A stretch of 64,000 nt of DNA, taken from positions 25,042-89,041 of the forward strand of contig ONMF01000009.1 in assembly GCA_900318865.1 (NCBI GenBank), in the 5' to 3' direction. Position 1 is the stretch's first letter. Each line of letters starts with the position of its first letter. Below are positions 1 to 64,000 of this stretch, one piece after another. Source of the DNA: an uncultured Prevotellaceae bacterium. GTDB taxonomy: Bacteria; Bacteroidota; Bacteroidia; Bacteroidales; Muribaculaceae. The notes below the pieces were generated by a model. It had not been told where the DNA came from. It saw only the letters and a list, made by a program, of their open reading frames with translations, and did not search any database. Both the position numbers and the translations under genes were made by a program.

Positions 1-853
1 CACCTCCATGTCGCTCATGCAGCAGGCTCTGCCCGGACGCACGTTCGATGTGGGCATCAGCGAGGGGCACGCCGTGACGTTTGCCGGAGGGTTGGCCAAG
101 GAAGGATTAAAGCCCTTTGTGGCCATCTACAGCTCGTTCTTGCAGCGTGCCTACGACGAGATAATACACGATGTGGCCATCGCGCAGTTGCCGGTCACCT
201 TCTGCATCGACCGCGGCGGCCTGGTGGGCGAGGATGGTGTGACGCACCACGGCTTGTTCGACCTGGCCTATCTGCGCTGCATTCCCGGCATGGTGGTGGC
301 GGCGCCCAGCAACGAGCACGACTTGCGTAACCTCATGTACACATCACAACTGCCCGACTGCCGTGTGCCATTTGCCATTCGCTATCCACGTGGTCGCGGG
401 GTGCTCAAGAACTGGCAGAATCCAATGCAGGAACTACCCATCGGCCGCGGCCGCAAATTATGCGATGGCCGGCGGGTGGCCATCCTTTCACTGGGACATA
501 TTACCAACATCGCAGCCCAGGCCGTGGAACAGTTGCGGGACCAGGGAATCGAGGTGGCTCACTACGACATGATTTTCCTCAAGCCCCTCGACGACGGCAT
601 CATGAGCCATGTGGCCGGCGCCTTCCAGCACGTGGTCACCGTGGAAGATGGTACCACCGTGGGCGGGCTGGGCAGCGCTGTGGGCGAGTGGATTACAGCT
701 CACGGCACGCCGTTGCCGGTAACCCGGCTGGGTGTCCCCGACCGTTTCATCGACCAGGGCACCGTGGCGCAGCAACAAGCCGAATGTGGCATTGACGCAG
801 CGTCCATAGTGGCCGCTATTCAACAAATCATCAACACCTTGCCACCATCATGA
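1..853 (+). CDS. dxs: 1-deoxy-D-xylulose-5-phosphate synthase, C-terminal part (5' end outside window)
   Basis: Transketolase-like pyrimidine-binding and C-terminal motifs DVGISEGHAVTFAGGLA, DRGGLVGEDGVTHHG and IRYPRG; the frame is open to the window edge. Confidence 0.93.
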   Translation, partial: TSMSLMQQALPGRTFDVGISEGHAVTFAGGLAKEGLKPFVAIYSSFLQRAYDEIIHDVAIAQLPVTFCIDRGGLVGEDGVTHHGLFDLAYLRCIPGMVVAAPSNEHDLRNLMYTSQLPDCRVPFAIRYPRGRGVLKNWQNPMQELPIGRGRKLCDGRRVAILSLGHITNIAAQAVEQLRDQGIEVAHYDMIFLKPLDDGIMSHVAGAFQHVVTVEDGTTVGGLGSAVGEWITAHGTPLPVTRLGVPDRFIDQGTVAQQQAECGIDAASIVAAIQQIINTLPPS

Positions 854-2181
854 AGATAGTCATCGCCGGAGCTGGAGAAGTGGGCTCGCACCTGGCCAAG
901 ATGCTCAGCAACGAGGAGCAGGACATCGTCATTATCGACAGCGATGCCCGCAAACTCGTGAGTTTGGAGAATTATAACCTGATGACCTATCAGGGCAATG
1001 CCACCTCGTTTCGCGACCTGAAGAGTGTGCGCATCGGCAGTGCCGATTTGTTTATCGCCGTCACGCCCTATGAGACCACTAATGTGCTTGCCTGCTCCAT
1101 TGCCAAGAGGCTGGGGACCAAGACCACTGTGGCACGCATCGACAATTTTGAGTTTCTTTCCAAGGAACATCAGGAGTTCTTTGCGCAGATGGGGGTGGAC
1201 GACCTTATCTACCCGGAATATCTGGCCGCCGAGGAGATGCGTAACGCACTGCATCGCACCTGGGTGCGCAACTGGTTCGAGCTGATGGACGGCGAGCTGG
1301 TGGTCGTGGGAGTGAAATTGCGGGAAAACTCGCGCATCGTGGGGCACCATCTGCGCGAAATCACCCACGATGCACGCACCTTCCACGTGGCAGCCATCAA
1401 GCGCAACCGCGAAACGATTATTCCGCGTGGCGACGACCGCATCCTGGCCAACGACATTGCCTACATAGCCACTACACACGAGCATATTGACGAAGTGGCC
1501 GAAGCTTGCGGCAAAGTGAACGTGAAGGTGGAGAAGGTGCTGGTGGTGGGTGGCAACACCATCGCCGAGCAGCTGGCGCTGCTTTTGGGCAAGGACTACC
1601 GAATCAAAGTGATTGAGGAGAATCTGGAACGCTGCGAGGAATTGGCTGCGCGTCTGCCCGACACCAGCGTGGTGCACGGCTCGGCGCGCGACATCGACCT
1701 GCTCGAGGAGGAGGGCATCGGCGACTACGACTTGTTTGTGGCCCTCACGCCCAGCAGTGAAGCCAATATTCTGGGGTGCATGATGGCCAAGGAACACGGC
1801 GTGCCCAAAACGATCGCCGAGGTAGAGGATTTGCAGTACATCAACGAGGCCGAAGCACTCAATATCGGCACAATCATCAACAAGAAGCTGCTGGCATCGA
1901 GCAAAATTTTCCAGATGATGCTCGACAAGGACAAGACCACATCGAAGTGCTTGGCTCTGGCCGATGCCGAAGTGGCCGAGCTGGTGGTCCAGGAAGGGTC
2001 GAAAGTGACCCGGGCCGCCGTGAAGGATGTGAAGTGGCCCCACGACATGACGCTGGCCGGGCTGGTGCGCGACGGCGAAGGCCAACTGGTGACCGGCGAC
2101 ACCCGGCTCAGGGCGGGCGACCACGTGGTGGTGTTCTGCCTGGCAGGTGCTATCAATAAAACCGAAAAAATGTTCAGCTGA
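850..2181 (+). CDS. trkA: Trk potassium uptake NAD-binding subunit
   Basis: MKIVIAGAGEVGSHLA start and two RCK_N/RCK_C pairs; the ATG overlaps the dxs stop codon. Confidence 0.95.
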   Translation: MKIVIAGAGEVGSHLAKMLSNEEQDIVIIDSDARKLVSLENYNLMTYQGNATSFRDLKSVRIGSADLFIAVTPYETTNVLACSIAKRLGTKTTVARIDNFEFLSKEHQEFFAQMGVDDLIYPEYLAAEEMRNALHRTWVRNWFELMDGELVVVGVKLRENSRIVGHHLREITHDARTFHVAAIKRNRETIIPRGDDRILANDIAYIATTHEHIDEVAEACGKVNVKVEKVLVVGGNTIAEQLALLLGKDYRIKVIEENLERCEELAARLPDTSVVHGSARDIDLLEEEGIGDYDLFVALTPSSEANILGCMMAKEHGVPKTIAEVEDLQYINEAEALNIGTIINKKLLASSKIFQMMLDKDKTTSKCLALADAEVAELVVQEGSKVTRAAVKDVKWPHDMTLAGLVRDGEGQLVTGDTRLRAGDHVVVFCLAGAINKTEKMFS

Positions 2182-2182
2182 A

Positions 2183-3661
2183 ATGCGCCACACACTCACA
2201 CGCAAGGTCAATTATCCCATCGTGCTGCGCATGCTGGGATGGCTGCTGATGGTCGAAGCATTGTTCATGTTTTTGCCGGCGCTCGTATCGTGGTATTACC
2301 GCGAAATCGGCACCGTGGTGGCATTTTTGGGCACGGCATTTCCGGCGCTGATTATCGGGGCGCTGATGGCCTATCGCATCAAGCCTTCCAGCTCGTCGAT
2401 GAACAAGCGCGAGGGCTTGTTGCTCACTTCATCGGTGTGGGTGTTTTTCTCCTTGTTCGGGATGGTACCTTTCTTGGTCACCGGTTCACTGAATACGGTC
2501 ACCGACGCTTTTTTTGAGACCATTGCCGCTTTCACCACCACCGGGAGCACCATTGTTCAAGATGTGGAGGTGTTGCCTCACGGCATCCTGTTCTGGCGCT
2601 CACTGATGCAGTGGCTCGGAGGCATGGGAATCATTCTGTTCACGCTGGCGGTGCTGCCCATGCTCAACTATAAGGGAGGCATCACACTGTTCAATGCCGA
2701 GGTGACCGGTATCACCCACGAGCGATTGCGCCCGCGCGTGAACCAGACGGCCAAGGACCTGTGGCTGGTCTATTTGGGCTTGACGGTGCTGCTCACGCTG
2801 CTGCTGTTGCCTGCCATGGGCGGATTTGACGCTGTGTGTCACTCGATGTCGACCATGTCGACAGGAGGCTTTTCAACGAAGAATGACAGCGTGGGTTTTT
2901 GGCGTTCGCCCTACATAGCTTTCGTTCTCATGCTGTTCATGTTCCTGGGCGGTGTGAATTTCTCGCTCATCTACATGGCCATCAGCGGCAAGTTCAAGAA
3001 AGTGTGGCAATCCGACGTGTTCAAGTGGTACGTCCGCTTGATAATCATCTGTTCGGCAGTGGTGTTTGTGCGCATGGTCATTGTCAAGTTCCCCGGCACG
3101 AATTTGGAGCGGGCCATCTTCTCGGTATTCGATGTGCTGTCGGCCATGACCTCAACGGGCTTCCCGCCCATGAGCGTGGAACCACAGGGCGAATTCATCG
3201 GCATGGTTCTCATGGTTCTCATGTTTTTTGGCGGCATGGCGGGTTCCACGTCGGGTGGGGCAAAAATCGACCGCTTGATAGTGCTGATTAAAAATGCCAA
3301 AAACGAGCTGTACCGCGTGCTGCATCCCAACACGGTGACCACGGTGCGCATCGATGGAAAGGCCCTGCCGTTCAACCGCGTGAGCACAGTCATCGCATTC
3401 CTGTCGATGTATGTTATCATTGTTATTGTGGTGGCGTTGCTGCTGGTGATGATGAACATCCCCATGTTTGATGCGCTCTACACATCCCTTTCGGCGCTGA
3501 GCAATCTGGGCGTGGGGTATGGCATCACCGGTGCCGATGGCTCGTGGGCAGTTCTGCCCGATGCCGCCAAGTGGCTGCTGGCGTTGGAGATGCTGGTGGG
3601 ACGTTTGGAGTTGTTCACCGTGCTGGTGTTGTTCACGTCCACGTTCTGGCTGCGCGACTAA
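2183..3661 (+). CDS. trkH: Trk potassium uptake membrane subunit
   Basis: Multi-TM protein with selectivity-loop motifs (AFTTTGST, MSTGGFS, SAMTSTG, GGMAGSTSGGAKIDR, LVGRLE); start set to the ATG 1 nt after the trkA stop. Confidence 0.93.
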   Translation: MRHTLTRKVNYPIVLRMLGWLLMVEALFMFLPALVSWYYREIGTVVAFLGTAFPALIIGALMAYRIKPSSSSMNKREGLLLTSSVWVFFSLFGMVPFLVTGSLNTVTDAFFETIAAFTTTGSTIVQDVEVLPHGILFWRSLMQWLGGMGIILFTLAVLPMLNYKGGITLFNAEVTGITHERLRPRVNQTAKDLWLVYLGLTVLLTLLLLPAMGGFDAVCHSMSTMSTGGFSTKNDSVGFWRSPYIAFVLMLFMFLGGVNFSLIYMAISGKFKKVWQSDVFKWYVRLIIICSAVVFVRMVIVKFPGTNLERAIFSVFDVLSAMTSTGFPPMSVEPQGEFIGMVLMVLMFFGGMAGSTSGGAKIDRLIVLIKNAKNELYRVLHPNTVTTVRIDGKALPFNRVSTVIAFLSMYVIIVIVVALLLVMMNIPMFDALYTSLSALSNLGVGYGITGADGSWAVLPDAAKWLLALEMLVGRLELFTVLVLFTSTFWLRD

Positions 3662-3751
3662 GTGAAGAGAGGAATAATTTACTTTCGCGAATTTTTTCGG
3701 CCGAAAATTGTTTACAATTGAAAATTTAGTTGTAATTTTATCGGCTAATTA

Positions 3752-6259
3752 ATGATTTGCAGAAATATGTCAAAAAATATGAACAAAGAACCGCTCAATC
3801 CCGACATCAGTAATATCACCGAAAGTGAGGAGTACCGACGGCATGTGGAGGAGCAAGTTGCTATCGAAAATGGCAAACTAACTCGCTGGCAGCGATTTAC
3901 GACCTTCTTTAAAAATGGCCGCACTCGTTTTGCCATGGGTGTAATTTTGTTATTTTTGGGCTTTTACCTGCTCATCAGCTTTGTGTCGTTTTTCTCGGGG
4001 GCCGGTGCCACCGACCAAAATTATGTCGACACGCAGACGGTGATTGAAAATGCTCAGCACCCCGACCGTACGAAGAACGCCGGAGCGGTGGTGGGTGCAA
4101 AGGTGAGCGACCTGCTCATTGCCGATGGCGTGGGTGTGGCGGCTTTTATCTTGGTGCTCTGGTGCTGCACCATCGGGTGGCGCATGGTGCGCAAAGGCAG
4201 GAAAACCCATTTCTTTTCCTATACGCTCGTGTCGTTGTTCAGCATCTTCACGGTGTCGATGGTGGTGGGTGCCTGCACCTATGGCATGAATCTGACATTC
4301 TTCCCGCTGGGAGGCGGGTTTGGATATTTTGCCAATAAATGGCTGCTGGGGCTGGTGGGTATGTACGGCATGATTGCGGTGAACATTATTGTGGTGATGC
4401 TCTGGGTGATGCTTTGCTACAACACCATCAAGGCACTCATTGAGCAAGCGCGCAAGCGCATGCCCGCGCGGCGCAATTTCCAAGGCGACGAGGTGGGGCG
4501 GGAAGCCGACAAGCGCAGCGGCGACTTGGCCGAATTGTTGAGCAATGTGCGTCGTCATGGCGCACATGACGAGCAACATGAAGATGCCGAAAAACGCCAT
4601 CAAGCCGAAGCCGAGAAGCCTCGCCAGCAGCGGCAACCGCGTCAGCAGCAAGTAGCCGCCGCCACTGGTGCCACCTCGACCGATGCGCCGGCTCAAATCA
4701 AGGCCATTGAAAAAGGCGTGCTGAGTAATCCGCATGACCCCACGGGCGAATACATCCATTACAAATTTCCCACGCTCGACCTCTTGCAGGACATCAAGAT
4801 GCGCAACAGCGTGGATAAAGAAGAGCAGGAGGCCAACAAACAGCGAATCACCGAGACGCTGGGAAAATATGGCATAGAAATCAAGCAAATCGAGGTGCAT
4901 GTAGGCCCTACGGTAACGCTGTTTGAGATTATTCCGCAAGACGGCGTGCGAATCAGCAAGATTCGCGGTCTTGAGGACGACATCGCCCTGAGCCTCGCCG
5001 CTCTGGGCATCCGCATCATTGCGCCCATGCCGGGCCGCGGCACCATCGGCATCGAGGTGCCTAACCGCGACCCGCAGGTGGTGCCCATGCGCCAGGTCAT
5101 CGAGTCGAAGGCCTTCCAGGAAAGCAAGGCCGAGTTGCCCATGTGCCTGGGATGCACGGTGAGCAACGAAGTGTTTGTGGCCGACCTCACCAAAATGCCG
5201 CACCTGCTCGTGGCCGGTGCCACAGGTAAAGGAAAGTCGGTGGGTCTGAACGCCATCATCACGTCGCTGCTCTACAAGAAGGGTCCCAGTGAGCTCAAGT
5301 TGGTGCTCATCGACCCCAAGAGGGTGGAGTTCAGCGTGTATGCCGACATCGAGAAATATTATTTTGCCAAGGTTGACGGCGAGGACCGTGCCATCGTCAC
5401 CGACACGCAAAAGGTGGTGCGCACGCTCAACAGCCTGGTGCAAGAGATGGAAGACCGCTATACCATCCTCGAGGAGGTGAAGGAGCGCAACATCAAGGAT
5501 TACAACAAGAAGTGGCGTACTGAACTGAAGGAAATCCGCGATGAGCACGGCGACAAGAAATATCACTTCATGCCCTACATTGTGGCCGTTGTCGATGAGT
5601 TTTCCGACATGATCATGACGGCAGGCAAAGAGGTAGAGGGCCCCATTGTGCGCATTGCCCAGAAAGCCCGTGCGGTGGGTATCCACATGATTATCGCCAC
5701 ACAGCGCCCCAGCGCCAACGTCATCACCGGCCTGATCAAGGGAAACTTCCCCGGCCGCATCGCTTTCGCCGTGTCGCAGATGATGGACAGCCGCATCATC
5801 ATCGACCGCTCAGGCGCCCAGCAGCTCATTGGCCGCGGCGACATGCTTTTCTCCATCGACGGCGACATCACCCGGCTGCAATGCCCGTTTGTCGACACGC
5901 CCGACATCGAGCGCATCTGCAACTTTATCAAGGAGCAGGAGGACAACGACAAGAACATCGACCACGATGTGCTCATTCTGCCTGATTACGTGGCACCCGC
6001 CGATGCCTCGGGCGGTGGCTCGACGGGAACGACCAACCTCAAGGAGCGCGACCCGCTTTTCGAGGAGGCGGTCAAGTGGATTGTGCAGGGCGATGTGGCC
6101 TCCACGTCCTCGCTGCAGCGCCGTTACGAGATAGGCTACAACCGTGCCGGCCGCATCATGGACCAGATGCAGCAAGCCGGCATCGTGGGGCCTTCGGTGG
6201 GCGGCAAGCCCCGCAAGGTGTTGCTCACACCGCTCGAGGTGGACCAGCTGTTCTCCTGA
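3752..6259 (+). CDS. ftsK: DNA translocase FtsK/SpoIIIE
   Basis: N-terminal TM helices, HLLVAGATGKGKS Walker A, VVDEFSD Walker B, ATQRPS, and the gamma-domain motif STSSLQRRYEIGYNRAGRIMDQ. The true start may be a slightly later ATG. Confidence 0.95.
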   Translation: MICRNMSKNMNKEPLNPDISNITESEEYRRHVEEQVAIENGKLTRWQRFTTFFKNGRTRFAMGVILLFLGFYLLISFVSFFSGAGATDQNYVDTQTVIENAQHPDRTKNAGAVVGAKVSDLLIADGVGVAAFILVLWCCTIGWRMVRKGRKTHFFSYTLVSLFSIFTVSMVVGACTYGMNLTFFPLGGGFGYFANKWLLGLVGMYGMIAVNIIVVMLWVMLCYNTIKALIEQARKRMPARRNFQGDEVGREADKRSGDLAELLSNVRRHGAHDEQHEDAEKRHQAEAEKPRQQRQPRQQQVAAATGATSTDAPAQIKAIEKGVLSNPHDPTGEYIHYKFPTLDLLQDIKMRNSVDKEEQEANKQRITETLGKYGIEIKQIEVHVGPTVTLFEIIPQDGVRISKIRGLEDDIALSLAALGIRIIAPMPGRGTIGIEVPNRDPQVVPMRQVIESKAFQESKAELPMCLGCTVSNEVFVADLTKMPHLLVAGATGKGKSVGLNAIITSLLYKKGPSELKLVLIDPKRVEFSVYADIEKYYFAKVDGEDRAIVTDTQKVVRTLNSLVQEMEDRYTILEEVKERNIKDYNKKWRTELKEIRDEHGDKKYHFMPYIVAVVDEFSDMIMTAGKEVEGPIVRIAQKARAVGIHMIIATQRPSANVITGLIKGNFPGRIAFAVSQMMDSRIIIDRSGAQQLIGRGDMLFSIDGDITRLQCPFVDTPDIERICNFIKEQEDNDKNIDHDVLILPDYVAPADASGGGSTGTTNLKERDPLFEEAVKWIVQGDVASTSSLQRRYEIGYNRAGRIMDQMQQAGIVGPSVGGKPRKVLLTPLEVDQLFS

Positions 6260-6298
6260 CAACGGTTTGGCATAAAGTTTGCAAGATTTTAACTCGAT

Positions 6299-6910
6299 AT
6301 GAAACGAATTGCATCCATCATCATCCTAATGCTCGCGGTCGCCACAATGGCATCGGCGCAGACGCCGGCCGCCGTGCTCGACCAGGCGGTGGCGGCACTG
6401 CGCGGCGCCGGCATGGTGACTGCCACCTACAAGTTGACCTCCGGCCAAGGCAACTCGGCGGGCACCATTGTGCTCAGTGGCGACAAGTTCAGGCTCATAT
6501 CACCTGATATGAAGACATGGTTTGACGGCACCACGCAATGGACCTTTTCCACGGCGACGGGCGAGGTCAATATCACCACCCCGACGGCCAGCGATTTGCA
6601 GATGCTCAATCCCTATGCAGCCGTGCAAGGCTTTAAGAAAAACTGCAATATGTGGAAGGCCGCCGGCCAGATTCCCGGTTGCTATGCCATCATGCTACGC
6701 CCCAAAACCAAGAGCGACATCAGTCAGATGTGGCTATATGTGTCGTCCAGTACGCATATGCTGCAAAATGCCCACTTCAAGATGACTAACGGGCAGACGT
6801 TCACCATCAGCTTGAGCGGCTACAAAACCCATCAGTCGCTGCCGGCATCCACCTTTACCTTCGATGCCTCGATGGTTCCACCCGGCACCGAGGTCGTCGA
6901 CTTGCGATAA
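6299..6910 (+). CDS. lolA: LolA-like outer-membrane lipoprotein carrier
   Basis: Signal peptide, the WFDGTTQW motif and a TFTFD...EVVDLR C-terminus; ftsK-lolA-trxB order is typical of Bacteroidales. Confidence 0.75.
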   Translation: MKRIASIIILMLAVATMASAQTPAAVLDQAVAALRGAGMVTATYKLTSGQGNSAGTIVLSGDKFRLISPDMKTWFDGTTQWTFSTATGEVNITTPTASDLQMLNPYAAVQGFKKNCNMWKAAGQIPGCYAIMLRPKTKSDISQMWLYVSSSTHMLQNAHFKMTNGQTFTISLSGYKTHQSLPASTFTFDASMVPPGTEVVDLR

Positions 6911-6946
6911 GAACATTATACACTCATTCTGTCACACTTTTTACTT

Positions 6947-7882
6947 ATGACCACCACACGTTGCTTAATCATCGGCTCTGGCCCCGCAGGCTACACCGCT
7001 TCGATCTACACCACGCGCGCCGGCATCAACAGTATCCTCGTGGAGGGGTTGCAGCCCGGCGGACAACTGACCCAAACCACCACCATCGAGAATTTTCCGG
7101 GATTCCCCGACGGCATCGACGGCAACGAACTCATGGACCGCATGAGGCAGCAGGCCATCGGTTTGGGCGCCACCGTCAAGCCCGACATTGTGAAAAGCAT
7201 CGATTTGAGCCGGCGGCCATTTGTGGCCCTGCTCGATGGCGGTGACACCATTGAGGCCGACACCGTGATTGTGGCTACCGGTGCCAGCGCCAAATATTTA
7301 GGGCTGGAAGATGAGAAACGTTATGCCGGCATGGGTGTCTCGGCCTGTGCCACCTGCGACGGCTTCTTCTATCGCAAGAAAGTGGTGGCCGTGGTGGGAG
7401 GCGGCGACACGGCCTGTGAGGAGGCTCACTATTTGAGCCACTTGGCAAGCAAAGTCTACATGATAGTGCGCAAGGACTATCTGCGTGCGTCGGCCGCCAT
7501 GCAGCAGCGTGTGAATGACACCCCTAACATTGAGATTCTTTATAACACCAACACCGTGGGCCTCTTTGGCGACAACGGAGTGCAGGGTGCGCACTTGGTG
7601 CGTTTCAAAGGCACCGGGCAAGAGCAGTTCTTCGACATCGATATCGACGGCTTCTTCCTTGCCATCGGGCATAAGCCGAACACCGATTTCCTGGGCGGTC
7701 AGATCGACCTCGACGAAGGGGGATACATCAAGACCGACGGCACGACTACCGCTACCAGCGTGCCCGGAGTTTTTGCCGCTGGCGATGTGGCCGACCCGCG
7801 TTATCGCCAAGCCATAGCGGCCGCCGGCACCGGATGCCGTGCGGCACTCGATGCCGAGAAATTCTTGGCAGCGAACGGTTGA
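6947..7882 (+). CDS. trxB: Thioredoxin-disulfide reductase
   Basis: IIGSGPAGYTA, CATCDGFF redox motif, VVGGGDTA and FAAGDV. Confidence 0.96.
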   Translation: MTTTRCLIIGSGPAGYTASIYTTRAGINSILVEGLQPGGQLTQTTTIENFPGFPDGIDGNELMDRMRQQAIGLGATVKPDIVKSIDLSRRPFVALLDGGDTIEADTVIVATGASAKYLGLEDEKRYAGMGVSACATCDGFFYRKKVVAVVGGGDTACEEAHYLSHLASKVYMIVRKDYLRASAAMQQRVNDTPNIEILYNTNTVGLFGDNGVQGAHLVRFKGTGQEQFFDIDIDGFFLAIGHKPNTDFLGGQIDLDEGGYIKTDGTTTATSVPGVFAAGDVADPRYRQAIAAAGTGCRAALDAEKFLAANG

Positions 7883-7891
7883 TAATTGGCG

Positions 7892-8317
7892 TTATTCGGT
7901 TTCTACCTCTTCCGGTTCTACTTCTACTGGTTCAACTTCTATCCGAGTGGTGTCGGTGGTTTCGTCGATGCTGCTGTCTCCATCCACCATTTCGATGACC
8001 ACCTCTTCATCTTCCACGGGTTTTGGGGGTCGGTATTGGCCTGCAGCGAGCATGACAATCAGGAAAACGCCGCTCACTGCAAGCCCTATGAGCACACCCA
8101 GCGTGGGCAGCAACCTCGGCTTGATGAACAGGCCGGCAATGCACAGCAAAAAACCTGCCGCACCGGCCAAGAATGCCGCCTCGGGGAGGATGACGAGCAG
8201 GGGCAATGCCAATAACTGGAGCCCCAGCCCGATGGCACCGGGCTTGTTTCGCAGCAGCCACGGTTCACGGGGCGGCTCGGGCTGTGGTACAGGGGGCATG
8301 GAATAGTTCTCGTTCAT
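7892..8317 (-). CDS. Hypothetical membrane protein (about 3 TM segments, acidic tail)
   Basis: Hydrophobic core with a Glu/Asp-rich C-terminus; TAnnTTTG-like promoter context upstream. Confidence 0.65.
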   Translation of the reverse strand: MNENYSMPPVPQPEPPREPWLLRNKPGAIGLGLQLLALPLLVILPEAAFLAGAAGFLLCIAGLFIKPRLLPTLGVLIGLAVSGVFLIVMLAAGQYRPPKPVEDEEVVIEMVDGDSSIDETTDTTRIEVEPVEVEPEEVETE

Positions 8318-8421
8318 GATGTGTGGTGTATTGGTCTTCGTTTCGCAAATTTAGGCAAAAAATCTCGATTTATAAATCGGTAGAAATAAAAACAGAAAAT
8401 AAATGTCTTGATAAAAGATGT

Positions 8422-8447
8422 GAGGGACGCCCATCAGGGCGTCCCTC
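8422..8447 (-). terminator. Intrinsic terminator after the PD40 gene
   Basis: Perfect 11-bp stem GAGGGACGCCC-ATCA-GGGCGTCCCTC. Confidence 0.7.
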
Positions 8448-8472
8448 GGTCATTTTTTGTAGTGACAGGAAT

Positions 8473-9453
8473 TTACTCGTCGAGCTTGAATCGCCAGATT
8501 TGGTAATTCTCCTTCTTGTTGCCGCGGTCGCTCACAAAGTAGACAAAGCCGTCTTGGCTCCAGTAAGGCTGTCCGTCGTACGATTTGTTGACGGTGAGTT
8601 GCACCAGATTGTTGCCATCAATGTCGATGATGTAGAGGTCGGTGTCCTTCTTGTCCTTCTTGTATGCGTCGAAGATGATGTGCTTGCCGTCGGGGCTCCA
8701 GCAGGGGTTGAAAGCGTAGCCTTTCTTGGCGTCGGTGATTTGCACCTGGTTGCCTCCGTCGAGGTCCATTGTCCAGATGGAGCAGCTCTTGGCATCGGAT
8801 GAATATTTCACATAGGCAATGCTCTTGCCGTCGGGGCTGAAGCGTGGTGTGTAGCCACCCGAAAGCAGCACATTCTCGCCAGTCTTGAGGTTGCGCAGCC
8901 ACACTTCACTGTGCTCCACAGCCACGGTGGTTCCGCCAAAGCCGAAGAGCGACCAGAAATTCAGTTTCTTGTAGAATGAATAGGACTGCTTGTCGTAGAT
9001 GAGGTATTGTCCATCAGGACTGAAGCTGGGATGTCCTTCGAAAGCGTCGGGCGACTCGGTGATGGCTTGCAGGGTTTTTCCCTTGGTGTTGTTCATCATG
9101 AAAATGTCGCTCGTGGCGCTGCCCTCATTCTGGCATCGGAAAGCAATTTTGTCGAGCACTTCGCTGTAAGCGGGAGCCCAGTTGAAGTTTTTGCCACTGG
9201 TTTTCTGGCTCATGGCAGTGGAGAAGACGTTCTCCTTCTTGTAAATGTTCCAGTACTTTTTGTTTTCACGGGCGGCAAAAAACAGGTTCAGTCCCATGTT
9301 GCCACCATAGGGATTCATGCAGGGTTCCTCGTTGTCGGTTACCTTGGTGAGGGTCATCAAGTTTTCGCCGCTGGTGGTGATTTCAAAGTTTTTTCCAGCC
9401 CAGCTGGTGAGTGTCGCGCAAGCGACAAGCGTCAGGGATAGTACTTTTCTCAT
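8473..9453 (-). CDS. Secreted TolB-like PD40 beta-propeller protein
   Basis: Signal peptide and repeated PsFSPDG/WSPDG motifs. Confidence 0.85.
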   Translation of the reverse strand: MRKVLSLTLVACATLTSWAGKNFEITTSGENLMTLTKVTDNEEPCMNPYGGNMGLNLFFAARENKKYWNIYKKENVFSTAMSQKTSGKNFNWAPAYSEVLDKIAFRCQNEGSATSDIFMMNNTKGKTLQAITESPDAFEGHPSFSPDGQYLIYDKQSYSFYKKLNFWSLFGFGGTTVAVEHSEVWLRNLKTGENVLLSGGYTPRFSPDGKSIAYVKYSSDAKSCSIWTMDLDGGNQVQITDAKKGYAFNPCWSPDGKHIIFDAYKKDKKDTDLYIIDIDGNNLVQLTVNKSYDGQPYWSQDGFVYFVSDRGNKKENYQIWRFKLDE

Positions 9454-9546
9454 ATAGGTTGATTTTAATGGATTATTAGTCGTGGTGTCAAAGAGTTTTC
9501 ACAAAGATAATGATAATTTTTAAAAAAATGAGGACTTTAGTGGGAT

Positions 9547-9894
9547 TTATTGAGGCATTGAGTCGAATGCTTGTTGCAGTTCCTTGAGTTGGGCGCGGAT
9601 GCTTTTGAGCCTGTCCACCACTTCGAAGCGCTTGTCCACACCATCGCGGTTGGCACGGATTTGCGCTTGTGCCGCCTCCAGCTTGATGCCTTTGTCCTTG
9701 ACCAAATAGTGGATTTTCTTGATGGTCTCAATGTCGGCCGGTGTGTAGAAGCGCGTGCCCTTGTCGTTGCGCTTGGGCTTGAGAATGGTGAGCTGCGACT
9801 CCCAGAAACGCAGGGTTGTCACCGGGATGCCCAAAATTTGGGCCACATCGCCGATACGATAGTATTTTTTGTCAAACTCTTGCATGGTGGGCAT
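9547..9894 (-). CDS. MerR-family transcriptional regulator
   Basis: YYRIGDVAQILGIPVTTLRFWE HTH followed by GTRFYT. Confidence 0.88.
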   Translation of the reverse strand: MPTMQEFDKKYYRIGDVAQILGIPVTTLRFWESQLTILKPKRNDKGTRFYTPADIETIKKIHYLVKDKGIKLEAAQAQIRANRDGVDKRFEVVDRLKSIRAQLKELQQAFDSMPQ

Positions 9895-9906
9895 GAAAAA
9901 CGGTTG

Positions 9907-11922
9907 TTAGTGAGTGAATGTGGGCGGAAACTCAACGTCGCTGTCGATGGTGGTGGGGTCGGAATTGTCGGGCTTCTCTTTGTCGCCGGCATCCATGAGC
10001 TCGTCGTTTCTCGATTTCCACTGGCGTGGGCCGAAAATGCGCATTGCGTCCTCGGTGTAAATGACTTCGCGCTGCTGCAGCAAGTCGGCGAGCTGGTGAT
10101 GGCCGTCGGTGTAGAGTGTGAGCAATTCGCGTGCGCGCTCGTACTGCGAGTCGATGATTTTCTGCACCTCGTTGTCGATGGCGCGTGCGCGTTCTTCGCT
10201 GTAGGGTTTTGTGAATCCGTAGGTCGACTGGTCGGCGTCGTAGTAGGAGATGTTGGGTAGCTGGTCGCTCATGCCGTAGTAGGTGACCATGGCATAGGCG
10301 ATGCGGGTGGAGCGTTCCAGGTCGTTGAGCGCGCCGGTGTCGGTAAGTCCCAGAAACATCTCCTCGGCCACGCGGCCAGCGAGCAGCGAGCAAATTTTGT
10401 CGAGCAAGGCTTGCTTGGGTTCGATTTGGCGCTCTTCGGGCAGATACCATGCGGCTCCCAACGCTTTGCCTCGAGGCACGATGGTGACCTTGATGAGCGG
10501 GTCGGCGTACTGGAGATGCCAGCTCACGGTGGCGTGCCCGGCCTCGTGCACGGCAATGGAGCGGCGCTCCTCGTCGGTGATGACTTTCGAGCGCTTTTCC
10601 AGGCCGCCGATGATGCGGTCCACGGCATCCATGAAGTCTTGACGCTGCACGGCCTGTTTTTTGCGGCGTGCGGCAATCAGGGCAGCCTCGTTACACACGT
10701 TGGCAATGTCGGCTCCCGAGAATCCGGGCGTCTGTCGTGCCAGCAGGTCGAGGTCGACACTGCCGTCGGTCTTCACATCGCGCAGGTGAACAGCGAAAAT
10801 TTCCTTGCGGTCGCTCAGTTCGGGCAGTTCCACATAGATTTGCCGGTCGAAACGTCCGGCTCGCAACAAAGCTTTGTCCAGGATGTCGGCACGGTTGGTG
10901 GCGGCCAGAATAATCACCCCGCTATTGCTGCCGAAACCGTCCATCTCGGTGAGCAGCTGGTTGAGCGTGCTCTCGCGTTCGTCGTTTCCACCCATGTTGG
11001 GATTTTTGCCGCGTGCGCGTCCCACGGCGTCGATTTCGTCGATGAAAACGATGCAGGGGCTTTTTTCTTTGGCTTGGCGGAACAGGTCGCGGACGCGCGA
11101 TGCTCCCACCCCGACAAACATTTCCACAAAGTCGGACCCCGACATGGAGAAGAAAGGCACATTGGCCTCGCCGGCCACCGCCTTGGCCAGCAGCGTCTTG
11201 CCGGTTCCCGGAGGCCCTACGAGCAGAGCGCCTTTAGGGATTTTTCCGCCCAGCTCGGTGTAGTGCTGCGGATTTTTCAGGAAGTCGACAATCTCGGCCA
11301 CTTCCACCTTGGCCTCGGCCAAGCCGGCCACATCCTTGAAGGTGACTTTGTTCTTATCGTTCTGGTCGAAGAGCGTGGCTTTTGAACGGCCCACGTTGAA
11401 GATGCCTCCCATTCCACCTCCGGCATTGCCCATGCGGCGCATCATGAAGAAGTAGAAGGCGATGAGCAGCAAGAAGGGGCCGAAGTACCAGAAGATGTTG
11501 CCCAGGTCGCTTCCTTTTTCATAGGCCACCTCGCCCTTGAACGTGCCAGCTTGCCGCCACTGCTCCACTTTTTCCTCAAGTTTGTCGGTCGACGGGATTT
11601 GAGTTTCGATATGCGCCTTGGTGCTCTTGGAAAGCTTGCCTTGCAGCTGGCCCTTGAACACCACGCTGGCCAGCGAGTCGGAGAGCAGGCCTTGCGCTTC
11701 GTTGCTGTTGGTAATGACGGTGATTTTGGTCACACCGCCCTTGTTGACCCATGTTTCAAATTCCGACCAGCTCACTTTTTGTGAAAGAGAGTTGTCGTTG
11801 AAAAAGTAAGAGGCCACGATGATGAGTGTTATCAGTCCATACATCCAGAAGATGTTGAACTTAAACCCTTTGGGCGATTTGTTGCCACCGCCGGTGTTGT
11901 TATTGCTGTTGTTGGTTGCCAT
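9907..11922 (-). CDS. ftsH: ATP-dependent zinc metalloprotease FtsH
   Basis: Two TM segments, [18 protein letters not shown], the SRH motif ATNRADILD and the HEAGH zinc motif. Confidence 0.97.
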
Positions 11923-11952
11923 GTGGTTGTAATTGACAGTCTGCTGCGGGGC

Positions 11953-12312
11953 TTAGTCGAGGTCGGGTATTTCGCTCACCTTGGCATCGGCCCACAATTG
12001 TTCCAGATTGTAACGCTCGCGGAACTCGGGCAAAAAGATGTGTACATAAATCGTGCCATAATCGATGACAATCCACTGCGAGTTTTGATATCCGTCGTAA
12101 TTGAACGGCCTCACTCCGATTGTCTTCTCCACATATTCGCGCACGCTGTCGGCCACGGCATCGACTTGGATGGGTGTGTTGCCCTCGGCGATGACAAATC
12201 CCTGTGCTGCAGCATATTCGATGTCGCTCAGGTCGACGGTGGTGATGTGGTGTCCTTTCTTTTCCTGGATTCCTTCGATAATGGTGTTGACTAATTTTTC
12301 GATTTCTGTCAT
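11953..12312 (-). CDS. rsfS: Ribosome silencing factor
   Basis: WIVIDYGTIYVHIF and RERYNLEQLWADA motifs. Confidence 0.93.
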   Translation of the reverse strand: MTEIEKLVNTIIEGIQEKKGHHITTVDLSDIEYAAAQGFVIAEGNTPIQVDAVADSVREYVEKTIGVRPFNYDGYQNSQWIVIDYGTIYVHIFLPEFRERYNLEQLWADAKVSEIPDLD

Positions 12313-12474
12313 GTTAAGTTTTTAATAATGTGTACTGAAAGGCAAAGTTAATAATTTATTCTCAATGCGCAACTCATTGCTGCCATTTTTACAGCAAAAA
12401 GATTTGTGGCCAATGACATTTTTTACTAATTTTGCACTCAATAGCAATCAATCAAAAAACGATAAACATTCATT

Positions 12475-12897
12475 ATGGAAGTAACAGGAAAAATCATTCA
12501 GAAGCTGGAACCCGTGAGTGGAACGTCCAAGGCGGGCACGCAGTGGAGTAAACAAGAATACGTGCTTGAGACCATCGGCGACGCATATCCCAAAAAAGTG
12601 TTTTTTGACTTTTTCGGGGAGCGTGCCCAGCAGTACTCTTGGATTGAGGTGGGCCAGGAAATAACGCTCAGTTTCGACATTGAGAGTCGTGAATACAACG
12701 GCCGGTGGTACACCAACATCCGCGGCTGGAAAGCAGAGCGCTATGTGCCCACGGCACAGCAAGGCCAGGCCGGCGAGCCTCCTTATCAGGCCGCTCCCGC
12801 CGCTCCTGCTCCGGCTCCCGCCGCTGCTCCTGCCGGCGGTGCCGACGCATTGCCCGATTTCAACCGCTCGAGCGAAGACGACGAGTTACCCTTCTGA
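12475..12897 (+). CDS. DUF3127 protein (SSB-like OB fold)
   Basis: MEVTGKIIQ..W.KQEY..SFDIESREYNGRWY core and an acidic DELPF tail. Confidence 0.85.
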   Translation: MEVTGKIIQKLEPVSGTSKAGTQWSKQEYVLETIGDAYPKKVFFDFFGERAQQYSWIEVGQEITLSFDIESREYNGRWYTNIRGWKAERYVPTAQQGQAGEPPYQAAPAAPAPAPAAAPAGGADALPDFNRSSEDDELPF

Positions 12898-12931
12898 AAA
12901 AAAGGGCCCTCGCAGTTGCCCCGCAGATACA

Positions 12932-12972
12932 CCGAACCGCCCATTGTGCCGCAAGGCCGATGGGCGGTTCGA
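12932..12972. terminator. Bidirectional terminator between DUF3127 and lpdA
   Basis: Inverted repeat CGAACCGCCCAT...ATGGGCGGTTCG between convergent genes. Confidence 0.6.
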
Positions 12973-12987
12973 TGATCATGTGGGGCG

Positions 12988-14328
12988 TCAGAACTGGCGT
13001 GCCACAGCTTGCAGCACTTCGCTCAGGGTGGGGTGGCCGTGGATGGCACTTGCCATGTCGTCGACCGTGGCGCCGCAGCACATGGTCATGGACACTTCCT
13101 GGATGAGGTCGGCCGCATGAGCGCCGCAGATGTGGCATCCCACAATTTGACGCGTGGCCGAATCGACAATCATTTTCACCAGTCCATCGGTCTCGCCCAT
13201 GGCCAAAGCCTTGCCGTTGCTGCGGAAGAATGATTTTTTCACTTCCACCTCCCGGTTCTGCTCGGCGCATTGCTCCTCGGTGAGGCCCACCATGGCCAGT
13301 TCAGGGGTTGTGAAAACGGCGCTGGGTATAATGCTCAGGTCGATGTTGCAGGGTTTTCCCAGAATGTGATGCAACGCCACCATGCCCTGTGCCGATGCGG
13401 CGTGGGCCAGCATGCACAGGCCGTTCACGTCGCCGATGGCGTATACGCCCGGTTCGCGCGTGAGCATGTGCTCATCGACGGCGATGCCGCGGCGTGTGAC
13501 CTCCACGGCAGTGTGCTCCAGCCCGGCGGGAAGCACGGGCTGCCGGCCTACCGACAGTAGCACGGCATCGGCCGTGACCGTGATTTCCTTACCCTTGGCA
13601 TCGTAAGCGACGACAATGCCGTCGTCACTGCGGGTGAGCGACTTCACGGCCGCTTGTGTCACCATTTTCACACCTCGCTTGCTCATCACGCTGCGCAGTC
13701 GCTTGGCAATGTCCTTGTCGAAGGGGGGGAGAATCTCCTTGCAGTATTCCACCACGGTCACGTCTACGCCGTAAGCAGCGAAAATACCGGCAAATTCCAT
13801 TCCGATGACTCCGCCGCCCACCACACACAGCCTGCCAGGCAGGGTGGTGGCGGCCAGCAACTCGTCGCTGCTGATGGCCAGCTCGGCTCCCTCGATGGGT
13901 AGGCCGCGCGGTGCCGAACCGGTGGCGATGACCACGTGGGGGGCAGTGAGCGTGTCGTCACCCACACCGATGGTGTGGGCATCGACAAATCGTGCCTCGC
14001 CTTGCACCACAGTGACACCGCCTTGCTGCATGAGCGTCGACACGCCGTCGCGCAGCTGACTCACCACCTGGTCCTTGCGGGCCACGGCGGCGGCATAGTC
14101 CACCGTCATCTCGCCTGTGGTTACCCCCCAGGCTTGCGCCTGGCGCACGGTGCTCACCACCTCGGCACTGCGGCACAGAGCCTTGGTGGGAATGCAGCCG
14201 CGGTTCAGGCAGGTGCCGCCCAGGTGGTCGCGTTCCACCAGAGCCACTTTCAGGCCTGCGGCGGCAGCGGCGGCAGCCATTTCGTAGCCGCCGGGTCCGC
14301 CGCCGATGATAATCAGGTCGTAGGTCAT
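12988..14328 (-). CDS. lpdA: Dihydrolipoyl dehydrogenase (glycine cleavage L protein)
   Basis: IIGGGPGGY, GGTCLNRGCIP disulfide motif, VVGGGVIGME and HPTLSE. Confidence 0.95.
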   Translation of the reverse strand: MTYDLIIIGGGPGGYEMAAAAAAAGLKVALVERDHLGGTCLNRGCIPTKALCRSAEVVSTVRQAQAWGVTTGEMTVDYAAAVARKDQVVSQLRDGVSTLMQQGGVTVVQGEARFVDAHTIGVGDDTLTAPHVVIATGSAPRGLPIEGAELAISSDELLAATTLPGRLCVVGGGVIGMEFAGIFAAYGVDVTVVEYCKEILPPFDKDIAKRLRSVMSKRGVKMVTQAAVKSLTRSDDGIVVAYDAKGKEITVTADAVLLSVGRQPVLPAGLEHTAVEVTRRGIAVDEHMLTREPGVYAIGDVNGLCMLAHAASAQGMVALHHILGKPCNIDLSIIPSAVFTTPELAMVGLTEEQCAEQNREVEVKKSFFRSNGKALAMGETDGLVKMIVDSATRQIVGCHICGAHAADLIQEVSMTMCCGATVDDMASAIHGHPTLSEVLQAVARQF

Positions 14329-15791
14329 TGCGCCAGTTCTTTAAAGGTGACAATGGGGTGCAGGGCAGCCTGCGTGTCGTCGAGCCTGCGCACGGGGGTG
14401 TGGTGCGGAGCTTCTTTCACCACCTGGGGATGGGTAGCCGCCTCTTGGGCAATGCGGCGCATCACATCGATGAAAGCATCGAGCGTCTCGCGGCTCTCAT
14501 TCTCGGTGGGCTCAATCATCAATGCCTGATGGAAGAGCAGCGGGAAATAGATGGTGGGGGCATGGAAGCCGTTGTCGAGCAGGCGCTTGGCCACATCGAG
14601 TGTGGTGACGCCGGTGCTCTTGTCTTTGAGCCCGTCGAATACAAATTCGTGTTTGCAGATGCCCTCAATGGGAAGTTCATAGCAGTCTTTCAGCGATTCC
14701 TTCACATAATTGGCGTTGAGCGTGGCCAGCGGGCCCACCATCTTCAGATGCTCATTGCCCAGCGTGAGGATGTAGGCCAGAGCGCGCATGATGACCCCGA
14801 AGTTGCCCAGAAAACCGGAGATCGAGCCCAGCGACTCGTCGGTGAAGAGGATGTCGTAGTTACCGGCCTCGTCCATCGTGACGCGGGGATTGGGAAGGAA
14901 CTGCTCCAAGCCTGCGCGCACACCCACGGGGCCACTGCCCGGGCCACCGCCTCCGTGAGGCGTGGAGAAAGTTTTGTGCAGGTTGATGTGCATGATGTCG
15001 AATCCCAGGTCGCCCGGGCGGCAACGTCCCAGCAGCGGGTTGAGGTTGGCCCCGTCGTAATACATGAGTCCACCACATTCATGCACCAGCGATGCAATCT
15101 GGCCGATGCGCTGCTCAAAGATGCCCAGCGTGTTGGGGTTGGTCATCATCATGCCGGCCACGGTGTCGTCGAGCAAGGGCTTCAGGTCGTCCACATCCAC
15201 GGTGCCGTCGGGCAAGCTCTTCACTTGCACCACTTCCAGGCCGCACACGGCGGCACTGGCAGGGTTGGTGCCGTGGGCACTGTCGGGGACAATGATTTTC
15301 TTGCGTTTCTCGTCGCCGCGGCTCATGTGGTAGCTGCGCATCACCATCAGGCCCGTGAGCTCGCCGTGAGCTCCGGCAAAGGGGTTGAGCGTGAACTCAC
15401 TCATGCCGGCAATTTCCGACAGGCATTCTTGCAGCGTGTAGTACACAGCCAGTGCCCCCTGCACGCTGTCGACGGGCTGCCAGGGATGCAGGCCCGTGAA
15501 GTCGCGGTGAGAGGCGATTTCCTCGTTGATTTTGGGATTATACTTCATCGTGCACGACCCCAGCGGGTAGAAGCCCGTGTCGACACCGAAGTTGTTGTTG
15601 CTCATGTTGGTGTAGTGGCGAACCACCGTGAGCTCGTCGACTTGGGGCAGGGCAGGAGCACAGCCGCGCAGCAAGTGTGCGGGCATCGACTCCAGGCTGT
15701 ATTCACTCAACTCATTGTCGGGAAGAGTGTATCCACAACGTCCTTCTTGCGACAACTCAAAAATGAGTTTTCCGTAATATGTGTTGTTCAT
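14325..15791 (-). CDS. gcvPB: Glycine dehydrogenase subunit 2 (P-protein beta)
   Basis: YPLGSCTMKYNP, AHGTNPASA, YYDGAN and the PLP-lysine motif HINLHKTFSTPHGGGGPG. Confidence 0.95.
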   Translation of the reverse strand: MNNTYYGKLIFELSQEGRCGYTLPDNELSEYSLESMPAHLLRGCAPALPQVDELTVVRHYTNMSNNNFGVDTGFYPLGSCTMKYNPKINEEIASHRDFTGLHPWQPVDSVQGALAVYYTLQECLSEIAGMSEFTLNPFAGAHGELTGLMVMRSYHMSRGDEKRKKIIVPDSAHGTNPASAAVCGLEVVQVKSLPDGTVDVDDLKPLLDDTVAGMMMTNPNTLGIFEQRIGQIASLVHECGGLMYYDGANLNPLLGRCRPGDLGFDIMHINLHKTFSTPHGGGGPGSGPVGVRAGLEQFLPNPRVTMDEAGNYDILFTDESLGSISGFLGNFGVIMRALAYILTLGNEHLKMVGPLATLNANYVKESLKDCYELPIEGICKHEFVFDGLKDKSTGVTTLDVAKRLLDNGFHAPTIYFPLLFHQALMIEPTENESRETLDAFIDVMRRIAQEAATHPQVVKEAPHHTPVRRLDDTQAALHPIVTFKELAQ

Positions 15792-15812
15792 ATCGTTTCT
15801 CCTCCTTCGTGT

Positions 15813-17135
15813 TTAGTGGGTTAAAATGTCGACCATGTTGTCAATCTCTTCGCGCGTGCGCATTTCGGTGACGCACAGCAGCAGGGTGTCGGAGCCCACG
15901 CGCACACCCGCATGGATGCCGTCCTGGGCGCACTCTTGCTGCAGAGCATCGATGTCGAGCTTGGTGCGTACCACAAATTCGTTGAGGAAGGGCTTGTCGG
16001 GGTAGGCCAGGGCCCACTTTCCACTCTTGACCAGCTGGTCGGCAAGGTAGTGCGCGCCGCTGTAGCCCATCTCGTTCACCTGCCGCAGTCCCCGGCTTCC
16101 CATCAGTGCCATGTACATGGTCACATACAGAGCCATCAAGCTCTGGTTCGAGCAGATGTTGCTGGTGGCTTTCTCGCGGCGGATGTGCTGCTCGCGTGCC
16201 TGCAGGGTGAGGACAAAAGTGCACTTGCCGTCGACATCGGTCGTGGCGCCCACAATGCGTCCGGGCATCTTGCGGATGAGTTTCTTGCTGGTGCACAGGA
16301 ATCCCAGTCCCGGGCCACCAAAGTTCATGGGAATGCCCAGGCTCTGTCCGTCGCCCACAGCAATGTCGGCTCCCCACTCGCCGGGTGTCTTGAGCACGCC
16401 CAGCGTGCTGGCGACGCAAGTGGTGATGAACAGCGCTTTGTTGGCGTGGCAGGTATCGGCCCAGCCTGTGTAGTCCTCCACGATGCCGAAGAAGTTGGGG
16501 ATGGCCACAATCACGCCCGCTACGTCGGGCTGTGCCACCTTCTGTTCAAAGTCGGCGCGTGATGTCACACCGCCTTCTTGCTCAATGATTTCAATGGCCA
16601 CGCCATGAAATTTGGCATAGGTCTCAATGACGCGCACCATCATGGGATTGAGGGTGGCGCTGATTAAGATGCGGTTACGCTTTTTACCGGCAGCCACAGC
16701 CATCATCATGGCTTCGGCGGTGGCGGTGGCACCGTCGTACATCGATGCGTTCGACACTTCCATGCCGGTGAGTTCCGACATCATGCTCTGGTACTCAAAA
16801 ATGTATTGAAGGGTACCTTGCGAGATTTCGGCCTGATAGGGTGTGTAGCTGGTGAGGAACTCGCTGCGGCGCATCATGTCCTGCACCACCGAGGGCGAGT
16901 AGTGGTCGTAGGTGCCGGCTCCGGCAAAGCATGTGAGCGTGTTGTTCAGTGAGCCCAGTGTGTCGAAGAAGCGCCTCAGCTCCACCTCGCTCATGGCAGG
17001 TGGCAGGTCGTAGTCGCGATGAAACTGGAGTTCATCGGGGATGTCGGTGTACAGGTCGTCGAGCGAGCGGAGTCCGCAGCGCTGCAGCATGGCCTGCACA
17101 TCGGCATCGGTGTGCGGGAAATATTTGTAGGTCAT
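15813..17135 (-). CDS. gcvPA: Glycine dehydrogenase subunit 1 (P-protein alpha)
   Basis: YFPHT..D..AML start, YTPYQAEISQGTLQ, NASMYDGATA and REQHIRREKATSNIC. Confidence 0.95.
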   Translation of the reverse strand: MTYKYFPHTDADVQAMLQRCGLRSLDDLYTDIPDELQFHRDYDLPPAMSEVELRRFFDTLGSLNNTLTCFAGAGTYDHYSPSVVQDMMRRSEFLTSYTPYQAEISQGTLQYIFEYQSMMSELTGMEVSNASMYDGATATAEAMMMAVAAGKKRNRILISATLNPMMVRVIETYAKFHGVAIEIIEQEGGVTSRADFEQKVAQPDVAGVIVAIPNFFGIVEDYTGWADTCHANKALFITTCVASTLGVLKTPGEWGADIAVGDGQSLGIPMNFGGPGLGFLCTSKKLIRKMPGRIVGATTDVDGKCTFVLTLQAREQHIRREKATSNICSNQSLMALYVTMYMALMGSRGLRQVNEMGYSGAHYLADQLVKSGKWALAYPDKPFLNEFVVRTKLDIDALQQECAQDGIHAGVRVGSDTLLLCVTEMRTREEIDNMVDILTH

Positions 17136-17158
17136 TTCGGCTGAGATAGATGTGACAA

Positions 17159-17539
17159 TCACTCGCCAATGAAGGCCTTGTAACTCTCGGCGGTCATCAG
17201 GTTGTCGAGTTCACCGGGATCGCTCAGCTGCACCTTGATAATCCAGTTTTCGAAAGCATCCTTGTTGATGAGTCCGGGCTCGTCGTCGAGTGCGGCATTT
17301 GTTTCCACCACCGTTCCGCTCACCGGCGAAATGAGGTCGCTGGCAGCTTTCACGCTCTCCACGGCTCCGAATTCTTCACCGGCGGCCACTTCATCGTCCT
17401 CTTCGGGCATGTCGACATAGACCACATTGCCCAGCTCGTGCTGCGCGAAGTCGGTGATGCCGATGTAACCAAACTCTCCTTCCACTCTCACATACTCATG
17501 ACTCTCGCTGTAATAGAGTCCCTCCAGAATTTTACTCAT
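17159..17539 (-). CDS. gcvH: Glycine cleavage H protein
   Basis: YSESHEYV, GITDFAQHELG and the lipoyl-lysine motif VESVKAASD. Confidence 0.96.
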   Translation of the reverse strand: MSKILEGLYYSESHEYVRVEGEFGYIGITDFAQHELGNVVYVDMPEEDDEVAAGEEFGAVESVKAASDLISPVSGTVVETNAALDDEPGLINKDAFENWIIKVQLSDPGELDNLMTAESYKAFIGE

Positions 17540-17589
17540 GATTGTATTTGTTTAAGTTGTTTGAAATATTCTTGTTTGCTGTTGGGGTG

Positions 17590-18684
17590 TCATTTTTTAT
17601 AGGATTTTTTGTAAAACCGTTTTTTCACCACCACTGCCGGAAACACTTTCTTGCGGATGCGCACACTCAACTCGGTGTCGAGTGCGCCCGCTTCGCGGTC
17701 GACCAGGGCAACGGCCAGACTCTTGTCGACTGAGATGCCCCGGTAGCCCGTGGTGACGTAACCCACCACGCGGTCGCCTTGCAGCACGTCGTAGCCGTGC
17801 CGTGCTATGGCTTTGTCCTTCAGTTCCAGGCCCACTAGCTTTTTGGGGCTGCCCTCGGCTTTTTGCCGCGCGCAGGCATCCTTGCCGATGAAGTCACCTT
17901 CCTTGTCGAGTTTGACAAACATGCCCAGCGTGGCCGTGATGGGTGAAATCTCGGGACTGAGTTCATCGCCGTAGAGCGGCAACCCCACCTCAAAGCGCAG
18001 CGTGTCGCGGCATCCCAGTCCGCAAGGCTGCACGCCGGCATCTATCAGCCGGTCCCACATGGTGCGGATTGTGTCGTGCGAGGCGTAAATCTCGAAGCCG
18101 TCCTCACCGGTATAGCCCGTGCGGCTCACAATCACACAGTCGCCGTCCACATCCACTGTTTTGAATGAATAGAACACCAGGTCGGCCACATCGAGGTGCA
18201 GCACGTGGGCCACGGTGCTCTCCGAATCGGGTCCCTGCACGGCCAGCTGGCCATAGTGCTCGCTCTCATTGGCCACGGTTACATCGAATTGTGCGGCATG
18301 CTTCTGAATCCAGTCCACATCCTTGTCGATGTTGGCGGCGTTGATGACCAGGAAAAACTCGGTGGTGCTCACTTTATACACCAGCAGGTCGTCGACGGTG
18401 CCACCGTCGGGGTAAAGCATCATGCCGTACAGGATTTTGCCACACTCGAGCGGGGCCACGTCGTTGGTGAAAATATAGTTGACAAAGCGCTCGGCTTCAG
18501 GGCCGGTGACGCGCACCTCGCCCATGTGCGACACATCGAACACACCCACCCGGTTGCGCACTGCGTTGTGTTCTTCGACGATGCCTGCATACTGGATGGG
18601 CATGTCAAAACCGCCAAATGGGCTCATCAGTGCGCCCAGGGCCACATGCTTGTCATGAAGACAGGTTTCTTTAAATTCGGTCAT
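17590..18684 (-). CDS. gcvT: Glycine cleavage aminomethyltransferase T
   Basis: [19 protein letters not shown] and [11 protein letters not shown]. Confidence 0.96.
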
Positions 18685-18697
18685 ACTCTCAATGGTT

Positions 18698-19675
18698 TTA
18701 TGGGTTAATCAATAAGTTAATGAATTGTTCGTTACTCAGGTTCAGCACAATGCCGCTGATGTCCACGCCGGCAAGGGCCTCGGTGACGGCCTGGCGCGTG
18801 AACGGCACTCCATGCAGCCGCTCGAGCACTTGGCCGTCGAGATCGGCCAGGACAAAGAAATCGCCGGCCATGTCGATGTGCTGAATCTTGTTGTGGCTCA
18901 CCTCCATGCTCACTGTGAACTCGCCGGCCCCTTCGATGCGGGCATGTCGCTCCACGTTGCAGCGCGGGTTGTGCCCGTAGATGAATTCCGGTTTGAGATA
19001 GCTGGCGGTGATGAGCTCGATTTGCTCCACATCGGCCTGTGAAAGCTCTATTTCGCCCGAGCAAAGCGCTTGCCGTGCATGGGCTTTGAAATCCTCGATG
19101 TCCAGGGCGATGTGGCGGCTCAGCGTGGTGATGCGGCTCGGAACGCTGGCTACACCTTTCGACTCCAGTTTCGTTTGCGACGGCGTGATGGCCTGCATCA
19201 TGTGGGCCATGTGGGTGTCGTAGAGCATCGTGCCGTGCACAATGCTGCGTCCGGGCAAGTGGTAGAACGCGTTGCCGCTCACTTTGAGCCCGTCAATCAG
19301 AATGTCGTTGCGGCCATTGTCGGTGGCGTTCAGGCCCAGCTGGCGGAGCATGGCCACTACGGCTTGTGTGTAGCGGGAATAGGTCAATGCCACGTTGTCG
19401 CCAGCGGTGATGTAGCTGAACATGATGTTCGAGCGGTCGGCATACACGCATCCGCCACCGCTCTTGCGGCGATAGACGGCAATGCCGTGCTTGCGGCAAT
19501 AATCCAGATTCACCTCGTTGTCGATGAGCTGATTGCGGCCGAAAATCACAGTGGGCTCCACCTGCCACATGAAGAAGATGTCCTCGCTTCCCATGATGCG
19601 TGCCGCATATTCCTCCATTGCCAGATAAAATGGAAGAATGTGGGCCGTTTCGTCGGGAAGTTTAAGGTATTTCAT
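18698..19675 (-). CDS. lplA: Lipoate-protein ligase A
   Basis: LAMEEY, FGRNQ, RRKSGGGCVY, GRNDILIDGLKVSGNA and HGTMLYD. Confidence 0.92.
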   Translation of the reverse strand: MKYLKLPDETAHILPFYLAMEEYAARIMGSEDIFFMWQVEPTVIFGRNQLIDNEVNLDYCRKHGIAVYRRKSGGGCVYADRSNIMFSYITAGDNVALTYSRYTQAVVAMLRQLGLNATDNGRNDILIDGLKVSGNAFYHLPGRSIVHGTMLYDTHMAHMMQAITPSQTKLESKGVASVPSRITTLSRHIALDIEDFKAHARQALCSGEIELSQADVEQIELITASYLKPEFIYGHNPRCNVERHARIEGAGEFTVSMEVSHNKIQHIDMAGDFFVLADLDGQVLERLHGVPFTRQAVTEALAGVDISGIVLNLSNEQFINLLINP

Positions 19676-19785
19676 GCCATGGTGGTTAATAGGGCGAAAT
19701 TAAGCATTTTTTCTCAATTGTGCAAGTGGGTGCGCAGTTTCCACCCGGCCACCATCTTAAAATGTGGGTTTACATGAATAAGACA

Positions 19786-20781
19786 TTATCGGGGCTTGGC
19801 CTGCATGAAGCGTGCTGTGCGCAGTGCAATATTGTCACGCAACTGATTGCGGTAGAACCAAATCTCGCGGGAATGATAGCAGCCTTCCTTGCCAATCAAG
19901 GGCAGCACATAGTCGGTGCCGGTGACACCGTCGACCAGCAGCAGACGCGTGGCCGGGTCGAGATGGACCGAGAGCGAGTCGAGCGATTGCCCGGCAGGTG
20001 GAAGCAAGGGTGATGGCACGGTGACGAGTGAGGCAGGCGTGGCATCGGTGTGCCAGTTCACGGGGTTGATGGCAAACGCGTTGCCCTTTCCCATGATGGC
20101 ACAGCCGGTGTCGCGCACCGAATTGTAGCAAATGGTGACTCCGGTGTCGTCGGGGCCTGTGGCGGCCTTGATGCGTGGCGAGGCAGCCGCCATCTGCGGG
20201 GTGATGGTGCAGCCCAGGGCATAGACGGCCACCAGGCGGCCATAGGTGGCATCGTCCATCTCGCTTAGCAGCTGCAGGGCAATCATGGCCCCCTGGCTGA
20301 ATCCTGCCAGCACAAATGGCCGGCCCTGGTTGAAGTGCTCAAGATAGTGCTTGAAGGCTCGGCGCACATCGCCTGTGGCAACGTCCAGACGCATGGCGGT
20401 GCTGTCGCCGGCAAACGACTGCAGCGAGCACTGGCGGTAGTAAGGCGAGTAGAAGTTCAGCGTGCCGCTTATCAGCGTGTCCACGCCCACCATCTCGGCC
20501 TGCATCGGGAGCCGTGTACTGTCGCTATAGGTGTCGGCATAGTGGCAAATGGTGCCGCCGGGCAAGGCATAGTCGCCTGTTTCGGTCGAAATGATGTAGA
20601 ACACGTCGGCCGGCGCCCGCCGGTCATCGACGAGCCATTGGCTGGCCAGCCGGTAGTCGGGAACCTCCGGAAGGACATCGCCATCGGGGGCCTTGTCGCC
20701 ACTTCGGCATTGCGCGGCAATGCAGATAAGCATGCCCAGAGCCAGCCAATGAAAAGCAGCGCGCATCATGGCACAATCCAT
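19786..20781 (-). CDS. DUF3089 alpha/beta-hydrolase, probably exported
   Basis: ADVFYI, YSPYYRQ, DVRRAF..YL..FNQGRPFVLAGFSQG nucleophile elbow and INPVNW. Confidence 0.82.
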   Translation of the reverse strand: MDCAMMRAAFHWLALGMLICIAAQCRSGDKAPDGDVLPEVPDYRLASQWLVDDRRAPADVFYIISTETGDYALPGGTICHYADTYSDSTRLPMQAEMVGVDTLISGTLNFYSPYYRQCSLQSFAGDSTAMRLDVATGDVRRAFKHYLEHFNQGRPFVLAGFSQGAMIALQLLSEMDDATYGRLVAVYALGCTITPQMAAASPRIKAATGPDDTGVTICYNSVRDTGCAIMGKGNAFAINPVNWHTDATPASLVTVPSPLLPPAGQSLDSLSVHLDPATRLLLVDGVTGTDYVLPLIGKEGCYHSREIWFYRNQLRDNIALRTARFMQAKPR

Positions 20782-20787
20782 CCAGTG

Positions 20788-23208
20788 TTATTCGACAAGT
20801 AACCCCACCAGCGTCGTGACATCGGCAATGCTGGTCTCGCCGTCGCCATTGACATCGCTGCGTGGATTGGATGATTCGCTCATCAGCAAGTTCACCAGCA
20901 TGGTCACGTCGGCAATGCTCACCTCGCCATCTCCATTGACATCACCCTTGATGGAGAAGGGCATTAACTCAAACGGTACCCTGTCGCCCCAAATAGTGTA
21001 ACTGTTGGGATAGTTCAGGTTGCGCAAGCACATTCGGTAGACGAAACCCGGAGTGCCCTCGAAGGGCGAAAGAATCTGAACATTGACCGCACGGCCGGCC
21101 GGGATGTGCACAATGGGGCTATTGGCGTGGGTGAGGACCAGCGTCGCCTCATCGTTGATGATCATGTAAGGAATGGGGCCCACGTAGTCGCCCTGCCCAT
21201 TGTTGGCGATGACCGCTTTCGCGCTCACTTTGCCCTGAGGCATAAGATAGTTGTCGACCTTCAGCTGCGACTGGATAACGAGATCGTAGCCCGTGCTTTC
21301 CATCACCTTGAAGTTCACGGGGCCGCCAATGGCGTTGTTGCCGGCGTCCACAATCATCAGTTGATAGTCGCCCGGTGTTGCCGGAGCGGTGAACGAGCCC
21401 TTGATAAGTACCTCGCCATTGGTTGCCACATCGATGCGGCTGCCTTGCTCAAGGCTTATTTGCCGGCCGTTTTGGACAACTGCATAGTTCAGTATGTCGT
21501 AATATTCTTCCCCATCGTTGTGGACGACGGCGCTCAGTTCCACTGTGTTGCCGGTGCCTACGGTGGTCGGGACAGTGAGATTGGATGCCGTGAGGTGGCC
21601 TGTGAGGGAAGTGTCGGTGTCGAAATACATCACGCCTCCGGCCACGCGGACGTTGATGTAACCACTGGTGAGCGGGCTGTGGTCGTACACGACGTAGTTG
21701 CTCACGCCGGCCGTGGGAATGGCATACATGAACAGCAGGTGGTAGTTGCCGTCGGCCAACGATGTGGACGGTGTGTAACTGATGCATTGCCTACTGGACG
21801 TGTCGAGTTCCCGGAAGCGATAGGTGCTACCCACCTGGAGCGAAAAATAGCGAATATTCGACGCATTGTATTGCTCGGCATCATTACCATTTTCATCGGT
21901 CAGCCAGAGGGCCATGTACACATTCAGCTTGGGGTAGTAGCCGTTGCCTGCCAGCGTCAACCGGTCGAGAATCATGGGCGCTGGATTGCCGAGATTCACC
22001 TGACTGACTCCCGGAGCGAACGTCTCGACGGTCAGCTCGACCGATTTTTCAGGAGCCGTTCCGCCCTGGTCGGGCATGATGCCCACAATCATCTCCTGGC
22101 CGCTGTTGTAGCCGCCCTCATATGAACCGATGCCTTGTGAGGTGGGGTTCAAAGCCGTCACGAGAAAATATCCGTTGCTCTTTCCTCCCCATCCCCAGTT
22201 GATGTGGTAGTAGCCGTTGGCATCGCGGCCGTCGAACACGAAGGCGTGTCCTCCGTTGGGAGTGTAGCCTGAATAGAGAATGGGCCGCCGGTTGGCCAGC
22301 TCGTTGTCGATGGCGGCTATCCAATCGGTGATGCCCATCTTGGCGCGTTTCATATAGGACATGCCCTTGTCGTAGCCGAAGTAGTTGCGCAGAGCTTCCT
22401 TGGTAGAATAGATGCTCATTCCGCTGGTGGCCCCATATTTCATCTCGCCGCCCACGCCCACGTGATACATCAGGGTGGCCACGGCATTGGCTTGGGCATC
22501 GGTGTAGCCATGGGCATAGTCATTGAGCATCATGTCCCATTCGTAGGTGGTGTTGCCAAAGTCGGCGCTCAACGTCTTGGTGGTGCCGGCGTTGTTCACG
22601 TTGCATGAATACGAATGTGAACCGGTTCCCTTCACGGGCCAGCGATGGTAGTACATGATTTGAGCCGTGGCAGTGGCCACGCATCCAGTCACTGAAGTTG
22701 TGGTGCCGTTGCTGCTGTTGTAGGTAGGGCACAGGTTGTTATAAGGATTGTTTTGATTCCAATTAGTCGTCAGCATGGGGGTTATCACCTGGCCCGATGT
22801 CCTTCGTGGCGCGGCTTTGGCGGCTTGGGGCTGGCTGCGCATGAACTGGATTTCTTGCCGATAGGTGTCGAGCATATATTGTAAGCCGTCGGGCACATCG
22901 GCGGGATTGAAGGTGCCTTCGTCGCTGTAGCCCAGCACGGCGGGGGCAAGGTCATCTCCTGCCACCACTACATAGCCATCCATGCCTGTGTTAAACACAT
23001 AGTAGTCGGCAGCCTCGGCCATGTCGGTGGCTTTGGCCGAGAGAGCCAGGGTGAGAGCCGGCGCGTGGCCGGGTGCATTGTGGCGCGAGGAGACAGTGCG
23101 GAGATGCTCGGCGGCAATGGCGCGTGCGCGTTCTTGACTCACCGGGCCGGCTTGGGCTAATTGAGAAAAGGCCAGAAAAGCAGTGATGCAAAAGATGATG
23201 TGTTTCAT
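20788..23208 (-). CDS. Secreted C10 (streptopain/interpain-like) cysteine peptidase with C-terminal dockerin
   Basis: Signal peptide, Spi-like propeptide, WNQNNPYN, catalytic TGCVATA, GHAFVFDG, HINWGWGG, Ig-like domains and twin GDVNGDGEVSIADV repeats; start set at MKHIIF. Confidence 0.9.
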   Translation of the reverse strand: MKHIIFCITAFLAFSQLAQAGPVSQERARAIAAEHLRTVSSRHNAPGHAPALTLALSAKATDMAEAADYYVFNTGMDGYVVVAGDDLAPAVLGYSDEGTFNPADVPDGLQYMLDTYRQEIQFMRSQPQAAKAAPRRTSGQVITPMLTTNWNQNNPYNNLCPTYNSSNGTTTSVTGCVATATAQIMYYHRWPVKGTGSHSYSCNVNNAGTTKTLSADFGNTTYEWDMMLNDYAHGYTDAQANAVATLMYHVGVGGEMKYGATSGMSIYSTKEALRNYFGYDKGMSYMKRAKMGITDWIAAIDNELANRRPILYSGYTPNGGHAFVFDGRDANGYYHINWGWGGKSNGYFLVTALNPTSQGIGSYEGGYNSGQEMIVGIMPDQGGTAPEKSVELTVETFAPGVSQVNLGNPAPMILDRLTLAGNGYYPKLNVYMALWLTDENGNDAEQYNASNIRYFSLQVGSTYRFRELDTSSRQCISYTPSTSLADGNYHLLFMYAIPTAGVSNYVVYDHSPLTSGYINVRVAGGVMYFDTDTSLTGHLTASNLTVPTTVGTGNTVELSAVVHNDGEEYYDILNYAVVQNGRQISLEQGSRIDVATNGEVLIKGSFTAPATPGDYQLMIVDAGNNAIGGPVNFKVMESTGYDLVIQSQLKVDNYLMPQGKVSAKAVIANNGQGDYVGPIPYMIINDEATLVLTHANSPIVHIPAGRAVNVQILSPFEGTPGFVYRMCLRNLNYPNSYTIWGDRVPFELMPFSIKGDVNGDGEVSIADVTMLVNLLMSESSNPRSDVNGDGETSIADVTTLVGLLVE

Positions 23209-23335
23209 GAGATTGGGGTGATTAGTTTCAGTTTGTAAAATTAGTTCAAAGTGATTGAATAGCAAAATTTTCCACGTTTTTTTCTCGATGTGTGGGGCAA
23301 AATGGCCAAAATGGGTTCAGTGTGGCCGATAAATC

Positions 23336-23370
23336 AAGCCGCCTGAAAGCGGAATTTTTTCAGGCGGCTT
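23336..23370 (-). terminator. Terminator after the GDPD gene
   Basis: 13-bp stem AAGCCGCCTGAAA...TTTCAGGCGGCTT. Confidence 0.65.
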
Positions 23371-23401
23371 GTTTTCGTGTAGGGGAAGGGATGGTGGTGT
23401 G

Positions 23402-25330
23402 TCAACGAATCACCTTCGTGGCACGCGTGGTGCCATTGTCGTAGCGGGTGACAACGATGTTCACGCCACTGTGAGGCTGTGTCGAAGCCTGGCCCATGAT
23501 GTTGTAGTAGGTCTTGCTCACTTCCTTGCCGGTTTGTGTGCCGATGCCCGTCTCGCTGATGGCCGTGTAGGGCTGGTCGAGATAGAGCTGATAGGCGGCA
23601 TATCCATTGCCCATGCAGTACTCATAGAGCATCACATGCGTGTCGTCGAGTTTCTCGGCGCGGAAGAATGCGCCCACCGAGGGGTTGGCACCGTAGCCGC
23701 CATTGCCCATGGGATCGATGGTGAGGATAGGCTCGGCCTTGGCAGTCATGTCCCTGATGGTGAATCCACCGTTATAATTGCTGCCCGACGAGTGGAGGAA
23801 GAGTTCGTGTCCGTCCATGGTGAAGTAGGCACCGCCCACGCTCGAGTTGCGGTTGGGAGGTGTGGTGCTGGCCGAGCCGGCCACATATCCGCCCTTGTCA
23901 CCGTTGTCGTAGAGGTAGTAGCCGTTGTTGCGCACTTGATAGATGAACTTGTTGGGGTCGTTGTTGATGGGATACACCACACCGGCAGTGGAGCCGGCAA
24001 TCGATAGCGTCTTGCTGGCGGTCACCTCCACGAGCCTGCCCTCGGCAATCTTCACCACGTTCACCACATTCTGGGTGTTGGGGAAGAAGTAAACGTAGCC
24101 ACCTTCTTTGGAGAACACATCGCCGCTGGCGCTGATGAAATGCACGCGTCCCGGGTTGAGCAGCGTAAAGTCCACTTCCACGGGTGTGATGCTCCCGTTT
24201 TGATAGAGCACCATTTTGTTGGGCGAGTTCTCTGTCGCCCCGTCGTTGCGCAGAATGAGGTTGCCCGCGTCGTCACAGGTCACCCCCTGTGCTTTACCTC
24301 CCGCGATGCCGCTGTCCTGCTCACCCTCGGCATCAAATGCCAGCAGGGTGCTGGTTCGGTAGTCATTGGGATAGAACATGCCTCCGCACATGGCAGCCAT
24401 CTGTGCGGTGTTGTATTTCGACTCATCGGTCAATCCCGAGGGGAAATTCTCGGGCAGATTGCCGCGGAAGCGGCTGAATTTAAAAACCGTGTCACATTTC
24501 AGTTCCAAAGGCTGGACCGGCTCGACGACGGCATCCCAGTCGATTTCGTCAAGCTCGGGCATGGCGCTGGGCATGAGTGAGTTGCAAGTCATCATTTTCA
24601 CGCCCATGGCCCCGATGGATTTGTAGCTGGCCTCGGTGTCGACCACCCAGCAAGCCACATCCAGCCCCAGATTGCGGAATTTCTTCACCGTGTAGATGTC
24701 GAAGTTGCCGGTTGAGATGCTGGGCTCCAGGTTCCACTGCTTGCACCACGGTTCGTTGTCCTTCCAGTTGGCGTTGCACAGCCACTGGCACTTCAGTGCC
24801 GGATAATTGGTGCGCACATACTCCAGCGAGTTTTTCATCGATGTGAGGATGATGGCCTTGTCGGTGAGTCCTTTTTGCTCAATCAATGCAGCCAGCCCCG
24901 GGAATTTGCTCATGTCGTTGTTGTTGATTCCGGTGGTCCACTTGAGCTCAATCACGGGGAACACGCCTTTTTCAACACAAATGTCGAGATACTCGGCCAT
25001 GGTGCAGATTTTGCCGGTGTAGGTGACGCCGCTGCGCGTCTGAGTGTAGTTCTCGGCTTGCAGCTGGGCCAGCGTGGCACTTGCTACGGTGAGGTTGCCT
25101 CCCACGCGCTCGGTCGTCTCGTCGTGGCTGATGACGTATTGGTTGTCGCTTGTGACGCGCACGTCGCACTCCAATCCGTCGTAGCCGTAATAGTCCACTC
25201 CGTTGCGATAAGCCTCAACGGTGTTTTCCACGCCGCGGTTGCATCCGCGGTGCCCCACAAACAAGGGCTTCCATGCACTGGCTTGCGCCACGGCCGCCAG
25301 GCAAAGCATCAAGGTAAAGATTTTTTTCAT
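23402..25330 (-). CDS. Secreted glycerophosphodiester phosphodiesterase-family protein with extra C-terminal domain and T9SS-like tail
   Basis: Signal peptide, VGHRG, ENTVEAY, ECDVRVTSD..VISHD and IELK; ends with YYNIMGQ...VNIV...KVIR. Confidence 0.82.
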   Translation of the reverse strand: MKKIFTLMLCLAAVAQASAWKPLFVGHRGCNRGVENTVEAYRNGVDYYGYDGLECDVRVTSDNQYVISHDETTERVGGNLTVASATLAQLQAENYTQTRSGVTYTGKICTMAEYLDICVEKGVFPVIELKWTTGINNNDMSKFPGLAALIEQKGLTDKAIILTSMKNSLEYVRTNYPALKCQWLCNANWKDNEPWCKQWNLEPSISTGNFDIYTVKKFRNLGLDVACWVVDTEASYKSIGAMGVKMMTCNSLMPSAMPELDEIDWDAVVEPVQPLELKCDTVFKFSRFRGNLPENFPSGLTDESKYNTAQMAAMCGGMFYPNDYRTSTLLAFDAEGEQDSGIAGGKAQGVTCDDAGNLILRNDGATENSPNKMVLYQNGSITPVEVDFTLLNPGRVHFISASGDVFSKEGGYVYFFPNTQNVVNVVKIAEGRLVEVTASKTLSIAGSTAGVVYPINNDPNKFIYQVRNNGYYLYDNGDKGGYVAGSASTTPPNRNSSVGGAYFTMDGHELFLHSSGSNYNGGFTIRDMTAKAEPILTIDPMGNGGYGANPSVGAFFRAEKLDDTHVMLYEYCMGNGYAAYQLYLDQPYTAISETGIGTQTGKEVSKTYYNIMGQASTQPHSGVNIVVTRYDNGTTRATKVIR

Positions 25331-25487
25331 GTTAGTTTTTGGTTTACGTTAATAAAAAAGGAATTGATTCAATTATGCAAATATATGAAAATAAAAGTGA
25401 AAATACAAATGAAATTCTTTTTTATTTGAGAAATTGTGAGCGGGAGGTCGATGGGTGTGGAGCCGAAATAGCAGCTTTTGCGCGCCG

Positions 25488-25595
25488 ATACGCATCGGCA
25501 AGCAAAAAAAGGGTAACGTTGGCTCTGCCCAAGTTACTTTCGCTCGGAAAACCTCAAACGAGTTTGGGTTTTCGCTCGCTTATTCGTAACTTTGC
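25488..25595. repeat. Composite palindromic repeat overlapping the ygiQ promoter
   Basis: Minus-strand GCAGAGCCAA...TGCCGATGCGTA unit followed by the hairpin AAGTTAC...AAAACCTCAAAC-GA-GTTTGGGTTTT...GTAACTT, whose 3' arm contains TAACTTTG. Confidence 0.6.
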
Positions 25596-25600
25596 AAACG

Positions 25601-27475
25601 ATGCAAAAAAACAAGCAACAACCCAGCCACAAGGTGGAGGGACAATGGCTGCCGACCACCCGCAAGGAAATGGACCATCTGGGGTGGGAACAGGCCGACG
25701 TGATTCTCTTCACCGGCGATGCCTACATCGACCACCCTTCGATGGGCACAGCTGTCATAGGCCGTGTGCTGGAGGCTCACGGCTATAAGGTGGCCATTGT
25801 GCCACAGCCCAACTGGCGCGACGACCTGCGCGACTTCCGCAAGCTGGGCCGGCCCCGGCTCTTTTTCGGCGTGAGTGCCGGCGCCATGGACTCGATGGTG
25901 AATCACTACACGGCCGCCCGCCGGCGGCGCAGCGACGATGCCTATACGCCCGGCGGGCGGCCCGGTGCACGCCCCGACTATCCCACCATCGTCTACAGTG
26001 ATATCCTCAAGAAACTGTGGCCCGATGTGCCCGTGGTGGCCGGAGGCATTGAGGCATCGATGCGCCGGCTGGCCCACTATGACTACTGGCAGGACCGCAT
26101 CAAACCGTCCATTCTGGCCGAGTGCCGCGCCGATGTCCTGGTCTATGGCATGGGCGAAAAGCCCAATCTTCAGATAGCCGATGCGCTGGCCGCCGGGCTG
26201 CCCATCGACCAGATTACCGACGTGCCGCAAACGGTGGTGCGCCGCCCCCTGCGTGAAATGCCCGCCGCCTCCACGTCCACCGACGTCGTGCTCCACAGCT
26301 ATGAGGAGTGCCTCGGCTCGAAGCGGGCCCATGCGGCCAATTTCAAGGTGATAGAGGAGGAGAGTAACCTGTGGCACGGTCACAACCTGTGGCAAGCCAC
26401 GGGCGACATGGCCGTGAAGGTGAACCGCACCAATGAGCCGATGACAACCGAGGAAATCGACGCGTCGTTCGATTTGCCCTACACTCGCCTGCCGCATCCG
26501 CGCTATCAGGGAAAGCGCATTCCAGCCTATGAGATGATTCGCCACTCGGTGTGCTTGCACCGTGGCTGCTTCGGAGGCTGCGCATTTTGCACCATCAGCG
26601 CCCATCAGGGAAAATTCATTGCGTCGCGCAGCAAGGAGTCGATTCTGCGTGAAGTGCGGCAAGTGACGCACATGGATGACTTCAAGGGCTACATCTCCGA
26701 CCTGGGCGGCCCCAGCGCCAACATGTACGCCATGCACGGCCGCGACCTCACGCTGTGCCAGGTGTGCCGCCGTCCGTCGTGCCTGCACCCCAAGCCTTGC
26801 CGCAATCTCAACACCGACCATAGTGCGCTGCTCGATATCTATCATGCGGTCGATGCGCTGCCCGAAGTGAAAAAGTCGTTCATAGGCAGCGGTGTGCGCT
26901 ACGACCTGTCGATGCACCGCACGGGCGACGAGCGGGTGGACCGCATCAATGCCCAGTATAACGAGGAACTCATCCGCTTCCATGTGTCGGGGCGCCTGAA
27001 GGTAGCCCCCGAGCATACCAGCGACCGCGTGCTGCAGCTCATGCGCAAGCCGTCGTTCGACCTGTTCAGGCGCTTCAAGGCCTTGTTCGACAGGCTGAAC
27101 GCCCGTTACGACCTGCATCAGCAGATTATCCCTTACTTCATCTCGTCGCACCCCGGTTGCACCGATGAGGACATGGCCGAGCTGGCCGCCATCACGCGTG
27201 AACTCGACTTTCACCTGGAGCAAGTGCAAGATTTCACCCCCACGCCCATGACGGTGAGCACCGAGACTTACTGCACCGGCTTGGCCCCTTATACGCTGCA
27301 ACCCGTGTATTCGGCTCACGACAAGCAAGAAAAGCTGGGCCAGCGCAAGTTCTTCTTTTGGTACGACAAAGCCTACAAGCGCGACATCGAGGCGTCGCTG
27401 CGGCGGATGCACCGTCCCGATTTGCTGCGTCGCCTGTACGGCCCTTCAGTGTCGCCCAAAAAGCCCATTAAATAA
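25601..27475 (+). CDS. ygiQ: YgiQ (UPF0313) radical SAM protein
   Basis: LPTT, DAYIDHPS, GCFGGCAFC (CxxxCxxC), SDLGGPSANMY, LKVAPEH, YFISSHPG and EQVQDFTPTP. Confidence 0.9.
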   Translation: MQKNKQQPSHKVEGQWLPTTRKEMDHLGWEQADVILFTGDAYIDHPSMGTAVIGRVLEAHGYKVAIVPQPNWRDDLRDFRKLGRPRLFFGVSAGAMDSMVNHYTAARRRRSDDAYTPGGRPGARPDYPTIVYSDILKKLWPDVPVVAGGIEASMRRLAHYDYWQDRIKPSILAECRADVLVYGMGEKPNLQIADALAAGLPIDQITDVPQTVVRRPLREMPAASTSTDVVLHSYEECLGSKRAHAANFKVIEEESNLWHGHNLWQATGDMAVKVNRTNEPMTTEEIDASFDLPYTRLPHPRYQGKRIPAYEMIRHSVCLHRGCFGGCAFCTISAHQGKFIASRSKESILREVRQVTHMDDFKGYISDLGGPSANMYAMHGRDLTLCQVCRRPSCLHPKPCRNLNTDHSALLDIYHAVDALPEVKKSFIGSGVRYDLSMHRTGDERVDRINAQYNEELIRFHVSGRLKVAPEHTSDRVLQLMRKPSFDLFRRFKALFDRLNARYDLHQQIIPYFISSHPGCTDEDMAELAAITRELDFHLEQVQDFTPTPMTVSTETYCTGLAPYTLQPVYSAHDKQEKLGQRKFFFWYDKAYKRDIEASLRRMHRPDLLRRLYGPSVSPKKPIK

Positions 27476-27635
27476 TCTTAACAAGGCATAAAAAGGGCCA
27501 TGTGTGAACATTGGGCATGCCGGAAACAGCAGAATAACACAGAAAATGGCTGAAAAGTCACATTTTTTTATTTATATTAAGATTTTATTTTGTATTTTTG
27601 CAGACTGATAAAAACACAACGCAACGTATAACCTC

Positions 27636-28823
27636 ATGAAGTTATTACAAGAAAAGTTAGCTAAATACCAAGTGCCGCAGCAAGCCAAGGCCGCCGGCAT
27701 TTATCCTTATTTCCGTGCCATCTCCAGCGAGCAGGACACCGAAGTGATTATCAAGGGGAAAAAGGTGCTGATGTTCGGCTCGAACTGCTATAGCGGGCTG
27801 GTCAATCATCCCAAAATCAAGCAAGCGGCTATCGAAGCCACCAAGAAGTACGGCACGGGCTGTGCCGGTTCACCTTTCCTCAACGGCACGCTCGACATTC
27901 ACAAGCAGCTGGAGCGGCGGCTGGCCGACTATGTGGGAAAGGAAGACGCCATGATTTACAGTACGGGTTTCGGTGTAAACCTGGGTGTGGTGTCGACCTT
28001 GACCGGTCGTGAGGACTACATCCTTTGGGATGAGCAAGACCATGCCTCCATCATCGAGGGGCGTCGCTTGTCGTTCTCCAATTCGCTCAAGTACAAGCAT
28101 AACGATATGGACTCGCTGGAGAAGCAGCTTCAGAAGTGCGAGCCCGACCGTGTGAAACTCATTGTCACCGATGGCGTGTTCTCGATGGAGGGCGACGTGT
28201 GCAAGCTGCCCGAAATCGTTGACTTGGCCCGCAAGTACAAGGCCAGCATTATGGTCGACGAAGCTCACGGCATCGGCGTGTTTGGCCGCGGCGGCCGTGG
28301 TGTTTGCGACCACTTCGGCCTGGCCGACGAGGTGGACCTCATCATGGGCACATTCAGCAAGTCGTTTGCCTCACTGGGCGGCTTCATCGCCACCGATGAG
28401 GTGATAACAAATTATCTGCGCCATCACTCGCGCAGCTACATTTTCACTGCCAGCATCACGCCGGCTTCGACGGCTGCCGTGGGTGCCGCGCTCGACATCA
28501 TGGAGAGCGAGCCTGAGCGCCAGCAGCACTTGTGGGACATCACCCGCTATGCGCTGAACGGCTTCCGTGAGATGGGCTGCGAGATTGGCGCCACCGAGAC
28601 GCCCATCATCCCGCTCTTCATCCGCGACAACAACAAGACGTTTGCCATCACGCGCGACCTGCTGGAAGAGGGCATTTTCGTCAATCCCGTGGTGTCGCCT
28701 GCCGTGGCACCGACCGACACGCTTATCCGCTTCAGCCTGATGGCCACCCACACCAAGGAGCAGGTGACCACGGCTTTGGAGAAAATCCAGAAGGTGTTCC
28801 GCAGCTACGGCCTCATTCCCTGA
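27636..28823 (+). CDS. spt: Serine palmitoyltransferase (AOS family, PLP-dependent)
   Basis: MKLLQEKLAKY...GIYPYFR N-terminus as in Bacteroides SPT, MFGSNCYSGL, GCAGSPFLNGT, DEAHGIG and MGTFSKS. Confidence 0.85.
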   Translation: MKLLQEKLAKYQVPQQAKAAGIYPYFRAISSEQDTEVIIKGKKVLMFGSNCYSGLVNHPKIKQAAIEATKKYGTGCAGSPFLNGTLDIHKQLERRLADYVGKEDAMIYSTGFGVNLGVVSTLTGREDYILWDEQDHASIIEGRRLSFSNSLKYKHNDMDSLEKQLQKCEPDRVKLIVTDGVFSMEGDVCKLPEIVDLARKYKASIMVDEAHGIGVFGRGGRGVCDHFGLADEVDLIMGTFSKSFASLGGFIATDEVITNYLRHHSRSYIFTASITPASTAAVGAALDIMESEPERQQHLWDITRYALNGFREMGCEIGATETPIIPLFIRDNNKTFAITRDLLEEGIFVNPVVSPAVAPTDTLIRFSLMATHTKEQVTTALEKIQKVFRSYGLIP

Positions 28824-28858
28824 GCCGGGCGCCACACTGGGAGAACAACTGCAATAAA

Positions 28859-28902
28859 GAAAGGCATCAGGCCGGCCTCGCCGCCGCAAGATGCCTTTTT
28901 TT
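28859..28902 (+). terminator. Terminator after spt
   Basis: AAAGGCATC...GATGCCTTT followed by a T-run. Confidence 0.6.
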
Positions 28903-29175
28903 GTGAGGTGGTCGCTCGCACAAATCATCATCGCGCGCGTGCGCGAATCATTACTTATAGTCGTCTTTAGCTGCAGAGCCGTCATGTGCCCCCACCGTGG
29001 CGGCAATAAAAAGTTTTGCGAGCAGTGATTTTTCTTGCCGAAACACTTGCACAAAATATTTTTTTTGCTTGTTCAAAAAAAAATTGCCAAAAATGCTTGC
29101 CTAAAGATTTTTATTACTAATTTCGCAGCGTGATATAACAGAACATACATTAAACAGACACGATACAATTTTATT

Positions 29176-29721
29176 ATGGTTTACAAATTTCTTGTAGGAT
29201 CGGAAGAGGCTGAGAATTTTAAACTTGAAATCGCCATCGACTCGGAGGACACGTTCTTGCGGCTGCGCAATGCCATCCTCGATGCCGCCGGGTATTCCAA
29301 GGACCAGATGGATTCGTTCTACATCTGCGACGAAGACTGGGTGAAAGAAAAAGAAGTGACTTTCATCGACATGGGTACCGACAGCGACGAGGATATCTGG
29401 CTGATGGAAGATACACCGCTGGCCGAGCTCATCGAGGACGAGGGGCAGAAACTTAAATTTGTGTTCGATTATGTGACTGAGCGCTATTTCTTCATGAAGC
29501 TGAACGAGGTGGTTCCCGGCAAAACGCTTCACGACCCCCTGTGCCAGCGCAAGGAAGGAAAGGCCCCGAAGGAGAACATCGACTTTGAGACTTTCAGCCC
29601 GGCAGCTGTGAAGGTTGTCGACACGAGTCTCGATGACCTTGACGCCGAGTTCTATGGCGAGGATGAGTTCGACGAAGAAGAAATCAGCGATTTCGGCGAG
29701 CTCGAAGACGGCATCCAGTGA
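29176..29721 (+). CDS. Conserved Bacteroidales protein of the pRiA4b ORF-3/TnpR-like fold with acidic tail
   Basis: F.LEIAIDSEDTF..L..AILDA.GY, SFYICDEDW and KLKFVFDY motifs. Confidence 0.75.
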   Translation: MVYKFLVGSEEAENFKLEIAIDSEDTFLRLRNAILDAAGYSKDQMDSFYICDEDWVKEKEVTFIDMGTDSDEDIWLMEDTPLAELIEDEGQKLKFVFDYVTERYFFMKLNEVVPGKTLHDPLCQRKEGKAPKENIDFETFSPAAVKVVDTSLDDLDAEFYGEDEFDEEEISDFGELEDGIQ

Positions 29722-29776
29722 TACCGTTGTCGCTCTGGATTCATCGACCGATTGTTATTTGATTAACGTTATAGCT

Positions 29777-29812
29777 AAGGCGGCCGCTTCTCTGTATGAG
29801 GGCGGCCGCCTT
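29777..29812. terminator. Bidirectional terminator
   Basis: AAGGCGGCCGC...GCGGCCGCCTT between convergent genes. Confidence 0.7.
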
Positions 29813-29848
29813 ATTTTGTGCTTTCGGTGGGACGTTACGGTGTGCCAC

Positions 29849-30703
29849 TCAGCGGGGCAGGGTGGTGCGGTCGAGCATGAGCACGATGCGGCCCTTGTGG
29901 TCGAGCAGCGCCACTTGCGCATCGTTGATGCGCTTGCAGCTCTCGGTTTGTTCGAGAGCCACGAGGATAGCCGTCTCGGTGGCCATGTCGTCGCACACGT
30001 TGCCTGTGGTGTGAATGTCCTCGAACTGAATGGCATGGTCCTTGCTGGCGTCGATGTGGATGATGCCGTTAATGATGTTGCAGCCGGTGTTGCCATGCAG
30101 GGTCTGCATGGTGGCGTCGATAACCATCCTGACGTTTTTGTCGCGCACGTTCACGCCGTCGGCCTCGCGCACAATCCACACCCCGTTCATTAAGTCGAGG
30201 TTGTGGTGCTTGAGCACCATGATAACTTGTCCCTTGCTGTTCATCAGGTTGAGGTACTCGATGTTGTACTGCGTGCTCATGGTCATGCGCTGCACCTCGG
30301 CGAGCGCTTTGAGGATGTCGCGCTCACGGGTGGCGCTGTGGCAGGCACGCTCGGTGGTGATAAAGTCCTTGAAATTGATGTTGGTCCCGGATTGCTGGAA
30401 GCGCCCGTTCAGGTCGTTGCAGCCGGTGCTGCCGTAGACTTTGAAATTTTTGAAGTCAAGATATAGGTACGCGCGGTCGGGCGTGGAGACCGGTTTCTTG
30501 CGCAGCGTCACAATGTCCCATTCGCCTTCGAGCTGTTTCTTGGCGTTGGTGATGGTGACGGGTGTCATGGGTTGCTCCACGGGCTTGGAGTTGTTAAGAC
30601 TGACCTCGGTCTTGGCATATTTTTTTTGTTTCTTCTTGCCATGCATGGTGGCCGGGCACAAAGAGAGGGCCGCCACAAGGCTCAAGATGACGATATTCTT
30701 CAT
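29849..30703 (-). CDS. Secreted tandem META (HslJ-like) domain protein
   Basis: Signal peptide and two GEW.I...G.TGCN..NG..F..T..C domains. Confidence 0.85.
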   Translation of the reverse strand: MKNIVILSLVAALSLCPATMHGKKKQKKYAKTEVSLNNSKPVEQPMTPVTITNAKKQLEGEWDIVTLRKKPVSTPDRAYLYLDFKNFKVYGSTGCNDLNGRFQQSGTNINFKDFITTERACHSATRERDILKALAEVQRMTMSTQYNIEYLNLMNSKGQVIMVLKHHNLDLMNGVWIVREADGVNVRDKNVRMVIDATMQTLHGNTGCNIINGIIHIDASKDHAIQFEDIHTTGNVCDDMATETAILVALEQTESCKRINDAQVALLDHKGRIVLMLDRTTLPR

Positions 30704-30825
30704 GAAAATGCGGTGTCAATGATAAATAAACCTTCAAATTTCGCTATTTTTCTTAAATGATGCAAATTGTTTCGGCACTTTTAAGTTTTTATAGTTATTT
30801 TTGTTTCACTTTCATAAAGCAAGTG

Positions 30826-32901
30826 ATGAAGACGAAGGCAAGAAACAGACTGATGTGCGTCGTGGCGATGGTGGCCCTGGCCTGGGGCGCCGCATGGTCG
30901 CAAATCAATACCGACCAGGTGATGGCCATCGGTCGCAATGCGCTTTACTTTGAGGATTACATCCTGTCGATTCAATATTTTAATCAGGTGATTAAAGCCA
31001 AGCCGTTTCTTGCCGAGCCTTATTTCTACCGTGCCGTGGCTAAAATCAACCTCGAGGATTACAATGGTGCCGAGCAAGACGCCACGCTGGCCATCGAGCG
31101 CAACCCCTTCATCGTGGACGCCTATCAGGTGCGCGGTGTGGCACGCCAGAACCGTCGCGACTTTGCCGGCGCGGTGGCCGACTACGCCGAGGGCCTGCGG
31201 CTTATGCCCGAGGAGAAGGTGTTCATGATGAACTCGGCGGTGTGCTACGGCGAGTTGCACGACTACGAGGCGGCGCAGCGTGCCTACGACCGCTTGCTGT
31301 CGGTCGACCCGAACAATGACCGGGCACAACTGGGCCTGGCGCATCTGTACCTGATGCGCAAAGACACCGTGGAGGCGCTCAAGCATGTGGACCGCTCGCT
31401 GGAACTGTCGAAAAACAATGCCGGTGCCTATGTGATGCGTGCCGCCATCGCCACGCGCTCGCGCGGCGACTACGAGCAGGCCCTGGCCGATATGGACGAG
31501 GCCATCAAGCTCGAGCCGCATCAGGCCGGTTACTTCATCAACCGCGCGTTCATCAAGTACAACCTCGACGATTATTTCGGCGCGATGGCCGATTATGACT
31601 ATGCCGTGGGCCTGGACCCGGCGAGCATCGAGGCGCACTTCAACCGTGGGCTGCTGCTGGCCGAGGTGGGGGAGAACAACAAGGCCATCAATGATTTTGA
31701 CTTTGTGCTGCAGAGTGATTCGCACAATTTTATGGCACTTTATAACCGTGCCATGCTTTACTTCCGCACGGGGCAGTACCGGCAAGCCGTGCGCGACTAC
31801 GACGAGGTGCTCAAGAAATACCCCAATTTCGAGGCCGGCTTCATGGCCCGCGGCGAGGCGAAGCGTCGCATGGGCGACATGCGTGGCAGCAATGCCGACT
31901 ATGAGCACGCTTTGTCGCTGTTCAAACGCAAGAAAACCCATGTTTCCGACTTCAATCCGGCCGAAATAGAAGTGAACGCCGCCATCCGCAAGCGTGAACA
32001 GCAGGAACTCACCGGGCAGTCCGAGCCCGAGACCGAAGAAGAAATCATGAACCGCTTCAACACACTGCTCACGGTGGCACCCGAAAATCCCATCAAGCCC
32101 GAGTATGCCAACAAGCAGCGCGGCCGCATTCAGAACACCAACGTCGAGATAGAGCCCGAGCCGATGATGCTGCTCACCTATTATACGCGCGATAACAAGC
32201 TCAACGGCAAGACGTACTACCTGCGGGAGATAACCGAGCTCAACGAGTCGCGGCTGCTGCCAGCCACGCTGGCCCTGGTGAGTGGCGAACAACGCCTCAA
32301 CGAGGACGAGATTAAGCGCCACTTTGCCAGCATCGAGTACTACGACGGCCTGCTGGCAACGGCCAAGCCCCGGTCGGTCGACTATTTTGCGCGAGCGATG
32401 GACTACCTGCTGGTGAAGAATCCCGCCGCAGCCGTGGCCGATGCCGACCGCGCCATCGCCATGAGTCCCAAATTTGCCATGGCGTATCTGCTGCGCGCCT
32501 GCGCGCACTATATGCTCTACCAGATGGGGCACAGCGCCATGGCTGCCGATGGCGACGCGACGACCGACACCCAGACGCGCGCCATGCTGCGCCAGCGTGA
32601 GGACGCCGCAGCCCTGCAGCAGGTGCTCAACGACATCGACTCCCTGCTGACACTGTCGCCCAAGAACGTGTACGCCTACTACGACAAGGGGAACGCCTGC
32701 ATGCTCCAGGCCGACTACACCAGCGCCATCAGCTGCTACACGAAGGCCATCGAGCTCAAGCCCGACCTGGGCGAGGCTTATTACAACCGTGGCCTGATGT
32801 ACCTCAGGCTGGGTAATAAAGAGCGCGGGGTGGCCGACTTGAGCCAAGCCGGCGAGCTGGGCATCCTGCCCAGTTACAACGTGCTCAAGCGGATGCAGTG
32901 A
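30826..32901 (+). CDS. Secreted tetratricopeptide-repeat protein
   Basis: Signal peptide and many TPR units (AYFNRG, YNRAML, AYYNRG); start set at MKTKAR. Confidence 0.9.
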   Translation: MKTKARNRLMCVVAMVALAWGAAWSQINTDQVMAIGRNALYFEDYILSIQYFNQVIKAKPFLAEPYFYRAVAKINLEDYNGAEQDATLAIERNPFIVDAYQVRGVARQNRRDFAGAVADYAEGLRLMPEEKVFMMNSAVCYGELHDYEAAQRAYDRLLSVDPNNDRAQLGLAHLYLMRKDTVEALKHVDRSLELSKNNAGAYVMRAAIATRSRGDYEQALADMDEAIKLEPHQAGYFINRAFIKYNLDDYFGAMADYDYAVGLDPASIEAHFNRGLLLAEVGENNKAINDFDFVLQSDSHNFMALYNRAMLYFRTGQYRQAVRDYDEVLKKYPNFEAGFMARGEAKRRMGDMRGSNADYEHALSLFKRKKTHVSDFNPAEIEVNAAIRKREQQELTGQSEPETEEEIMNRFNTLLTVAPENPIKPEYANKQRGRIQNTNVEIEPEPMMLLTYYTRDNKLNGKTYYLREITELNESRLLPATLALVSGEQRLNEDEIKRHFASIEYYDGLLATAKPRSVDYFARAMDYLLVKNPAAAVADADRAIAMSPKFAMAYLLRACAHYMLYQMGHSAMAADGDATTDTQTRAMLRQREDAAALQQVLNDIDSLLTLSPKNVYAYYDKGNACMLQADYTSAISCYTKAIELKPDLGEAYYNRGLMYLRLGNKERGVADLSQAGELGILPSYNVLKRMQ

Positions 32902-33046
32902 CGATTGCCGGAAGTGTGTGTGCGGCGCCTCCTCGCCGTGCATTTCGGGCCGGCTTTTCCCGGTCCGGGGGAGCTCCGGGGCATGGGCGACAAGGTGATA
33001 GCTCAAATAATCAAGGCATTTCGCACAACTTGCACCATTTTTTTAT

Positions 33047-33054
33047 TATCTTTG
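33047..33054 (+). promoter_or_regulatory. Bacteroidetes -7 promoter element for thrS
   Basis: TATCTTTG matches TAnnTTTG. Similar elements lie upstream of infC, the TMEM43 gene, the ncRNA (38001), the SPOR gene and the tRNAs (50341). Confidence 0.7.
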
Positions 33055-33070
33055 CGGGTGATTTACAAAT

Positions 33071-33098
33071 CGCCGTCGTGTTGTTGTAGGACACGGCG
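33071..33098 (+). promoter_or_regulatory. Candidate thrS translational operator hairpin with Thr-anticodon-like loop
   Basis: CGCC(GUC)GUGUU-GUUGUAG-GACACGGCG; the 7-nt loop carries U-UGU-A and ends 23 nt before the ATG. Confidence 0.5.
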
Positions 33099-33121
33099 CA
33101 AAACATTTTATATATAGCATT

Positions 33122-35062
33122 ATGATTAACATTACTTTTCCAGATGGAAACGTGAAGCAATTTGAGAGTGGAACGACGCCCTATCAGATTGCCGAGAGCA
33201 TCAGCGCCGGGCTGGCTCGTAACATCCTGGCCGCTAAGTTGAACGACGAGGAGTGGGACATCTCCCGCCCCGTCACAAGCGATGGCAGCATCCAGTTCTT
33301 CAAGTGGGAAGACCCCGAGGGCAAGCACGCCTTCTGGCACACCAGCGCCCACTTGCTGGCCGAGGCATTGCAAGAGCTGTATCCGGGCGTGCAGTTCGGA
33401 ATAGGACCCGCCATCGAGAACGGGTTTTACTACGACATCGACCCGGGTGAGCACCAAATCACCAGTGCCGACTTCGACAAGATTGAGAAAAAGATGGCCG
33501 AGCTCGTGGCCCGCAAAGAGGCCGTGGTGCGCCATGACATCAGCAAGGCCGACGCACTGAAGTTCTTCGGCGACGGCGGGCAGACGCTCAAGTGCGAGCT
33601 CATCAGCGAGCTTGAGGACGGCCACATCTCCACATACACACAGGGCCGGTTCACCGACCTGTGCCGCGGCCCGCACATTCCCAGCACCGAGCCCATCAAG
33701 GCCGTGAAAATCCTGTCGCTGGCCGGTGCCTACTGGCGCGGCGACGAGAAACGTCCGCAACTGGTGCGCGTGTACGGCATCTCCTTCCCCAAGAAGAAGA
33801 TGCTCGACGAGTATCTGGTGATGCTCGAGGAGGCCAAAAAGCGCGACCACCGCAAGATTGGCAAGGAAATGGAGTTGTTCGCCTTCTCGCAGAATGTGGG
33901 TGCCGGTCTGCCGTTGTGGCTGCCCAAGGGTGCCGCTCTTCGCAACCGTCTTCAGGACTTCCTGGCCAAGATACAAAAGAAATACGGCTACCAGCAGGTG
34001 GTGACCCCGCACATCGGCAACAAGATGCTGTACGTCACCAGCGGGCACTATGCCAAGTACGGCAAAGATTCGTTCCAGCCCATCCACACGCCCGAGGAGG
34101 GAGAAGAATACCTGCTCAAGCCCATGAACTGCCCGCACCACTGCGAGATTTACCGCACGGCACCCCGCAGCTACCGCGACCTGCCGCTTCGCTTCGCCGA
34201 GTTCGGCACGGTCTACCGCTATGAGCAGAGTGGCGAACTCCACGGGCTCACACGCGTTCGCTGCTTCTGTCAGGACGATGCCCACTTGTTCTGCACCCCC
34301 GACCAGCTGAAGCAGGAGTTCCTGGGCGTGATGGACATCATTTCGTTCATTTTCAGCATCTTCGGGTTTGACTATGAGGCTCAAATCTCGCTGCGCGATC
34401 CCAACCATCCCGAGAAATACGTGGGCAGCGACGAGAATTGGGAGAAGGCCGAGCGTGCCATCATCGAGGCGTGTGAGGAGAAGGGACTCAAGGCCCGCCA
34501 GGAGACCGGCGAGGCAGCCTTCTATGGACCGAAGCTCGACTTCATGGTGAAGGACGCCCTGGGCCGCCGCTGGCAGCTGGGCACCATCCAGGTCGACTAC
34601 AACCTTCCTGAGCGCTTCGGGCTGGAATACACCGGTGCCGACAATCTCAAGCACCGCCCGGTGATGATTCACCGCGCGCCATTCGGCTCGCTGGAGCGCT
34701 TCATCGCCGTGCTGCTCGAGCACACTGCCGGCAAGCTTCCGCTGTGGCTGGTGCCCGACCAGTGCGTGGTGCTTCCCATCAGCGAGAAATACAACGACTA
34801 TGCTCACCGCGTGATGAATGAGCTCAACGCGCTCGATGTGCGCGCCACCATCGACGAGCGAAACGAGAAAATCGGTCGCAAAATCCGTGACAATGAGCTC
34901 AAACGCATCCCCTATCTGCTCATCGTGGGCGAAAAAGAAGAAGCTTCGGGCGAAGTTTCTGTAAGAAAACAGGGCGAAGGTGATAAAGGTTCGAAAAAAA
35001 TTGCTATCTTTGCAGCCGAAATAAATGACGAAGTGGCCCGGATGACGAATTTTAATGTCTGA
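33122..35062 (+). CDS. thrS: Threonyl-tRNA synthetase
   Basis: TGS domain, [52 protein letters not shown] and [13 protein letters not shown]. Confidence 0.98.
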
Positions 35063-35102
35063 TGGGGCTACGTTGTCGTGTACTGATAACTATTAAAATT
35101 AC

Positions 35103-35762
35103 TTGATGGACAAGAAACCATTTTGGAGCGGACCCAAGCGTCCGGCAGGCCCTCCGGGCCCACGCCCCAAGCGCGACCGCAACCAGCCCGCGGGCAAGAA
35201 AGACAAAGACACACATGCCGTGAACGAGCAAATCAGGGCACGGGAAGTGCGCCTTGTGGGTGACAATGTGACCGAGGGAATCTACCCCCTGTCGCAAGCA
35301 CTCAAGATTGCCGATGAGCTGGAGCTCGATCTCATCGAAATCGCGCCCCAGGCGCAGCCCCCGGTGTGCCGTGTGATGGACTACCAGAAGTTCCAGTTCC
35401 AGCAGCGCAAGCGGCTCAAGGAGCAGAAGGCCAAGTCGACCAAGATTGTGGTGAAGGAAATACGGTTCGGACCGCAGACCGACGACCACGACTACAACTT
35501 CAAGCTCAAGCACGCCATCGCCTTCCTCAAGGAGGGTGCCAAGGTGAAGAGCTATGTGTTCTTCAAGGGCCGTTCGATTCTCTTCAAGGAGCAAGGCGAA
35601 GTGCTGCTGCTCAGGTTTGCCAACGACCTGGAGGAATATGGCAAGGTGGAGCAGATGCCCGTGCTCGAAGGCAAGCGCATGACCATCATGCTCTCGCCCA
35701 AGAAGCCCGGTCAGGCCAAGAAGAAAGACGATGCCGCGGCGGCTCCTGCCGAGGACAAGTGA
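35103..35762 (+). CDS. infC: Translation initiation factor IF-3
   Basis: [35 protein letters not shown]; the start is TTG 35103 or ATG 35106. Confidence 0.96.
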
Positions 35763-35877
35763 ACCTGGTGGCCGGCCGAATATCAGCGCACGAAAACGAA
35801 CAGAGAGAAAAGGGGCATCAGGCTTGTAAGTGCCTGGTCCTCGATTAGTTAATAATTTTTTTAAACAAATTTACAAA

Positions 35878-36072
35878 ATGCCAAAAGTTAAGACTAATTC
35901 CGGTGCCAAAAAAAGGTTTACCTTTACCGGAACAGGGAAGATTAAAAGAAAACATGCTTACAAGAGTCACATCTTGACCAAGAAGAGCAAAAAGCGTAAG
36001 AGAAACCTCACCCACGTGAGCATCGTTGACAAGGCCAACCTGAATCAGGTGCGCACGCTGCTGGTGAAGTAA
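35878..36072 (+). CDS. rpmI: 50S ribosomal protein L35
   Basis: [27 protein letters not shown]. Confidence 0.97.
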
Positions 36073-36194
36073 TCCGAGCCAACCAACGTTTTCATCACAA
36101 ATTTTAATCTTTAAGAGATTTTTATCATTTTTACTAACCGGATGCGTAGCTCAAAGCGCGACTTCGCCGCTCACATCCAAAACAATTTAAAAAA

Positions 36195-36545
36195 ATGCCA
36201 AGATCAGTAAATCACGTAGCTTCACGAGCTAAACGAAAGAAAATCTTAAAACTTACACGCGGTTACTTCGGAGCACGCAAAAACGTGTGGACCGTTGCCA
36301 AGAACACCTGGGAGAAGGGTTTGACCTATGCCTATGCCGACCGTAAGAAGAAAAAACGCAACTTCCGCGCTCTCTGGATTCAGCGTATCAATGCCGCTGC
36401 CCGTCTGGAGGATCTCTCTTACAGCAAGCTCATGGGCCTCATCCACAAGGCTGGCATCGAGATTAACCGCAAGGTGCTTGCCGACCTGGCCATGAACAAT
36501 CCCGAGGCCTTCAAGGCTATCGTGGAGAAGGCCAAGAACGCCTGA
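36195..36545 (+). CDS. rplT: 50S ribosomal protein L20
   Basis: [16 protein letters not shown]...[14 protein letters not shown]...[10 protein letters not shown]. Confidence 0.98.
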
Positions 36546-36593
36546 CACCACTTCCCCACGGAATGACTGTGCCCTGAGGCACAGGCCGATTCG

Positions 36594-36630
36594 TAAAAGC
36601 GGACCCCGCAATCATGCAGGGCCCGCTTTT
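36594..36630 (+). terminator. Terminator after rplT
   Basis: AAAAGCGGACCC...GGGCCCGCTTTTT. Confidence 0.65.
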
Positions 36631-36728
36631 TGAGGTGCCTGCCTTGACTGTTTGTTGAATTGTGAGAAAATCACTATCTTTGTCACAATCACTTGGAAAC
36701 ACTAACCGACTTTAATAATGAAGGAATT

Positions 36729-37922
36729 ATGTTCGGCTTTTTGAAAAAAGCGGGAGGCGTGGCAATCATGGTGTCGGCCATGGCGCTGCTGGCGTGGAAC
36801 GAGAGCCATTCGTTTCATGCGCACAACCTGTTTGCAGAGGCGGCCTCCAAGCTCACTATCGTGGACGATACCACGACCGTGAACCCCGCCAACGAGGGGC
36901 GCCTGCTTTTCATGAACGTGTGGGCGCACCTGGGCGATGAGGCTGTGGACCCGCTCTACGGCATCGGGGGGCAATGCCTCTCGGTGGAGCGGCAGGTGCG
37001 GTATTATCAGTGGCAGGAGAGAGCTATTGAGACCAGTCATCGGACCGCTGATGGCACCCGCACCTCGAGCACCCGGTACGAGTATTACCACGTCTGGAGT
37101 GATAAGATCATTGACCCTGCCAAGTTCTCGGGCCCGCGGGCGAGCGGGTACGACAACACACCCGTGGTGCAGATCGAGCCGCTCAAGACCTATTCACGCG
37201 GTGCTAAGCTCGGCCCTTACCTGATGACCACCGAACTTGTTGACAGCATGCCGGCGCTCAAGAGCAATATAGCCGACGGCAGCGGCACACGCAATCGGCA
37301 ACTTGCCGCCGCCATCGACTCTACCTCGCGAGGTGGCACGGTTCCCACCCATCAGGTCGACAATTTCATCTTTTATGGCGACAACCCCGCCAAACCCATT
37401 GTGGGCGATGTGCGCGTGTCGTTCGTGCGCCGCGTGCCGGCCAAGATGTGGGTGCTGGCGCAGGCCCATGCCGACAGCATCCGCCCCTTTGTGGGCTCGG
37501 AGCATTACTGGCTCACCTATTCGCGAGTGAGCACCCAGCAGTTCGACCCTCAGGAGGAGATAGATACCGAAACGTGGGGCTTCGATGTGCTGGTGTGGGT
37601 GCTGCGCGTGATAGGGTGGCTGCTCATGGTGTGGGGCATCAAGTGGGCACTCGAAATCTTCACGTCGCTGCTGGCCGGTGTGCCCGTGGTGGGGGTGGTG
37701 GCCACCGCCGCCGCTTCGCTGGTGAGCTGGGCGCTGGGTACGGCGCTGAGCCTGCTGGTGATAGCACTGGCTTTCTTGGTGATACGTCCTGTGGTGAGCC
37801 TGTGCGTGCTCGGTGGGATGGCCATCGTGGCCGTGGCCGGCTGGTACTTGCACCGCTCGCGCACCGCCCGGTCCAAGCAATCGCTTCCCCCGCCATTGCC
37901 CCCGCCATTGCCCCCGCAATGA
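36729..37922 (+). CDS. TMEM43 (LUMA/DUF1625)-family membrane protein
   Basis: N-terminal TM ending LAWNE, NEGRL, DPLYG, R.VRYYQWQE, GDVRVSF, then four C-terminal TM helices (WVLRVIGWLLM, VPVVG, LVIALA..IRP). Confidence 0.75.
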   Translation: MFGFLKKAGGVAIMVSAMALLAWNESHSFHAHNLFAEAASKLTIVDDTTTVNPANEGRLLFMNVWAHLGDEAVDPLYGIGGQCLSVERQVRYYQWQERAIETSHRTADGTRTSSTRYEYYHVWSDKIIDPAKFSGPRASGYDNTPVVQIEPLKTYSRGAKLGPYLMTTELVDSMPALKSNIADGSGTRNRQLAAAIDSTSRGGTVPTHQVDNFIFYGDNPAKPIVGDVRVSFVRRVPAKMWVLAQAHADSIRPFVGSEHYWLTYSRVSTQQFDPQEEIDTETWGFDVLVWVLRVIGWLLMVWGIKWALEIFTSLLAGVPVVGVVATAAASLVSWALGTALSLLVIALAFLVIRPVVSLCVLGGMAIVAVAGWYLHRSRTARSKQSLPPPLPPPLPPQ

Positions 37923-38015
37923 CCGGAATAGAATCAAATAAAAAATGGTGGAATTACCGAAAAAAGTGGCACCACGCCTTGTTATGTCGGGATATTTTTG
38001 TATCTTTGTGCAGAT

Positions 38016-38260
38016 GAAAGTTCTTTGAAAAATTGTCCACATCAAAGTAGATCGGGATACTCTTCAATTATATTATGAAATGCCGAGACAAGCATTGCAG
38101 TCAATGGCGGGCCTCGACCGAAAGGTGCAGCCCAGCGCTGCCGGAGGATTACAAAGATGCGATGCCCTCAAAACTTGTTTTTATCGGAGTTTCATCACAT
38201 CCTTTGGTGTGGCTTCTTATAGCGGGGTGCTTCACATTGCAGTGGGGCACCCTTTGTTTT
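38016..38260 (+). ncRNA. Bacteroidales-1 motif / putative 6S-like RNA
   Basis: Own TATCTTTG promoter (38001-38008) and terminator (38225-38262), no credible ORF. Long rod pairing: CCACATCAAAG/CTTTGGTGTGG, ATGAAA..CCGA..GACAAG/CTTGTT..TCGG..TTTCAT, GCATTGCA/TGCGATGC, apical GAAA loop. Lies downstream of rplT. Confidence 0.7.
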
Positions 38261-38312
38261 TTGTGCGAAAATAGTTAACTTTGTGGCTCAAACCAATACA
38301 GAACAAGCAACG

Positions 38313-38864
38313 ATGAACAATACCAGCGAGCAATTCGACCAAGTGGTGGCGCGGTGCCGCAGGCTGTACCAGATGAAGATGCAGGACTACGGCCCGTCGT
38401 GGCGCATCTTGCGCCCCAGTTCGCTCACCGACCAGATTTTTATCAAAGCCAAGCGCATTCGCACGCTCGAAATCAACGGGCAGAGCCGGGTGGGCGAGGA
38501 TATCTGGGGCGAGTTTGTGGGTATCATCAATTATGGCATCATCGGGCTGATTCAGCTCGACTATGGCTACAGCGACGTGGTAGACATGACGCGTGAGCGC
38601 GCCCTGGAACTGTATGACCACTATATGGAGCAGACCAAGGCGTTGATGATGGCCAAGAACACCGACTACGGCGAGGCCTGGCGCGACATGCGCATCTCGA
38701 GCTACACCGACTTGATTCTGTCGAAAATCCAGCGTACGAAGGAAATCGAGAACCACGACGGCCACACGCTGGTGAGCGAAGGCATTGCCGCCAACTATCA
38801 AGACATGATTAACTACGCCGTGTTTGCCCTAATCAAGCACGACGAGAACGACGAGGCACAGTGA
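38313..38864 (+). CDS. DUF1599 (nucleotide modification-associated) protein
   Basis: Duplicated K..DYG..WR...SS.TD.I..K..R motif. Confidence 0.85.
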   Translation: MNNTSEQFDQVVARCRRLYQMKMQDYGPSWRILRPSSLTDQIFIKAKRIRTLEINGQSRVGEDIWGEFVGIINYGIIGLIQLDYGYSDVVDMTRERALELYDHYMEQTKALMMAKNTDYGEAWRDMRISSYTDLILSKIQRTKEIENHDGHTLVSEGIAANYQDMINYAVFALIKHDENDEAQ

Positions 38865-40165
38865 GCGCGACGGCCAGCCAGCGGCGATGGAACATCACGC
38901 TGCCCATGGTGGTGACACTGCTTGTGCGCCTGGCCGTGGGCGGGGTGTTCATTTTCTCGGGTTTTGTCAAGGCTGTCGACCCCTGGGGAACCTATTACAA
39001 GGTGAGCGAATACATGCTGGCGATGGGGCTCACCGAGATGGTGTCGCTATCGCTCTTCACGGCCATGGCCCTGCCGGTGCTGGAAATGATGCTGGGCGTG
39101 CTGACTGCCGTGGGAGCCTATCGGCGCTCGGTGCCATGGCTCATGCTGGTTTTCATGCTGGTGATGACTCCCATCACGCTGTGGCTGGCTGTGACTAACG
39201 CCGTGCCCGACTGTGGGTGCTTCGGCGATGTGCTGCACCTGAGCAACTGGGCCACTTTCGGCAAGAACTTGCTGCTGCTGGCCGGTGTGATTTATCTGAT
39301 TCTGTTCAATCGCCGGCTGCCGTCGATTTACGGTCCGGCGGTGCAATGGGTGGCCGCGGCGCTGGTGTTTGCCTATGTCATGATGCTGGTCGTTCCGAGC
39401 TATTTTGTGCAGCCGCTCATCGACTTCCGCCCTTATGAAGTGGGAACACGGCTGACGTCGGCCGCGGCATCGACGGCCAGTGTCGACGAGGACGACTATG
39501 TGTTCATTTACGAGCGCAACGGCGAGCAGCGTGAATTTACCATTGACAACGCGCCCGACGAGGGCGAGGGCTGGACTTTCGTTGACCGGCGCATGATTAA
39601 GAAGCCCGCCGCCCAGTCACGCCCGGTGCCGGCTCATTCCATCGCCATCCGTGACAACGGCCTGGATGTGAGTGATGCCGTGCTTGACCCGTCAGGTGAC
39701 CAACTGTTGTTTTTGTTCCCCGACCTGCCCGAAGTGAGCGTCCCCCATACGTTCCTGCTCAATAACCTGAACGACTTTGCCACTGAGCGCGGTGCGGCCA
39801 TCTACGGACTGACATCGGCCTCCGAGCAGCAGATGCTCGACTGGGAAGATATCGCCATGTCATCCTATCCGCTCTATACGGCCGATGATACCGAAATCAA
39901 GATGCTGGCGCGGGGCAATCCTGCAGTGGTCTATGTTCAGAAAGGAATCATTCGCTGGAAGCGCACCCTCACCTCAATCGACGCCTCCAAGCTGCGCAAC
40001 CCCGAGCAAACGCTCACGACGCTCAACGATGACAATGACGACCCCGACGGCGATTTGATGAGTGCTTTCTACTTCTTGATGGCGGGCTTGGCCTTGCTGC
40101 TGGTGGTGAACAGGACTCACCTGCTGGTGTTGTCGGCCTGGCGCCGGTGGCGCAAGGCCAAGTGA
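38861..40165 (+). CDS. DoxX/MauE-like membrane protein (BT_3928 family)
   Basis: GVFIFSGFVKAVDP, VPDCGCFGD and the periplasmic PLIDFRPYEVG motif; GTG start overlaps the DUF1599 stop. Confidence 0.8.
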   Translation: MSATASQRRWNITLPMVVTLLVRLAVGGVFIFSGFVKAVDPWGTYYKVSEYMLAMGLTEMVSLSLFTAMALPVLEMMLGVLTAVGAYRRSVPWLMLVFMLVMTPITLWLAVTNAVPDCGCFGDVLHLSNWATFGKNLLLLAGVIYLILFNRRLPSIYGPAVQWVAAALVFAYVMMLVVPSYFVQPLIDFRPYEVGTRLTSAAASTASVDEDDYVFIYERNGEQREFTIDNAPDEGEGWTFVDRRMIKKPAAQSRPVPAHSIAIRDNGLDVSDAVLDPSGDQLLFLFPDLPEVSVPHTFLLNNLNDFATERGAAIYGLTSASEQQMLDWEDIAMSSYPLYTADDTEIKMLARGNPAVVYVQKGIIRWKRTLTSIDASKLRNPEQTLTTLNDDNDDPDGDLMSAFYFLMAGLALLLVVNRTHLLVLSAWRRWRKAK

Positions 40166-41256
40166 GAAAGGCGTCGGCGCACCGGCAGGTCATAGCACTT
40201 CATCGTGGCCCAGGCCAGCGCTATGCTTGCCAGCGGCAGGCACACCGCTACTGGCCACACCCGATTCAGCACCTCGATGGGCACGAGGTTGCCATCGAAG
40301 CCGATGTGGGCATAAAACAGATACATCAGCGGATAATGCACGGCGTAGAGCGGATAGCTCAAGTCGCCCAGCATGCAACTCACACGCCGGGTAAGCGTGC
40401 TGCAATGGGCTTCTGATGCCCCGAGCCACACCACTGCCGGGAACAGGAACAGGACGCACGCGGCGTCGTAGGCACCGTTGCACCATGCGGGCATGGCGGG
40501 CAAGGCCAGTGGCAGGCACGCTACCGCCACAATGAGCGCGGCGCACTTCCAGAAAGCGTGACGCACAGCCGCCGGGCGGAACACACGTGCCAAGAGCATT
40601 CCCATGGAGTAGGGGAAGAGCATGCGCACCATGCCGGTCCAGAGGCCGCCGTCGGCCATCGACCATCCCACGCCCAGAAATCCGTCGTGAAGCGATATTG
40701 CGGTGAGAGCCGCACCCAGCATGCAGGTGACCACGGCCAGCGCGCGGGTGGAAAGCCTGCGCAGGAGCAACGCGTAGAAGATGTTGCCCAGATACTCAAA
40801 AAACAGCGACCAGTTGGGGCCGTTGAGCGGGAACAACTCGCCATTGCCCCGCACATCGGGCCTCGCACCCACGGGCAGGGGCACCATGAACACGTTGAGC
40901 AGCAAGGCTATCATCACCATCGATGTGGCCACTTTCTGCCCGCTCCAGGTGACATTTCCCTGAATGAAGAAGCACACCGCACCCAGCACCGCTCCGGCAA
41001 TGACCATGGGATGCAGGCGGATGAGGCGCCTCATGAAAAACCTGGGTGTGGTCAAGCCCTGACTCCAACGGTCGTCGTAGGCATAACCGATAACAAAACC
41101 TGAAAGTACAAAAAAGAAGTCGACCGACAGGTAGCCGTGGGGCAGGGGAGTCCAGTCGAAACATTCAAACACGTGGTACACGATGACAACCAGCGCGGCT
41201 ACACCACGCAGCCCGTCGAGGGTGTGGTAATGGGGTTTTGTTTGGAATAATGCCAT
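40117..41256 (-). CDS. Acyltransferase family 3 membrane protein
   Basis: LDGLRGVAAL..I.YH, VDFFFVLSGF, RRLIRLHP, WSLFFEY and GDLSYPLYAVH. Confidence 0.88.
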   Translation of the reverse strand: MALFQTKPHYHTLDGLRGVAALVVIVYHVFECFDWTPLPHGYLSVDFFFVLSGFVIGYAYDDRWSQGLTTPRFFMRRLIRLHPMVIAGAVLGAVCFFIQGNVTWSGQKVATSMVMIALLLNVFMVPLPVGARPDVRGNGELFPLNGPNWSLFFEYLGNIFYALLLRRLSTRALAVVTCMLGAALTAISLHDGFLGVGWSMADGGLWTGMVRMLFPYSMGMLLARVFRPAAVRHAFWKCAALIVAVACLPLALPAMPAWCNGAYDAACVLFLFPAVVWLGASEAHCSTLTRRVSCMLGDLSYPLYAVHYPLMYLFYAHIGFDGNLVPIEVLNRVWPVAVCLPLASIALAWATMKCYDLPVRRRLSHLALRHRRQADNTSR

Positions 41257-41323
41257 AACTTGCGCAAAGATAATCAATCACGTCCGTTCACGCAATAACC
41301 ATGCGGCAATACCACCAAAAAAG

Positions 41324-41353
41324 AGCCGGCGCATGCATGGTGCGCCAGCTCTC
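41324..41353 (-). terminator. Terminator after 41386-42879
   Basis: GAGCCGGCGCA...TGCGCCAGCTC followed by a T-run on the minus strand. Confidence 0.6.
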
Positions 41354-41385
41354 GTTAGTCATTTAGGCAATAGGCCGGTGTGATA

Positions 41386-42879
41386 TTATTTCACAAATTT
41401 CTGGCCATTTTGAATCACGATGCCGCGGTAGTCGGCATTGACGCGCTGCCCCATCACGTTAAACATGGGCTGGGCGGGGTCAAAGCCCTTTTTAGCGGTC
41501 GAGATTTCGGTGACACCAGTGGGAAGGGGATTTACAAAGTAGGCGTTGCCCACAATGAACGATTCGGTGCCATCGCCGTTGGCAAAGCCGTCGACCTGCC
41601 CGGCGGCGCCCTCGGCCACCACTTTGCTCACATATTTCATTTGCCACAACTGGGCCATGTTCAGACCTTTGTCAATCAGGTCCTGAACGGAAATTTCGAA
41701 GGCGTTCCACTGCCCGCCGGTGAGCGAGTGCTGGGAGCCCTTCTCAGGAGCGTTGCGGGTGATGGGCACGATGGCCAGCGTCATGTCCTGCATGGGATAG
41801 ATGTCGTAGTGCAGGGTGGAGAATTCGGTGGCATCCACATCGGTAAATTGCGACCCGAAATAATGGAAATTGCTGATCATGTAGCCTTCCTTGCCCTGAA
41901 TGTTGATAATGTTGCCGCTACCGCCGCCCCAGCTGTCAAAGAAATAGCCACCGGCATTGCCGATGTAGGGCGAGAATAGGCTCAGGTATTCCCCTTTCAC
42001 GGGCTCGGGAATGGCGGGAATCTCCTCGGTGGTGAATGGCAGGCGTGTGGCTTCCGACGCATTGTCCTTCTCGTCGACTGCAACCACGTTCACGGTGTAG
42101 GCTGTACCGGTAGCCAGCCCGGTGAGTTCCAGGGAAACCTCGGCACCATTGGCTGCCGTTTTGCGCCACGAGTTTCCAGTGGCGGGATCGGTCACGGTGA
42201 AGTAGATGTTCTCGCTCAGGTTGTCGGTGGCCTTGAGTGTGAGGGTGGCGCTTGTGGCGGTCACGGCATCCACTTGAGCGGTGACAATCACGGGCGCTTC
42301 GTTATCGTCGTACTGGGCGGTCTCCTTGTAGAAGTACACGTTGCCCACGATAAAGGTTTCGGAGCCGTTGCCGTTGGCAAAGCCGTCGGGCTGCCCAGCA
42401 GCGCCCTCGGCCACCACCTTGCTCACATATTTAATTTGGAAGACGTTGGCCATGTTGGCCCCTTTGTCCACAAAGGTTGAGACCGACAGGTCGAAAGAGT
42501 TCCATTGTCCGCCTGTGAGCGACTGCTGGAGGCCCTTCTCGGCCGCGCCGGTGATGGGCACGATGGCCAGGGTCATGTCCTGCATGGGATAGATGTCGAA
42601 GTGCAGATAGTCCATGGCTGTGGCATCAATGGCCGCGAAGCCCGAGCCAAAGTAGGCGAAGTTGCTGATTTGGTAGGCTTGCTTGCCCTGGATGTCGATG
42701 TATTGTCCGGTACCGCCGCCCCAGCTGTCGAAGGCATAGCCCTCGGCGTTGCCCAAAGCTGCAGAATAGACGGTTTGATAATTGGTGACATCAGGCACCG
42801 GAATGGCGCTGATTTCTTGCGCGCTTGCAGACCATGCTCCAGCGAGCAACATGGCTGCCATGATAATGGTTTTCTTCAT
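41386..42879 (-). CDS. Secreted protein with two copies of an unnamed ~170-aa CBM-like domain, a central FN3/Ig domain and a T9SS-like tail
   Basis: Duplicated FDSWGGG..ISNF.YFGS..DIYPMQDMTLAIVP..SLTGGQWN..KYVSKVVAEGAAGQ.DGFANG; ends FNVMGQRV...GIVIQNGQKFVK. Confidence 0.8.
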   Translation of the reverse strand: MKKTIIMAAMLLAGAWSASAQEISAIPVPDVTNYQTVYSAALGNAEGYAFDSWGGGTGQYIDIQGKQAYQISNFAYFGSGFAAIDATAMDYLHFDIYPMQDMTLAIVPITGAAEKGLQQSLTGGQWNSFDLSVSTFVDKGANMANVFQIKYVSKVVAEGAAGQPDGFANGNGSETFIVGNVYFYKETAQYDDNEAPVIVTAQVDAVTATSATLTLKATDNLSENIYFTVTDPATGNSWRKTAANGAEVSLELTGLATGTAYTVNVVAVDEKDNASEATRLPFTTEEIPAIPEPVKGEYLSLFSPYIGNAGGYFFDSWGGGSGNIINIQGKEGYMISNFHYFGSQFTDVDATEFSTLHYDIYPMQDMTLAIVPITRNAPEKGSQHSLTGGQWNAFEISVQDLIDKGLNMAQLWQMKYVSKVVAEGAAGQVDGFANGDGTESFIVGNAYFVNPLPTGVTEISTAKKGFDPAQPMFNVMGQRVNADYRGIVIQNGQKFVK

Positions 42880-42928
42880 TGTTTTGTTAGTTTTTTTGAT
42901 GATTGGTTAATGTGTTGAGTTATGAAAA

Positions 42929-45900
42929 TCATTCTTGTTCCATAAGGATGTTGACCAGTGCCGTGATGTCGGCCACGGAAACCTCGCCGTCCTTGTTGAC
43001 ATCGGCCGAGGGATAGTCCTCGACCGAGGGCGCTTCGTTTTCCAAGATGATGTTGACCAGTGCTGTGACATCGGCCACGGAAACCTCACTGTCGTTGTTG
43101 ACATCGCCCAGCAGCGAGGTGGGAGGAATGGCGTCCTTGCGATAGAAGAACACGGCATCGAGGCTCACGTTCACGCCCTGATTTCCGCCGCTGAGCAAGG
43201 CGATGGCGTTGTCGAGATAGTTGCCGGCATTGTCAAAAATGGGATTGGCAAACTCTTGGAGCTTGCTCACGGGGATGTCGAAATTGTACCACTTGCCGTC
43301 GCGATAGAAGTCGCCCAGCAGGCCGTAGAGGGTGCCATTGTCGTTGAAGGCCGCCCGTCCCAGTGAGAACTTGGCGCTACCCGCCCAGATGGCGTGCGAC
43401 ACATGCTGTGCATCGTCGCCCTTGATGGCGAAGTGCAGGTAGTAGCTGTCGTCAATCATCGACAGGTCTTTACCGGTTCCGGTGCCGCCCGTCGAGGCGA
43501 AGCCCAGTCCCGACCATGAGCCGTTGGCCACTTTCACGGCGGTATACTCCTCCTCGTAACCCATGGAGTTCACTCCCTGGCTGGCAGTGCTTTGGTAGGT
43601 TCCTTCCCAGATGTAGAGGAAGTTGCTCGTGTCGTTGGGGCGATAGTCGGCCAGCGTCAGCGCCTTGATTTGCTGGGCTTCTTCCTCACCCAGGGCGATG
43701 AGCACATAGTCGCGGCCTGCCGTCAAGTCGAATGTGGCGTGCCCGTCGTCGTCGAGAGCCGGACTGCCGTAGCGGCCCAGCACGGGGTCGATGTCTTCGG
43801 CCGTGCCATCGTCACTGTGGCGCTTGTAGAAGAACACATTGTCAAATTGCAACTCTGTGCCCGTGGCGCCGCCGCTCAGGAACGAAATCACGTTGCCCTT
43901 GAAGGCGTTCTGACCGCCATCGCCGGTAAACATCTCTCCGTAGAGCGAGCGCAGTTCGGCCAGCGGAATGTCGAAGCTGTACCACTGTCCGTCGCGGCGG
44001 TAGTCGCCCAGCATGATGGGCCCCGATGAACTATTGCCAATCACAAACTGCGCACTGCCCACGCCCACGGTGTGGCTGGCATGGCGCACCACATCGTTGC
44101 CTTTCATGGCAAAGTGCAGGTAGTATCCATCTTCGGCCAGCATCGACAGGTCTTTGCCGGCTCCGGTGCCGCCCGTCGAGGCATAGCCCAGTCCCGACCA
44201 TCCCACGGAGTTCACCACAAAGTGATTGAACGCCTCATTGAGGCCGAAGGAGTTGAGACCCTCGCTGTCCACGCTGGTGTAGGTTTTTTCCCAAATGTAG
44301 AGGAAGTTGTTCTCATCGTCCACGCTGTAGTCGGCACGCACGCGGTCGCCCATCTGGTCGATGACACCCTGGCTGGCCCCGATCACCACGTAGTCGTAGC
44401 CGTCGGCGAAATCGAAGGTTGACTGGCCGTTGTCGTCGAGCGAGCGTTGCGCGTATTGTCCTATTTGGGTGTCGGTGTCGTCGGTGGGGGGCTCGGTGTC
44501 GACTTGCGGATTCTTATAGAAGAACACGTTGTCGAATTGCAACTCGGCACCGGCAATACCGCCGCTGAGGAAGTAGAGCACGTTGTCCTTGCGGTTACTC
44601 GCGTCGGTGTAGAGCGGGTCGCTCAGGCTCTTGAGTACCGACACCGGAATGTCGAACGAGCACCACCGCCCGTCGCGTTTGAAGTCGCCCAGCACAGGAA
44701 GTGCCTTGCCGTTGTCGTTGAACGGCGACGCACCGATTGTGAATGCCGCCGACCCGACATACACGGCGTGAGCCGTGTGCATCAGCGGGTCGGTGCCGCG
44801 CATGGCAAAGTGCAGGATGTAGCCATCCTCATCGAGCATCGACAGGTCTTTGCCGGCTCCGGTGCCGCCCGTCGAGGCATAGCCCAGCCCCGACCATCCC
44901 ACGGAGTTGACGATGAAGCGGTTGTATTCTTCCTCAAGCCCAAAGGAGTTGACTCCTTCAGAGGGCTTGGCGGTGTAGGTTTTTTCCCAAATGTAGAGGA
45001 AGTTGTTCTCGTCGTCCACGCTGTAGTCGGCACGCACGCGGTCGCCCATCTGGTCGATGACGCCCTGGCTGGCCCCAATCACCACAAAGTCGGTGGCATT
45101 GGTGAAATCGAAGGTGGAGCTGCCACTCTCGTCGAGCGATAGGCTGCCGTAGCGTCCCAGCTGTGTGGTGGTGTCTTCTTCTATCTCGCCCGGCCCGTCA
45201 TCGCCTTCGCTGCCATCGGGGGTGAAGTAGTTCTTCTCGTCGGCCTTCTGGTAGACGCGCACATAGTCCACTTCCATCGTCTGCTCACCGCCGTTCAGCG
45301 CAGTGATTCCACCCGGGTCCAGAATGCCGGGAATGTTGCCGCCCACGGCCACATTCAGCAGCAGGAAAAACTGCTTGTGGAAATAGTTGCCGGCCGAGTT
45401 TTGCTGCGACGTGTCGTTGATGTTCATCTCGAAATAAGGCTCGGTGTCGTCGTCGAGGTACATCGAGATTTTCTGCTGGTCCCACATCATGGTGTAGGTG
45501 TGGAACTGGCCGTCTTGCAGGCTGTAGCTTGCGGTGGTGGTGCGCGAGTACATGGGGTGTTGTCCGTTCTGATAGGGTCCCCAGTGCAGTGCGCTCACGA
45601 AAAAGCGTTCCTGTGTGCCCTCGGTGATGCCTTGGCTGCCACCGGCTTCCAGCACATCGATTTCACCGCAATAAGGCCAGCTCGTGCCCGAATTCAGGTC
45701 ATTGCCCATGAGCCAGAAGGCCGGCCACAAGCCGTTGGCCGTGCGCGGCAACTTGATGCTGGCCTGCACCATGCCGTGCTTGAATGCCACCTTGCCCATG
45801 GTGTTGATGCGGCCCGATGTGAATGACTTGCCGCCATAGCTCTGTCGCCGGGCTGTGATGACCAGGTGCCCGTTGGCCACGCTCACATTGCTCGGCAGGT

Positions 45901-46102
45901 AGTACTGCAACTCCTGGTTGCCGCCGCCATCACCGTTCGACTCGGTGTTCCACACGCGGGTGTCGAGTGCTGTGCCGTTGAATTCATCGGCAAACACCTG
46001 CTCATAGCCCTCGGGGACAGCCGGTTGTGCGTTGGCCGCAAGCCCCATGGTCAGAAGCGCGGCAAGAGCCAGTGCTTTTTTGGTAAAAGTAGTGTGTGTC
46101 AT
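42929..46102 (-). CDS. GH16 beta-1,3-glucanase (laminarinase-like) with three tandem unnamed domains and C-terminal dockerin
   Basis: FADEFNG, NQELQYY, SFTSGRI, GLWPAFWLMG, catalytic WPYCGEIDVLE and VDYVRVYQ; three ~220-aa repeats; twin GDVN.D.EVSVAD repeats. Confidence 0.9.
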   Translation of the reverse strand: MTHTTFTKKALALAALLTMGLAANAQPAVPEGYEQVFADEFNGTALDTRVWNTESNGDGGGNQELQYYLPSNVSVANGHLVITARRQSYGGKSFTSGRINTMGKVAFKHGMVQASIKLPRTANGLWPAFWLMGNDLNSGTSWPYCGEIDVLEAGGSQGITEGTQERFFVSALHWGPYQNGQHPMYSRTTTASYSLQDGQFHTYTMMWDQQKISMYLDDDTEPYFEMNINDTSQQNSAGNYFHKQFFLLLNVAVGGNIPGILDPGGITALNGGEQTMEVDYVRVYQKADEKNYFTPDGSEGDDGPGEIEEDTTTQLGRYGSLSLDESGSSTFDFTNATDFVVIGASQGVIDQMGDRVRADYSVDDENNFLYIWEKTYTAKPSEGVNSFGLEEEYNRFIVNSVGWSGLGYASTGGTGAGKDLSMLDEDGYILHFAMRGTDPLMHTAHAVYVGSAAFTIGASPFNDNGKALPVLGDFKRDGRWCSFDIPVSVLKSLSDPLYTDASNRKDNVLYFLSGGIAGAELQFDNVFFYKNPQVDTEPPTDDTDTQIGQYAQRSLDDNGQSTFDFADGYDYVVIGASQGVIDQMGDRVRADYSVDDENNFLYIWEKTYTSVDSEGLNSFGLNEAFNHFVVNSVGWSGLGYASTGGTGAGKDLSMLAEDGYYLHFAMKGNDVVRHASHTVGVGSAQFVIGNSSSGPIMLGDYRRDGQWYSFDIPLAELRSLYGEMFTGDGGQNAFKGNVISFLSGGATGTELQFDNVFFYKRHSDDGTAEDIDPVLGRYGSPALDDDGHATFDLTAGRDYVLIALGEEEAQQIKALTLADYRPNDTSNFLYIWEGTYQSTASQGVNSMGYEEEYTAVKVANGSWSGLGFASTGGTGTGKDLSMIDDSYYLHFAIKGDDAQHVSHAIWAGSAKFSLGRAAFNDNGTLYGLLGDFYRDGKWYNFDIPVSKLQEFANPIFDNAGNYLDNAIALLSGGNQGVNVSLDAVFFYRKDAIPPTSLLGDVNNDSEVSVADVTALVNIILENEAPSVEDYPSADVNKDGEVSVADITALVNILMEQE

Positions 46103-46314
46103 AGTTTTCAGGGTTGTTAAGGAATAAAACTAAGTTTACTGTGACAAAGATACAATTAAAATCCGAAAAAAACGCCATCACCTCCTTGAATCTGCCAAAA
46201 TGTTGGCCGTAGCTGCCATCCCGCTCGTTTGGCCCGAACATTTGTGGAATTAGTAATTATTTTGTAATTTTGTGGTCGGAATAGAAAACAAACTTTTAAT
46301 TTATATTTCAGACA

Positions 46315-47073
46315 ATGAGAAAGAATATTGTTGCCGGGAACTGGAAAATGAACACAACTGTTCCCGAGGGTGTGAAACTGGCCGAGGATGTGAACGCTGC
46401 AGTGAACGCTGCGGGTGAGCTCAAATGCGATGTGGTGGTGGGCGTGCCCTTCACGCATCTCACAGCTGTGAAGGCTGTGCTGGATGGCGGCAAGGTGGGT
46501 CTGGCTGCCGAAAACTGCGCGGCCAAGGCCAGCGGTGCCTACACCGGCGAGGTGAGTGCTGCCATGGTGGCGTCGACGGGAGCTCAGTATGTGATTTTGG
46601 GTCACAGCGAGCGCCGCGAGTACTTCTGTGAGAGCAACGAGATGCTGAAGGAGAAAGTTGACCTGGCTCTGGCCAATGGGCTGAAGGTGATTTTCTGCTG
46701 CGGCGAGAGCTTGGAGCTTCGCGAGGCAGGAAACTATGCCGACTTTATCGCAGCCGAGATCAGCGAGTCGCTCTTCCACCTCACGGCTGAGCAATGGGCC
46801 AACATCGTGATTGCCTACGAGCCTATCTGGGCTATCGGAACGGGCAAGACGGCCACGAGCGACCAGGCTCAGGAGGTGCACGCCATGATTCGCAAGCTGA
46901 TTGCCGGCAAGTACGGCGAGAAGCTGGCCGATGACACGACCATCCTGTACGGTGGCAGCTGCAAGCCGAGCAACGCGCCCGAGCTGTTTGCCAAGCCCGA
47001 CATCGACGGTGGTCTCATTGGCGGCGCATCGCTCAAGGCAGCCGACTTCATGGGCATCGTTACCGCGTTCTGA
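46315..47073 (+). CDS. tpiA: Triosephosphate isomerase
   Basis: [36 protein letters not shown] and LIGGASL. Confidence 0.98.
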
Positions 47074-47181
47074 AAACACCACGGGGCGACACAATCTACC
47101 ACGATTTTATGACATGCTTGCGCCCTTCTGCTGGACAGCGACGACGGGCCGCAAGCACGTTTTTCAAGACAGGGCAAGGCT

Positions 47182-48090
47182 ATGAACAAAAAGGCAGTTG
47201 TGGTGACTGTGGTGGGCGGGGTGAATGTCGACATCTCGGCCGCGCTGGCATCGACATTCGTTCACGGTGACAGCATCCCGGGCCATGTGGCCGTGGGCTA
47301 CGGCGGTGTGGCGCGAAACATGGCGCACAACTTGCTGTTGCTGGGCCATGAGGTGCGGCTGGTGACGCTATTCGGCGGCGACGCGTTCGGCGCGATGTGC
47401 CGCGAGGAGTGCCGGCGACTGGGCATGGACTTGTCGATGGCCGAGTGCCGCAGCGACTTGCGCAATGGCCTCTATATGTGTGTGAACGACCAAACGGGCG
47501 ACATGATTGTGGCCGTGGCCGACACCGACATCATTGAGCAACTTTCGCCTGCGTTCCTGGCCGAGCGCATCGAGGTGTTGAACGCTTCGGCGGCTGTTGT
47601 GGCCGACGCCAACCTGAGCACCGCTGCCCTGGCCTACCTCATGGACAACTGCCGCGTGCCACTCATGGTGGATGCAGTGAGCACTGCCAAGGCAGCGCGT
47701 GTGGTGGAGGCTCTGGACGAAAAAACCTCGCGGTGCCTTCACACCCTCAAGCTCAACCGCATCGAGGCGCTCACTGCCACCGGTACAAGCAGCGTGGAGC
47801 ATGCCGCGCAAGCCTTGCTGGCCCGTGGGGTGGGGCGCGTTTATGTGACCCTGGGTGCCGGTGGTGTGTTGTGCTGCGACAGGCAGCACATGGTCTATTA
47901 TCCGTCGCAGCCCGTGGATGTGGTTAATACCACCGGGGCCGGCGACGCCTTTTTGGCGGCCGTGGCTCATGCGCAGCTGGCCGGCGTTTCTTTTCCACAA
48001 CTGGCCATCTATGCACAGCGCGTGGCACGTGCCACCCTGGCCGTGGAGCAATCGGTCAACCCCGAAATTATGAATATTTCTTTCACTTAA
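47182..48090 (+). CDS. psuK: PfkB-family kinase, likely pseudouridine kinase
   Basis: VGGVNVDI, GGVARNMAHNL, LKLNRIEA, VTLGAGG and VNTTGAGDAF; adjacent to psuG. Confidence 0.75.
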   Translation: MNKKAVVVTVVGGVNVDISAALASTFVHGDSIPGHVAVGYGGVARNMAHNLLLLGHEVRLVTLFGGDAFGAMCREECRRLGMDLSMAECRSDLRNGLYMCVNDQTGDMIVAVADTDIIEQLSPAFLAERIEVLNASAAVVADANLSTAALAYLMDNCRVPLMVDAVSTAKAARVVEALDEKTSRCLHTLKLNRIEALTATGTSSVEHAAQALLARGVGRVYVTLGAGGVLCCDRQHMVYYPSQPVDVVNTTGAGDAFLAAVAHAQLAGVSFPQLAIYAQRVARATLAVEQSVNPEIMNISFT

Positions 48091-48100
48091 CCCTTCTATC

Positions 48101-49018
48101 ATGAATCAATATCTGTCAATCTCGCCACAGGTGCAGCAAGCGTTGCAGCAAGGGCAGCCCGTTGTGGCCCTGGAATCGACTATCATCTCACACGGCATGC
48201 CGTATCCGCAAAATGTGCAGACGGCCATGCGCGTGGAGCAAACCATTCGCGATAATGGCGCTGTGCCGGCCACGATAGCCATTATCGGCGGCCGCCTCAA
48301 GGCCGGATGCACCGCCGAGGAAATTGAATACCTGGGCCGCCAGGGGCAAGCCGTGACAAAGGCTTCGCGGCGCGACCTGCCTGTGCTCGTGGCGCGCGGC
48401 CTCGATGGAGCCACCACCGTTACCACCACCATGATTATTGCTGCCATGGCCGGCATCAAGGTGTTTGCCACGGGAGGCATTGGCGGTGTTCACCGCGGCG
48501 CCGAAACTACGATGGACATCTCGGCCGACCTTGAAGAGTTGGCACAGACACCTGTGATGGTGATTTGCGCTGGAGCCAAGTCGATTCTTGACCTGGGACT
48601 CACACTCGAATACCTTGAGACAAAGGGTGTGCCCGTGATTGGCTATGGCACCGACGAGTTGCCGGCCTTCTACACGCGCACCAGTGGACACAAGGTGGAC
48701 TATCGCATCGACACCCCCGAGGAACTCGCTCAAGCTTTCATTGCCAAGATGGCCATGGGGCTCAAGGGCGGAATGCTGGTCACCAACCCCATCCCCGAGC
48801 AGTACTCAATGCCACACGACGTGATTGACCGTGCCATCGACCAGGCTATCGCCGAGGCCACCGAGCAGGGCATCAAGGGCAAGCAGACCACACCCTTCCT
48901 GCTGGCGCGGGTCAAGGAACTCACTGGCGGTGACAGCCTGGATGCCAACATCCAGCTTGTGCTCAACAATGCACGGCTGGCAGCCCTCACAGCACGGGCC
49001 ATTGCCACGCTGCAGTGA
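48101..49018 (+). CDS. psuG: Pseudouridine-5'-phosphate glycosidase
   Basis: VVALESTIISHGMPYPQN, KASRRD, GATTV, FATGGIGGVHR, DISADL and TPFLL. Confidence 0.95.
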   Translation: MNQYLSISPQVQQALQQGQPVVALESTIISHGMPYPQNVQTAMRVEQTIRDNGAVPATIAIIGGRLKAGCTAEEIEYLGRQGQAVTKASRRDLPVLVARGLDGATTVTTTMIIAAMAGIKVFATGGIGGVHRGAETTMDISADLEELAQTPVMVICAGAKSILDLGLTLEYLETKGVPVIGYGTDELPAFYTRTSGHKVDYRIDTPEELAQAFIAKMAMGLKGGMLVTNPIPEQYSMPHDVIDRAIDQAIAEATEQGIKGKQTTPFLLARVKELTGGDSLDANIQLVLNNARLAALTARAIATLQ

Positions 49019-49136
49019 GCTGTAACATAGGGCGAGAGCGGCACCGGAATGCAAAAAAACAATTGTTTATGCATTGCAATTCACCGATTTGCACTATCTT
49101 TGCAGGCGAGTTAAAACAATTAAAGTAGAATTACTC

Positions 49137-49709
49137 ATGTTGATACATCATCTCACAAGGCGGATGCTCATGATGGCGGCCACCACTGTCGTGGCACTGA
49201 TAGCTGTGGCTCAGAAGCCCGACATCGTGAATCACATCACGGCCGGCGGAAAGGTGACCGTGGAGGCCCCGCAAGGGCTCACCACCCGATCCAACGAGGC
49301 CGCCAAGTCGTCGAAAAACGACGACGGCACAAGCGACGACGAAACCGACAAGAATAAAGACAAAGATAAGAAAAGCGAGGATGCCAATCGGCCGGTGAAG
49401 CGCACTCACACCACCCAGCAAACCATTCAGTCGCGCGGCGTGGGCTATCGCATCCAGGCTTATAACGACAACAATCCCAGCACCGGAAAGATCAATGTGC
49501 AGAAACGCGCGCGGGCCATTGCCATGCGCTTCCCGCAATATCGTTCCTATATCTCCTATAATGCGCCCGCTTGGCGGCTCAGAATAGGTGATTTCAAAAG
49601 CCAGGCCGATGCACAGGCGGCGTTGTCACGCATCCGCAGCGTCTTTCCGCAATATGCGCGCGAGATGAGCGTCGTGCGCGACAAAGTTAACGTTTGGAGT
49701 AATGATTAA
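49137..49709 (+). CDS. SPOR-domain protein
   Basis: Signal-like N-terminus and C-terminal GYRIQ...YNAPAWRLRIGDF SPOR domain; start placed downstream of the TATCTTTG promoter at 49095. Confidence 0.82.
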   Translation: MLIHHLTRRMLMMAATTVVALIAVAQKPDIVNHITAGGKVTVEAPQGLTTRSNEAAKSSKNDDGTSDDETDKNKDKDKKSEDANRPVKRTHTTQQTIQSRGVGYRIQAYNDNNPSTGKINVQKRARAIAMRFPQYRSYISYNAPAWRLRIGDFKSQADAQAALSRIRSVFPQYAREMSVVRDKVNVWSND

Positions 49710-50295
49710 GAAATTCTTTGATAAAGACGACCAGCAACTCATCGCCAAGCTGGCCGAGCACTACCGAGCCATCATTGAGCTCATAGGCGAAGACCCCGAC
49801 CGCGAAGGACTTCTCAAAACACCCGAGAGAGCGGCCAAAGCCCTAATCGAGAACACCATGGGTTACTCCCAGGACGCCGAGGCCGTGGTGCGTAGCGCCA
49901 TTTTCGAGCACCCCGGAAGCGAAATTGTTGTGGTCAAGGACATTGAGTTTTACTCGCTGTGCGAGCACCACATTCTTCCTTTCTTCGGAACCGTTTCCAT
50001 CGGATACATACCCGATGGGAGCATCGTAGGCCTGAGCAAACTGGCACGCGTGGTCGAGACCTATGCACGGCGCCTGCAAGTACAAGAACGCATGACCGAC
50101 GAGATTTGCCAGCTGCTCACTCGTGTGCTCTCGTCGCAAGGCGTCATTGTGGTGACCAAGGCACAGCATATGTGCATGATGATGCGCGGTGTGGAGAAAC
50201 AGCACTCGGCCACAGTCACCATGCAGTACAGCGGTGCTTTTCAGGATGTTAATATGAGAGCCGAATTCTTCAGAATGCTCGAAGCACAAAAATAA
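49702..50295 (+). CDS. folE: GTP cyclohydrolase I
   Basis: REGLLKTPERAAKA, FYSLCEHHILPFFG, GLSKLAR, RRLQVQER and HMCMMMRGV. Confidence 0.97.
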   Translation: MIKKFFDKDDQQLIAKLAEHYRAIIELIGEDPDREGLLKTPERAAKALIENTMGYSQDAEAVVRSAIFEHPGSEIVVVKDIEFYSLCEHHILPFFGTVSIGYIPDGSIVGLSKLARVVETYARRLQVQERMTDEICQLLTRVLSSQGVIVVTKAQHMCMMMRGVEKQHSATVTMQYSGAFQDVNMRAEFFRMLEAQK

Positions 50296-50380
50296 ATTGA
50301 TTTTTTTCAGCAAAAATTTTGTCAGTTCCACAAATAGCACTATCTTTGTACCCGCAATAAGGTGAACCACCTTTGCGAAT

Positions 50381-50453
50381 GCGACAATAGCTCAGTTGGT
50401 AGAGCGCGACCTTGCCAAGGTCGAGGTCGCGGGTCCGAGTCCCGTTTGTCGCT
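50381..50453 (+). tRNA. tRNA-Gly (GCC)
   Basis: Cloverleaf GCGACAA/TTGTCGC with anticodon loop TTGCCAA; CCA not encoded. Confidence 0.96.
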
Positions 50454-50463
50454 CAACCCAAAT

Positions 50464-50550
50464 GTCCAGGTGGCGGAATTGGTAGACGCGCTACTTTGAG
50501 GGGGTAGTGCCCGTTCGGGCGTGTGAGTTCGAGTCTCATCTTGGACACCA
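50464..50550 (+). tRNA. tRNA-Leu (GAG)
   Basis: GTCCAGG/CTTGGAC acceptor stem, anticodon loop TTGAGGG, long variable arm and encoded CCA. Confidence 0.96.
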
Positions 50551-50557
50551 ATTTTTA

Positions 50558-50588
50558 AAGCAAGTCGCTGAAATTCAGCGACTTGCTT
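50558..50588 (+). terminator. Perfect 14-bp inverted repeat right after tRNA-Leu (terminator and/or att-arm site)
   Basis: AAGCAAGTCGCTGA-AAT-TCAGCGACTTGCTT. Confidence 0.65.
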
Positions 50589-50980
50589 GTTTTATACCCC
50601 TATTTCTGCGCCGATTTTGCACCGAAGATTGTTATCAACACAGTTTCAGCAGACCGCTGCCGTTCTCGGGCGACAGTGGTCTGCGCTTTAATAATATGAA
50701 CTGATGTATATTCTAATCTGACAACTATAGTCATTAACCCATTCATCAATATGTTTCTGAAATTTATATAAGCAATAATACCCTTGTAATTGGTTCCCAA
50801 AAGTAACCATACGTTTTCCTCTCATATCTTCTTGATAAAATGGACTTACACATACTATAATGTTGTTATGTGTCACATCATTCTTGAGAATTTCAGCTTA
50901 GTTTGATTCATAGATTTTATTTTAGCATGGGCTTGTTGAAGGATTTTGCCAAATGTAAGTGTGTTTTTCATCGTTAGTGT

Positions 50981-51949
50981 TTAATATATTATGGTTTCTG
51001 AATGTGGGTTATGCCGTTCAAGATTATAGGAGGCAGATAGGGGTGATGTGTTGGCATAACAATACTTGCAACCATGTGCACATGTGTTATAACTGCCAAT
51101 GTCTTTTGCCAGAATGCATCCGCACATCTTGCGTTGGCCGGTGTCCTTTCTTGCTGAATAGAGGAACTGTTGCAATGCCGCATCGTCGGGTGAGAGACGT
51201 GCTATGAGCTCGGGATCAATGCAACGGTTATGCTCGATGCCATACTGTTCCAGCGCTATCTCCTCGGCACATGTGGCAAGCGTCAAGTTCCACTTATCTC
51301 GATTCAGCGCGCTTAGTTTTTGAGCAAAATCGTTCATTGCTGTCGCGTCCCATTCAAGATAATTCACATGACATTGCTGCAAGTTTCGTTTCACTCTTGG
51401 GTATGTGGCTATATCGGCGAAACTGAAAACCAACTTCTCTGTATATCTGTGAAGTTGCTCTCCGATATAATAAATTCTTTCAAGCAATTTGTCGGTAGAT
51501 ATTTCATCAGTGAGCAAGAGTGGGTCAAAACGCCAAATCACACCGCCTTTTCCCAATTGCTCCACCAATTTTTTAAAACTCTCTATGCGCTCGTCCAAAG
51601 CTGGAACATTTGGCTCTATTCCCTCGGCCTCATAGTCGTTAAGCGTGAACTGGATGTAGCACCCAATCCCTCGCTCTTTGAGCTTATCGAGAAAAGGGAG
51701 GAGAGGCTTAGGATTCTTCGACCAGAAGACAATGAATCGCGTGTTGGCAAATGAAACATAACTATCTGCTCCATTAAACGGGTTGCGCCACCGTGCGTAG
51801 CCCTTTTCAAGCCGATTAAAGAACCAATCGCTATAGAATGCCGGCACATCGGTAGCCCGGCTTGCCGAGATGATGACGGGAGCCTGAGCCTTGACCCTCT
51901 CTCTGCCAGCTGTGACGATTTCGATATGTAGATGCTTTGATGCTGCCAT
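50981..51949 (-). CDS. DUF1848 family protein
   Basis: IISASRATDVPAFYSDWF, IVFWSKNP, QFTLNDY, WRFDP and C-terminal DIGSYNTCAHGCKYCYAN. Confidence 0.9.
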   Translation of the reverse strand: MAASKHLHIEIVTAGRERVKAQAPVIISASRATDVPAFYSDWFFNRLEKGYARWRNPFNGADSYVSFANTRFIVFWSKNPKPLLPFLDKLKERGIGCYIQFTLNDYEAEGIEPNVPALDERIESFKKLVEQLGKGGVIWRFDPLLLTDEISTDKLLERIYYIGEQLHRYTEKLVFSFADIATYPRVKRNLQQCHVNYLEWDATAMNDFAQKLSALNRDKWNLTLATCAEEIALEQYGIEHNRCIDPELIARLSPDDAALQQFLYSARKDTGQRKMCGCILAKDIGSYNTCAHGCKYCYANTSPLSASYNLERHNPHSETIIY

Positions 51950-52195
51950 AGGATATGTTGCAAAAGTACAATATTATCATGATAAAACGTTTCATTTTCC
52001 ATGCTAATCTTTATTTTGGTGCAAAATTAATGAATGAAGAAATCATTGTCAATGCCAAAAAAGAGTTTTGTTCTTATGCGTAGTAGGCTTATTAACAGAT
52101 AGATATAAAACTGCCGGAATCGAGATGCTTATGTAATATGCTGATAATTAATAATATGATGTCGCCGAATTTAACATATAGGTATAGGCGCTCTT

Positions 52196-52522
52196 GTCGT
52201 GGGTGGATTCAAGCACCGACTTCCATTCGCAGAAGATATTGAACGCGCCCATAAGCAGCGTGAAGAACGGTGCCGACAGCACGAACGATGTCAGCACGTC
52301 GATGCAGGAAAGACACAGCATGGGGAGAAAGTATTTGGTGGCTTTCTCCGTGGTCATTTTCAATGCCCTGCTGGTTGTGACTTTCCCTGCGAGTTTGGCC
52401 TTGCGCAGTCCGGCGATGAAATCGACGGCCATTGCCAGAATGACGGCGATGTAGGCGATTGCGAGCCACACGGCATGAATGTGCAGTGAGGCGTTTTTGA
52501 GTGTTTCGACTAAAAATTCCAT
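52196..52522 (-). pseudogene. 3'-truncated phage holin-like gene
   Basis: AMAVDFIAGLRKAK..G...SRALKMT..KA.KYF..L....ID...CEWKSV.E pattern of Bacteroidales phage holins; coding-like GC ends abruptly after ESTHDK and runs into AT-rich sequence. Confidence 0.6.
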
Positions 52523-52531
52523 AGAATTTGA

Positions 52532-52559
52532 TGAGTGATTAGTGGTGAGTGATGAGTGA
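52532..52559. repeat. 4 x 7-bp tandem repeat in the holin 5' UTR
   Basis: TGAGTGA TTAGTGG TGAGTGA TGAGTGA. Confidence 0.75.
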
Positions 52560-52568
52560 TTTTTGTCA

Positions 52569-52604
52569 CAAAGGTCACTCAAAGAAACCAGACTACAAAA
52601 GACA
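52569..52604 (-). promoter_or_regulatory. Island promoter motif copy 1 (TGTCTTTT-N20-GACCTTTG)
   Basis: Exact 20-nt spacing, upstream of the holin stub. Confidence 0.6.
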
Positions 52605-52605
52605 A

Positions 52606-52636
52606 GAAAAACGCACCTCCCGAAAGAGATGCGTCC
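52606..52636 (-). terminator. Terminator of the ECF/beta-barrel cassette
   Basis: GACGCATCTC-TTTCG-GGAGGTGCGT-TTTTT, running directly into the TGTCTTTT motif. Confidence 0.65.
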
Positions 52637-52658
52637 TCAAAATGTATGTGAAGCAGGG

Positions 52659-54809
52659 TCAATAGGAGCGGTTGGATTCTCGCTCTTTGGTGTCGCGATA
52701 GACGTTGTTCACTTTGTTGCTACCGAATGAGTAGGAAACACGCAGCGAGACTGCATGGCTGTGGATGTTATTACGGGCATAGATGCTATAGCCGTTATAC
52801 AGAGCGGTTGATTTCGTGATGTTCCACCCGAAGGGGTCGCTAACGGCGGCTGTAAGCGTCAGACGATTGTCGAGGAGCATATAGCGTAGCTCAAAGCTTA
52901 TCAACGACATGGACTCAAACCGCAACATGCGCTCATGATAGGGGAAATAATGGCTGAACCGGGCGTTGAAGATAAGCGTCTTTGCGCGATTGAGCATCCA
53001 TGACGAGTTAAGCTCAATCTTGCCGCTCCAACTGCTGTCGTCGCCATCTTTGAAATCGGCGATTTTTGATTTTGCCTGTGTGTTGAATACCTCGCCACCT
53101 GCATTCACGTTCCACCAATCGAAGATTGAACGGTAGTAGGAAGCGTAAAGTCCCACTTTGTTGTTGTCGATGCAGTTCTCGGGAATTGAGTGTTGTGAGC
53201 CATCTGTATTGAACCGCGTTACATAAGCAATCGAATTGCGATTATAGGAGTTGTACAGCACTGCATAGAAGCCCTTGAAGCTATAGCTCAGCTCGGCGTT
53301 GTGTGCAATACTTGGCTTAAGGTCGGGATTGCCCGACACATAGTCGCTCGTCGTGGTGTGATAGCGGAAAGGATTGAGGTCGCCGAAGTTCGGCCGAGTG
53401 ATGCCCATAGAATATGACAATGAGAAACGCCCAATGCGTTGATTGTTCCAACTGATGTTCAGCGAAGGGAACAGATAGCCGTAATTGTTGTTATGCTTCT
53501 CATCGCCCATTAACTGACGCCCTTTCACATTGGTATGCTCGTAACGTAATCCGAGTTTTCCGAAAAATGAGTTACTAAAACTCTTTTCGGCACTGGCGTA
53601 AGCTGCAATGGTGTTCTCTTTGTAGTCAAAGGCGTTGCTCTGCGATGGATCGTAAGCCCATCGCGAACCATTGTAAGTCCCGGCGGTCATGGCTGTGTTA
53701 TTACCGATTGTGGTGTAAACCATGCCGGTTTCCATCTTGAATGCGTCGAATGGTAGGGTGGCATCCAGTTTCACAGAATGGATGTGATACTTGTTGTGCC
53801 CGTCATTAGTCAAGCGTGTCGAGCCTCCATCCCAAGTCGTGGTCACATCAGAGAACGACTTGGTTGACTTGTTGAACCAGTTGTAGGTGAGGCTTAATAT
53901 CTTGCCCTTTTCATCAAGTTGCCAATCGGCAAAAGTCGTCAATGTGACGGCATTGTTGGGCCGTGACGGCGAATCATTGTTTGAACTGAATATGTGACCA
54001 TTGTCGTTAGTGACATCGCTTAATTTGCTGTTCATTCTGCTCGTGCTGAAATTGGCTATGCCCCCCACCGCAATTCGGTCGGTGAATTTGTACTTAAAAA
54101 GTCCGTTCAAGCCAAATGCGCGATTGGTGAAATGCGTACTTCGCTTTGAGGCCTTAACATGATCGCTGAAAGTGAAAGTGCGGTCAAGGTCGTTTATGCC
54201 TCGGTTGTCATTCCAGTTTGCGTCAACCGAAAGTTCAACTTTGCGATTGGTATGCGACAAACTGCCCCCCAGCATGTAGCTGAAGTCCTCACGTGCGATG
54301 CCGCGCCCCCACACGTTGCCCCGCGTGCCGAGCGACTCATTGCGCGTGGTGATGCTGATGAACGCCACATTGGTCGCGGCGGCATATTTCGCCGGTGGAG
54401 TGGTGAGCACCTCAATCTTCTCGATGCCCGTTGCTTGTAAGTTCTTCAGCTGCATGGCAATGGCATCGTCGGGCATCTCCAAAAGGCGACCGTCGACGAT
54501 GTAGCGCACCGACGACTTGCCGGCAACAGTCACGGCGTCGCCTTCGACCGTAACACGGGGAATGCGGTCAAGCACCTCGATGCCGTTCAACCCCTTGACG
54601 AACTCGTCATTCTTGGTGAGATAGACGATGCGGTCGGGGGCCTGCTTGAGCACCGTGCGGTGCCCTACTACCACCACTTCGTTCAATTCCAGCACTTTAT
54701 CCCAGTAGTTGGCAATGGAGTCAATGGCTGTTGAGTCATTGTTTTCCTGTGCAAAAAGGGACGTAGGAAGTATAGCCATCAACAAGATGGCTTTCAATGG
54801 TTTGTTCAT
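52659..54809 (-). CDS. Outer-membrane beta-barrel (TonB-dependent receptor-like, OMP_b-brl_3 type)
   Basis: Signal peptide, LNEVVVVGHR, plug motif LDRIPRVTV..IEKIEVLTTPPAKY.A, RP.FGDLNPF, GNPDLKP and C-terminal RVSYSFG. Confidence 0.85.
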   Translation of the reverse strand: MNKPLKAILLMAILPTSLFAQENNDSTAIDSIANYWDKVLELNEVVVVGHRTVLKQAPDRIVYLTKNDEFVKGLNGIEVLDRIPRVTVEGDAVTVAGKSSVRYIVDGRLLEMPDDAIAMQLKNLQATGIEKIEVLTTPPAKYAAATNVAFISITTRNESLGTRGNVWGRGIAREDFSYMLGGSLSHTNRKVELSVDANWNDNRGINDLDRTFTFSDHVKASKRSTHFTNRAFGLNGLFKYKFTDRIAVGGIANFSTSRMNSKLSDVTNDNGHIFSSNNDSPSRPNNAVTLTTFADWQLDEKGKILSLTYNWFNKSTKSFSDVTTTWDGGSTRLTNDGHNKYHIHSVKLDATLPFDAFKMETGMVYTTIGNNTAMTAGTYNGSRWAYDPSQSNAFDYKENTIAAYASAEKSFSNSFFGKLGLRYEHTNVKGRQLMGDEKHNNNYGYLFPSLNISWNNQRIGRFSLSYSMGITRPNFGDLNPFRYHTTTSDYVSGNPDLKPSIAHNAELSYSFKGFYAVLYNSYNRNSIAYVTRFNTDGSQHSIPENCIDNNKVGLYASYYRSIFDWWNVNAGGEVFNTQAKSKIADFKDGDDSSWSGKIELNSSWMLNRAKTLIFNARFSHYFPYHERMLRFESMSLISFELRYMLLDNRLTLTAAVSDPFGWNITKSTALYNGYSIYARNNIHSHAVSLRVSYSFGSNKVNNVYRDTKERESNRSY

Positions 54810-54826
54810 AATGATTTATTGATTAG

Positions 54827-55210
54827 TTATTTGAATGCTTTTTCTTTGCCTTGAATGAAGAAGAAAGCTCCGCCATGCTTGTCGCGTTGCAGGCCAATGT
54901 AGATGAGTTCGCCGTTGTTGACAATCTGGAGCGACATGTACTGCCCGTCAGCTCCATTGTAATCAGAGTATTCTTTTGCTTTTGGCGCATCTTTCGAGAT
55001 GGCTTCAGCAATTTTCTTGACAATACCAGGGTTGTTCTTTACTGTCAGTCCGCGATAGTAGTTGCCATTGTTTTTGTAGATTGAAATGGTGACACTCTTG
55101 TTGTCGTTGTATCGGCCATCAAACAGGCTCTCAACGTTCAGCTTCGGTGGGTTGGCATAGACCGCCAAAGCTGTAACTATGCACGTGATTATGATGATTA
55201 AACGTTTCAT
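54827..55210 (-). CDS. Small secreted hypothetical protein
   Basis: Signal peptide; the start overlaps the upstream stop codon (TAATG). Confidence 0.75.
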   Translation of the reverse strand: MKRLIIIITCIVTALAVYANPPKLNVESLFDGRYNDNKSVTISIYKNNGNYYRGLTVKNNPGIVKKIAEAISKDAPKAKEYSDYNGADGQYMSLQIVNNGELIYIGLQRDKHGGAFFFIQGKEKAFK

Positions 55211-55602
55211 TACTGTTGGGATTTATGTTGCATGAATTGATTTACTTTCTCTTGTTCAGAGGCATTTTGCTGTGCCACAGTGCGCATGAATTGCTCCATC
55301 CTTGCGACATCGGCTTCGGCAATCGACTGCGCTTCATCGCCACTGGTTTTCTGCCCTGCGACATATACGACACACTCGCGGCCGCACGATGTGGCAACAG
55401 CCCCTTTGCCATTGAAAAGCATTGCCGCTCCAACAATCAGCACTATGCAAGCTGCCGCCGCGGCACTCCGAAACCAGATTGTGCCCTTGTGTTTTTGAGC
55501 AGAGACGGCGCGGACTCGTTGGCGCAGCGCCAGTGACGCGCCGATTGAACGTCTCGGCCTCAATAATTCTTTTATGTCTTGATATTCATCCATATCGGTC
55601 AT
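55210..55602 (-). CDS. Putative single-pass anti-sigma factor
   Basis: Short cytoplasmic N-terminus and one TM (AAAAACIVLIVGAAMLF); ATGA-coupled to the ECF sigma gene. Confidence 0.65.
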   Translation of the reverse strand: MTDMDEYQDIKELLRPRRSIGASLALRQRVRAVSAQKHKGTIWFRSAAAAACIVLIVGAAMLFNGKGAVATSCGRECVVYVAGQKTSGDEAQSIAEADVARMEQFMRTVAQQNASEQEKVNQFMQHKSQQ

Positions 55603-56102
55603 TGATTATTGGTGAAATACTTTTCTCGCAGCTTTTTCATTCCCGCATAAAACCGTGATTTTGCTGTTGATTGTGGCAGACTGAGTATGTGGCTTATCTC
55701 CACAAACGAGAGTTCGTCAACCACTTTCATTCTCACAATCTCGGCCTCATTAGGCGGCAAGTCGTCCAGCAGGTTGTTGATGCGGTCAATCTCCTCTTGT
55801 TCAAGTCGCTCATCCGGCTCGTCGGCCAACTCAATGCTGTCAAGAGGGACAGTTGGGAGACGCTTTCTCCTGAACTCATCCCGGCACAAGTTGTAAACGA
55901 TTTTGAACAAGTAGCACCTCGTAGCGTTAACCTTTTCTCTGTTTTCAAGCAGGCGCACCACGGCCTCACACACAATATCTTCTGCCATAGGGCGGTCGCA
56001 CGTGCGGAAGTAGGCAAACCTTACCAGCGCGTCAAGGTTCGCCTCAATCACTTCGTCAATATGTCTACGTCTGCTGCCAAACATAATCTCCTGAACACTC
56101 AT
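55599..56102 (-). CDS. ECF-type RNA polymerase sigma factor
   Basis: Region 2 (AEDIV.EA..RL...YLFKIVYNLCRD) and region 4 (LP..EAEIV.M....ELSF.EIS.IL..P.ST.KSR). Confidence 0.9.
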   Translation of the reverse strand: MSVQEIMFGSRRRHIDEVIEANLDALVRFAYFRTCDRPMAEDIVCEAVVRLLENREKVNATRCYLFKIVYNLCRDEFRRKRLPTVPLDSIELADEPDERLEQEEIDRINNLLDDLPPNEAEIVRMKVVDELSFVEISHILSLPQSTAKSRFYAGMKKLREKYFTNNQ

Positions 56103-56225
56103 TCGGCGTTCCACTATATAAGACGCAAAAATACGAAAATCGCCGAAAAGAAGTGAGGAAAAATCTGTCGCGAGGTATTATGTCGCTTAATATTTGAAAA
56201 TTTGCAACCAGAAAACGAACAGATT

Positions 56226-56336
56226 ATGGCAGATCAGATTAACAACGAATTAGTGAGCGGTGGTGAATATTCGCTGTTCCGCGACGACATATTGAAACGC
56301 ATCCGCAGTGCCCAATATGAGGCCTTGCGTGCGGCT
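56226..56336 (+). pseudogene. N-terminal stub of a DUF1016 (YhcG/PDDEXK) gene
   Basis: EYSLFRDDILKRIRSAQYEALRA matches the DUF1016 N-terminal helix; similarity ends at about codon 37. Confidence 0.6.
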
Positions 56337-56380
56337 TTCTTCTTGTGTGCGCTCTCCTGCGCTCTCGCTCGGCTCATCGC

Positions 56381-56445
56381 AACAATCGTGCAAACCGAAT
56401 GCAGAGTCAAGCTTGCTTGAACTATGCTAAGAGGCGCAGCCGATT
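56381..56445 (+). repeat. Short palindromic dispersed repeat (REP/MITE-like)
   Basis: AAC[AATCGTGCAAACCGAATGCAGAGTCAAGCTTGCTTGAACTATGCTAAGAGGCGCAGCCGATT]AAC: AATCG/CGATT ends, internal hairpin and a possible AAC direct repeat. Confidence 0.6.
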
Positions 56446-56463
56446 AACGCGAAATTTATTTCG

Positions 56464-56499
56464 CAAGAGTAGATTGCTACGGTGGCTCGGCAAAAGACA
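56464..56499 (-). promoter_or_regulatory. Island promoter motif copy 2 (TGTCTTTT-N20-TACTCTTG)
   Basis: Exact 20-nt spacing, just downstream of the DUF3667 stop. Confidence 0.55.
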
Positions 56500-56517
56500 C
56501 CGTTTACTTCATGATTT

Positions 56518-57546
56518 TCACGGATGCTGTGTTTCGTGAGGCTCGTCCGCTTGATTCACAGTGGAAGTGGCGGGCTTGGAGCGTCGATGGTCAATGTGCC
56601 ATGCTATCGGCAGCCCAATGCCGACTAGCACCAGGATGAACAAGCCGAAGGCGATGGCGCCAAGCACCTGGTTGCTCATGGCTTTTGTCGTCCATAGCCT
56701 GTGTCCAACCAATTCGATAATCAAGGCTGAGAACATCAATAGCACCCCGTTCCACCACACCGCAACTATTCGCCACAATGTGCCCCACACGCTGTAGCCA
56801 AATAGCTGATAATAACTGCGAAACCACACCAGCCCCAGCATTATCAGCAAGATCAATGTCATCGATGCCGGGTGACCGTTGGGCAACACGACCGAGGTCA
56901 GCAATCGCCATACGCTCATCTGCACGCCTATAAACACCTGGATGAAAAAGCTCTCGGGCAGCGTGTGGCGGTTGCATCGTGGCGACTCGCGACAGATGAG
57001 GTAGGTGGGAACGATGAAAAACGAGAGCATAATCAACGTTGCCCATGCAGGATTATCTTTAAGCCAGTTGATGGTGATGACGGTGATGTTAAAAATACTG
57101 ATACTGTCGTCACTGATGTCGATCTTAGTCTCTGCTTGCGTGACGCCAAAGATGTTCTCAACCAGCAGGATGATGACGGTGACGAAAAACAACATCTTGA
57201 CTGGCGGAAAACTCACCTGCCGCTTTCCGCTGATGTAGTCGGCAATGAAGTAGCCCGGTCGCAGCATCAGTTGCCAGATGGAGTAAGGCATGGAGCGTGT
57301 GCCCATGCCCCAAAGGTCGAGCGCGCTCTCGCGCACGGCGCCCCAGGTGATATGTTGCTGGCCGGTCTTCTGGCCGCACACAGGGCAGTAGTTGCCCTCG
57401 TACTCGTAGCCGCAGCATGCACAGGTGTGGCCGGTCGACTCCTTGACCTTGAACTCGGAACCATTCTGCTTCCAAGATTGAAAGCGCATGTAGTGTTCTT
57501 TGATGGTTGGTTGTAAGCGTGTGTATCGTTCTTTGATATTTGACAT
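56518..57546 (-). CDS. DUF3667 membrane protein
   Basis: C..CG..YEGNYCP.CGQK zinc knuckle, LMLRPG..I.DYISGKR..FPPVKM and multiple TM helices. Confidence 0.85.
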   Translation of the reverse strand: MSNIKERYTRLQPTIKEHYMRFQSWKQNGSEFKVKESTGHTCACCGYEYEGNYCPVCGQKTGQQHITWGAVRESALDLWGMGTRSMPYSIWQLMLRPGYFIADYISGKRQVSFPPVKMLFFVTVIILLVENIFGVTQAETKIDISDDSISIFNITVITINWLKDNPAWATLIMLSFFIVPTYLICRESPRCNRHTLPESFFIQVFIGVQMSVWRLLTSVVLPNGHPASMTLILLIMLGLVWFRSYYQLFGYSVWGTLWRIVAVWWNGVLLMFSALIIELVGHRLWTTKAMSNQVLGAIAFGLFILVLVGIGLPIAWHIDHRRSKPATSTVNQADEPHETQHP

Positions 57547-57636
57547 AAAACAATCAATTTTGAGCTACAAAAATAATATTTTTTTGCCAACTCACGCGCA
57601 GTACCCCGTGCTGCAAACTTTGTCGAGCTGAAGGTT

Positions 57637-57712
57637 CGGGCGAGATGGACTCCTTTTCAGTCTCGACCCGGAAAGCGGAAACGAGTGCTGATAGTTAGTT
57701 GGTATCAATCAT
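57637..57712 (-). pseudogene. Short phage-gene stub with an internal stop (MIDTN*LSALVSAFRVETEKESISPE)
   Basis: ATG directly downstream of promoter motif copy 3. Resemblance to Bacteroidales prophage protein N-termini is from recall, not searched. Confidence 0.4.
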
Positions 57713-57740
57713 AAGAATGTAGTTTTGCTGAATTGCTGTG

Positions 57741-57776
57741 CAAAACTACATTGATTGAGTGGTAGAGCAAAAGACA
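57741..57776 (-). promoter_or_regulatory. Island promoter motif copy 3 (TGTCTTTT-N20-TAGTTTTG)
   Basis: Exact 20-nt spacing, fused to the preceding terminator. Confidence 0.62.
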
Positions 57777-57781
57777 AGAAA

Positions 57782-57805
57782 AAAGCCCACCCAAAGGTGA
57801 GCTTT
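57782..57805 (-). terminator. Terminator of the 57824-58402 cassette
   Basis: AAAGCTCACC-TTTG-GGTGGGCTTT-TTT. Confidence 0.7.
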
Positions 57806-57823
57806 ATTCTGATGATGCGTTAA

Positions 57824-58402
57824 TTATAAGTCATCCATCGCGGCATTATTCATTATAGCACCATTAATACCATCTATATATGCCAAGATCACATAGCATT
57901 TACTAACACCCTCATGGGCTAGAGACAAAGCAATCCGCCCCTTTTCAGTGTCGAAGATAGTTTTATAAGTACATCTATCAAACTTTAATTCATATAGTTT
58001 ATCACTATCATTTCTTGGTTGCACCATAGATTGAAAATTTTCTACGACCTCACTTGGTTCACCATATTTCGTTGTAAGCATTTTTTTGAGTTTAGTATAA
58101 TTCGCCTCCAACAATCCCCATTGGTCTAGTGCTGGGAACATTACGCCAACCAGATAGACTAAATCTTTTTGGTCGACAGAACTTACAAACACATAGCAGT
58201 CTTTATATCCAGCGAAATCACCTGTTAGCATGGCTTGACCATTTTCGCTTCCTAGTTTTATGAAGCCTTTTTGAGTCAGTTGCGAACTAAATTGACGAAG
58301 TGTACCATCAATTGGAATACCCTTAAATGTAAGATGCTCACTTTGAGCAAATATAGTTATGGGTAATAATAACAATATGAGAAATAATAATTTAGCTTTC
58401 AT
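57824..58402 (-). CDS. AT-rich secreted hypothetical protein (moron-like)
   Basis: Signal peptide MKAKLLFLILLLLPITIFA then QSEHLTFKGIPIDG; own TACCTTTG promoter. Confidence 0.8.
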   Translation of the reverse strand: MKAKLLFLILLLLPITIFAQSEHLTFKGIPIDGTLRQFSSQLTQKGFIKLGSENGQAMLTGDFAGYKDCYVFVSSVDQKDLVYLVGVMFPALDQWGLLEANYTKLKKMLTTKYGEPSEVVENFQSMVQPRNDSDKLYELKFDRCTYKTIFDTEKGRIALSLAHEGVSKCYVILAYIDGINGAIMNNAAMDDL

Positions 58403-58456
58403 ATTATTGGAATTATTAAATTCAGATAGTGCAAAGGTACTATAATTTTCGTAACC

Positions 58457-58868
58457 TCAGCTACTTCTCCCGAAATTTTTATCGAGGGCGTTGCTCAAAA
58501 TGCCCGTGAAAGTGGCCCCGATATTATCCTCATAGAACTCCTTGATTCGCATTGCCGAGGCGTAATACTTGCGCGAGAACCAACGGCGGCGTTTGCTTGC
58601 CGTGCCGCCAAGCCCAGTCGTTATTGCCGTAGCGGTGCAGGACTTTCAGCCCTGCCCAGCGGCAGAGGCAATAGGCTTTGACATCGGTTGCGGTGTAGCC
58701 CTGCGCGAGCAAGACGAAAACGTACCGAAGCTGCTTGTCCGATAAATCCGCGGTTTAGCGAGAGCAGAAAGAATAACGTTTTTTCTTTTTGCCAAGCGTG
58801 AGCGGATTATCTAAATCTTCCCATCTGGTGGGAAGTTTGAGGTCGATGGAGATTTTGTCTTGTTGCAT
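58457..58868 (-). pseudogene. Fusion of two phage-like gene fragments, interrupted by a 69-bp insertion
   Basis: Reconstructed N-terminal fragment MQQDKISIDLKLPTRWEDLSDKQLRYVFVLLAQGY...HGKQ joins out of frame to the C-terminal fragment KRRRWFSRKYYASAMRIKEFYEDNIGATFTGILSNALDKNFGRSS*. Confidence 0.55.
58743..58817 (+). mobile_element. 63-bp MITE/REP-like insertion flanked by a TAAATC direct repeat
   Basis: TAAATC at 58743-58748 and 58812-58817; internal AATCCGC/GCGGATT inverted repeat. Removing 58749-58817 restores the frame W-E-D-L-S-D-K-Q. Confidence 0.72.
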
Positions 58869-58890
58869 AGAAAAAGCGGTTATCGTACTG

Positions 58891-58926
58891 CGAAGGTACG
58901 GTAACCGCTTCTATGCGTAAAAGACA
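58891..58926 (-). promoter_or_regulatory. Island promoter motif copy 4 (TGTCTTTT-N20-TACCTTCG), embedded in a long inverted repeat (58865-58916)
   Basis: Exact 20-nt spacing; GCATAG..AAGCGGTTA.CGTAC/GTACG.TAACCGCTT.CTATGC. Confidence 0.58.
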
Positions 58927-59420
58927 ACGATTTGTGCCTTATCTCACAATCATGTTGAGCATCGCTCTAACTCGTTCACGCTCGGCAATGCTCATGCAAG
59001 CATGGCGTTGCTCTCACTTAATCACTCGTTTTTTGCCGTCTTCGATGACGATGCCCTTGTAGTCCTTGCCTACGGGTTGGCCCATGAGGTTGTAACGCTG
59101 GCCGCTCTTTGCGGGCGCCACGTTGATGTCCTCAACACCGGTAGCGATGGCCTCCCTGAAGGTGGCGGTCACTGCCACGGGAGCAGCCGGCATCTGGAAG
59201 GTGTAAGTGCCATTCTCACCAGGAGTGAGCTCCAATGAGCCGCCGCGCAGACGCAAGGGTGCGCCGCTCGGCTCGCCGTCGACGGTGGTCACGGTGAGGT
59301 TTTCCAACTCATAACCATCATCGGGTGTCACGGTCAGCGTCACGGTCTCGCCCTCGGCGGCGGTAGTCTTATCACATTCCACTGTGCCGTGCTCAAACGA
59401 TTCGGGCAGACTGATGGCGA
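58913..59420. repeat. ~500-bp direct repeat, copy 1 (3' coding module plus 3' UTR of the surface-protein cassette)
   Basis: Near-identical to 60992-61499 at offset 2079. Confidence 0.92.
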
Positions 59421-60633
59421 ACTGAGGCGACACCACGTTCAGATGCATGACTGACATACCAGGCATATCAGGATTGCCTGAAGCCTTGACGGTATAGGTG
59501 ACACCAGCCTCCAGATTGATCGTGAAATCCAAATTTGAACTGACGTTAAAATATCTGCTAATCAAATTTTCTCCCAGATATATTTCAATAGCGGGACGTA
59601 TTTCAGCATCGCCAGTTGTGTAGAACCTATAATCACCGCTCTCTGTAGGCGTGAATAAATAATCGAAGGAGTTACCATATGGAACGTCAATCACATTCTT
59701 GCCCACAGTGAGGGGGGGGAGTTCGAGTTTGGCGATGTTAAAGATCACGCCCTCGAGTACGTCTTCTACTTGAGCCATCGGCACGACGTAGTAAGTCTCA
59801 TTTGCCTCAAGCATGGCTCCTACCTTGACCGTTTCACCCGCAGGAGCATAACCAGAACCTTTAAGGTCGTTGTTTTTAAGAAGCAGTACTTGCGCTATGG
59901 CGCCGCAGTTCATCGAGAAAACGTAGGCTCCACTTTCTTCGGGCACAAAGGCATATTGTGTGCCATCGTAACTCAAATCTATCTCATTGTCGCCCATTTG
60001 GAGCGATGGCATCTCGTATGACCCGCTGATGACGACATCGGCTGCGGGCATGGTGAATGTGTAAACCATTCCAGATTCATCGACTGTCATGGCGACAGGC
60101 TGGCCGCCGCTGGTGGCCGTCAGACCAGAAATAGTCACTCCTGGACTCACCGTTAGTTTGACTTCTTGTCCCTCGTAGGCCACAACAGGCAGTGGTCCCA
60201 TCACATTTGAGAGTTCGGCACACTCGGGGTCGGGGATGATGATGTGGCCTGGGCGTATCACAACCTGGGCAGAAACACTTGTAGTTAATTCATTATTAGG
60301 TAACAGCCGCATGATATAGGTGGTGCCGGCGTAAAGCTTGTTCGGATAGCCACAGTGGCTGACGTGCGTCTGTAGGAGTGCATCCGGCTCGGACCAGGCA
60401 TAGTACAGAGAGTCGCTCCACAGGTTTAAAGCCATGGAATGCGATTCGGCGCATGTTGTGCTTATCACATAATAACCGGTCTCCTCGGGAGTGAACGACA
60501 GATAGCCCTTGTCACTGTCATTAGAGCCTAACTCAATTCCATTGTTCTCTCCCATTTGGAGCGGGATGAACTCTTGTGCCCACACCGTGGCGGTGGTGAG
60601 CAGTGCGAAAAGAAATAGTAATACTTTTTTCAT
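59014..60633 (-). CDS. Secreted modular surface protein A (three PPC-like beta-sandwich repeats, InlB-B-like repeats, T9SS-like tail)
   Basis: Signal peptide; repeated L..G.N.I...F.P.ESG.Y.F; GETVTLTVTPDDGYEL; YNLMGQPV...KGIVIEDGKK. Confidence 0.82.
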   Translation of the reverse strand: MKKVLLFLFALLTTATVWAQEFIPLQMGENNGIELGSNDSDKGYLSFTPEETGYYVISTTCAESHSMALNLWSDSLYYAWSEPDALLQTHVSHCGYPNKLYAGTTYIMRLLPNNELTTSVSAQVVIRPGHIIIPDPECAELSNVMGPLPVVAYEGQEVKLTVSPGVTISGLTATSGGQPVAMTVDESGMVYTFTMPAADVVISGSYEMPSLQMGDNEIDLSYDGTQYAFVPEESGAYVFSMNCGAIAQVLLLKNNDLKGSGYAPAGETVKVGAMLEANETYYVVPMAQVEDVLEGVIFNIAKLELPPLTVGKNVIDVPYGNSFDYLFTPTESGDYRFYTTGDAEIRPAIEIYLGENLISRYFNVSSNLDFTINLEAGVTYTVKASGNPDMPGMSVMHLNVVSPQFAISLPESFEHGTVECDKTTAAEGETVTLTVTPDDGYELENLTVTTVDGEPSGAPLRLRGGSLELTPGENGTYTFQMPAAPVAVTATFREAIATGVEDINVAPAKSGQRYNLMGQPVGKDYKGIVIEDGKKRVIK

Positions 60634-60673
60634 ACGCGTATGGTTTTAAAAGTGAATAAATGAGTTATACAAT

Positions 60674-60743
60674 CAAAGCGGCACACTCAAGCCGAAGCAT
60701 GAATGTGCCGTATGAGGTTGTTTATAAGAAACCAGTCCTACAA
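60674..60743 (-). promoter_or_regulatory. Conserved 70-nt 5' leader, copy 1
   Basis: Identical to 63251-63320, both 40 nt upstream of the ATG; contains a cUUCGg-capped hairpin. Confidence 0.75.
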
Positions 60744-60991
60744 AATCTGAGTGGCAATAATACACTAACAATCAAAGACTTATGCGTGTTATGCAAGTCA
60801 AATATCCTTTGGGCTGATATGTTAGCGATTGCAATCATTATCTTTATTACCCTTGTTTGAAATACAAATGTATAGCTAATATTTAACATGGCAATCACCA
60901 AACGGCTGAAATTTCAAGAAATCTACGAATTTTGCCGAATGAGAAGGGCTTTTGAGCCGCCAAAGTTCACGACACATCGGTTGGCGGTGTG

Positions 60992-61499
60992 ATGCGTAAA
61001 AGACAACGATTTGTGCCTTATCTCACAATCATGTTGAGCATCGCTCTAACTCGTTCACGTTCGGCAATGCTCATGCAAGCAAGGCGTTGCTCTCACTTAA
61101 TCACTCGTTTCTTGCCGTTCTCGATGACGATGCCCTTGTAATCCTTGCCTACGGGCTGGCCCATGAGGTTGTAACGCTGGCCGCGCTTGGCGGTAGCCAC
61201 GTTGATGTCCTCAACACCGGTAGCGATGGCCTCCCTGAAGGTGGCGGTCACTGCCACGGGAGCCGCCGGCATCTGGAAGGTGTAAGTGCCATTCTCACCA
61301 GGAGTGAGCTCCAATGAGCCGCCGCGCAGACGCAAGGGTGCACCGCTTGGCTCGACGTCAACAGTAGCCACGGTTAGCGTTTCCAACTCGTAGCCGTCGT
61401 CGGGGGTCACGGTCAGCGTCACGGTCTCACCCTCGGCGGCTTCAGTCTTGTCGCAAGTCACCGAGCCATTCTCAAACGATTCGGGCAGCGTAATAGCAA
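60992..61499. repeat. ~500-bp direct repeat, copy 2
   Basis: Near-identical to 58913-59420. Confidence 0.92.
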
Positions 61500-63210
61500 A
61501 TGGCTGATATTCTACGATGGGCATCATCTGGGGTGTGTCGGTGACCGGCGGCAGGGCGAGGAACGCCTCGTTCTGCGGCATCATGTCGCCCAAGTAGCGG
61601 TAGTAGCCCACACCGTAGTTGTTGCCCAGCAAGTAGAAGGTATGCTCTGGGTAGTTTACAGCTGTCCAGTTGGGGATGTATCTGGGGGCGTTCTCGGCGT
61701 GCAGCTCGTTAGCCCGCGTGTCGCTGCTTGTGTCGGTGGTGCGGTTCAGTTGCACGAAATTGTTGCTCTTGCCCGTCTTCAGCACCACCGCCGTTCCAGC
61801 ATTCACTATCTTGTCTTTCACCTCGGTCAACACCACCTTACCGTCTGCCACCGTGGCTTTATAGACCTTCGCCGCTCCCTGCGCCTTGAAGTTGGCGTAG
61901 TCGTTGTAGAACGTCGTCCAACTCGCGTCGTCCCAGTTATTCGTCCTTGGCTTCAATACCAGCGTCGTTGCGTCGGGAAAGGCTTGCGCTCCCATCGTTG
62001 GATTGCCGCTGATGGTGACCGAGTTCAGGGCGTTACATTCGTTGAATGCTTTATTCCCGATGCTCGTCAAGCTGCTCGGGAGGGTGATGCTTGTCAGGGC
62101 GTCACAATTGAAGAATGCCATCGTCCCGATGCTCGTCAGGCCAGACGGGAATGTGACGCTCGTCAGGGCGTAACAATTGAAGAAGGCTTCATTCCCAATG
62201 CTCGTCAGGCCAGACGGGAATGTGACGTTCGTCAAGTGGATGCAAGAATAGAAGGCGTTGTTGCCAATGCTCGTTACATTGGGCATCTTGAGGGTCTCAA
62301 GTTTGGTCCAGATGAATGCTCCGTCAGCGATGCTCGTGACGGAGGCAGGTAGTTCATCTTCCTTTATCTTTATGCCGCTGTTGTCCACGATATGGACATT
62401 CTTTAAAAATCTGCACTGATTGGCCGACGGTATCGTGCTGGCGTCATAGTCTTGGCTGAAGTATATCGTTCTGAGCTCGCTGAAATCTGAGAAGTTCATG
62501 CCCGTTATTCCTACCACTGCTGCGCCGTCGATGATGGCGGGGAAGGCTAATATGTCGCTTTTCGGTAAGCCAAAAGAAGAGAGTCCCGTGACGTGGCATT
62601 GAGAGCCGTCGCTGCTCTTCTGGATATCCCAACCTGGCGCAGCGTTGGATTCGCAGTGCATATAGATGTAGTCCCCACCGGCACCATCGTTCAGGTCGTA
62701 GCCCGTGGCTGCACTAAAGGTGTATATGCCACCGCTCTGCGTCGCGTTGAAGGTGATTTGGCTGACTGCTTCCATATTTTCCATTATTTCCGTGGTGTAG
62801 TAGAGGTGGATGTCGTCACCGCCGGCATTGCTGTTCAGGTCGCCCTTCTTCTGCTTGAAGTGGTCGCCGCCGTCATAGGGCACCAGCTTAAAGCGATGGC
62901 CGTAGGCGTCACGGGTGTCGGGGGCAGTGCCAGAGGCGTCGCTGATAAGGAAACGCGTGACGAAGGTGTGGTTGGGCGATGCCGTACTTCCCTCTTTGTA
63001 GAGCAGATAGATGTAGTCGCTCGACGAGCCGCAGCCCGCATTCAGGTCCTGGTCGATGACCGTCCAGCCTTGGTCAGTGTAGGTATCCTTAAGCTCGTCG
63101 GTCTCGGTTTTGGTGCCTCCTATGAGCATCACCTCGGCGATGTACTTCGGCTCGGCCCACATCGAGAGACTGGCGAGCACAGCCACAAGTAAGAGTATAA
63201 ACTTTTTCAT
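61093..63210 (-). CDS. Secreted modular surface protein B (MABP/beta-prism-like DLNxGAGGDYIY repeats, BspA-type LRRs, InlB-B-like repeat, T9SS-like tail)
   Basis: Signal peptide; DLNAGCGSSSDYIY, DLNSNAGGDDIH and DLNDGAGGDYIY; TFPSGLTSIG..AF..C LRRs; C-terminal ~135 aa about 90% identical to protein A. Confidence 0.85.
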   Translation of the reverse strand: MKKFILLLVAVLASLSMWAEPKYIAEVMLIGGTKTETDELKDTYTDQGWTVIDQDLNAGCGSSSDYIYLLYKEGSTASPNHTFVTRFLISDASGTAPDTRDAYGHRFKLVPYDGGDHFKQKKGDLNSNAGGDDIHLYYTTEIMENMEAVSQITFNATQSGGIYTFSAATGYDLNDGAGGDYIYMHCESNAAPGWDIQKSSDGSQCHVTGLSSFGLPKSDILAFPAIIDGAAVVGITGMNFSDFSELRTIYFSQDYDASTIPSANQCRFLKNVHIVDNSGIKIKEDELPASVTSIADGAFIWTKLETLKMPNVTSIGNNAFYSCIHLTNVTFPSGLTSIGNEAFFNCYALTSVTFPSGLTSIGTMAFFNCDALTSITLPSSLTSIGNKAFNECNALNSVTISGNPTMGAQAFPDATTLVLKPRTNNWDDASWTTFYNDYANFKAQGAAKVYKATVADGKVVLTEVKDKIVNAGTAVVLKTGKSNNFVQLNRTTDTSSDTRANELHAENAPRYIPNWTAVNYPEHTFYLLGNNYGVGYYRYLGDMMPQNEAFLALPPVTDTPQMMPIVEYQPFAITLPESFENGSVTCDKTEAAEGETVTLTVTPDDGYELETLTVATVDVEPSGAPLRLRGGSLELTPGENGTYTFQMPAAPVAVTATFREAIATGVEDINVATAKRGQRYNLMGQPVGKDYKGIVIENGKKRVIK
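62040..62270. repeat. 69-bp tandem repeats encoding 23-aa BspA LRRs
   Basis: CCC(G/A)ATGCTCGTCAGGCCAGACGGGAATGTGACG recurs with a 69-bp period. Confidence 0.85.
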
Positions 63211-63250
63211 AAGCGGTAAGTTTTATGAGTGAATAATAAATTTCACGAAG

Positions 63251-63320
63251 CAAAGCGGCACACTCAAGCCGAAGCATGAATGTGCCGTATGAGGTTGTTT
63301 ATAAGAAACCAGTCCTACAA
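63251..63320 (-). promoter_or_regulatory. Conserved 70-nt 5' leader, copy 2
   Basis: Identical to 60674-60743. Confidence 0.75.
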
Positions 63321-63432
63321 TTTTTGGTGGGGTAAATGCGCTGGTTGTCTGCAATTTATGTAAATCACCTAAGCCGCAGTCACATTGAATGGTATATTGA
63401 CAATCGCGCATCATAAAGCATTAAGATAGTTC

Positions 63433-63471
63433 TCAACTTGGTCTGTCCTTATCTTTAGATTGCTCTCTCAT
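63433..63471 (-). pseudogene. 12-codon stub of the cognate HepT/DUF86 toxin gene
   Basis: MREQSKDKDRPS* overlaps the nucleotidyltransferase 3' end, as DUF86 starts usually do. Confidence 0.55.
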
Positions 63472-63754
63472 AGATTAATTGTCTATCGTAGTTTGCGTCC
63501 TCAGCAATCAGTGGACGCATGGTGCCGTCTTCAACAAGATCAACATCTCGACCAAGCTTCTCCTTTAACTCTCTCCACATTCGGGCGTAAGCTAAAAGTC
63601 CGATTGCCGTACTATGGTCAAATTCAACAAGGATGTCTACATCACTGTCGGGGGTCTCCTCGCCACGAGCGAAAGACCCAAACAGCCATGCTTTCAAGAC
63701 AGGTTGTGTCTTGAAATACTCGGCGATTGTCGTTTTGATGTCTTGCGTACTCAT
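63455..63754 (-). CDS. Minimal nucleotidyltransferase (MntA-type antitoxin)
   Basis: KAWLFGSFARGEETPDSDVDILVEF and LGRDVDLVE. Confidence 0.9.
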   Translation of the reverse strand: MSTQDIKTTIAEYFKTQPVLKAWLFGSFARGEETPDSDVDILVEFDHSTAIGLLAYARMWRELKEKLGRDVDLVEDGTMRPLIAEDANYDRQLIYERAI

Positions 63755-63871
63755 AAGCCAAAACCTAATATATCATAATGCAAAGATAAATAAATTTTCC
63801 AAATGGTAATCGAAATAGCCTAAAAATATTGAGGCTATTCCGATTTTTGACTGACTTTTGGTCAATGCCAA

Positions 63872-64000
63872 TCATGACAGCGACTTGTCGATGATGGTGG
63901 GCACCATATCGACATCCTCCTTGAACACCTTGCCCGAGTCCACCTGACCCTTTAGCCGTTCGAGCGTAGGCGAGAAAAACGCCGCCGAGGCGTTCAAGTG
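63872..64000 (-). CDS. C-terminal end of an unknown CDS (5' part outside window)
   Basis: Open frame HLNASAAFFSPTLERLKGQVDSGKVFKEDVDMVPTIIDKSLS* with GC-rich codon usage. Confidence 0.55.
   Translation of the reverse strand, partial: HLNASAAFFSPTLERLKGQVDSGKVFKEDVDMVPTIIDKSLS

Follow-up and report, generated by a model that had tools for sequence, protein, structure and literature searches.

Two neighboring genes in a rumen Sodaliphilus (Muribaculaceae; 2.5-Mb genome) begin with the same leader and end with the same 3′ block, and they encode different passengers in between. How did such a pair arise, and are its ends still recombining? Rumen Muribaculaceae are abundant and almost unstudied. 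The two genes, here called A and B, lie on the minus strand of the window (the whole stretch of DNA that was analyzed, 64,000 nt), among genes for NTP_transf_2, peptidases, DUF3667, and an ECF sigma factor, and both are predicted to encode secreted proteins (Table 1). The sequences make it probable that the shared ends of two genes of one modular family have recombined, over evolution and in the present day, by general homologous recombination.

Table 1. Features of the A/B locus, in window coordinates
Feature	Position	Strand	Remarks
Terminator-like hairpin after A	58861-58912	minus	AGAAGCGGTTACCGTAC...GTACGATAACCGCTTTTT; 94% identical to G151 B locus
3′ block of A	58913-59420	minus	InlB B-repeat ~59150-59420; 45-aa tail 59017-59149
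Stop codon and conserved ~100-nt 3′UTR element, A	58913-59016	minus	
Gene A	59014-60633	minus	539-aa ORF: signal peptide, passenger, InlB B-repeat, 45-aa tail
Recombination breakpoint zone, A copy	59117-59262	minus	A/B-identical stretches 59186-59262 (77 nt) and 59117-59184 (68 nt)
R1 model match, A copy	60631-60716	minus	extends to ATG
Leader of A	60674-60743	minus	70 nt, same as B copy
Hairpin 2 (cUUCGg loop), A leader	~60679-60712	minus	
Hairpin 1, A leader	~60722-60743	minus	
Spacer B/A	60744-60991	minus	begins with hairpin element CCGCCAA...TTGGCGG
Canonical Bacteroidota -7 box TACATTTG	~60866-60873	minus	inside B/A spacer
3′ block of B	60992-61499	minus	same parts as A block, offset +2,079
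Gene B	61093-63210	minus	705-aa ORF: signal peptide, beta-prism/MABP-like N-terminal domain, LRR, InlB B-repeat, 45-aa tail
Recombination breakpoint zone, B copy	61196-61341	minus	equivalent of A zone
R1 model match, B copy	63208-63293	minus	
Leader of B	63251-63320	minus	70 nt, same as A copy

An earlier note on this DNA had described two genes with a common leader and a common 3′ block around different passengers, and this observation is real. The leaders agree at 70 of 70 positions, each copy ending 40 nt before its ATG, and similarity between the copies drops sharply on both flanks. The 3′ blocks, 2,079 nt apart, are 92% identical over 497–508 nt and 96% identical over the final 300 nt; the ~100-nt 3′UTR (98% identical between A and B) and the TGTCTTTT box named in the note are both present. 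The proteins are alike only over the last 135 residues (124/135 identical), and their passengers are unrelated. The 3′UTR element also follows genes with KKRVIK-type tails in G003, G151, G104, G018, and G083. The terminator-like hairpin follows A, the G151 B orthologs, and the C5 tail gene, and is absent after B, where the 3′ block abuts the spacer directly (...ACGCAT meeting CACACC) with a CGCAT microhomology (relative to G151 and L142). In two other species, tandem tail genes are separated by DNA with the same start as this spacer.

Pfam placed an InlB B-repeat (PF18998, gathering cut-off 23.6 bits) in both A (56.3 bits) and B (44.4 bits), as had been proposed. The BspA-type leucine-rich repeats (LRR) assigned to B were likewise found well above the gathering score (PF13306, residues 292-415; 117.5 bits vs. 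a cut-off of 27.7, E = 4.6e-34), and A gave no match to that model. For the N-terminal domain of B, labeled MABP-like, no Pfam model matched; the label is nevertheless plausible, as phmmer matched residues ~46–183 to the C-terminal domain of Mpf2Ba1 (8B6U, residues 357-477; E = 1.3e-7), a part that we take to be a beta-prism. B orthologs in G151, G104, and G122 show 85–91% amino acid identity. The passenger of A consists of repeated ~190-aa modules, the number of which varies among orthologs; it belongs to no named family, and A had no Pfam or PDB match beyond PF18998. The label "PPC-like" was not confirmed for A, where Pfam returned no PPC match even at E ≤ 10 and internal comparison gave only a weakly repeated motif. 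Orthologs of this passenger (88% amino acid identity in G098:C16 and 82% in G151:C14) both lie at other loci.

The 45-aa tail is a module found in at least 294 proteins, joined to CUB, BspA-LRR, LRR_4, PA14+GLEYA, DUF285, and other passengers. It had been called T9SS-like, a label that the curated models do not bear out: with a threshold as loose as E ≤ 10, TIGR04183 and PF18962 matched neither of the two proteins, nor the tail by itself, nor its relatives, and the nine canonical CTDs found in a genome-wide TIGR04183 scan do not include A and B. The host does encode T9SS machinery, with four PorU-type sortase genes above cut-off (G000:C24:7062-22078). An AF2 model (mean pLDDT 82) comprised the InlB-B sandwich, a linker modeled at low confidence, and a short beta-hairpin, not a seven-strand sandwich. 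Searching the PDB with the tail returned nothing at E ≤ 0.001, and hhalign against the genome's own CTDs aligned 15 columns at 15% probability, covering the YNLMGQPV strand only. Cargo with a T9SS type A CTD has a similar plan of signal peptide, variable domains, Ig-like spacer, and conserved C-terminal end, and the tail resembles the end of that CTD in the pattern ..Y(N/D)L.GQ.V...G.Y/V I..GKK...; unlike the CTD, a beta-sandwich of 70–100 aa, it spans only ~45 aa. The tail, present in hundreds of proteins and missed by the curated T9SS models, may serve in sorting or attachment and might be a minimal T9SS signal.

Rfam covariance models gave no match to either leader at E ≤ 1. The leader hairpin, read as sense-strand RNA, covaries: across 41 sequences, 92.7% of cells are paired, with numerous G-U pairs, and double-change cells number 29 vs. 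7.6 in shuffled data, where none of 500 shuffles reached the observed value. Our R1 leader model found matches in 29 of 133 genomes of the genus, at one to five copies apiece, and none in 144 genomes of 34 other Muribaculaceae genera. Every ORF that was read downstream of a match starts with a signal peptide. The same leader also stands upstream of genes ending in dockerin, so leader and tail are not strictly coupled. The leader may be a cis-regulatory 5′UTR of a regulon whose members are secreted, and it is a candidate genus-specific RNA motif for a set that includes dockerin-bearing as well as tail-bearing members. Within the genome itself, a search of all 2.5 Mb returned only the two copies of the leader (E = 1e-30).

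Comparison between species showed where the parts of gene A come from. Its signal peptide and passenger are 89–100% identical to those of A orthologs that lie at other loci and lack the leader. Its surroundings match the B locus of G151, in the spacer (95% identity to the DNA upstream of the G151 B ortholog), the 3′UTR (98%), the terminator (Table 1), and the downstream DNA (82%). The 5′ crossover falls between GCCGCTTTG and TTATTCAC, and the 3′ crossover falls inside InlB-B. Judged by these identities, gene A is a mosaic, an A-type passenger in a slot that B occupies in a relative; two further species have a CUB-type gene in that slot. The B transcription unit, for its part, occurs in three genomic contexts in three species, and its leader is 96% identical to that of the G104 B ortholog vs. 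only 73% for G151. The 3′ end of B has also been affected: its final 133 nt are 93% identical to A and only 79–81% identical to B orthologs, and the tails of A and B have in common a private 80-nt variant that is 60–78% identical to B orthologs. In G126 and G079, B orthologs are 89–90% identical up to aa 660 and then end in Dockerin_1. Because tail and dockerin alternate on B orthologs, the terminal anchor appears to have been swapped as well.

Evidence from within the species comes only from short-read metagenome assemblies of mixed strains, in which we typed same-species contigs at 22 sites that distinguish the A and B alleles. We found parental tails, single-site swaps, and tail-conversion tracts in both directions (B-to-A-type and A-to-B-type). 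The allele strings included b10a12, b11a11, a10b12, and a11b11, and every switch of allele type lay within the interval from 59263 to 59185 or from 59185 to 59116. The recombinants comprise at least five haplotypes with two different breakpoints, and they come from more than one sample and assembler (k127, k141, and scaffolded sets). P0002, a third allele of the tail with 14 member sequences, includes a G104-like part that is missing from both parental copies. Throughout the matches listed for the same-species contig sets (24, 23, 6, and 14), the order was B-A, with one exception: contig k127_443840 of ERZ931870 (84,907 nt, no N) retains B and lacks cassette A. The 2,079-bp deletion predicted in the note was thus found, at the assembly level, in one contig. 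The same sample yielded a cyclic contig, k127_322377, of 2,206 nt (2,079 + k = 127), whose ends overlap exactly over 127 nt and which has the reciprocal junction and allele pattern. In all, the deletion was seen in a single contig, and junctions of a circle or duplication were seen twice. Since a nonreplicating 2-kb circle should not persist, the cyclic contig may be a tandem amplification instead. In silico, the locus therefore combines what is expected of repeat-mediated recombination between paralogs, namely identical stretches, breakpoints inside them, and both conversion and deletion products.

The alternative that survives best, although we consider it unlikely, is that a B-type unit was duplicated in tandem once, that one passenger was then replaced, and that no exchange has continued since, the recombinants being products of mixed-strain assembly across near-identical repeats. 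A de Bruijn repeat loop would yield just such a "deletion" path and a contig of loop length plus k, the genome has only two leader copies, and gene order is constant in nearly all of the same-species contigs listed. The CGCAT microhomology between the B 3′UTR and the spacer is typical of illegitimate duplication; the junction is ambiguous, since an older array that lost a short segment would explain it as well as tandem duplication would. However, no A/B-identical stretch reaches 127 nt (the longest being those of 77 and 68 nt), so the parental genome should assemble linearly at k = 127, and graph ambiguity at the final k could not create the chimeras. Artefacts of iterative-k assembly or of error correction could still account for the recombinant contigs. 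Against a single event also speak the recurrence of the haplotypes across samples and assemblers and the sequence in P0002 that is foreign to both parental copies.

Far less probable is a dedicated, programmed switch of the shufflon, invertible-promoter, DGR, or integron type, with an enzyme acting on the leader or the 3′ block. It could draw on the unit-sized cyclic contig, the three contexts of the B unit, a serine recombinase gene (PF00239, resolvase) ~6 kb upstream in longer contigs, and the sharp edge of homology at the 5′ side of the leader in three contexts, but the last is explained equally well as the border of a functionally constrained element. No recombinase adjoins the A/B genes, the inverted repeats amount to two weak 20-nt pairs with 75% complementarity, breakpoints fall anywhere within the identical stretches and at no single site, and A/B mismatches involve all four bases and are not adenine-specific. 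The note's proposal of an adhesin diversification system accordingly loses its dedicated "system," for which we found no recombinase, meaningful inverted repeats, or targeted mutagenesis, and most contigs show the parental arrangement; what stands, on the comparative data, is that recombination in the flanks appears to have exchanged passengers and removed cassette A.

That purifying selection on a regulatory leader and a sorting tail produced the near-identity of the flanks by itself is hardly credible: the leader hairpin and tail motif are indeed conserved genus-wide, but the identity profile already contradicts this reading, since divergence among leader orthologs reaches 27% (G151), whereas the paralogous pair is identical at 70/70, synonymous and untranslated positions are just as identical, and the A and B tails have their private variant.

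Recombination of shared ends would work as follows. A and B belong to a large modular family in rumen Sodaliphilus, whose products are secreted and probably sit at the cell surface and whose genes are laid out as a structured 5′UTR leader, signal peptide, variable passenger, InlB-B Ig-like spacer domain, ~45-aa C-terminal tail, and conserved 3′UTR. The leader and 3′ block, being common to paralogs and to the genomes of relatives, would offer portable homology on which general, RecA-type recombination may act. Over evolution, a conserved chromosomal slot would have gained and lost passengers; at the present locus, recombination would have placed an A-type passenger in a B-type frame beside the retained B gene, and the terminal anchor (tail vs. 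dockerin) would also have been exchanged. Today, the species' two 3′ blocks appear to be still exchanging by gene conversion both ways, with occasional crossing-over that would remove cassette A and form the reciprocal 2,079-bp circle or a tandem junction. The sequences themselves show the repeats, the covarying hairpin, the breakpoints of the mosaics, and, in assemblies, the recombinant haplotypes; the exchange presumably depends on RecA, and the variation that it creates may be useful to the cell. At this locus, homologous recombination between the ends of paralogs can be traced in nature from single-site conversion through gene loss to passenger exchange across species. If the recombinants are true at the read level, surface repertoires of gut commensals can change by repeat-mediated loss and gain of cassettes within a host population, which is relevant to strain tracking and to the interpretation of metagenome-assembled genomes (MAGs), in which such loci are easily misassembled.

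Comparable events are known elsewhere. In Porphyromonas gingivalis, domain rearrangement and allelic exchange among kgp, rgpA, and hagA have produced mosaics discordant with strain phylogeny (PMC5266723), and spontaneous variants have lost kgp by homologous recombination between repeats (PMC9328147). These gingipain and haemagglutinin genes are likewise Bacteroidota surface-protein paralogs with near-identical adhesin or C-terminal blocks, and their mosaics and the loss of kgp have counterparts in the tail mosaics and the missing cassette A of our locus. Unlike them, the Sodaliphilus pair also has a common structured untranslated leader and 3′UTR, passengers that are unrelated domains and not repeats of one adhesin, a tail that is no recognized T9SS CTD, and an uncultured rumen commensal as host, represented by assemblies only. 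In Listeria monocytogenes, inlH arose from inlC2-inlD by a fusion that joined the 5′ part of one gene to the 3′ part of the following gene, with loss of the intervening DNA (PMC3977354), the geometry of the B-proximal/A-distal deletion form of our locus. The internalin cluster also consists of tandem surface-protein genes, with different LRR passengers and common B-repeat and anchor regions, and the spacer domain common to A and B is a divergent InlB B-repeat (PF18998). Listeria, unlike Sodaliphilus, is Gram-positive and uses LPXTG sorting, and no common RNA leader is described for its internalins; PMC3977354 reports neither a reciprocal circle nor conversion tracts in both directions.

A bolder extension, in which we place little confidence, is that cassettes, from leader to 3′UTR, excise as circles or amplify in tandem and then re-enter loci with the same ends, forming an integrase-free network that would re-deal surface-protein passengers and anchors (tail or dockerin) among slots, strains, and species under one co-regulating, genus-specific leader. 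Like integron cassettes, the locus has a putative circular form of unit size (the cyclic contig of 2,079 nt, at the assembly level only) and a conserved slot with different genes in different genomes. Unlike them, it has no integrase, attC, or attI, its joints lie in long homologous stretches, and the unit carries its own promoter-proximal leader.

Genes A and B, adjacent secreted-protein genes of the minus strand, resemble each other at both ends and not in between (see the table). The leader ends 40 nt before the ATG in both, the flanks of the 70-nt block differ immediately, and no further copy was found in the 2.51-Mb draft genome by sequence search (E = 1e-30 for the two copies) or by R1, a covariance model of the leader. 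The 3′ block spans an InlB B-repeat domain (PF18998), the 45-aa tail with its stop codon, and ∼100 nt of 3′UTR, which is 98% identical between the two genes. The protein C termini match at 124 of 135 residues, and the proteins are unrelated N-terminal of that. The earlier note’s description of the pair, with an identical leader at identical spacing, a near-identical ∼500-bp 3′ block, and unrelated passengers (the variable N-terminal parts), thus proved accurate. The gene B passenger carries a BspA-type LRR (Pfam), and its N-terminal part resembles the C-terminal domain of Mpf2Ba1 (8B6U; E = 1.3e-7); the gene A passenger has no match among Pfam or PDB entries.

Features of the gene pair and of its shared ends
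Feature	Position	Strand	Remark
Gene A	59014-60633	-	539 aa
Gene B	61093-63210	-	705 aa
Leader of A	60674-60743	-	70 nt, identical to leader of B (70/70)
Leader of B	63251-63320	-	70 nt, identical to leader of A (70/70)
3′ block of A	58913-59420	-	92% identity to B over 497-508 nt; spacing 2,079 nt
3′ block of B	60992-61499	-	92% identity to A over 497-508 nt; spacing 2,079 nt

We computed segment-wise identities against the orthologs in three related genomes (G151, G098, and G104). The spacer upstream of A (60744-60996) matches the DNA ahead of the G151 B ortholog at 95% identity, and A’s 3′UTR (98%), terminator hairpin (94%), and downstream DNA (82%) match the same B locus. In signal peptide and passenger, A agrees at 89-100% identity with the A orthologs of G098 and G151, which lie on other contigs, lack the hairpin leader, have one extra repeat module, and end in tails just 79-88% identical to that of A. 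The 5′ switch falls between GCCGCTTTG and TTATTCAC (about 60650-60673) and the 3′ switch within InlB-B (about 59260-59410). Gene A thus has the passenger of an A ortholog, set by recombination within the frame of a B-type gene. From signal peptide through passenger to InlB-B, gene B is 94-98% identical to its own orthologs; over the final 133 coding nt, it is 93% identical to A and only 79-81% to the B orthologs. The two paralogs have a private 80-nt variant in common, and their leader is 96% identical to that of G104 and 73% to that of G151. The B ortholog of two further genomes (G126 and G079) keeps InlB-B with a dockerin end in place of the tail, and the G104 B unit is located in another neighborhood again.

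At the junction of the B 3′UTR and the spacer lies a CGCAT microhomology. It is compatible with two origins, tandem duplication of spacer-leader-B-tail and a small deletion inside an array that existed before. This spacer also stands between two tail genes in two further species, the downstream gene being CUB-type. Because of these tail gene-spacer-tail gene arrays, a pure tandem-duplication origin of the pair is inseparable from a microhomology deletion in an older array. Compared with G151, the DNA downstream of A has gained a 63-nt insertion (58749-58811), which breaks a reading frame that in G151 is open through ...PTRWEDLSDKQLRYVF..., within a 205-aa ORF; the insertion agrees with a separately noted small mobile repeat unit.

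Variation within the species was assessed by exact-protein look-ups, which retrieved many rumen contigs, elsewhere about 100% identical over 5.1 kb. We typed them at the 22 sites telling the two 3′ blocks apart, writing runs of A-type and B-type sites as a and b. The source genome and five loci (L098, L101-103, and L105) have the parental pattern (b22 then spacer; a22 then terminator). Toward its distal end, the B copy has switched to A-type (b10a12 or b11a11) in L096, L200, and L201, and the A copy has turned B-type (a10b12 or a11b11) in L100 and L202-205. Single sites are swapped at 59185 in L200 and L204, and a third A-tail allele with G104-like sequence occurs in L137 (protein cluster P0002). 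The earlier note had predicted a 2,079-bp deletion removing cassette A and keeping B, and one contig matches it exactly: k127_443840 of ERZ931870 (84,907 nt, no N) reads B-proximal, b11a11, and then the A terminator, with cassette A absent and a 192-aa gene 612 nt past the stop. From the same sample, k127_322377 is 2,206 nt long (2,079 + 127), has an exact 127-nt terminal overlap, and runs A-proximal, a11b11, spacer, leader, and start of A, which is the reciprocal junction as a cycle. A contig from a different sample (L206) continues from A’s tail to the spacer and leader.

All type switches lie inside two A/B-identical stretches of 77 nt and 68 nt. These are shorter than k=127, so recombinant paths are not expected from the parental genome at the final k. 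Since the contigs are short-read assemblies of mixed strains, we regard the within-species recombinants as likely but unproven. Recombinant junctions sought in JGI metagenomes were not found at first, and one uninformative contig came later. Other changes at the locus include a 196-nt deletion in L136 (ena:ERZ1050934 scaffold_5231), equivalent to window 58965-59160, which takes out A’s tail and half of the 3′UTR and leaves a 518-aa product; gene B of the same contig has a 39-nt in-frame deletion (13 aa). In L099 (GCA_902787585.1, CADAGY010000009.1), B is interrupted and reads as two ORFs of 504 aa and 179 aa, which is a frameshift or an assembly error.

The simplest mechanism would be homologous recombination of the general kind, acting on the ends that the paralogs have in common. 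Such recombination would yield short conversion tracts and also loss or amplification of a unit, and among species, it would replace passengers and anchors. In outline, then, the recombination across shared flanks proposed in the earlier note is supported. That support does not extend to the note’s terms “system” and “adhesin.” At the locus and on longer contigs, we found no recombinase adjoining A and B, no inverted repeats of any significance, and no mutagenesis aimed at particular bases. DGR-type mutagenesis is ruled out, as the A/B differences are not adenine-specific. Nor does the contig end because of another cassette, since longer contigs go on with NTP_transf_2, two peptidases, and a resolvase; a search for phage context gave no PHROG or Pfam match for four flanking proteins. 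The same kind of process is documented for kgp/rgpA/hagA of Porphyromonas gingivalis (PMC5266723, PMC9328147) and for Listeria inlC2/inlD, giving inlH (PMC3977354). Unlike those cases, the shared ends in Sodaliphilus include a structured RNA leader and a 3′UTR, different family members hold the conserved slot, tail and dockerin anchors alternate, and the tail is an unrecognized short C-terminal module.

Searched with R1, which was built from ten leader-like sequences of genus members, 29 of 133 genus genomes gave about 50 copies in all; the 144 genomes from 34 other genera of the same family gave none. Across 41 aligned copies of the main hairpin, 92.7% of cells are paired, with 29 double-change cells against 7.6 in shuffles (0/500 as high); in slid-alignment controls, the covariation signal collapses. 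Judged by this covariation, the leader is an RNA element, and frequent G-U pairs point to the sense strand. Rfam has no match for the leader or the 3′UTR. Every readable ORF downstream of a leader copy starts with a signal peptide, and the C terminus is either the tail or a type I dockerin (PF00404, above cut-off); the leader thus marks a secreted-protein set and is untied to the tail. Dockerin-ending leader genes are numerous in this Bacteroidales genus (PF00404, 38-55 bits; L057, L060-L063, L066, L068, L076, L078, L089, L092, and L095), and one is an ortholog of B.

Upstream of the 70-nt block, ∼50 nt more are conserved and include a covarying palindrome. A transcription start at the leader’s 5′ edge, first inferred from a weak -7-like box there, is weakened by this conserved sequence and by the canonical TAnnTTTG box of the spacer (TACATTTG, about 60866-60873), which is located about 125 nt farther upstream. 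In other Sodaliphilus, runs of 7-9 C follow a conserved ATTGA...TTATTACC motif and precede the first hairpin (L065, L070, L074, L084, L091-L093, and L095) and are possible slipped-strand sites. Assemblies lend phase variation through them no support, as all four G104-species contigs have 9 C.

The tail module occurs in at least 294 clustered proteins. Passengers include CUB, BspA LRR, LRR_4, PA14+GLEYA, DUF285, and others. Named relatives, entered as “Muribaculaceae bacterium” or “Sodaliphilus sp.” MAGs, and sample labels from PRJEB21624 and STEW18/19, both cattle rumen projects, assign the window to a rumen Sodaliphilus (Muribaculaceae). As a motif, the tail reads TG(I/V)(E/D)(D/E)I(N/V)...YNLMGQPVGKDYKGIVIE(D/N)GKK(R/I)(V/I)(I/V)(K/R), and a sister form reads ...GKDVPTAPGIYIHNGKKIVVR. 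The genome has T9SS parts (four PorU-like genes and nine canonical CTDs), and the tail had been called T9SS-like. TIGR04183 and PF18962 do not recognize it even at E ≤ 10, and profile–profile comparison with the genome’s own CTDs gave 15% probability, aligning the YNLMGQPV strand alone. An AlphaFold model (pLDDT 82) has an InlB-B sandwich, a linker, and a terminal β-hairpin, with no significant PDB neighbor. On these three lines, the likeness is a resemblance, with membership not demonstrated. Outside the window, the four PorU-type sortase paralogs stand in tandem (source genome, C24:7062-22078; 944, 725, 719, and 675 bits against NF033707), and several sortases might serve distinct C-terminal signal classes, the short tail included. 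Two candidates for a third cassette in the same genome were rejected: a gene on contig C5 (L011:3025-3846) lacks the hairpin leader and agrees only in ∼30 nt ahead of the ATG, in the tail, and in the terminator hairpin, and a gene on C10 has nothing beyond the tail.

The 3′UTR (58969-59016 and 61048-61095) has the core TGCCGA(G/A)CGTGA in common with a short intergenic repeat family, with 28 exact core matches genome-wide against about 2.4 expected (e.g., C2:22853, C15:41, C24:31947-32089, and C26:98976-99118), several at contig ends. After the stop of A (58941-59016, minus strand), 24 codons are open (EQRHACMSIAERERVRAMLNMIVR*), as in B. A similar post-stop peptide, with some synonymous changes, occurs in L129 and the C10 gene (after a TAA stop); in L041, the conserved nucleotides fall in another frame. 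Coding sequence seems a less likely explanation here than an RNA or DNA element.

Follow-up and report, generated by a model that had tools for sequence, protein, structure and literature searches.

The window, that is, the whole 64,000-nucleotide stretch of DNA that we analyzed, carries two genes for signal-peptide proteins on its minus strand, and each is preceded by a leader that contains the same 70-nt block. The block includes a weak hairpin (P1) and a stable one (P2), and the end of P2 lies ~45 nt from the ATG of the signal-peptide protein gene in each copy. An upstream open reading frame (uORF) precedes or crosses P2. The elements are listed below in window coordinates, together with the uORF of one related leader.

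59014-60633, minus strand: gene 1, whose 539-aa product has a signal peptide and an InlB B-repeat domain (open reading frame and domain search)
60669-60678, minus strand: U-rich tail after P2, CUUUGAUUGU (family tail count)
60674-60743, minus strand: copy 1 of the 70-nt block (P1, linker, P2 and GCUUUG), 100% identical to copy 2
60679-60710, minus strand: P2 of copy 1, a cUUCGg hairpin with the invariant base CGGCACA / UGUGCCG (fold and covariation)
60721-60744, minus strand: P1, a weak AU/GU-rich hairpin of 9 pairs that contains the uORF stop codon (predicted fold)
60722-60838, minus strand: uORF of copy 1, 38 codons plus stop, the stop lying 14 nt before P2
60777-60799, minus strand: P0, a small hairpin within the uORF, directly before a conserved UUGA word (read by equivalence)
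60865-60894, minus strand: promoter of copy 1, with TTG, a 19-nt spacer and the -7 box TACATTTG (regular-expression scan)
61093-63210, minus strand: gene 2, encoding a 705-aa signal-peptide protein with BspA-type LRR and InlB B-repeat domains (open reading frame and domain search)
63223-63414, minus strand: uORF of copy 2, 63 codons plus stop, running through P1 and P2 and stopping 12 nt before the main ATG
63251-63320, minus strand: copy 2 of the 70-nt block, 100% identical to copy 1
63256-63287, minus strand: P2 of copy 2 (match to the 30-nt core)
63781-63788, minus strand: -7 box TATCTTTG before a nucleotidyltransferase (MNT) gene (box by regular-expression scan, gene by domain search)
2497-2673 of related locus L091, minus strand: uORF (conserved reading frame)

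The original prediction described an exact repeat, and we confirmed that the minus-strand (sense) sequences 60743-60674 and 63320-63251 are 100% identical. Of the range that it had assigned to the leader (60674-60755), only these 70 nt are shared, and the remaining 12 nt (60744-60755) are specific to copy 1. The flanking DNA diverges as had been stated, with 55% identity upstream and 76% from the hairpin to the ATG, versus 94-100% over P1-P2, and a weaker similarity (80%) runs on downstream of the block into the signal-peptide codons (repeat D2). The 30-nt core of the hairpin occurs twice in the window, against an expectation of 0 from 100 shuffles, and whole-genome BLAST and a profile search found no third leader copy in the 2.5-Mb genome to which the window belongs. 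No match to a T9SS sorting domain was obtained in NCBIfam for the proteins of gene 1 or gene 2.

Bacteroidota promoters follow the consensus TTG-N19-TAnnTTTG, as cited in PMC7366714. The -7 box of copy 1, at 60872-60865, predicts that transcription starts near 60858 and that the 5′ leader measures ~225 nt, which places the 70-nt block well inside the transcript, with the promoter ~120 nt upstream of the block and P2 ~150 nt from the start. When the 230 nt upstream of P2 were aligned in ~45 leaders, most of them had a TAnnTTTG box 130-165 nt upstream of P2, which in ~30 related leaders aligns ~25-35 nt before the ATG of the uORF; none of the leaders has such a box in the stretch from P2 to the start codon of the main gene. 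A placement of the leader upstream of the transcription start, which would have undermined the proposal of an RNA element, is thus contradicted by the canonical promoter upstream of copy 1 and by the lack of any box from P2 to the ATG. A sigma-70 promoter scan is uninformative for this phylum.

The sole canonical box upstream of copy 2 (63788-63781) drives the MNT gene, so the copy 2 leader, which comes after the MNT gene and a HepT stub (63433-63788, minus strand), would be co-transcribed with the MNT operon. Copy 2 falls into a group of ~9 loci (with L010, L015, L017, L022, L023, L028, L080 and L099) at which the leader starts directly behind the end of a toxin gene, at its stop codon, and has no promoter box of its own. 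We take the upstream toxins to be HepT-like on the basis of their C-terminal residues, or in some cases an apparent acetyltransferase toxin. Several other promoter readings were rejected. The TTTG after P2 could be neither a -33 nor a -7 element, as no leader has a TAnnTTTG at the right distance, and the block formed by TTGA, GTTATTRCC and the C-run is inconsistently spaced (23-33 nt) from the next TTTG, which speaks against a second promoter or a phase-variable spacer. A sigma-54 reading of TGGCAC-N5-GGCA was set aside because its GG and GC lie one base closer together than in the consensus, and because the word is the start region of the uORF.

P2 folds as the cUUCGg hairpin that had been described: a stem of 11 pairs is followed by a U-U mismatch and then by 2 pairs that close the UUCG loop. 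The hairpin (14 bp) has a folding energy of -22 kcal/mol (z = -5.67), and none of 200 shuffled sequences was equally stable. The genus to which the window belongs consists of Sodaliphilus-like rumen Muribaculaceae, and a covariance model built from 24 leaders found by BLAST was searched against genomes of 133 of its species. It detected ~58 copies in 31 of these genomes, at 1-4 copies per genome. Across 55 distinct leaders, 91.6% of the P2 cells are paired, versus 25-55% for slid controls. Changes on both sides of a pair, i.e., compensatory changes, were seen at 10 of the 14 pairs in the alignment of these 55 sequences, which was fitted with the model and is therefore biased towards the structure, and at 2 pairs when 24 sequences were aligned independently with MAFFT; both this second alignment and the slid controls are concordant with the structure. 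The loop is always of the UNCG type (UUCG, UACG or UGCG), and the apical part and the distance between the arms vary by ~10 nt across the family. The stem base and the GCUUUG that follows it are nearly invariant while the upper stem and the uORF drift, and the distance from P2 to the ATG is short (32-47 nt), with a constant orientation. Covariation across homologous leaders, which had been suggested as a check, therefore bore out the hairpin, as P2 is conserved between species with compensatory changes and UNCG loops.

The Rfam search suggested alongside it revealed no leader family: cmscan of positions 58000-64000 against Rfam 15, with E up to 10, gave 4 chance-level matches, of which none fell on the leader. 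Outside the genus, BLAST against 200 genomes of the family and the model against 150 (two queries whose genome sets may overlap) returned only chance matches or ordinary terminators. Exact-pattern scans of species-genome and metagenome collections pointed to rumen MAGs labeled Muribaculaceae, Sodaliphilus or, loosely, Prevotellaceae/Bacteroidales, and otherwise to chance. We also considered a palindromic protein site in duplex DNA and rejected it, because the arm spacing varies by ~10 nt and the center co-varies so as to keep its pairs, which argues for a folded single strand. Taken together, these results indicate that P2 is the best-conserved part of an uncatalogued mRNA leader of ~225 bases that is restricted to one genus, and that it very probably functions as an RNA hairpin within a leader that is transcribed.

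The original prediction further proposed that an upstream segment of copy 1 could pair with P2 in an alternative fold, and this did not survive comparison with related leaders. The segment CCACUCAG is kept in L016 and L034, yet the hairpin arm there reads CGGCGCG, a change by which the alternative pairing is lost. Duplexes between the P2 arms and the upstream or downstream leader had mean z values of -0.4 to +0.2 relative to shuffles in 40 leaders, with no fixed partner, and the RNAalifold consensus contained P2 and P0 only, with no antiterminator helix competing with P2. The equivalent of P0 is 86% paired in 18 leaders of the short class, versus 21-52% for slid controls, and the other classes carry different stem sequences at the site with pairing kept. 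The pairing of P1 is marginal (66% of cells across 32 leaders versus 42-55% for slid controls). A riboswitch or T-box was rejected, as there is no consensus structure beyond simple hairpins and the upstream conservation is coding-like.

This coding-like conservation belongs to the uORF, which in copy 1 begins ~20 nt after the predicted transcript start and whose conserved ATG follows the promoter box at ~20-30 nt across the leaders. In 18 gap-free leaders of the short class with a mean pairwise identity of 57%, the uORF frame has no stop positions over 26 codons, whereas stops occur at 9 and 8 positions of the two alternative frames. Variability is highest at third codon positions (entropy of 1.22 versus 1.05 and 1.04), and the synonymous fraction is 0.138, versus ~0.09 in shifted frames. 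Synonymous spellings are found for Leu19 (TTG/CTC/CTG), Asn17 (AAT/AAC) and the prolines (CCC/CCG/CCA/CCT), and Ser and Gly vary as well. The 27 conserved codons specify M-x-L-N-G-N-I-x-A-x3-N-G-x2-N-(P/S)-L-x2-S-(V/A)-L-(L/S)-P-P-(P), and conservation of the frame ceases beyond the prolines. In the translations of the 27-codon and ~31-codon classes alike, Pro-Pro is read in the uORF frame (judged by reading, uncounted), so the differences in length between the classes appear to be frame-keeping. A search of Pfam and of a collection of 5.8 billion proteins found no family for the peptide, only a match to itself. Conservation of this region as pure RNA was rejected for the first 27 codons on these coding signs, though P0 lies inside them, and the substitution pattern indicates translation of the uORF, or at the least selection for an open frame.

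The end of the uORF is less uniform. In about half of the leaders its stop precedes P2 by 5-48 nt, in the rest it falls 35-85 nt beyond the point where P2 starts, and the distance from the proline codons to P2 is variable, with P2 beginning 40-100 nt after the conserved part. In several relatives (L022, L023, L087, L121, L005, L124, L091 and L108) the proline codons are runs of C4-C9, which differ by a single C between L022 (C8) and L023 (C7), between L087 (C9) and the metagenome contig L121 (C8), and between L005 (C5) and L124 (C4). The uORF stop shifts with the run, as the frame passes through P2 in L022 and ends 45 nt before P2 in L023. These length differences are compatible with a possible slippage switch. 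In the two window copies the C-runs are only 2 and 4 long, the Pro-Pro motif is degenerate in both and lost in copy 1 (LLPLRFC), and in many leaders Pro-Pro is written with mixed codons.

Comparison with other loci also revealed how the leaders and their genes are assembled. The promoter and uORF of copy 1 (within window positions 60634-60900) are 95% identical to those of L016, from another species, and the gene at L016 is 96-98% identical to the copy 2 gene (61093-63210), while its P1-P2 is only 72-76% identical to either window copy. As promoter/uORF, P1-P2 and gene body match different loci, the leader is a recombination joint, and its conserved sequence is a homology handle where these three parts reassort between loci. 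The perfect 70-nt identity in the window is, judging from these alignments, a tract of recent gene conversion between the tandem copies. Genes 1 and 2 also have in common a 300-nt block at their 3′ ends that is 96% identical.

P2 has the stable, G+C-rich stem-loop expected of an intrinsic terminator, as its folding energy, z score and covariation indicate, and of 50 tails in the family, 47 contain five or more U within 9 nt, with the longest uninterrupted stretch mostly 3-4 (mostly UUUG). A simple terminator scan left P2 unflagged because of its internal mismatch. Two weak matches of the model outside the genus are plain terminators right after the stops of protein genes, and a metagenome pattern scan added a further one directly after a stop codon.

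L135, 1501-1550: gene-end terminator, weak match to the P2 model
L136, 1501-1556: gene-end terminator, weak match to the P2 model
L117, 5428-5482: gene-end terminator, weak match to the P2 model, from the metagenome pattern scan

All three resemble each other in their A-rich 5′ flank, in a G+C stem capped by a CUCG-type loop and in a tail of the CUUUUGUUUU type, and from C-terminal residues alone we take the genes at L135 and L117 to be rplI and rpsJ, respectively. The terminator at the end of gene 1 (58874-58910, minus strand) has a 15-bp stem and the tail UUUUCUAU. At copy 2 and ~9 other loci, P2 is the first terminator-like hairpin after the upstream toxin-antitoxin operon. Attenuators typically combine such a terminator-like shape with a U tract that is less than optimal. 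Stabilizer, attenuator and switch were the three cis-regulatory roles originally offered, and of these the attenuator fits best, because P2 is terminator-shaped and lies downstream of a conserved uORF; a transcribed leader is upheld, but a switch by alternative pairing is not.

We therefore favor, with a probability of roughly 45%, the reading of P2 as a leaky intrinsic terminator (attenuator) that is coupled to translation of the uORF. The elements in copy 1 follow each other as promoter, open uORF, P2, U-rich tail, an A/U-rich stretch of 32-47 nt and the ATG of the secreted protein. P2 would terminate a fraction of the transcripts, and RNA polymerase would halt there unless a ribosome on the uORF trails closely enough to hinder formation of the hairpin. 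Such hindrance could occur if the uORF crosses P2 (copy 2) or if it stops at the foot of the hairpin (copy 1), and no competing antiterminator helix would be involved. A ribosome slowed at the proline codons would become uncoupled from the polymerase, and read-through would drop. In E. coli, polyproline stalling is known to uncouple the two and to increase termination at intrinsic terminators in translated RNA, an effect that is relieved by EF-P (PMC5021804).

Several observations weigh against the attenuator. The U tract of P2 is interrupted. Ribosome coupling could not work uniformly across the family, since in about half of the leaders, copy 1 among them, the uORF ends before P2 is reached, and a ribosome stalled at the prolines cannot mask P2 directly, since their distance varies. 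The loss of Pro-Pro from copy 1 is a further point against this reading. The invariance of the stem base exceeds what a terminator needs and may point to a partner that recognizes the sequence. Because of these weak points, a role in stability or processing and one in protein binding retain some probability. In the former, P2 would block exonucleases or mark an endonuclease cut and so set the half-life of the mRNA, whose protected 5′ end would then lie ~45 nt ahead of the start codon. The great stability of P2 with its tetraloop, the short and constant distance to the ATG, a stem base that could be recognized by a nuclease or another protein, and the lack of any alternative structure for P2 all agree with this. 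However, known 5′ stabilizers sit at the very 5′ end, so that a hairpin ~150 nt from the predicted start would need an unproven processing step, and neither the consistent U-rich tail nor the conserved uORF is explained, for which reasons we consider this role unlikely. A sequence-specific RNA-binding regulator (an antiterminator or repressor) that reads the stem base and GCUUUG would account for the near invariance of the lower stem and 3′ flank against the drift of the uORF and upper stem, and one leader ahead of functionally diverse secreted proteins would make a regulon. We found no candidate protein, the neighboring genes are heterogeneous, there are only 1-4 copies per genome, and concerted evolution by conversion may also produce the invariance, which makes such a regulator distinctly unlikely.

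The mosaic structure of the loci raises the question of whether P2 acts primarily as DNA, as a recombination site or cassette junction in the form of a cruciform or folded single strand, with any RNA role being secondary. The segments flanking P1-P2 reassort between loci and species, conserved ends around a variable paired center recall folded recombination sites, and the loci lie amid toxin-antitoxin genes and prophage remnants. Against this, the orientation of P2 and its spacing to the downstream ATG are constant, UNCG loops are an RNA-specific stabilizer, no recombinase is consistently nearby, and ordinary homologous recombination at conserved leader blocks accounts for the mosaics, so a DNA site appears quite improbable. 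Integron attC-like sites and DGR targets were rejected given the copy number of 1-4, the fixed orientation to the ATG and the absence of a recombinase or reverse transcriptase nearby. That the hairpin is a functionless relic of recent duplication, the other condition under which the original prediction would fall, is very improbable. Recent conversion does explain the perfect identity of the two copies, but duplication fails to explain ~58 diverged copies in 31 species in which pairing is kept through compensatory changes.

Within the attenuator reading, a more elaborate version can be imagined in which the attenuator is translation-gated and phase-variable. The 27-residue peptide, ending in Pro-Pro-Pro, would set the distance between ribosome and polymerase and might report EF-P, prolyl-tRNA or general translation capacity, and slippage in C7-C9 would switch the uORF stop. 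A uORF stopping before the terminator would then leave the gene off and one running through it would turn the gene on, so that heritable slippage of the C-run could provide portable switching cassettes for surface proteins. We regard this version as doubtful.

The P2 leader is most likely a variation on the known theme of attenuation by a leader ORF. In pyrBI (pyrL) and rph-pyrE of E. coli and Salmonella, a leader ORF runs through a single terminator hairpin and ends near the main start. Similarly, the copy 2 uORF crosses P2 and stops shortly before the main ATG, with no antiterminator helix. Unlike pyrBI, the P2 leaders show no evident logic of UTP-sensitive pausing and have a weaker U tract, the ORF fails to reach the hairpin in about half of them (copy 1 among these), and their cargo consists of genes for secreted proteins instead of a biosynthetic operon. 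The host phylum also differs from the hosts of pyrBI in that initiation is not led by Shine-Dalgarno pairing. The Salmonella mgtL/mgtP leaders resemble ours in that a short ORF containing adjacent proline codons precedes a signal for termination, but they use alternative stem-loops and Rho, whereas no alternative pairing was found here. With the trp/his/phe attenuators, the P2 leaders share the succession of promoter, translated leader peptide, terminator-like hairpin and structural gene; the 2:3 antiterminator was tested for and is absent, and there is no run of pathway amino-acid codons because there is no pathway.

Other parallels concern parts of the leader. As in the ompA, ermC and aprE stabilizers, a stable 5′ UTR hairpin lies upstream of an unstructured initiation region, but those hairpins are within a few nt of the 5′ end, whereas P2 is ~150 nt in and has a U-rich tail. 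The vsp/vsa/vpma systems of Mycoplasma have conserved cassettes of 5′ UTR and signal peptide for variable surface lipoproteins, and the P2 loci likewise place the same leader and signal peptide before unrelated passengers, with recombination in the leader. Unlike those systems, they show no site-specific recombinase or inversion, and every copy has its own promoter or upstream operon. The C7-C9 proline run, whose length differs between close loci and shifts the uORF stop, recalls homopolymeric contingency loci, although it lies in the leader ORF, outside the gene and the promoter spacer.

Muribaculaceae is a major and mostly uncultured family of the gut and rumen. To our knowledge, few cis-acting RNA controls have been described in Bacteroidota, and almost none in Muribaculaceae. 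The P2 leader is a compact, portable expression module before proteins with BspA-type LRR, dockerin or InlB-repeat domains and other secreted proteins, which shape the cell surface and interactions with the host or fiber. If the reading as a uORF plus terminator is true, the leader would represent ribosome-coupled attenuation in a phylum without Shine-Dalgarno pairing, and it would account for how expression of surface proteins is tuned or diversified in rumen Muribaculaceae. In addition, the invariant parts of P2 offer a simple sequence tag to locate such cassettes in rumen metagenomes.

Among 43 downstream genes scanned, BspA LRR (13) and dockerin (6) domains were found, along with InlB repeat, GLUG, PepSY and Sel1, and nearly all of these genes begin with an MKK-type signal peptide. 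Two further features were observed at gene 2. A hairpin with 7-bp arms (CCGCCAA/TTGGCGG) follows its shared 3′ block at 60958-60990 (minus strand), and a 69-nt tandem repeat at 62025-62337, with 3-5 copies that are 74-84% identical, corresponds to its BspA-type LRR units.
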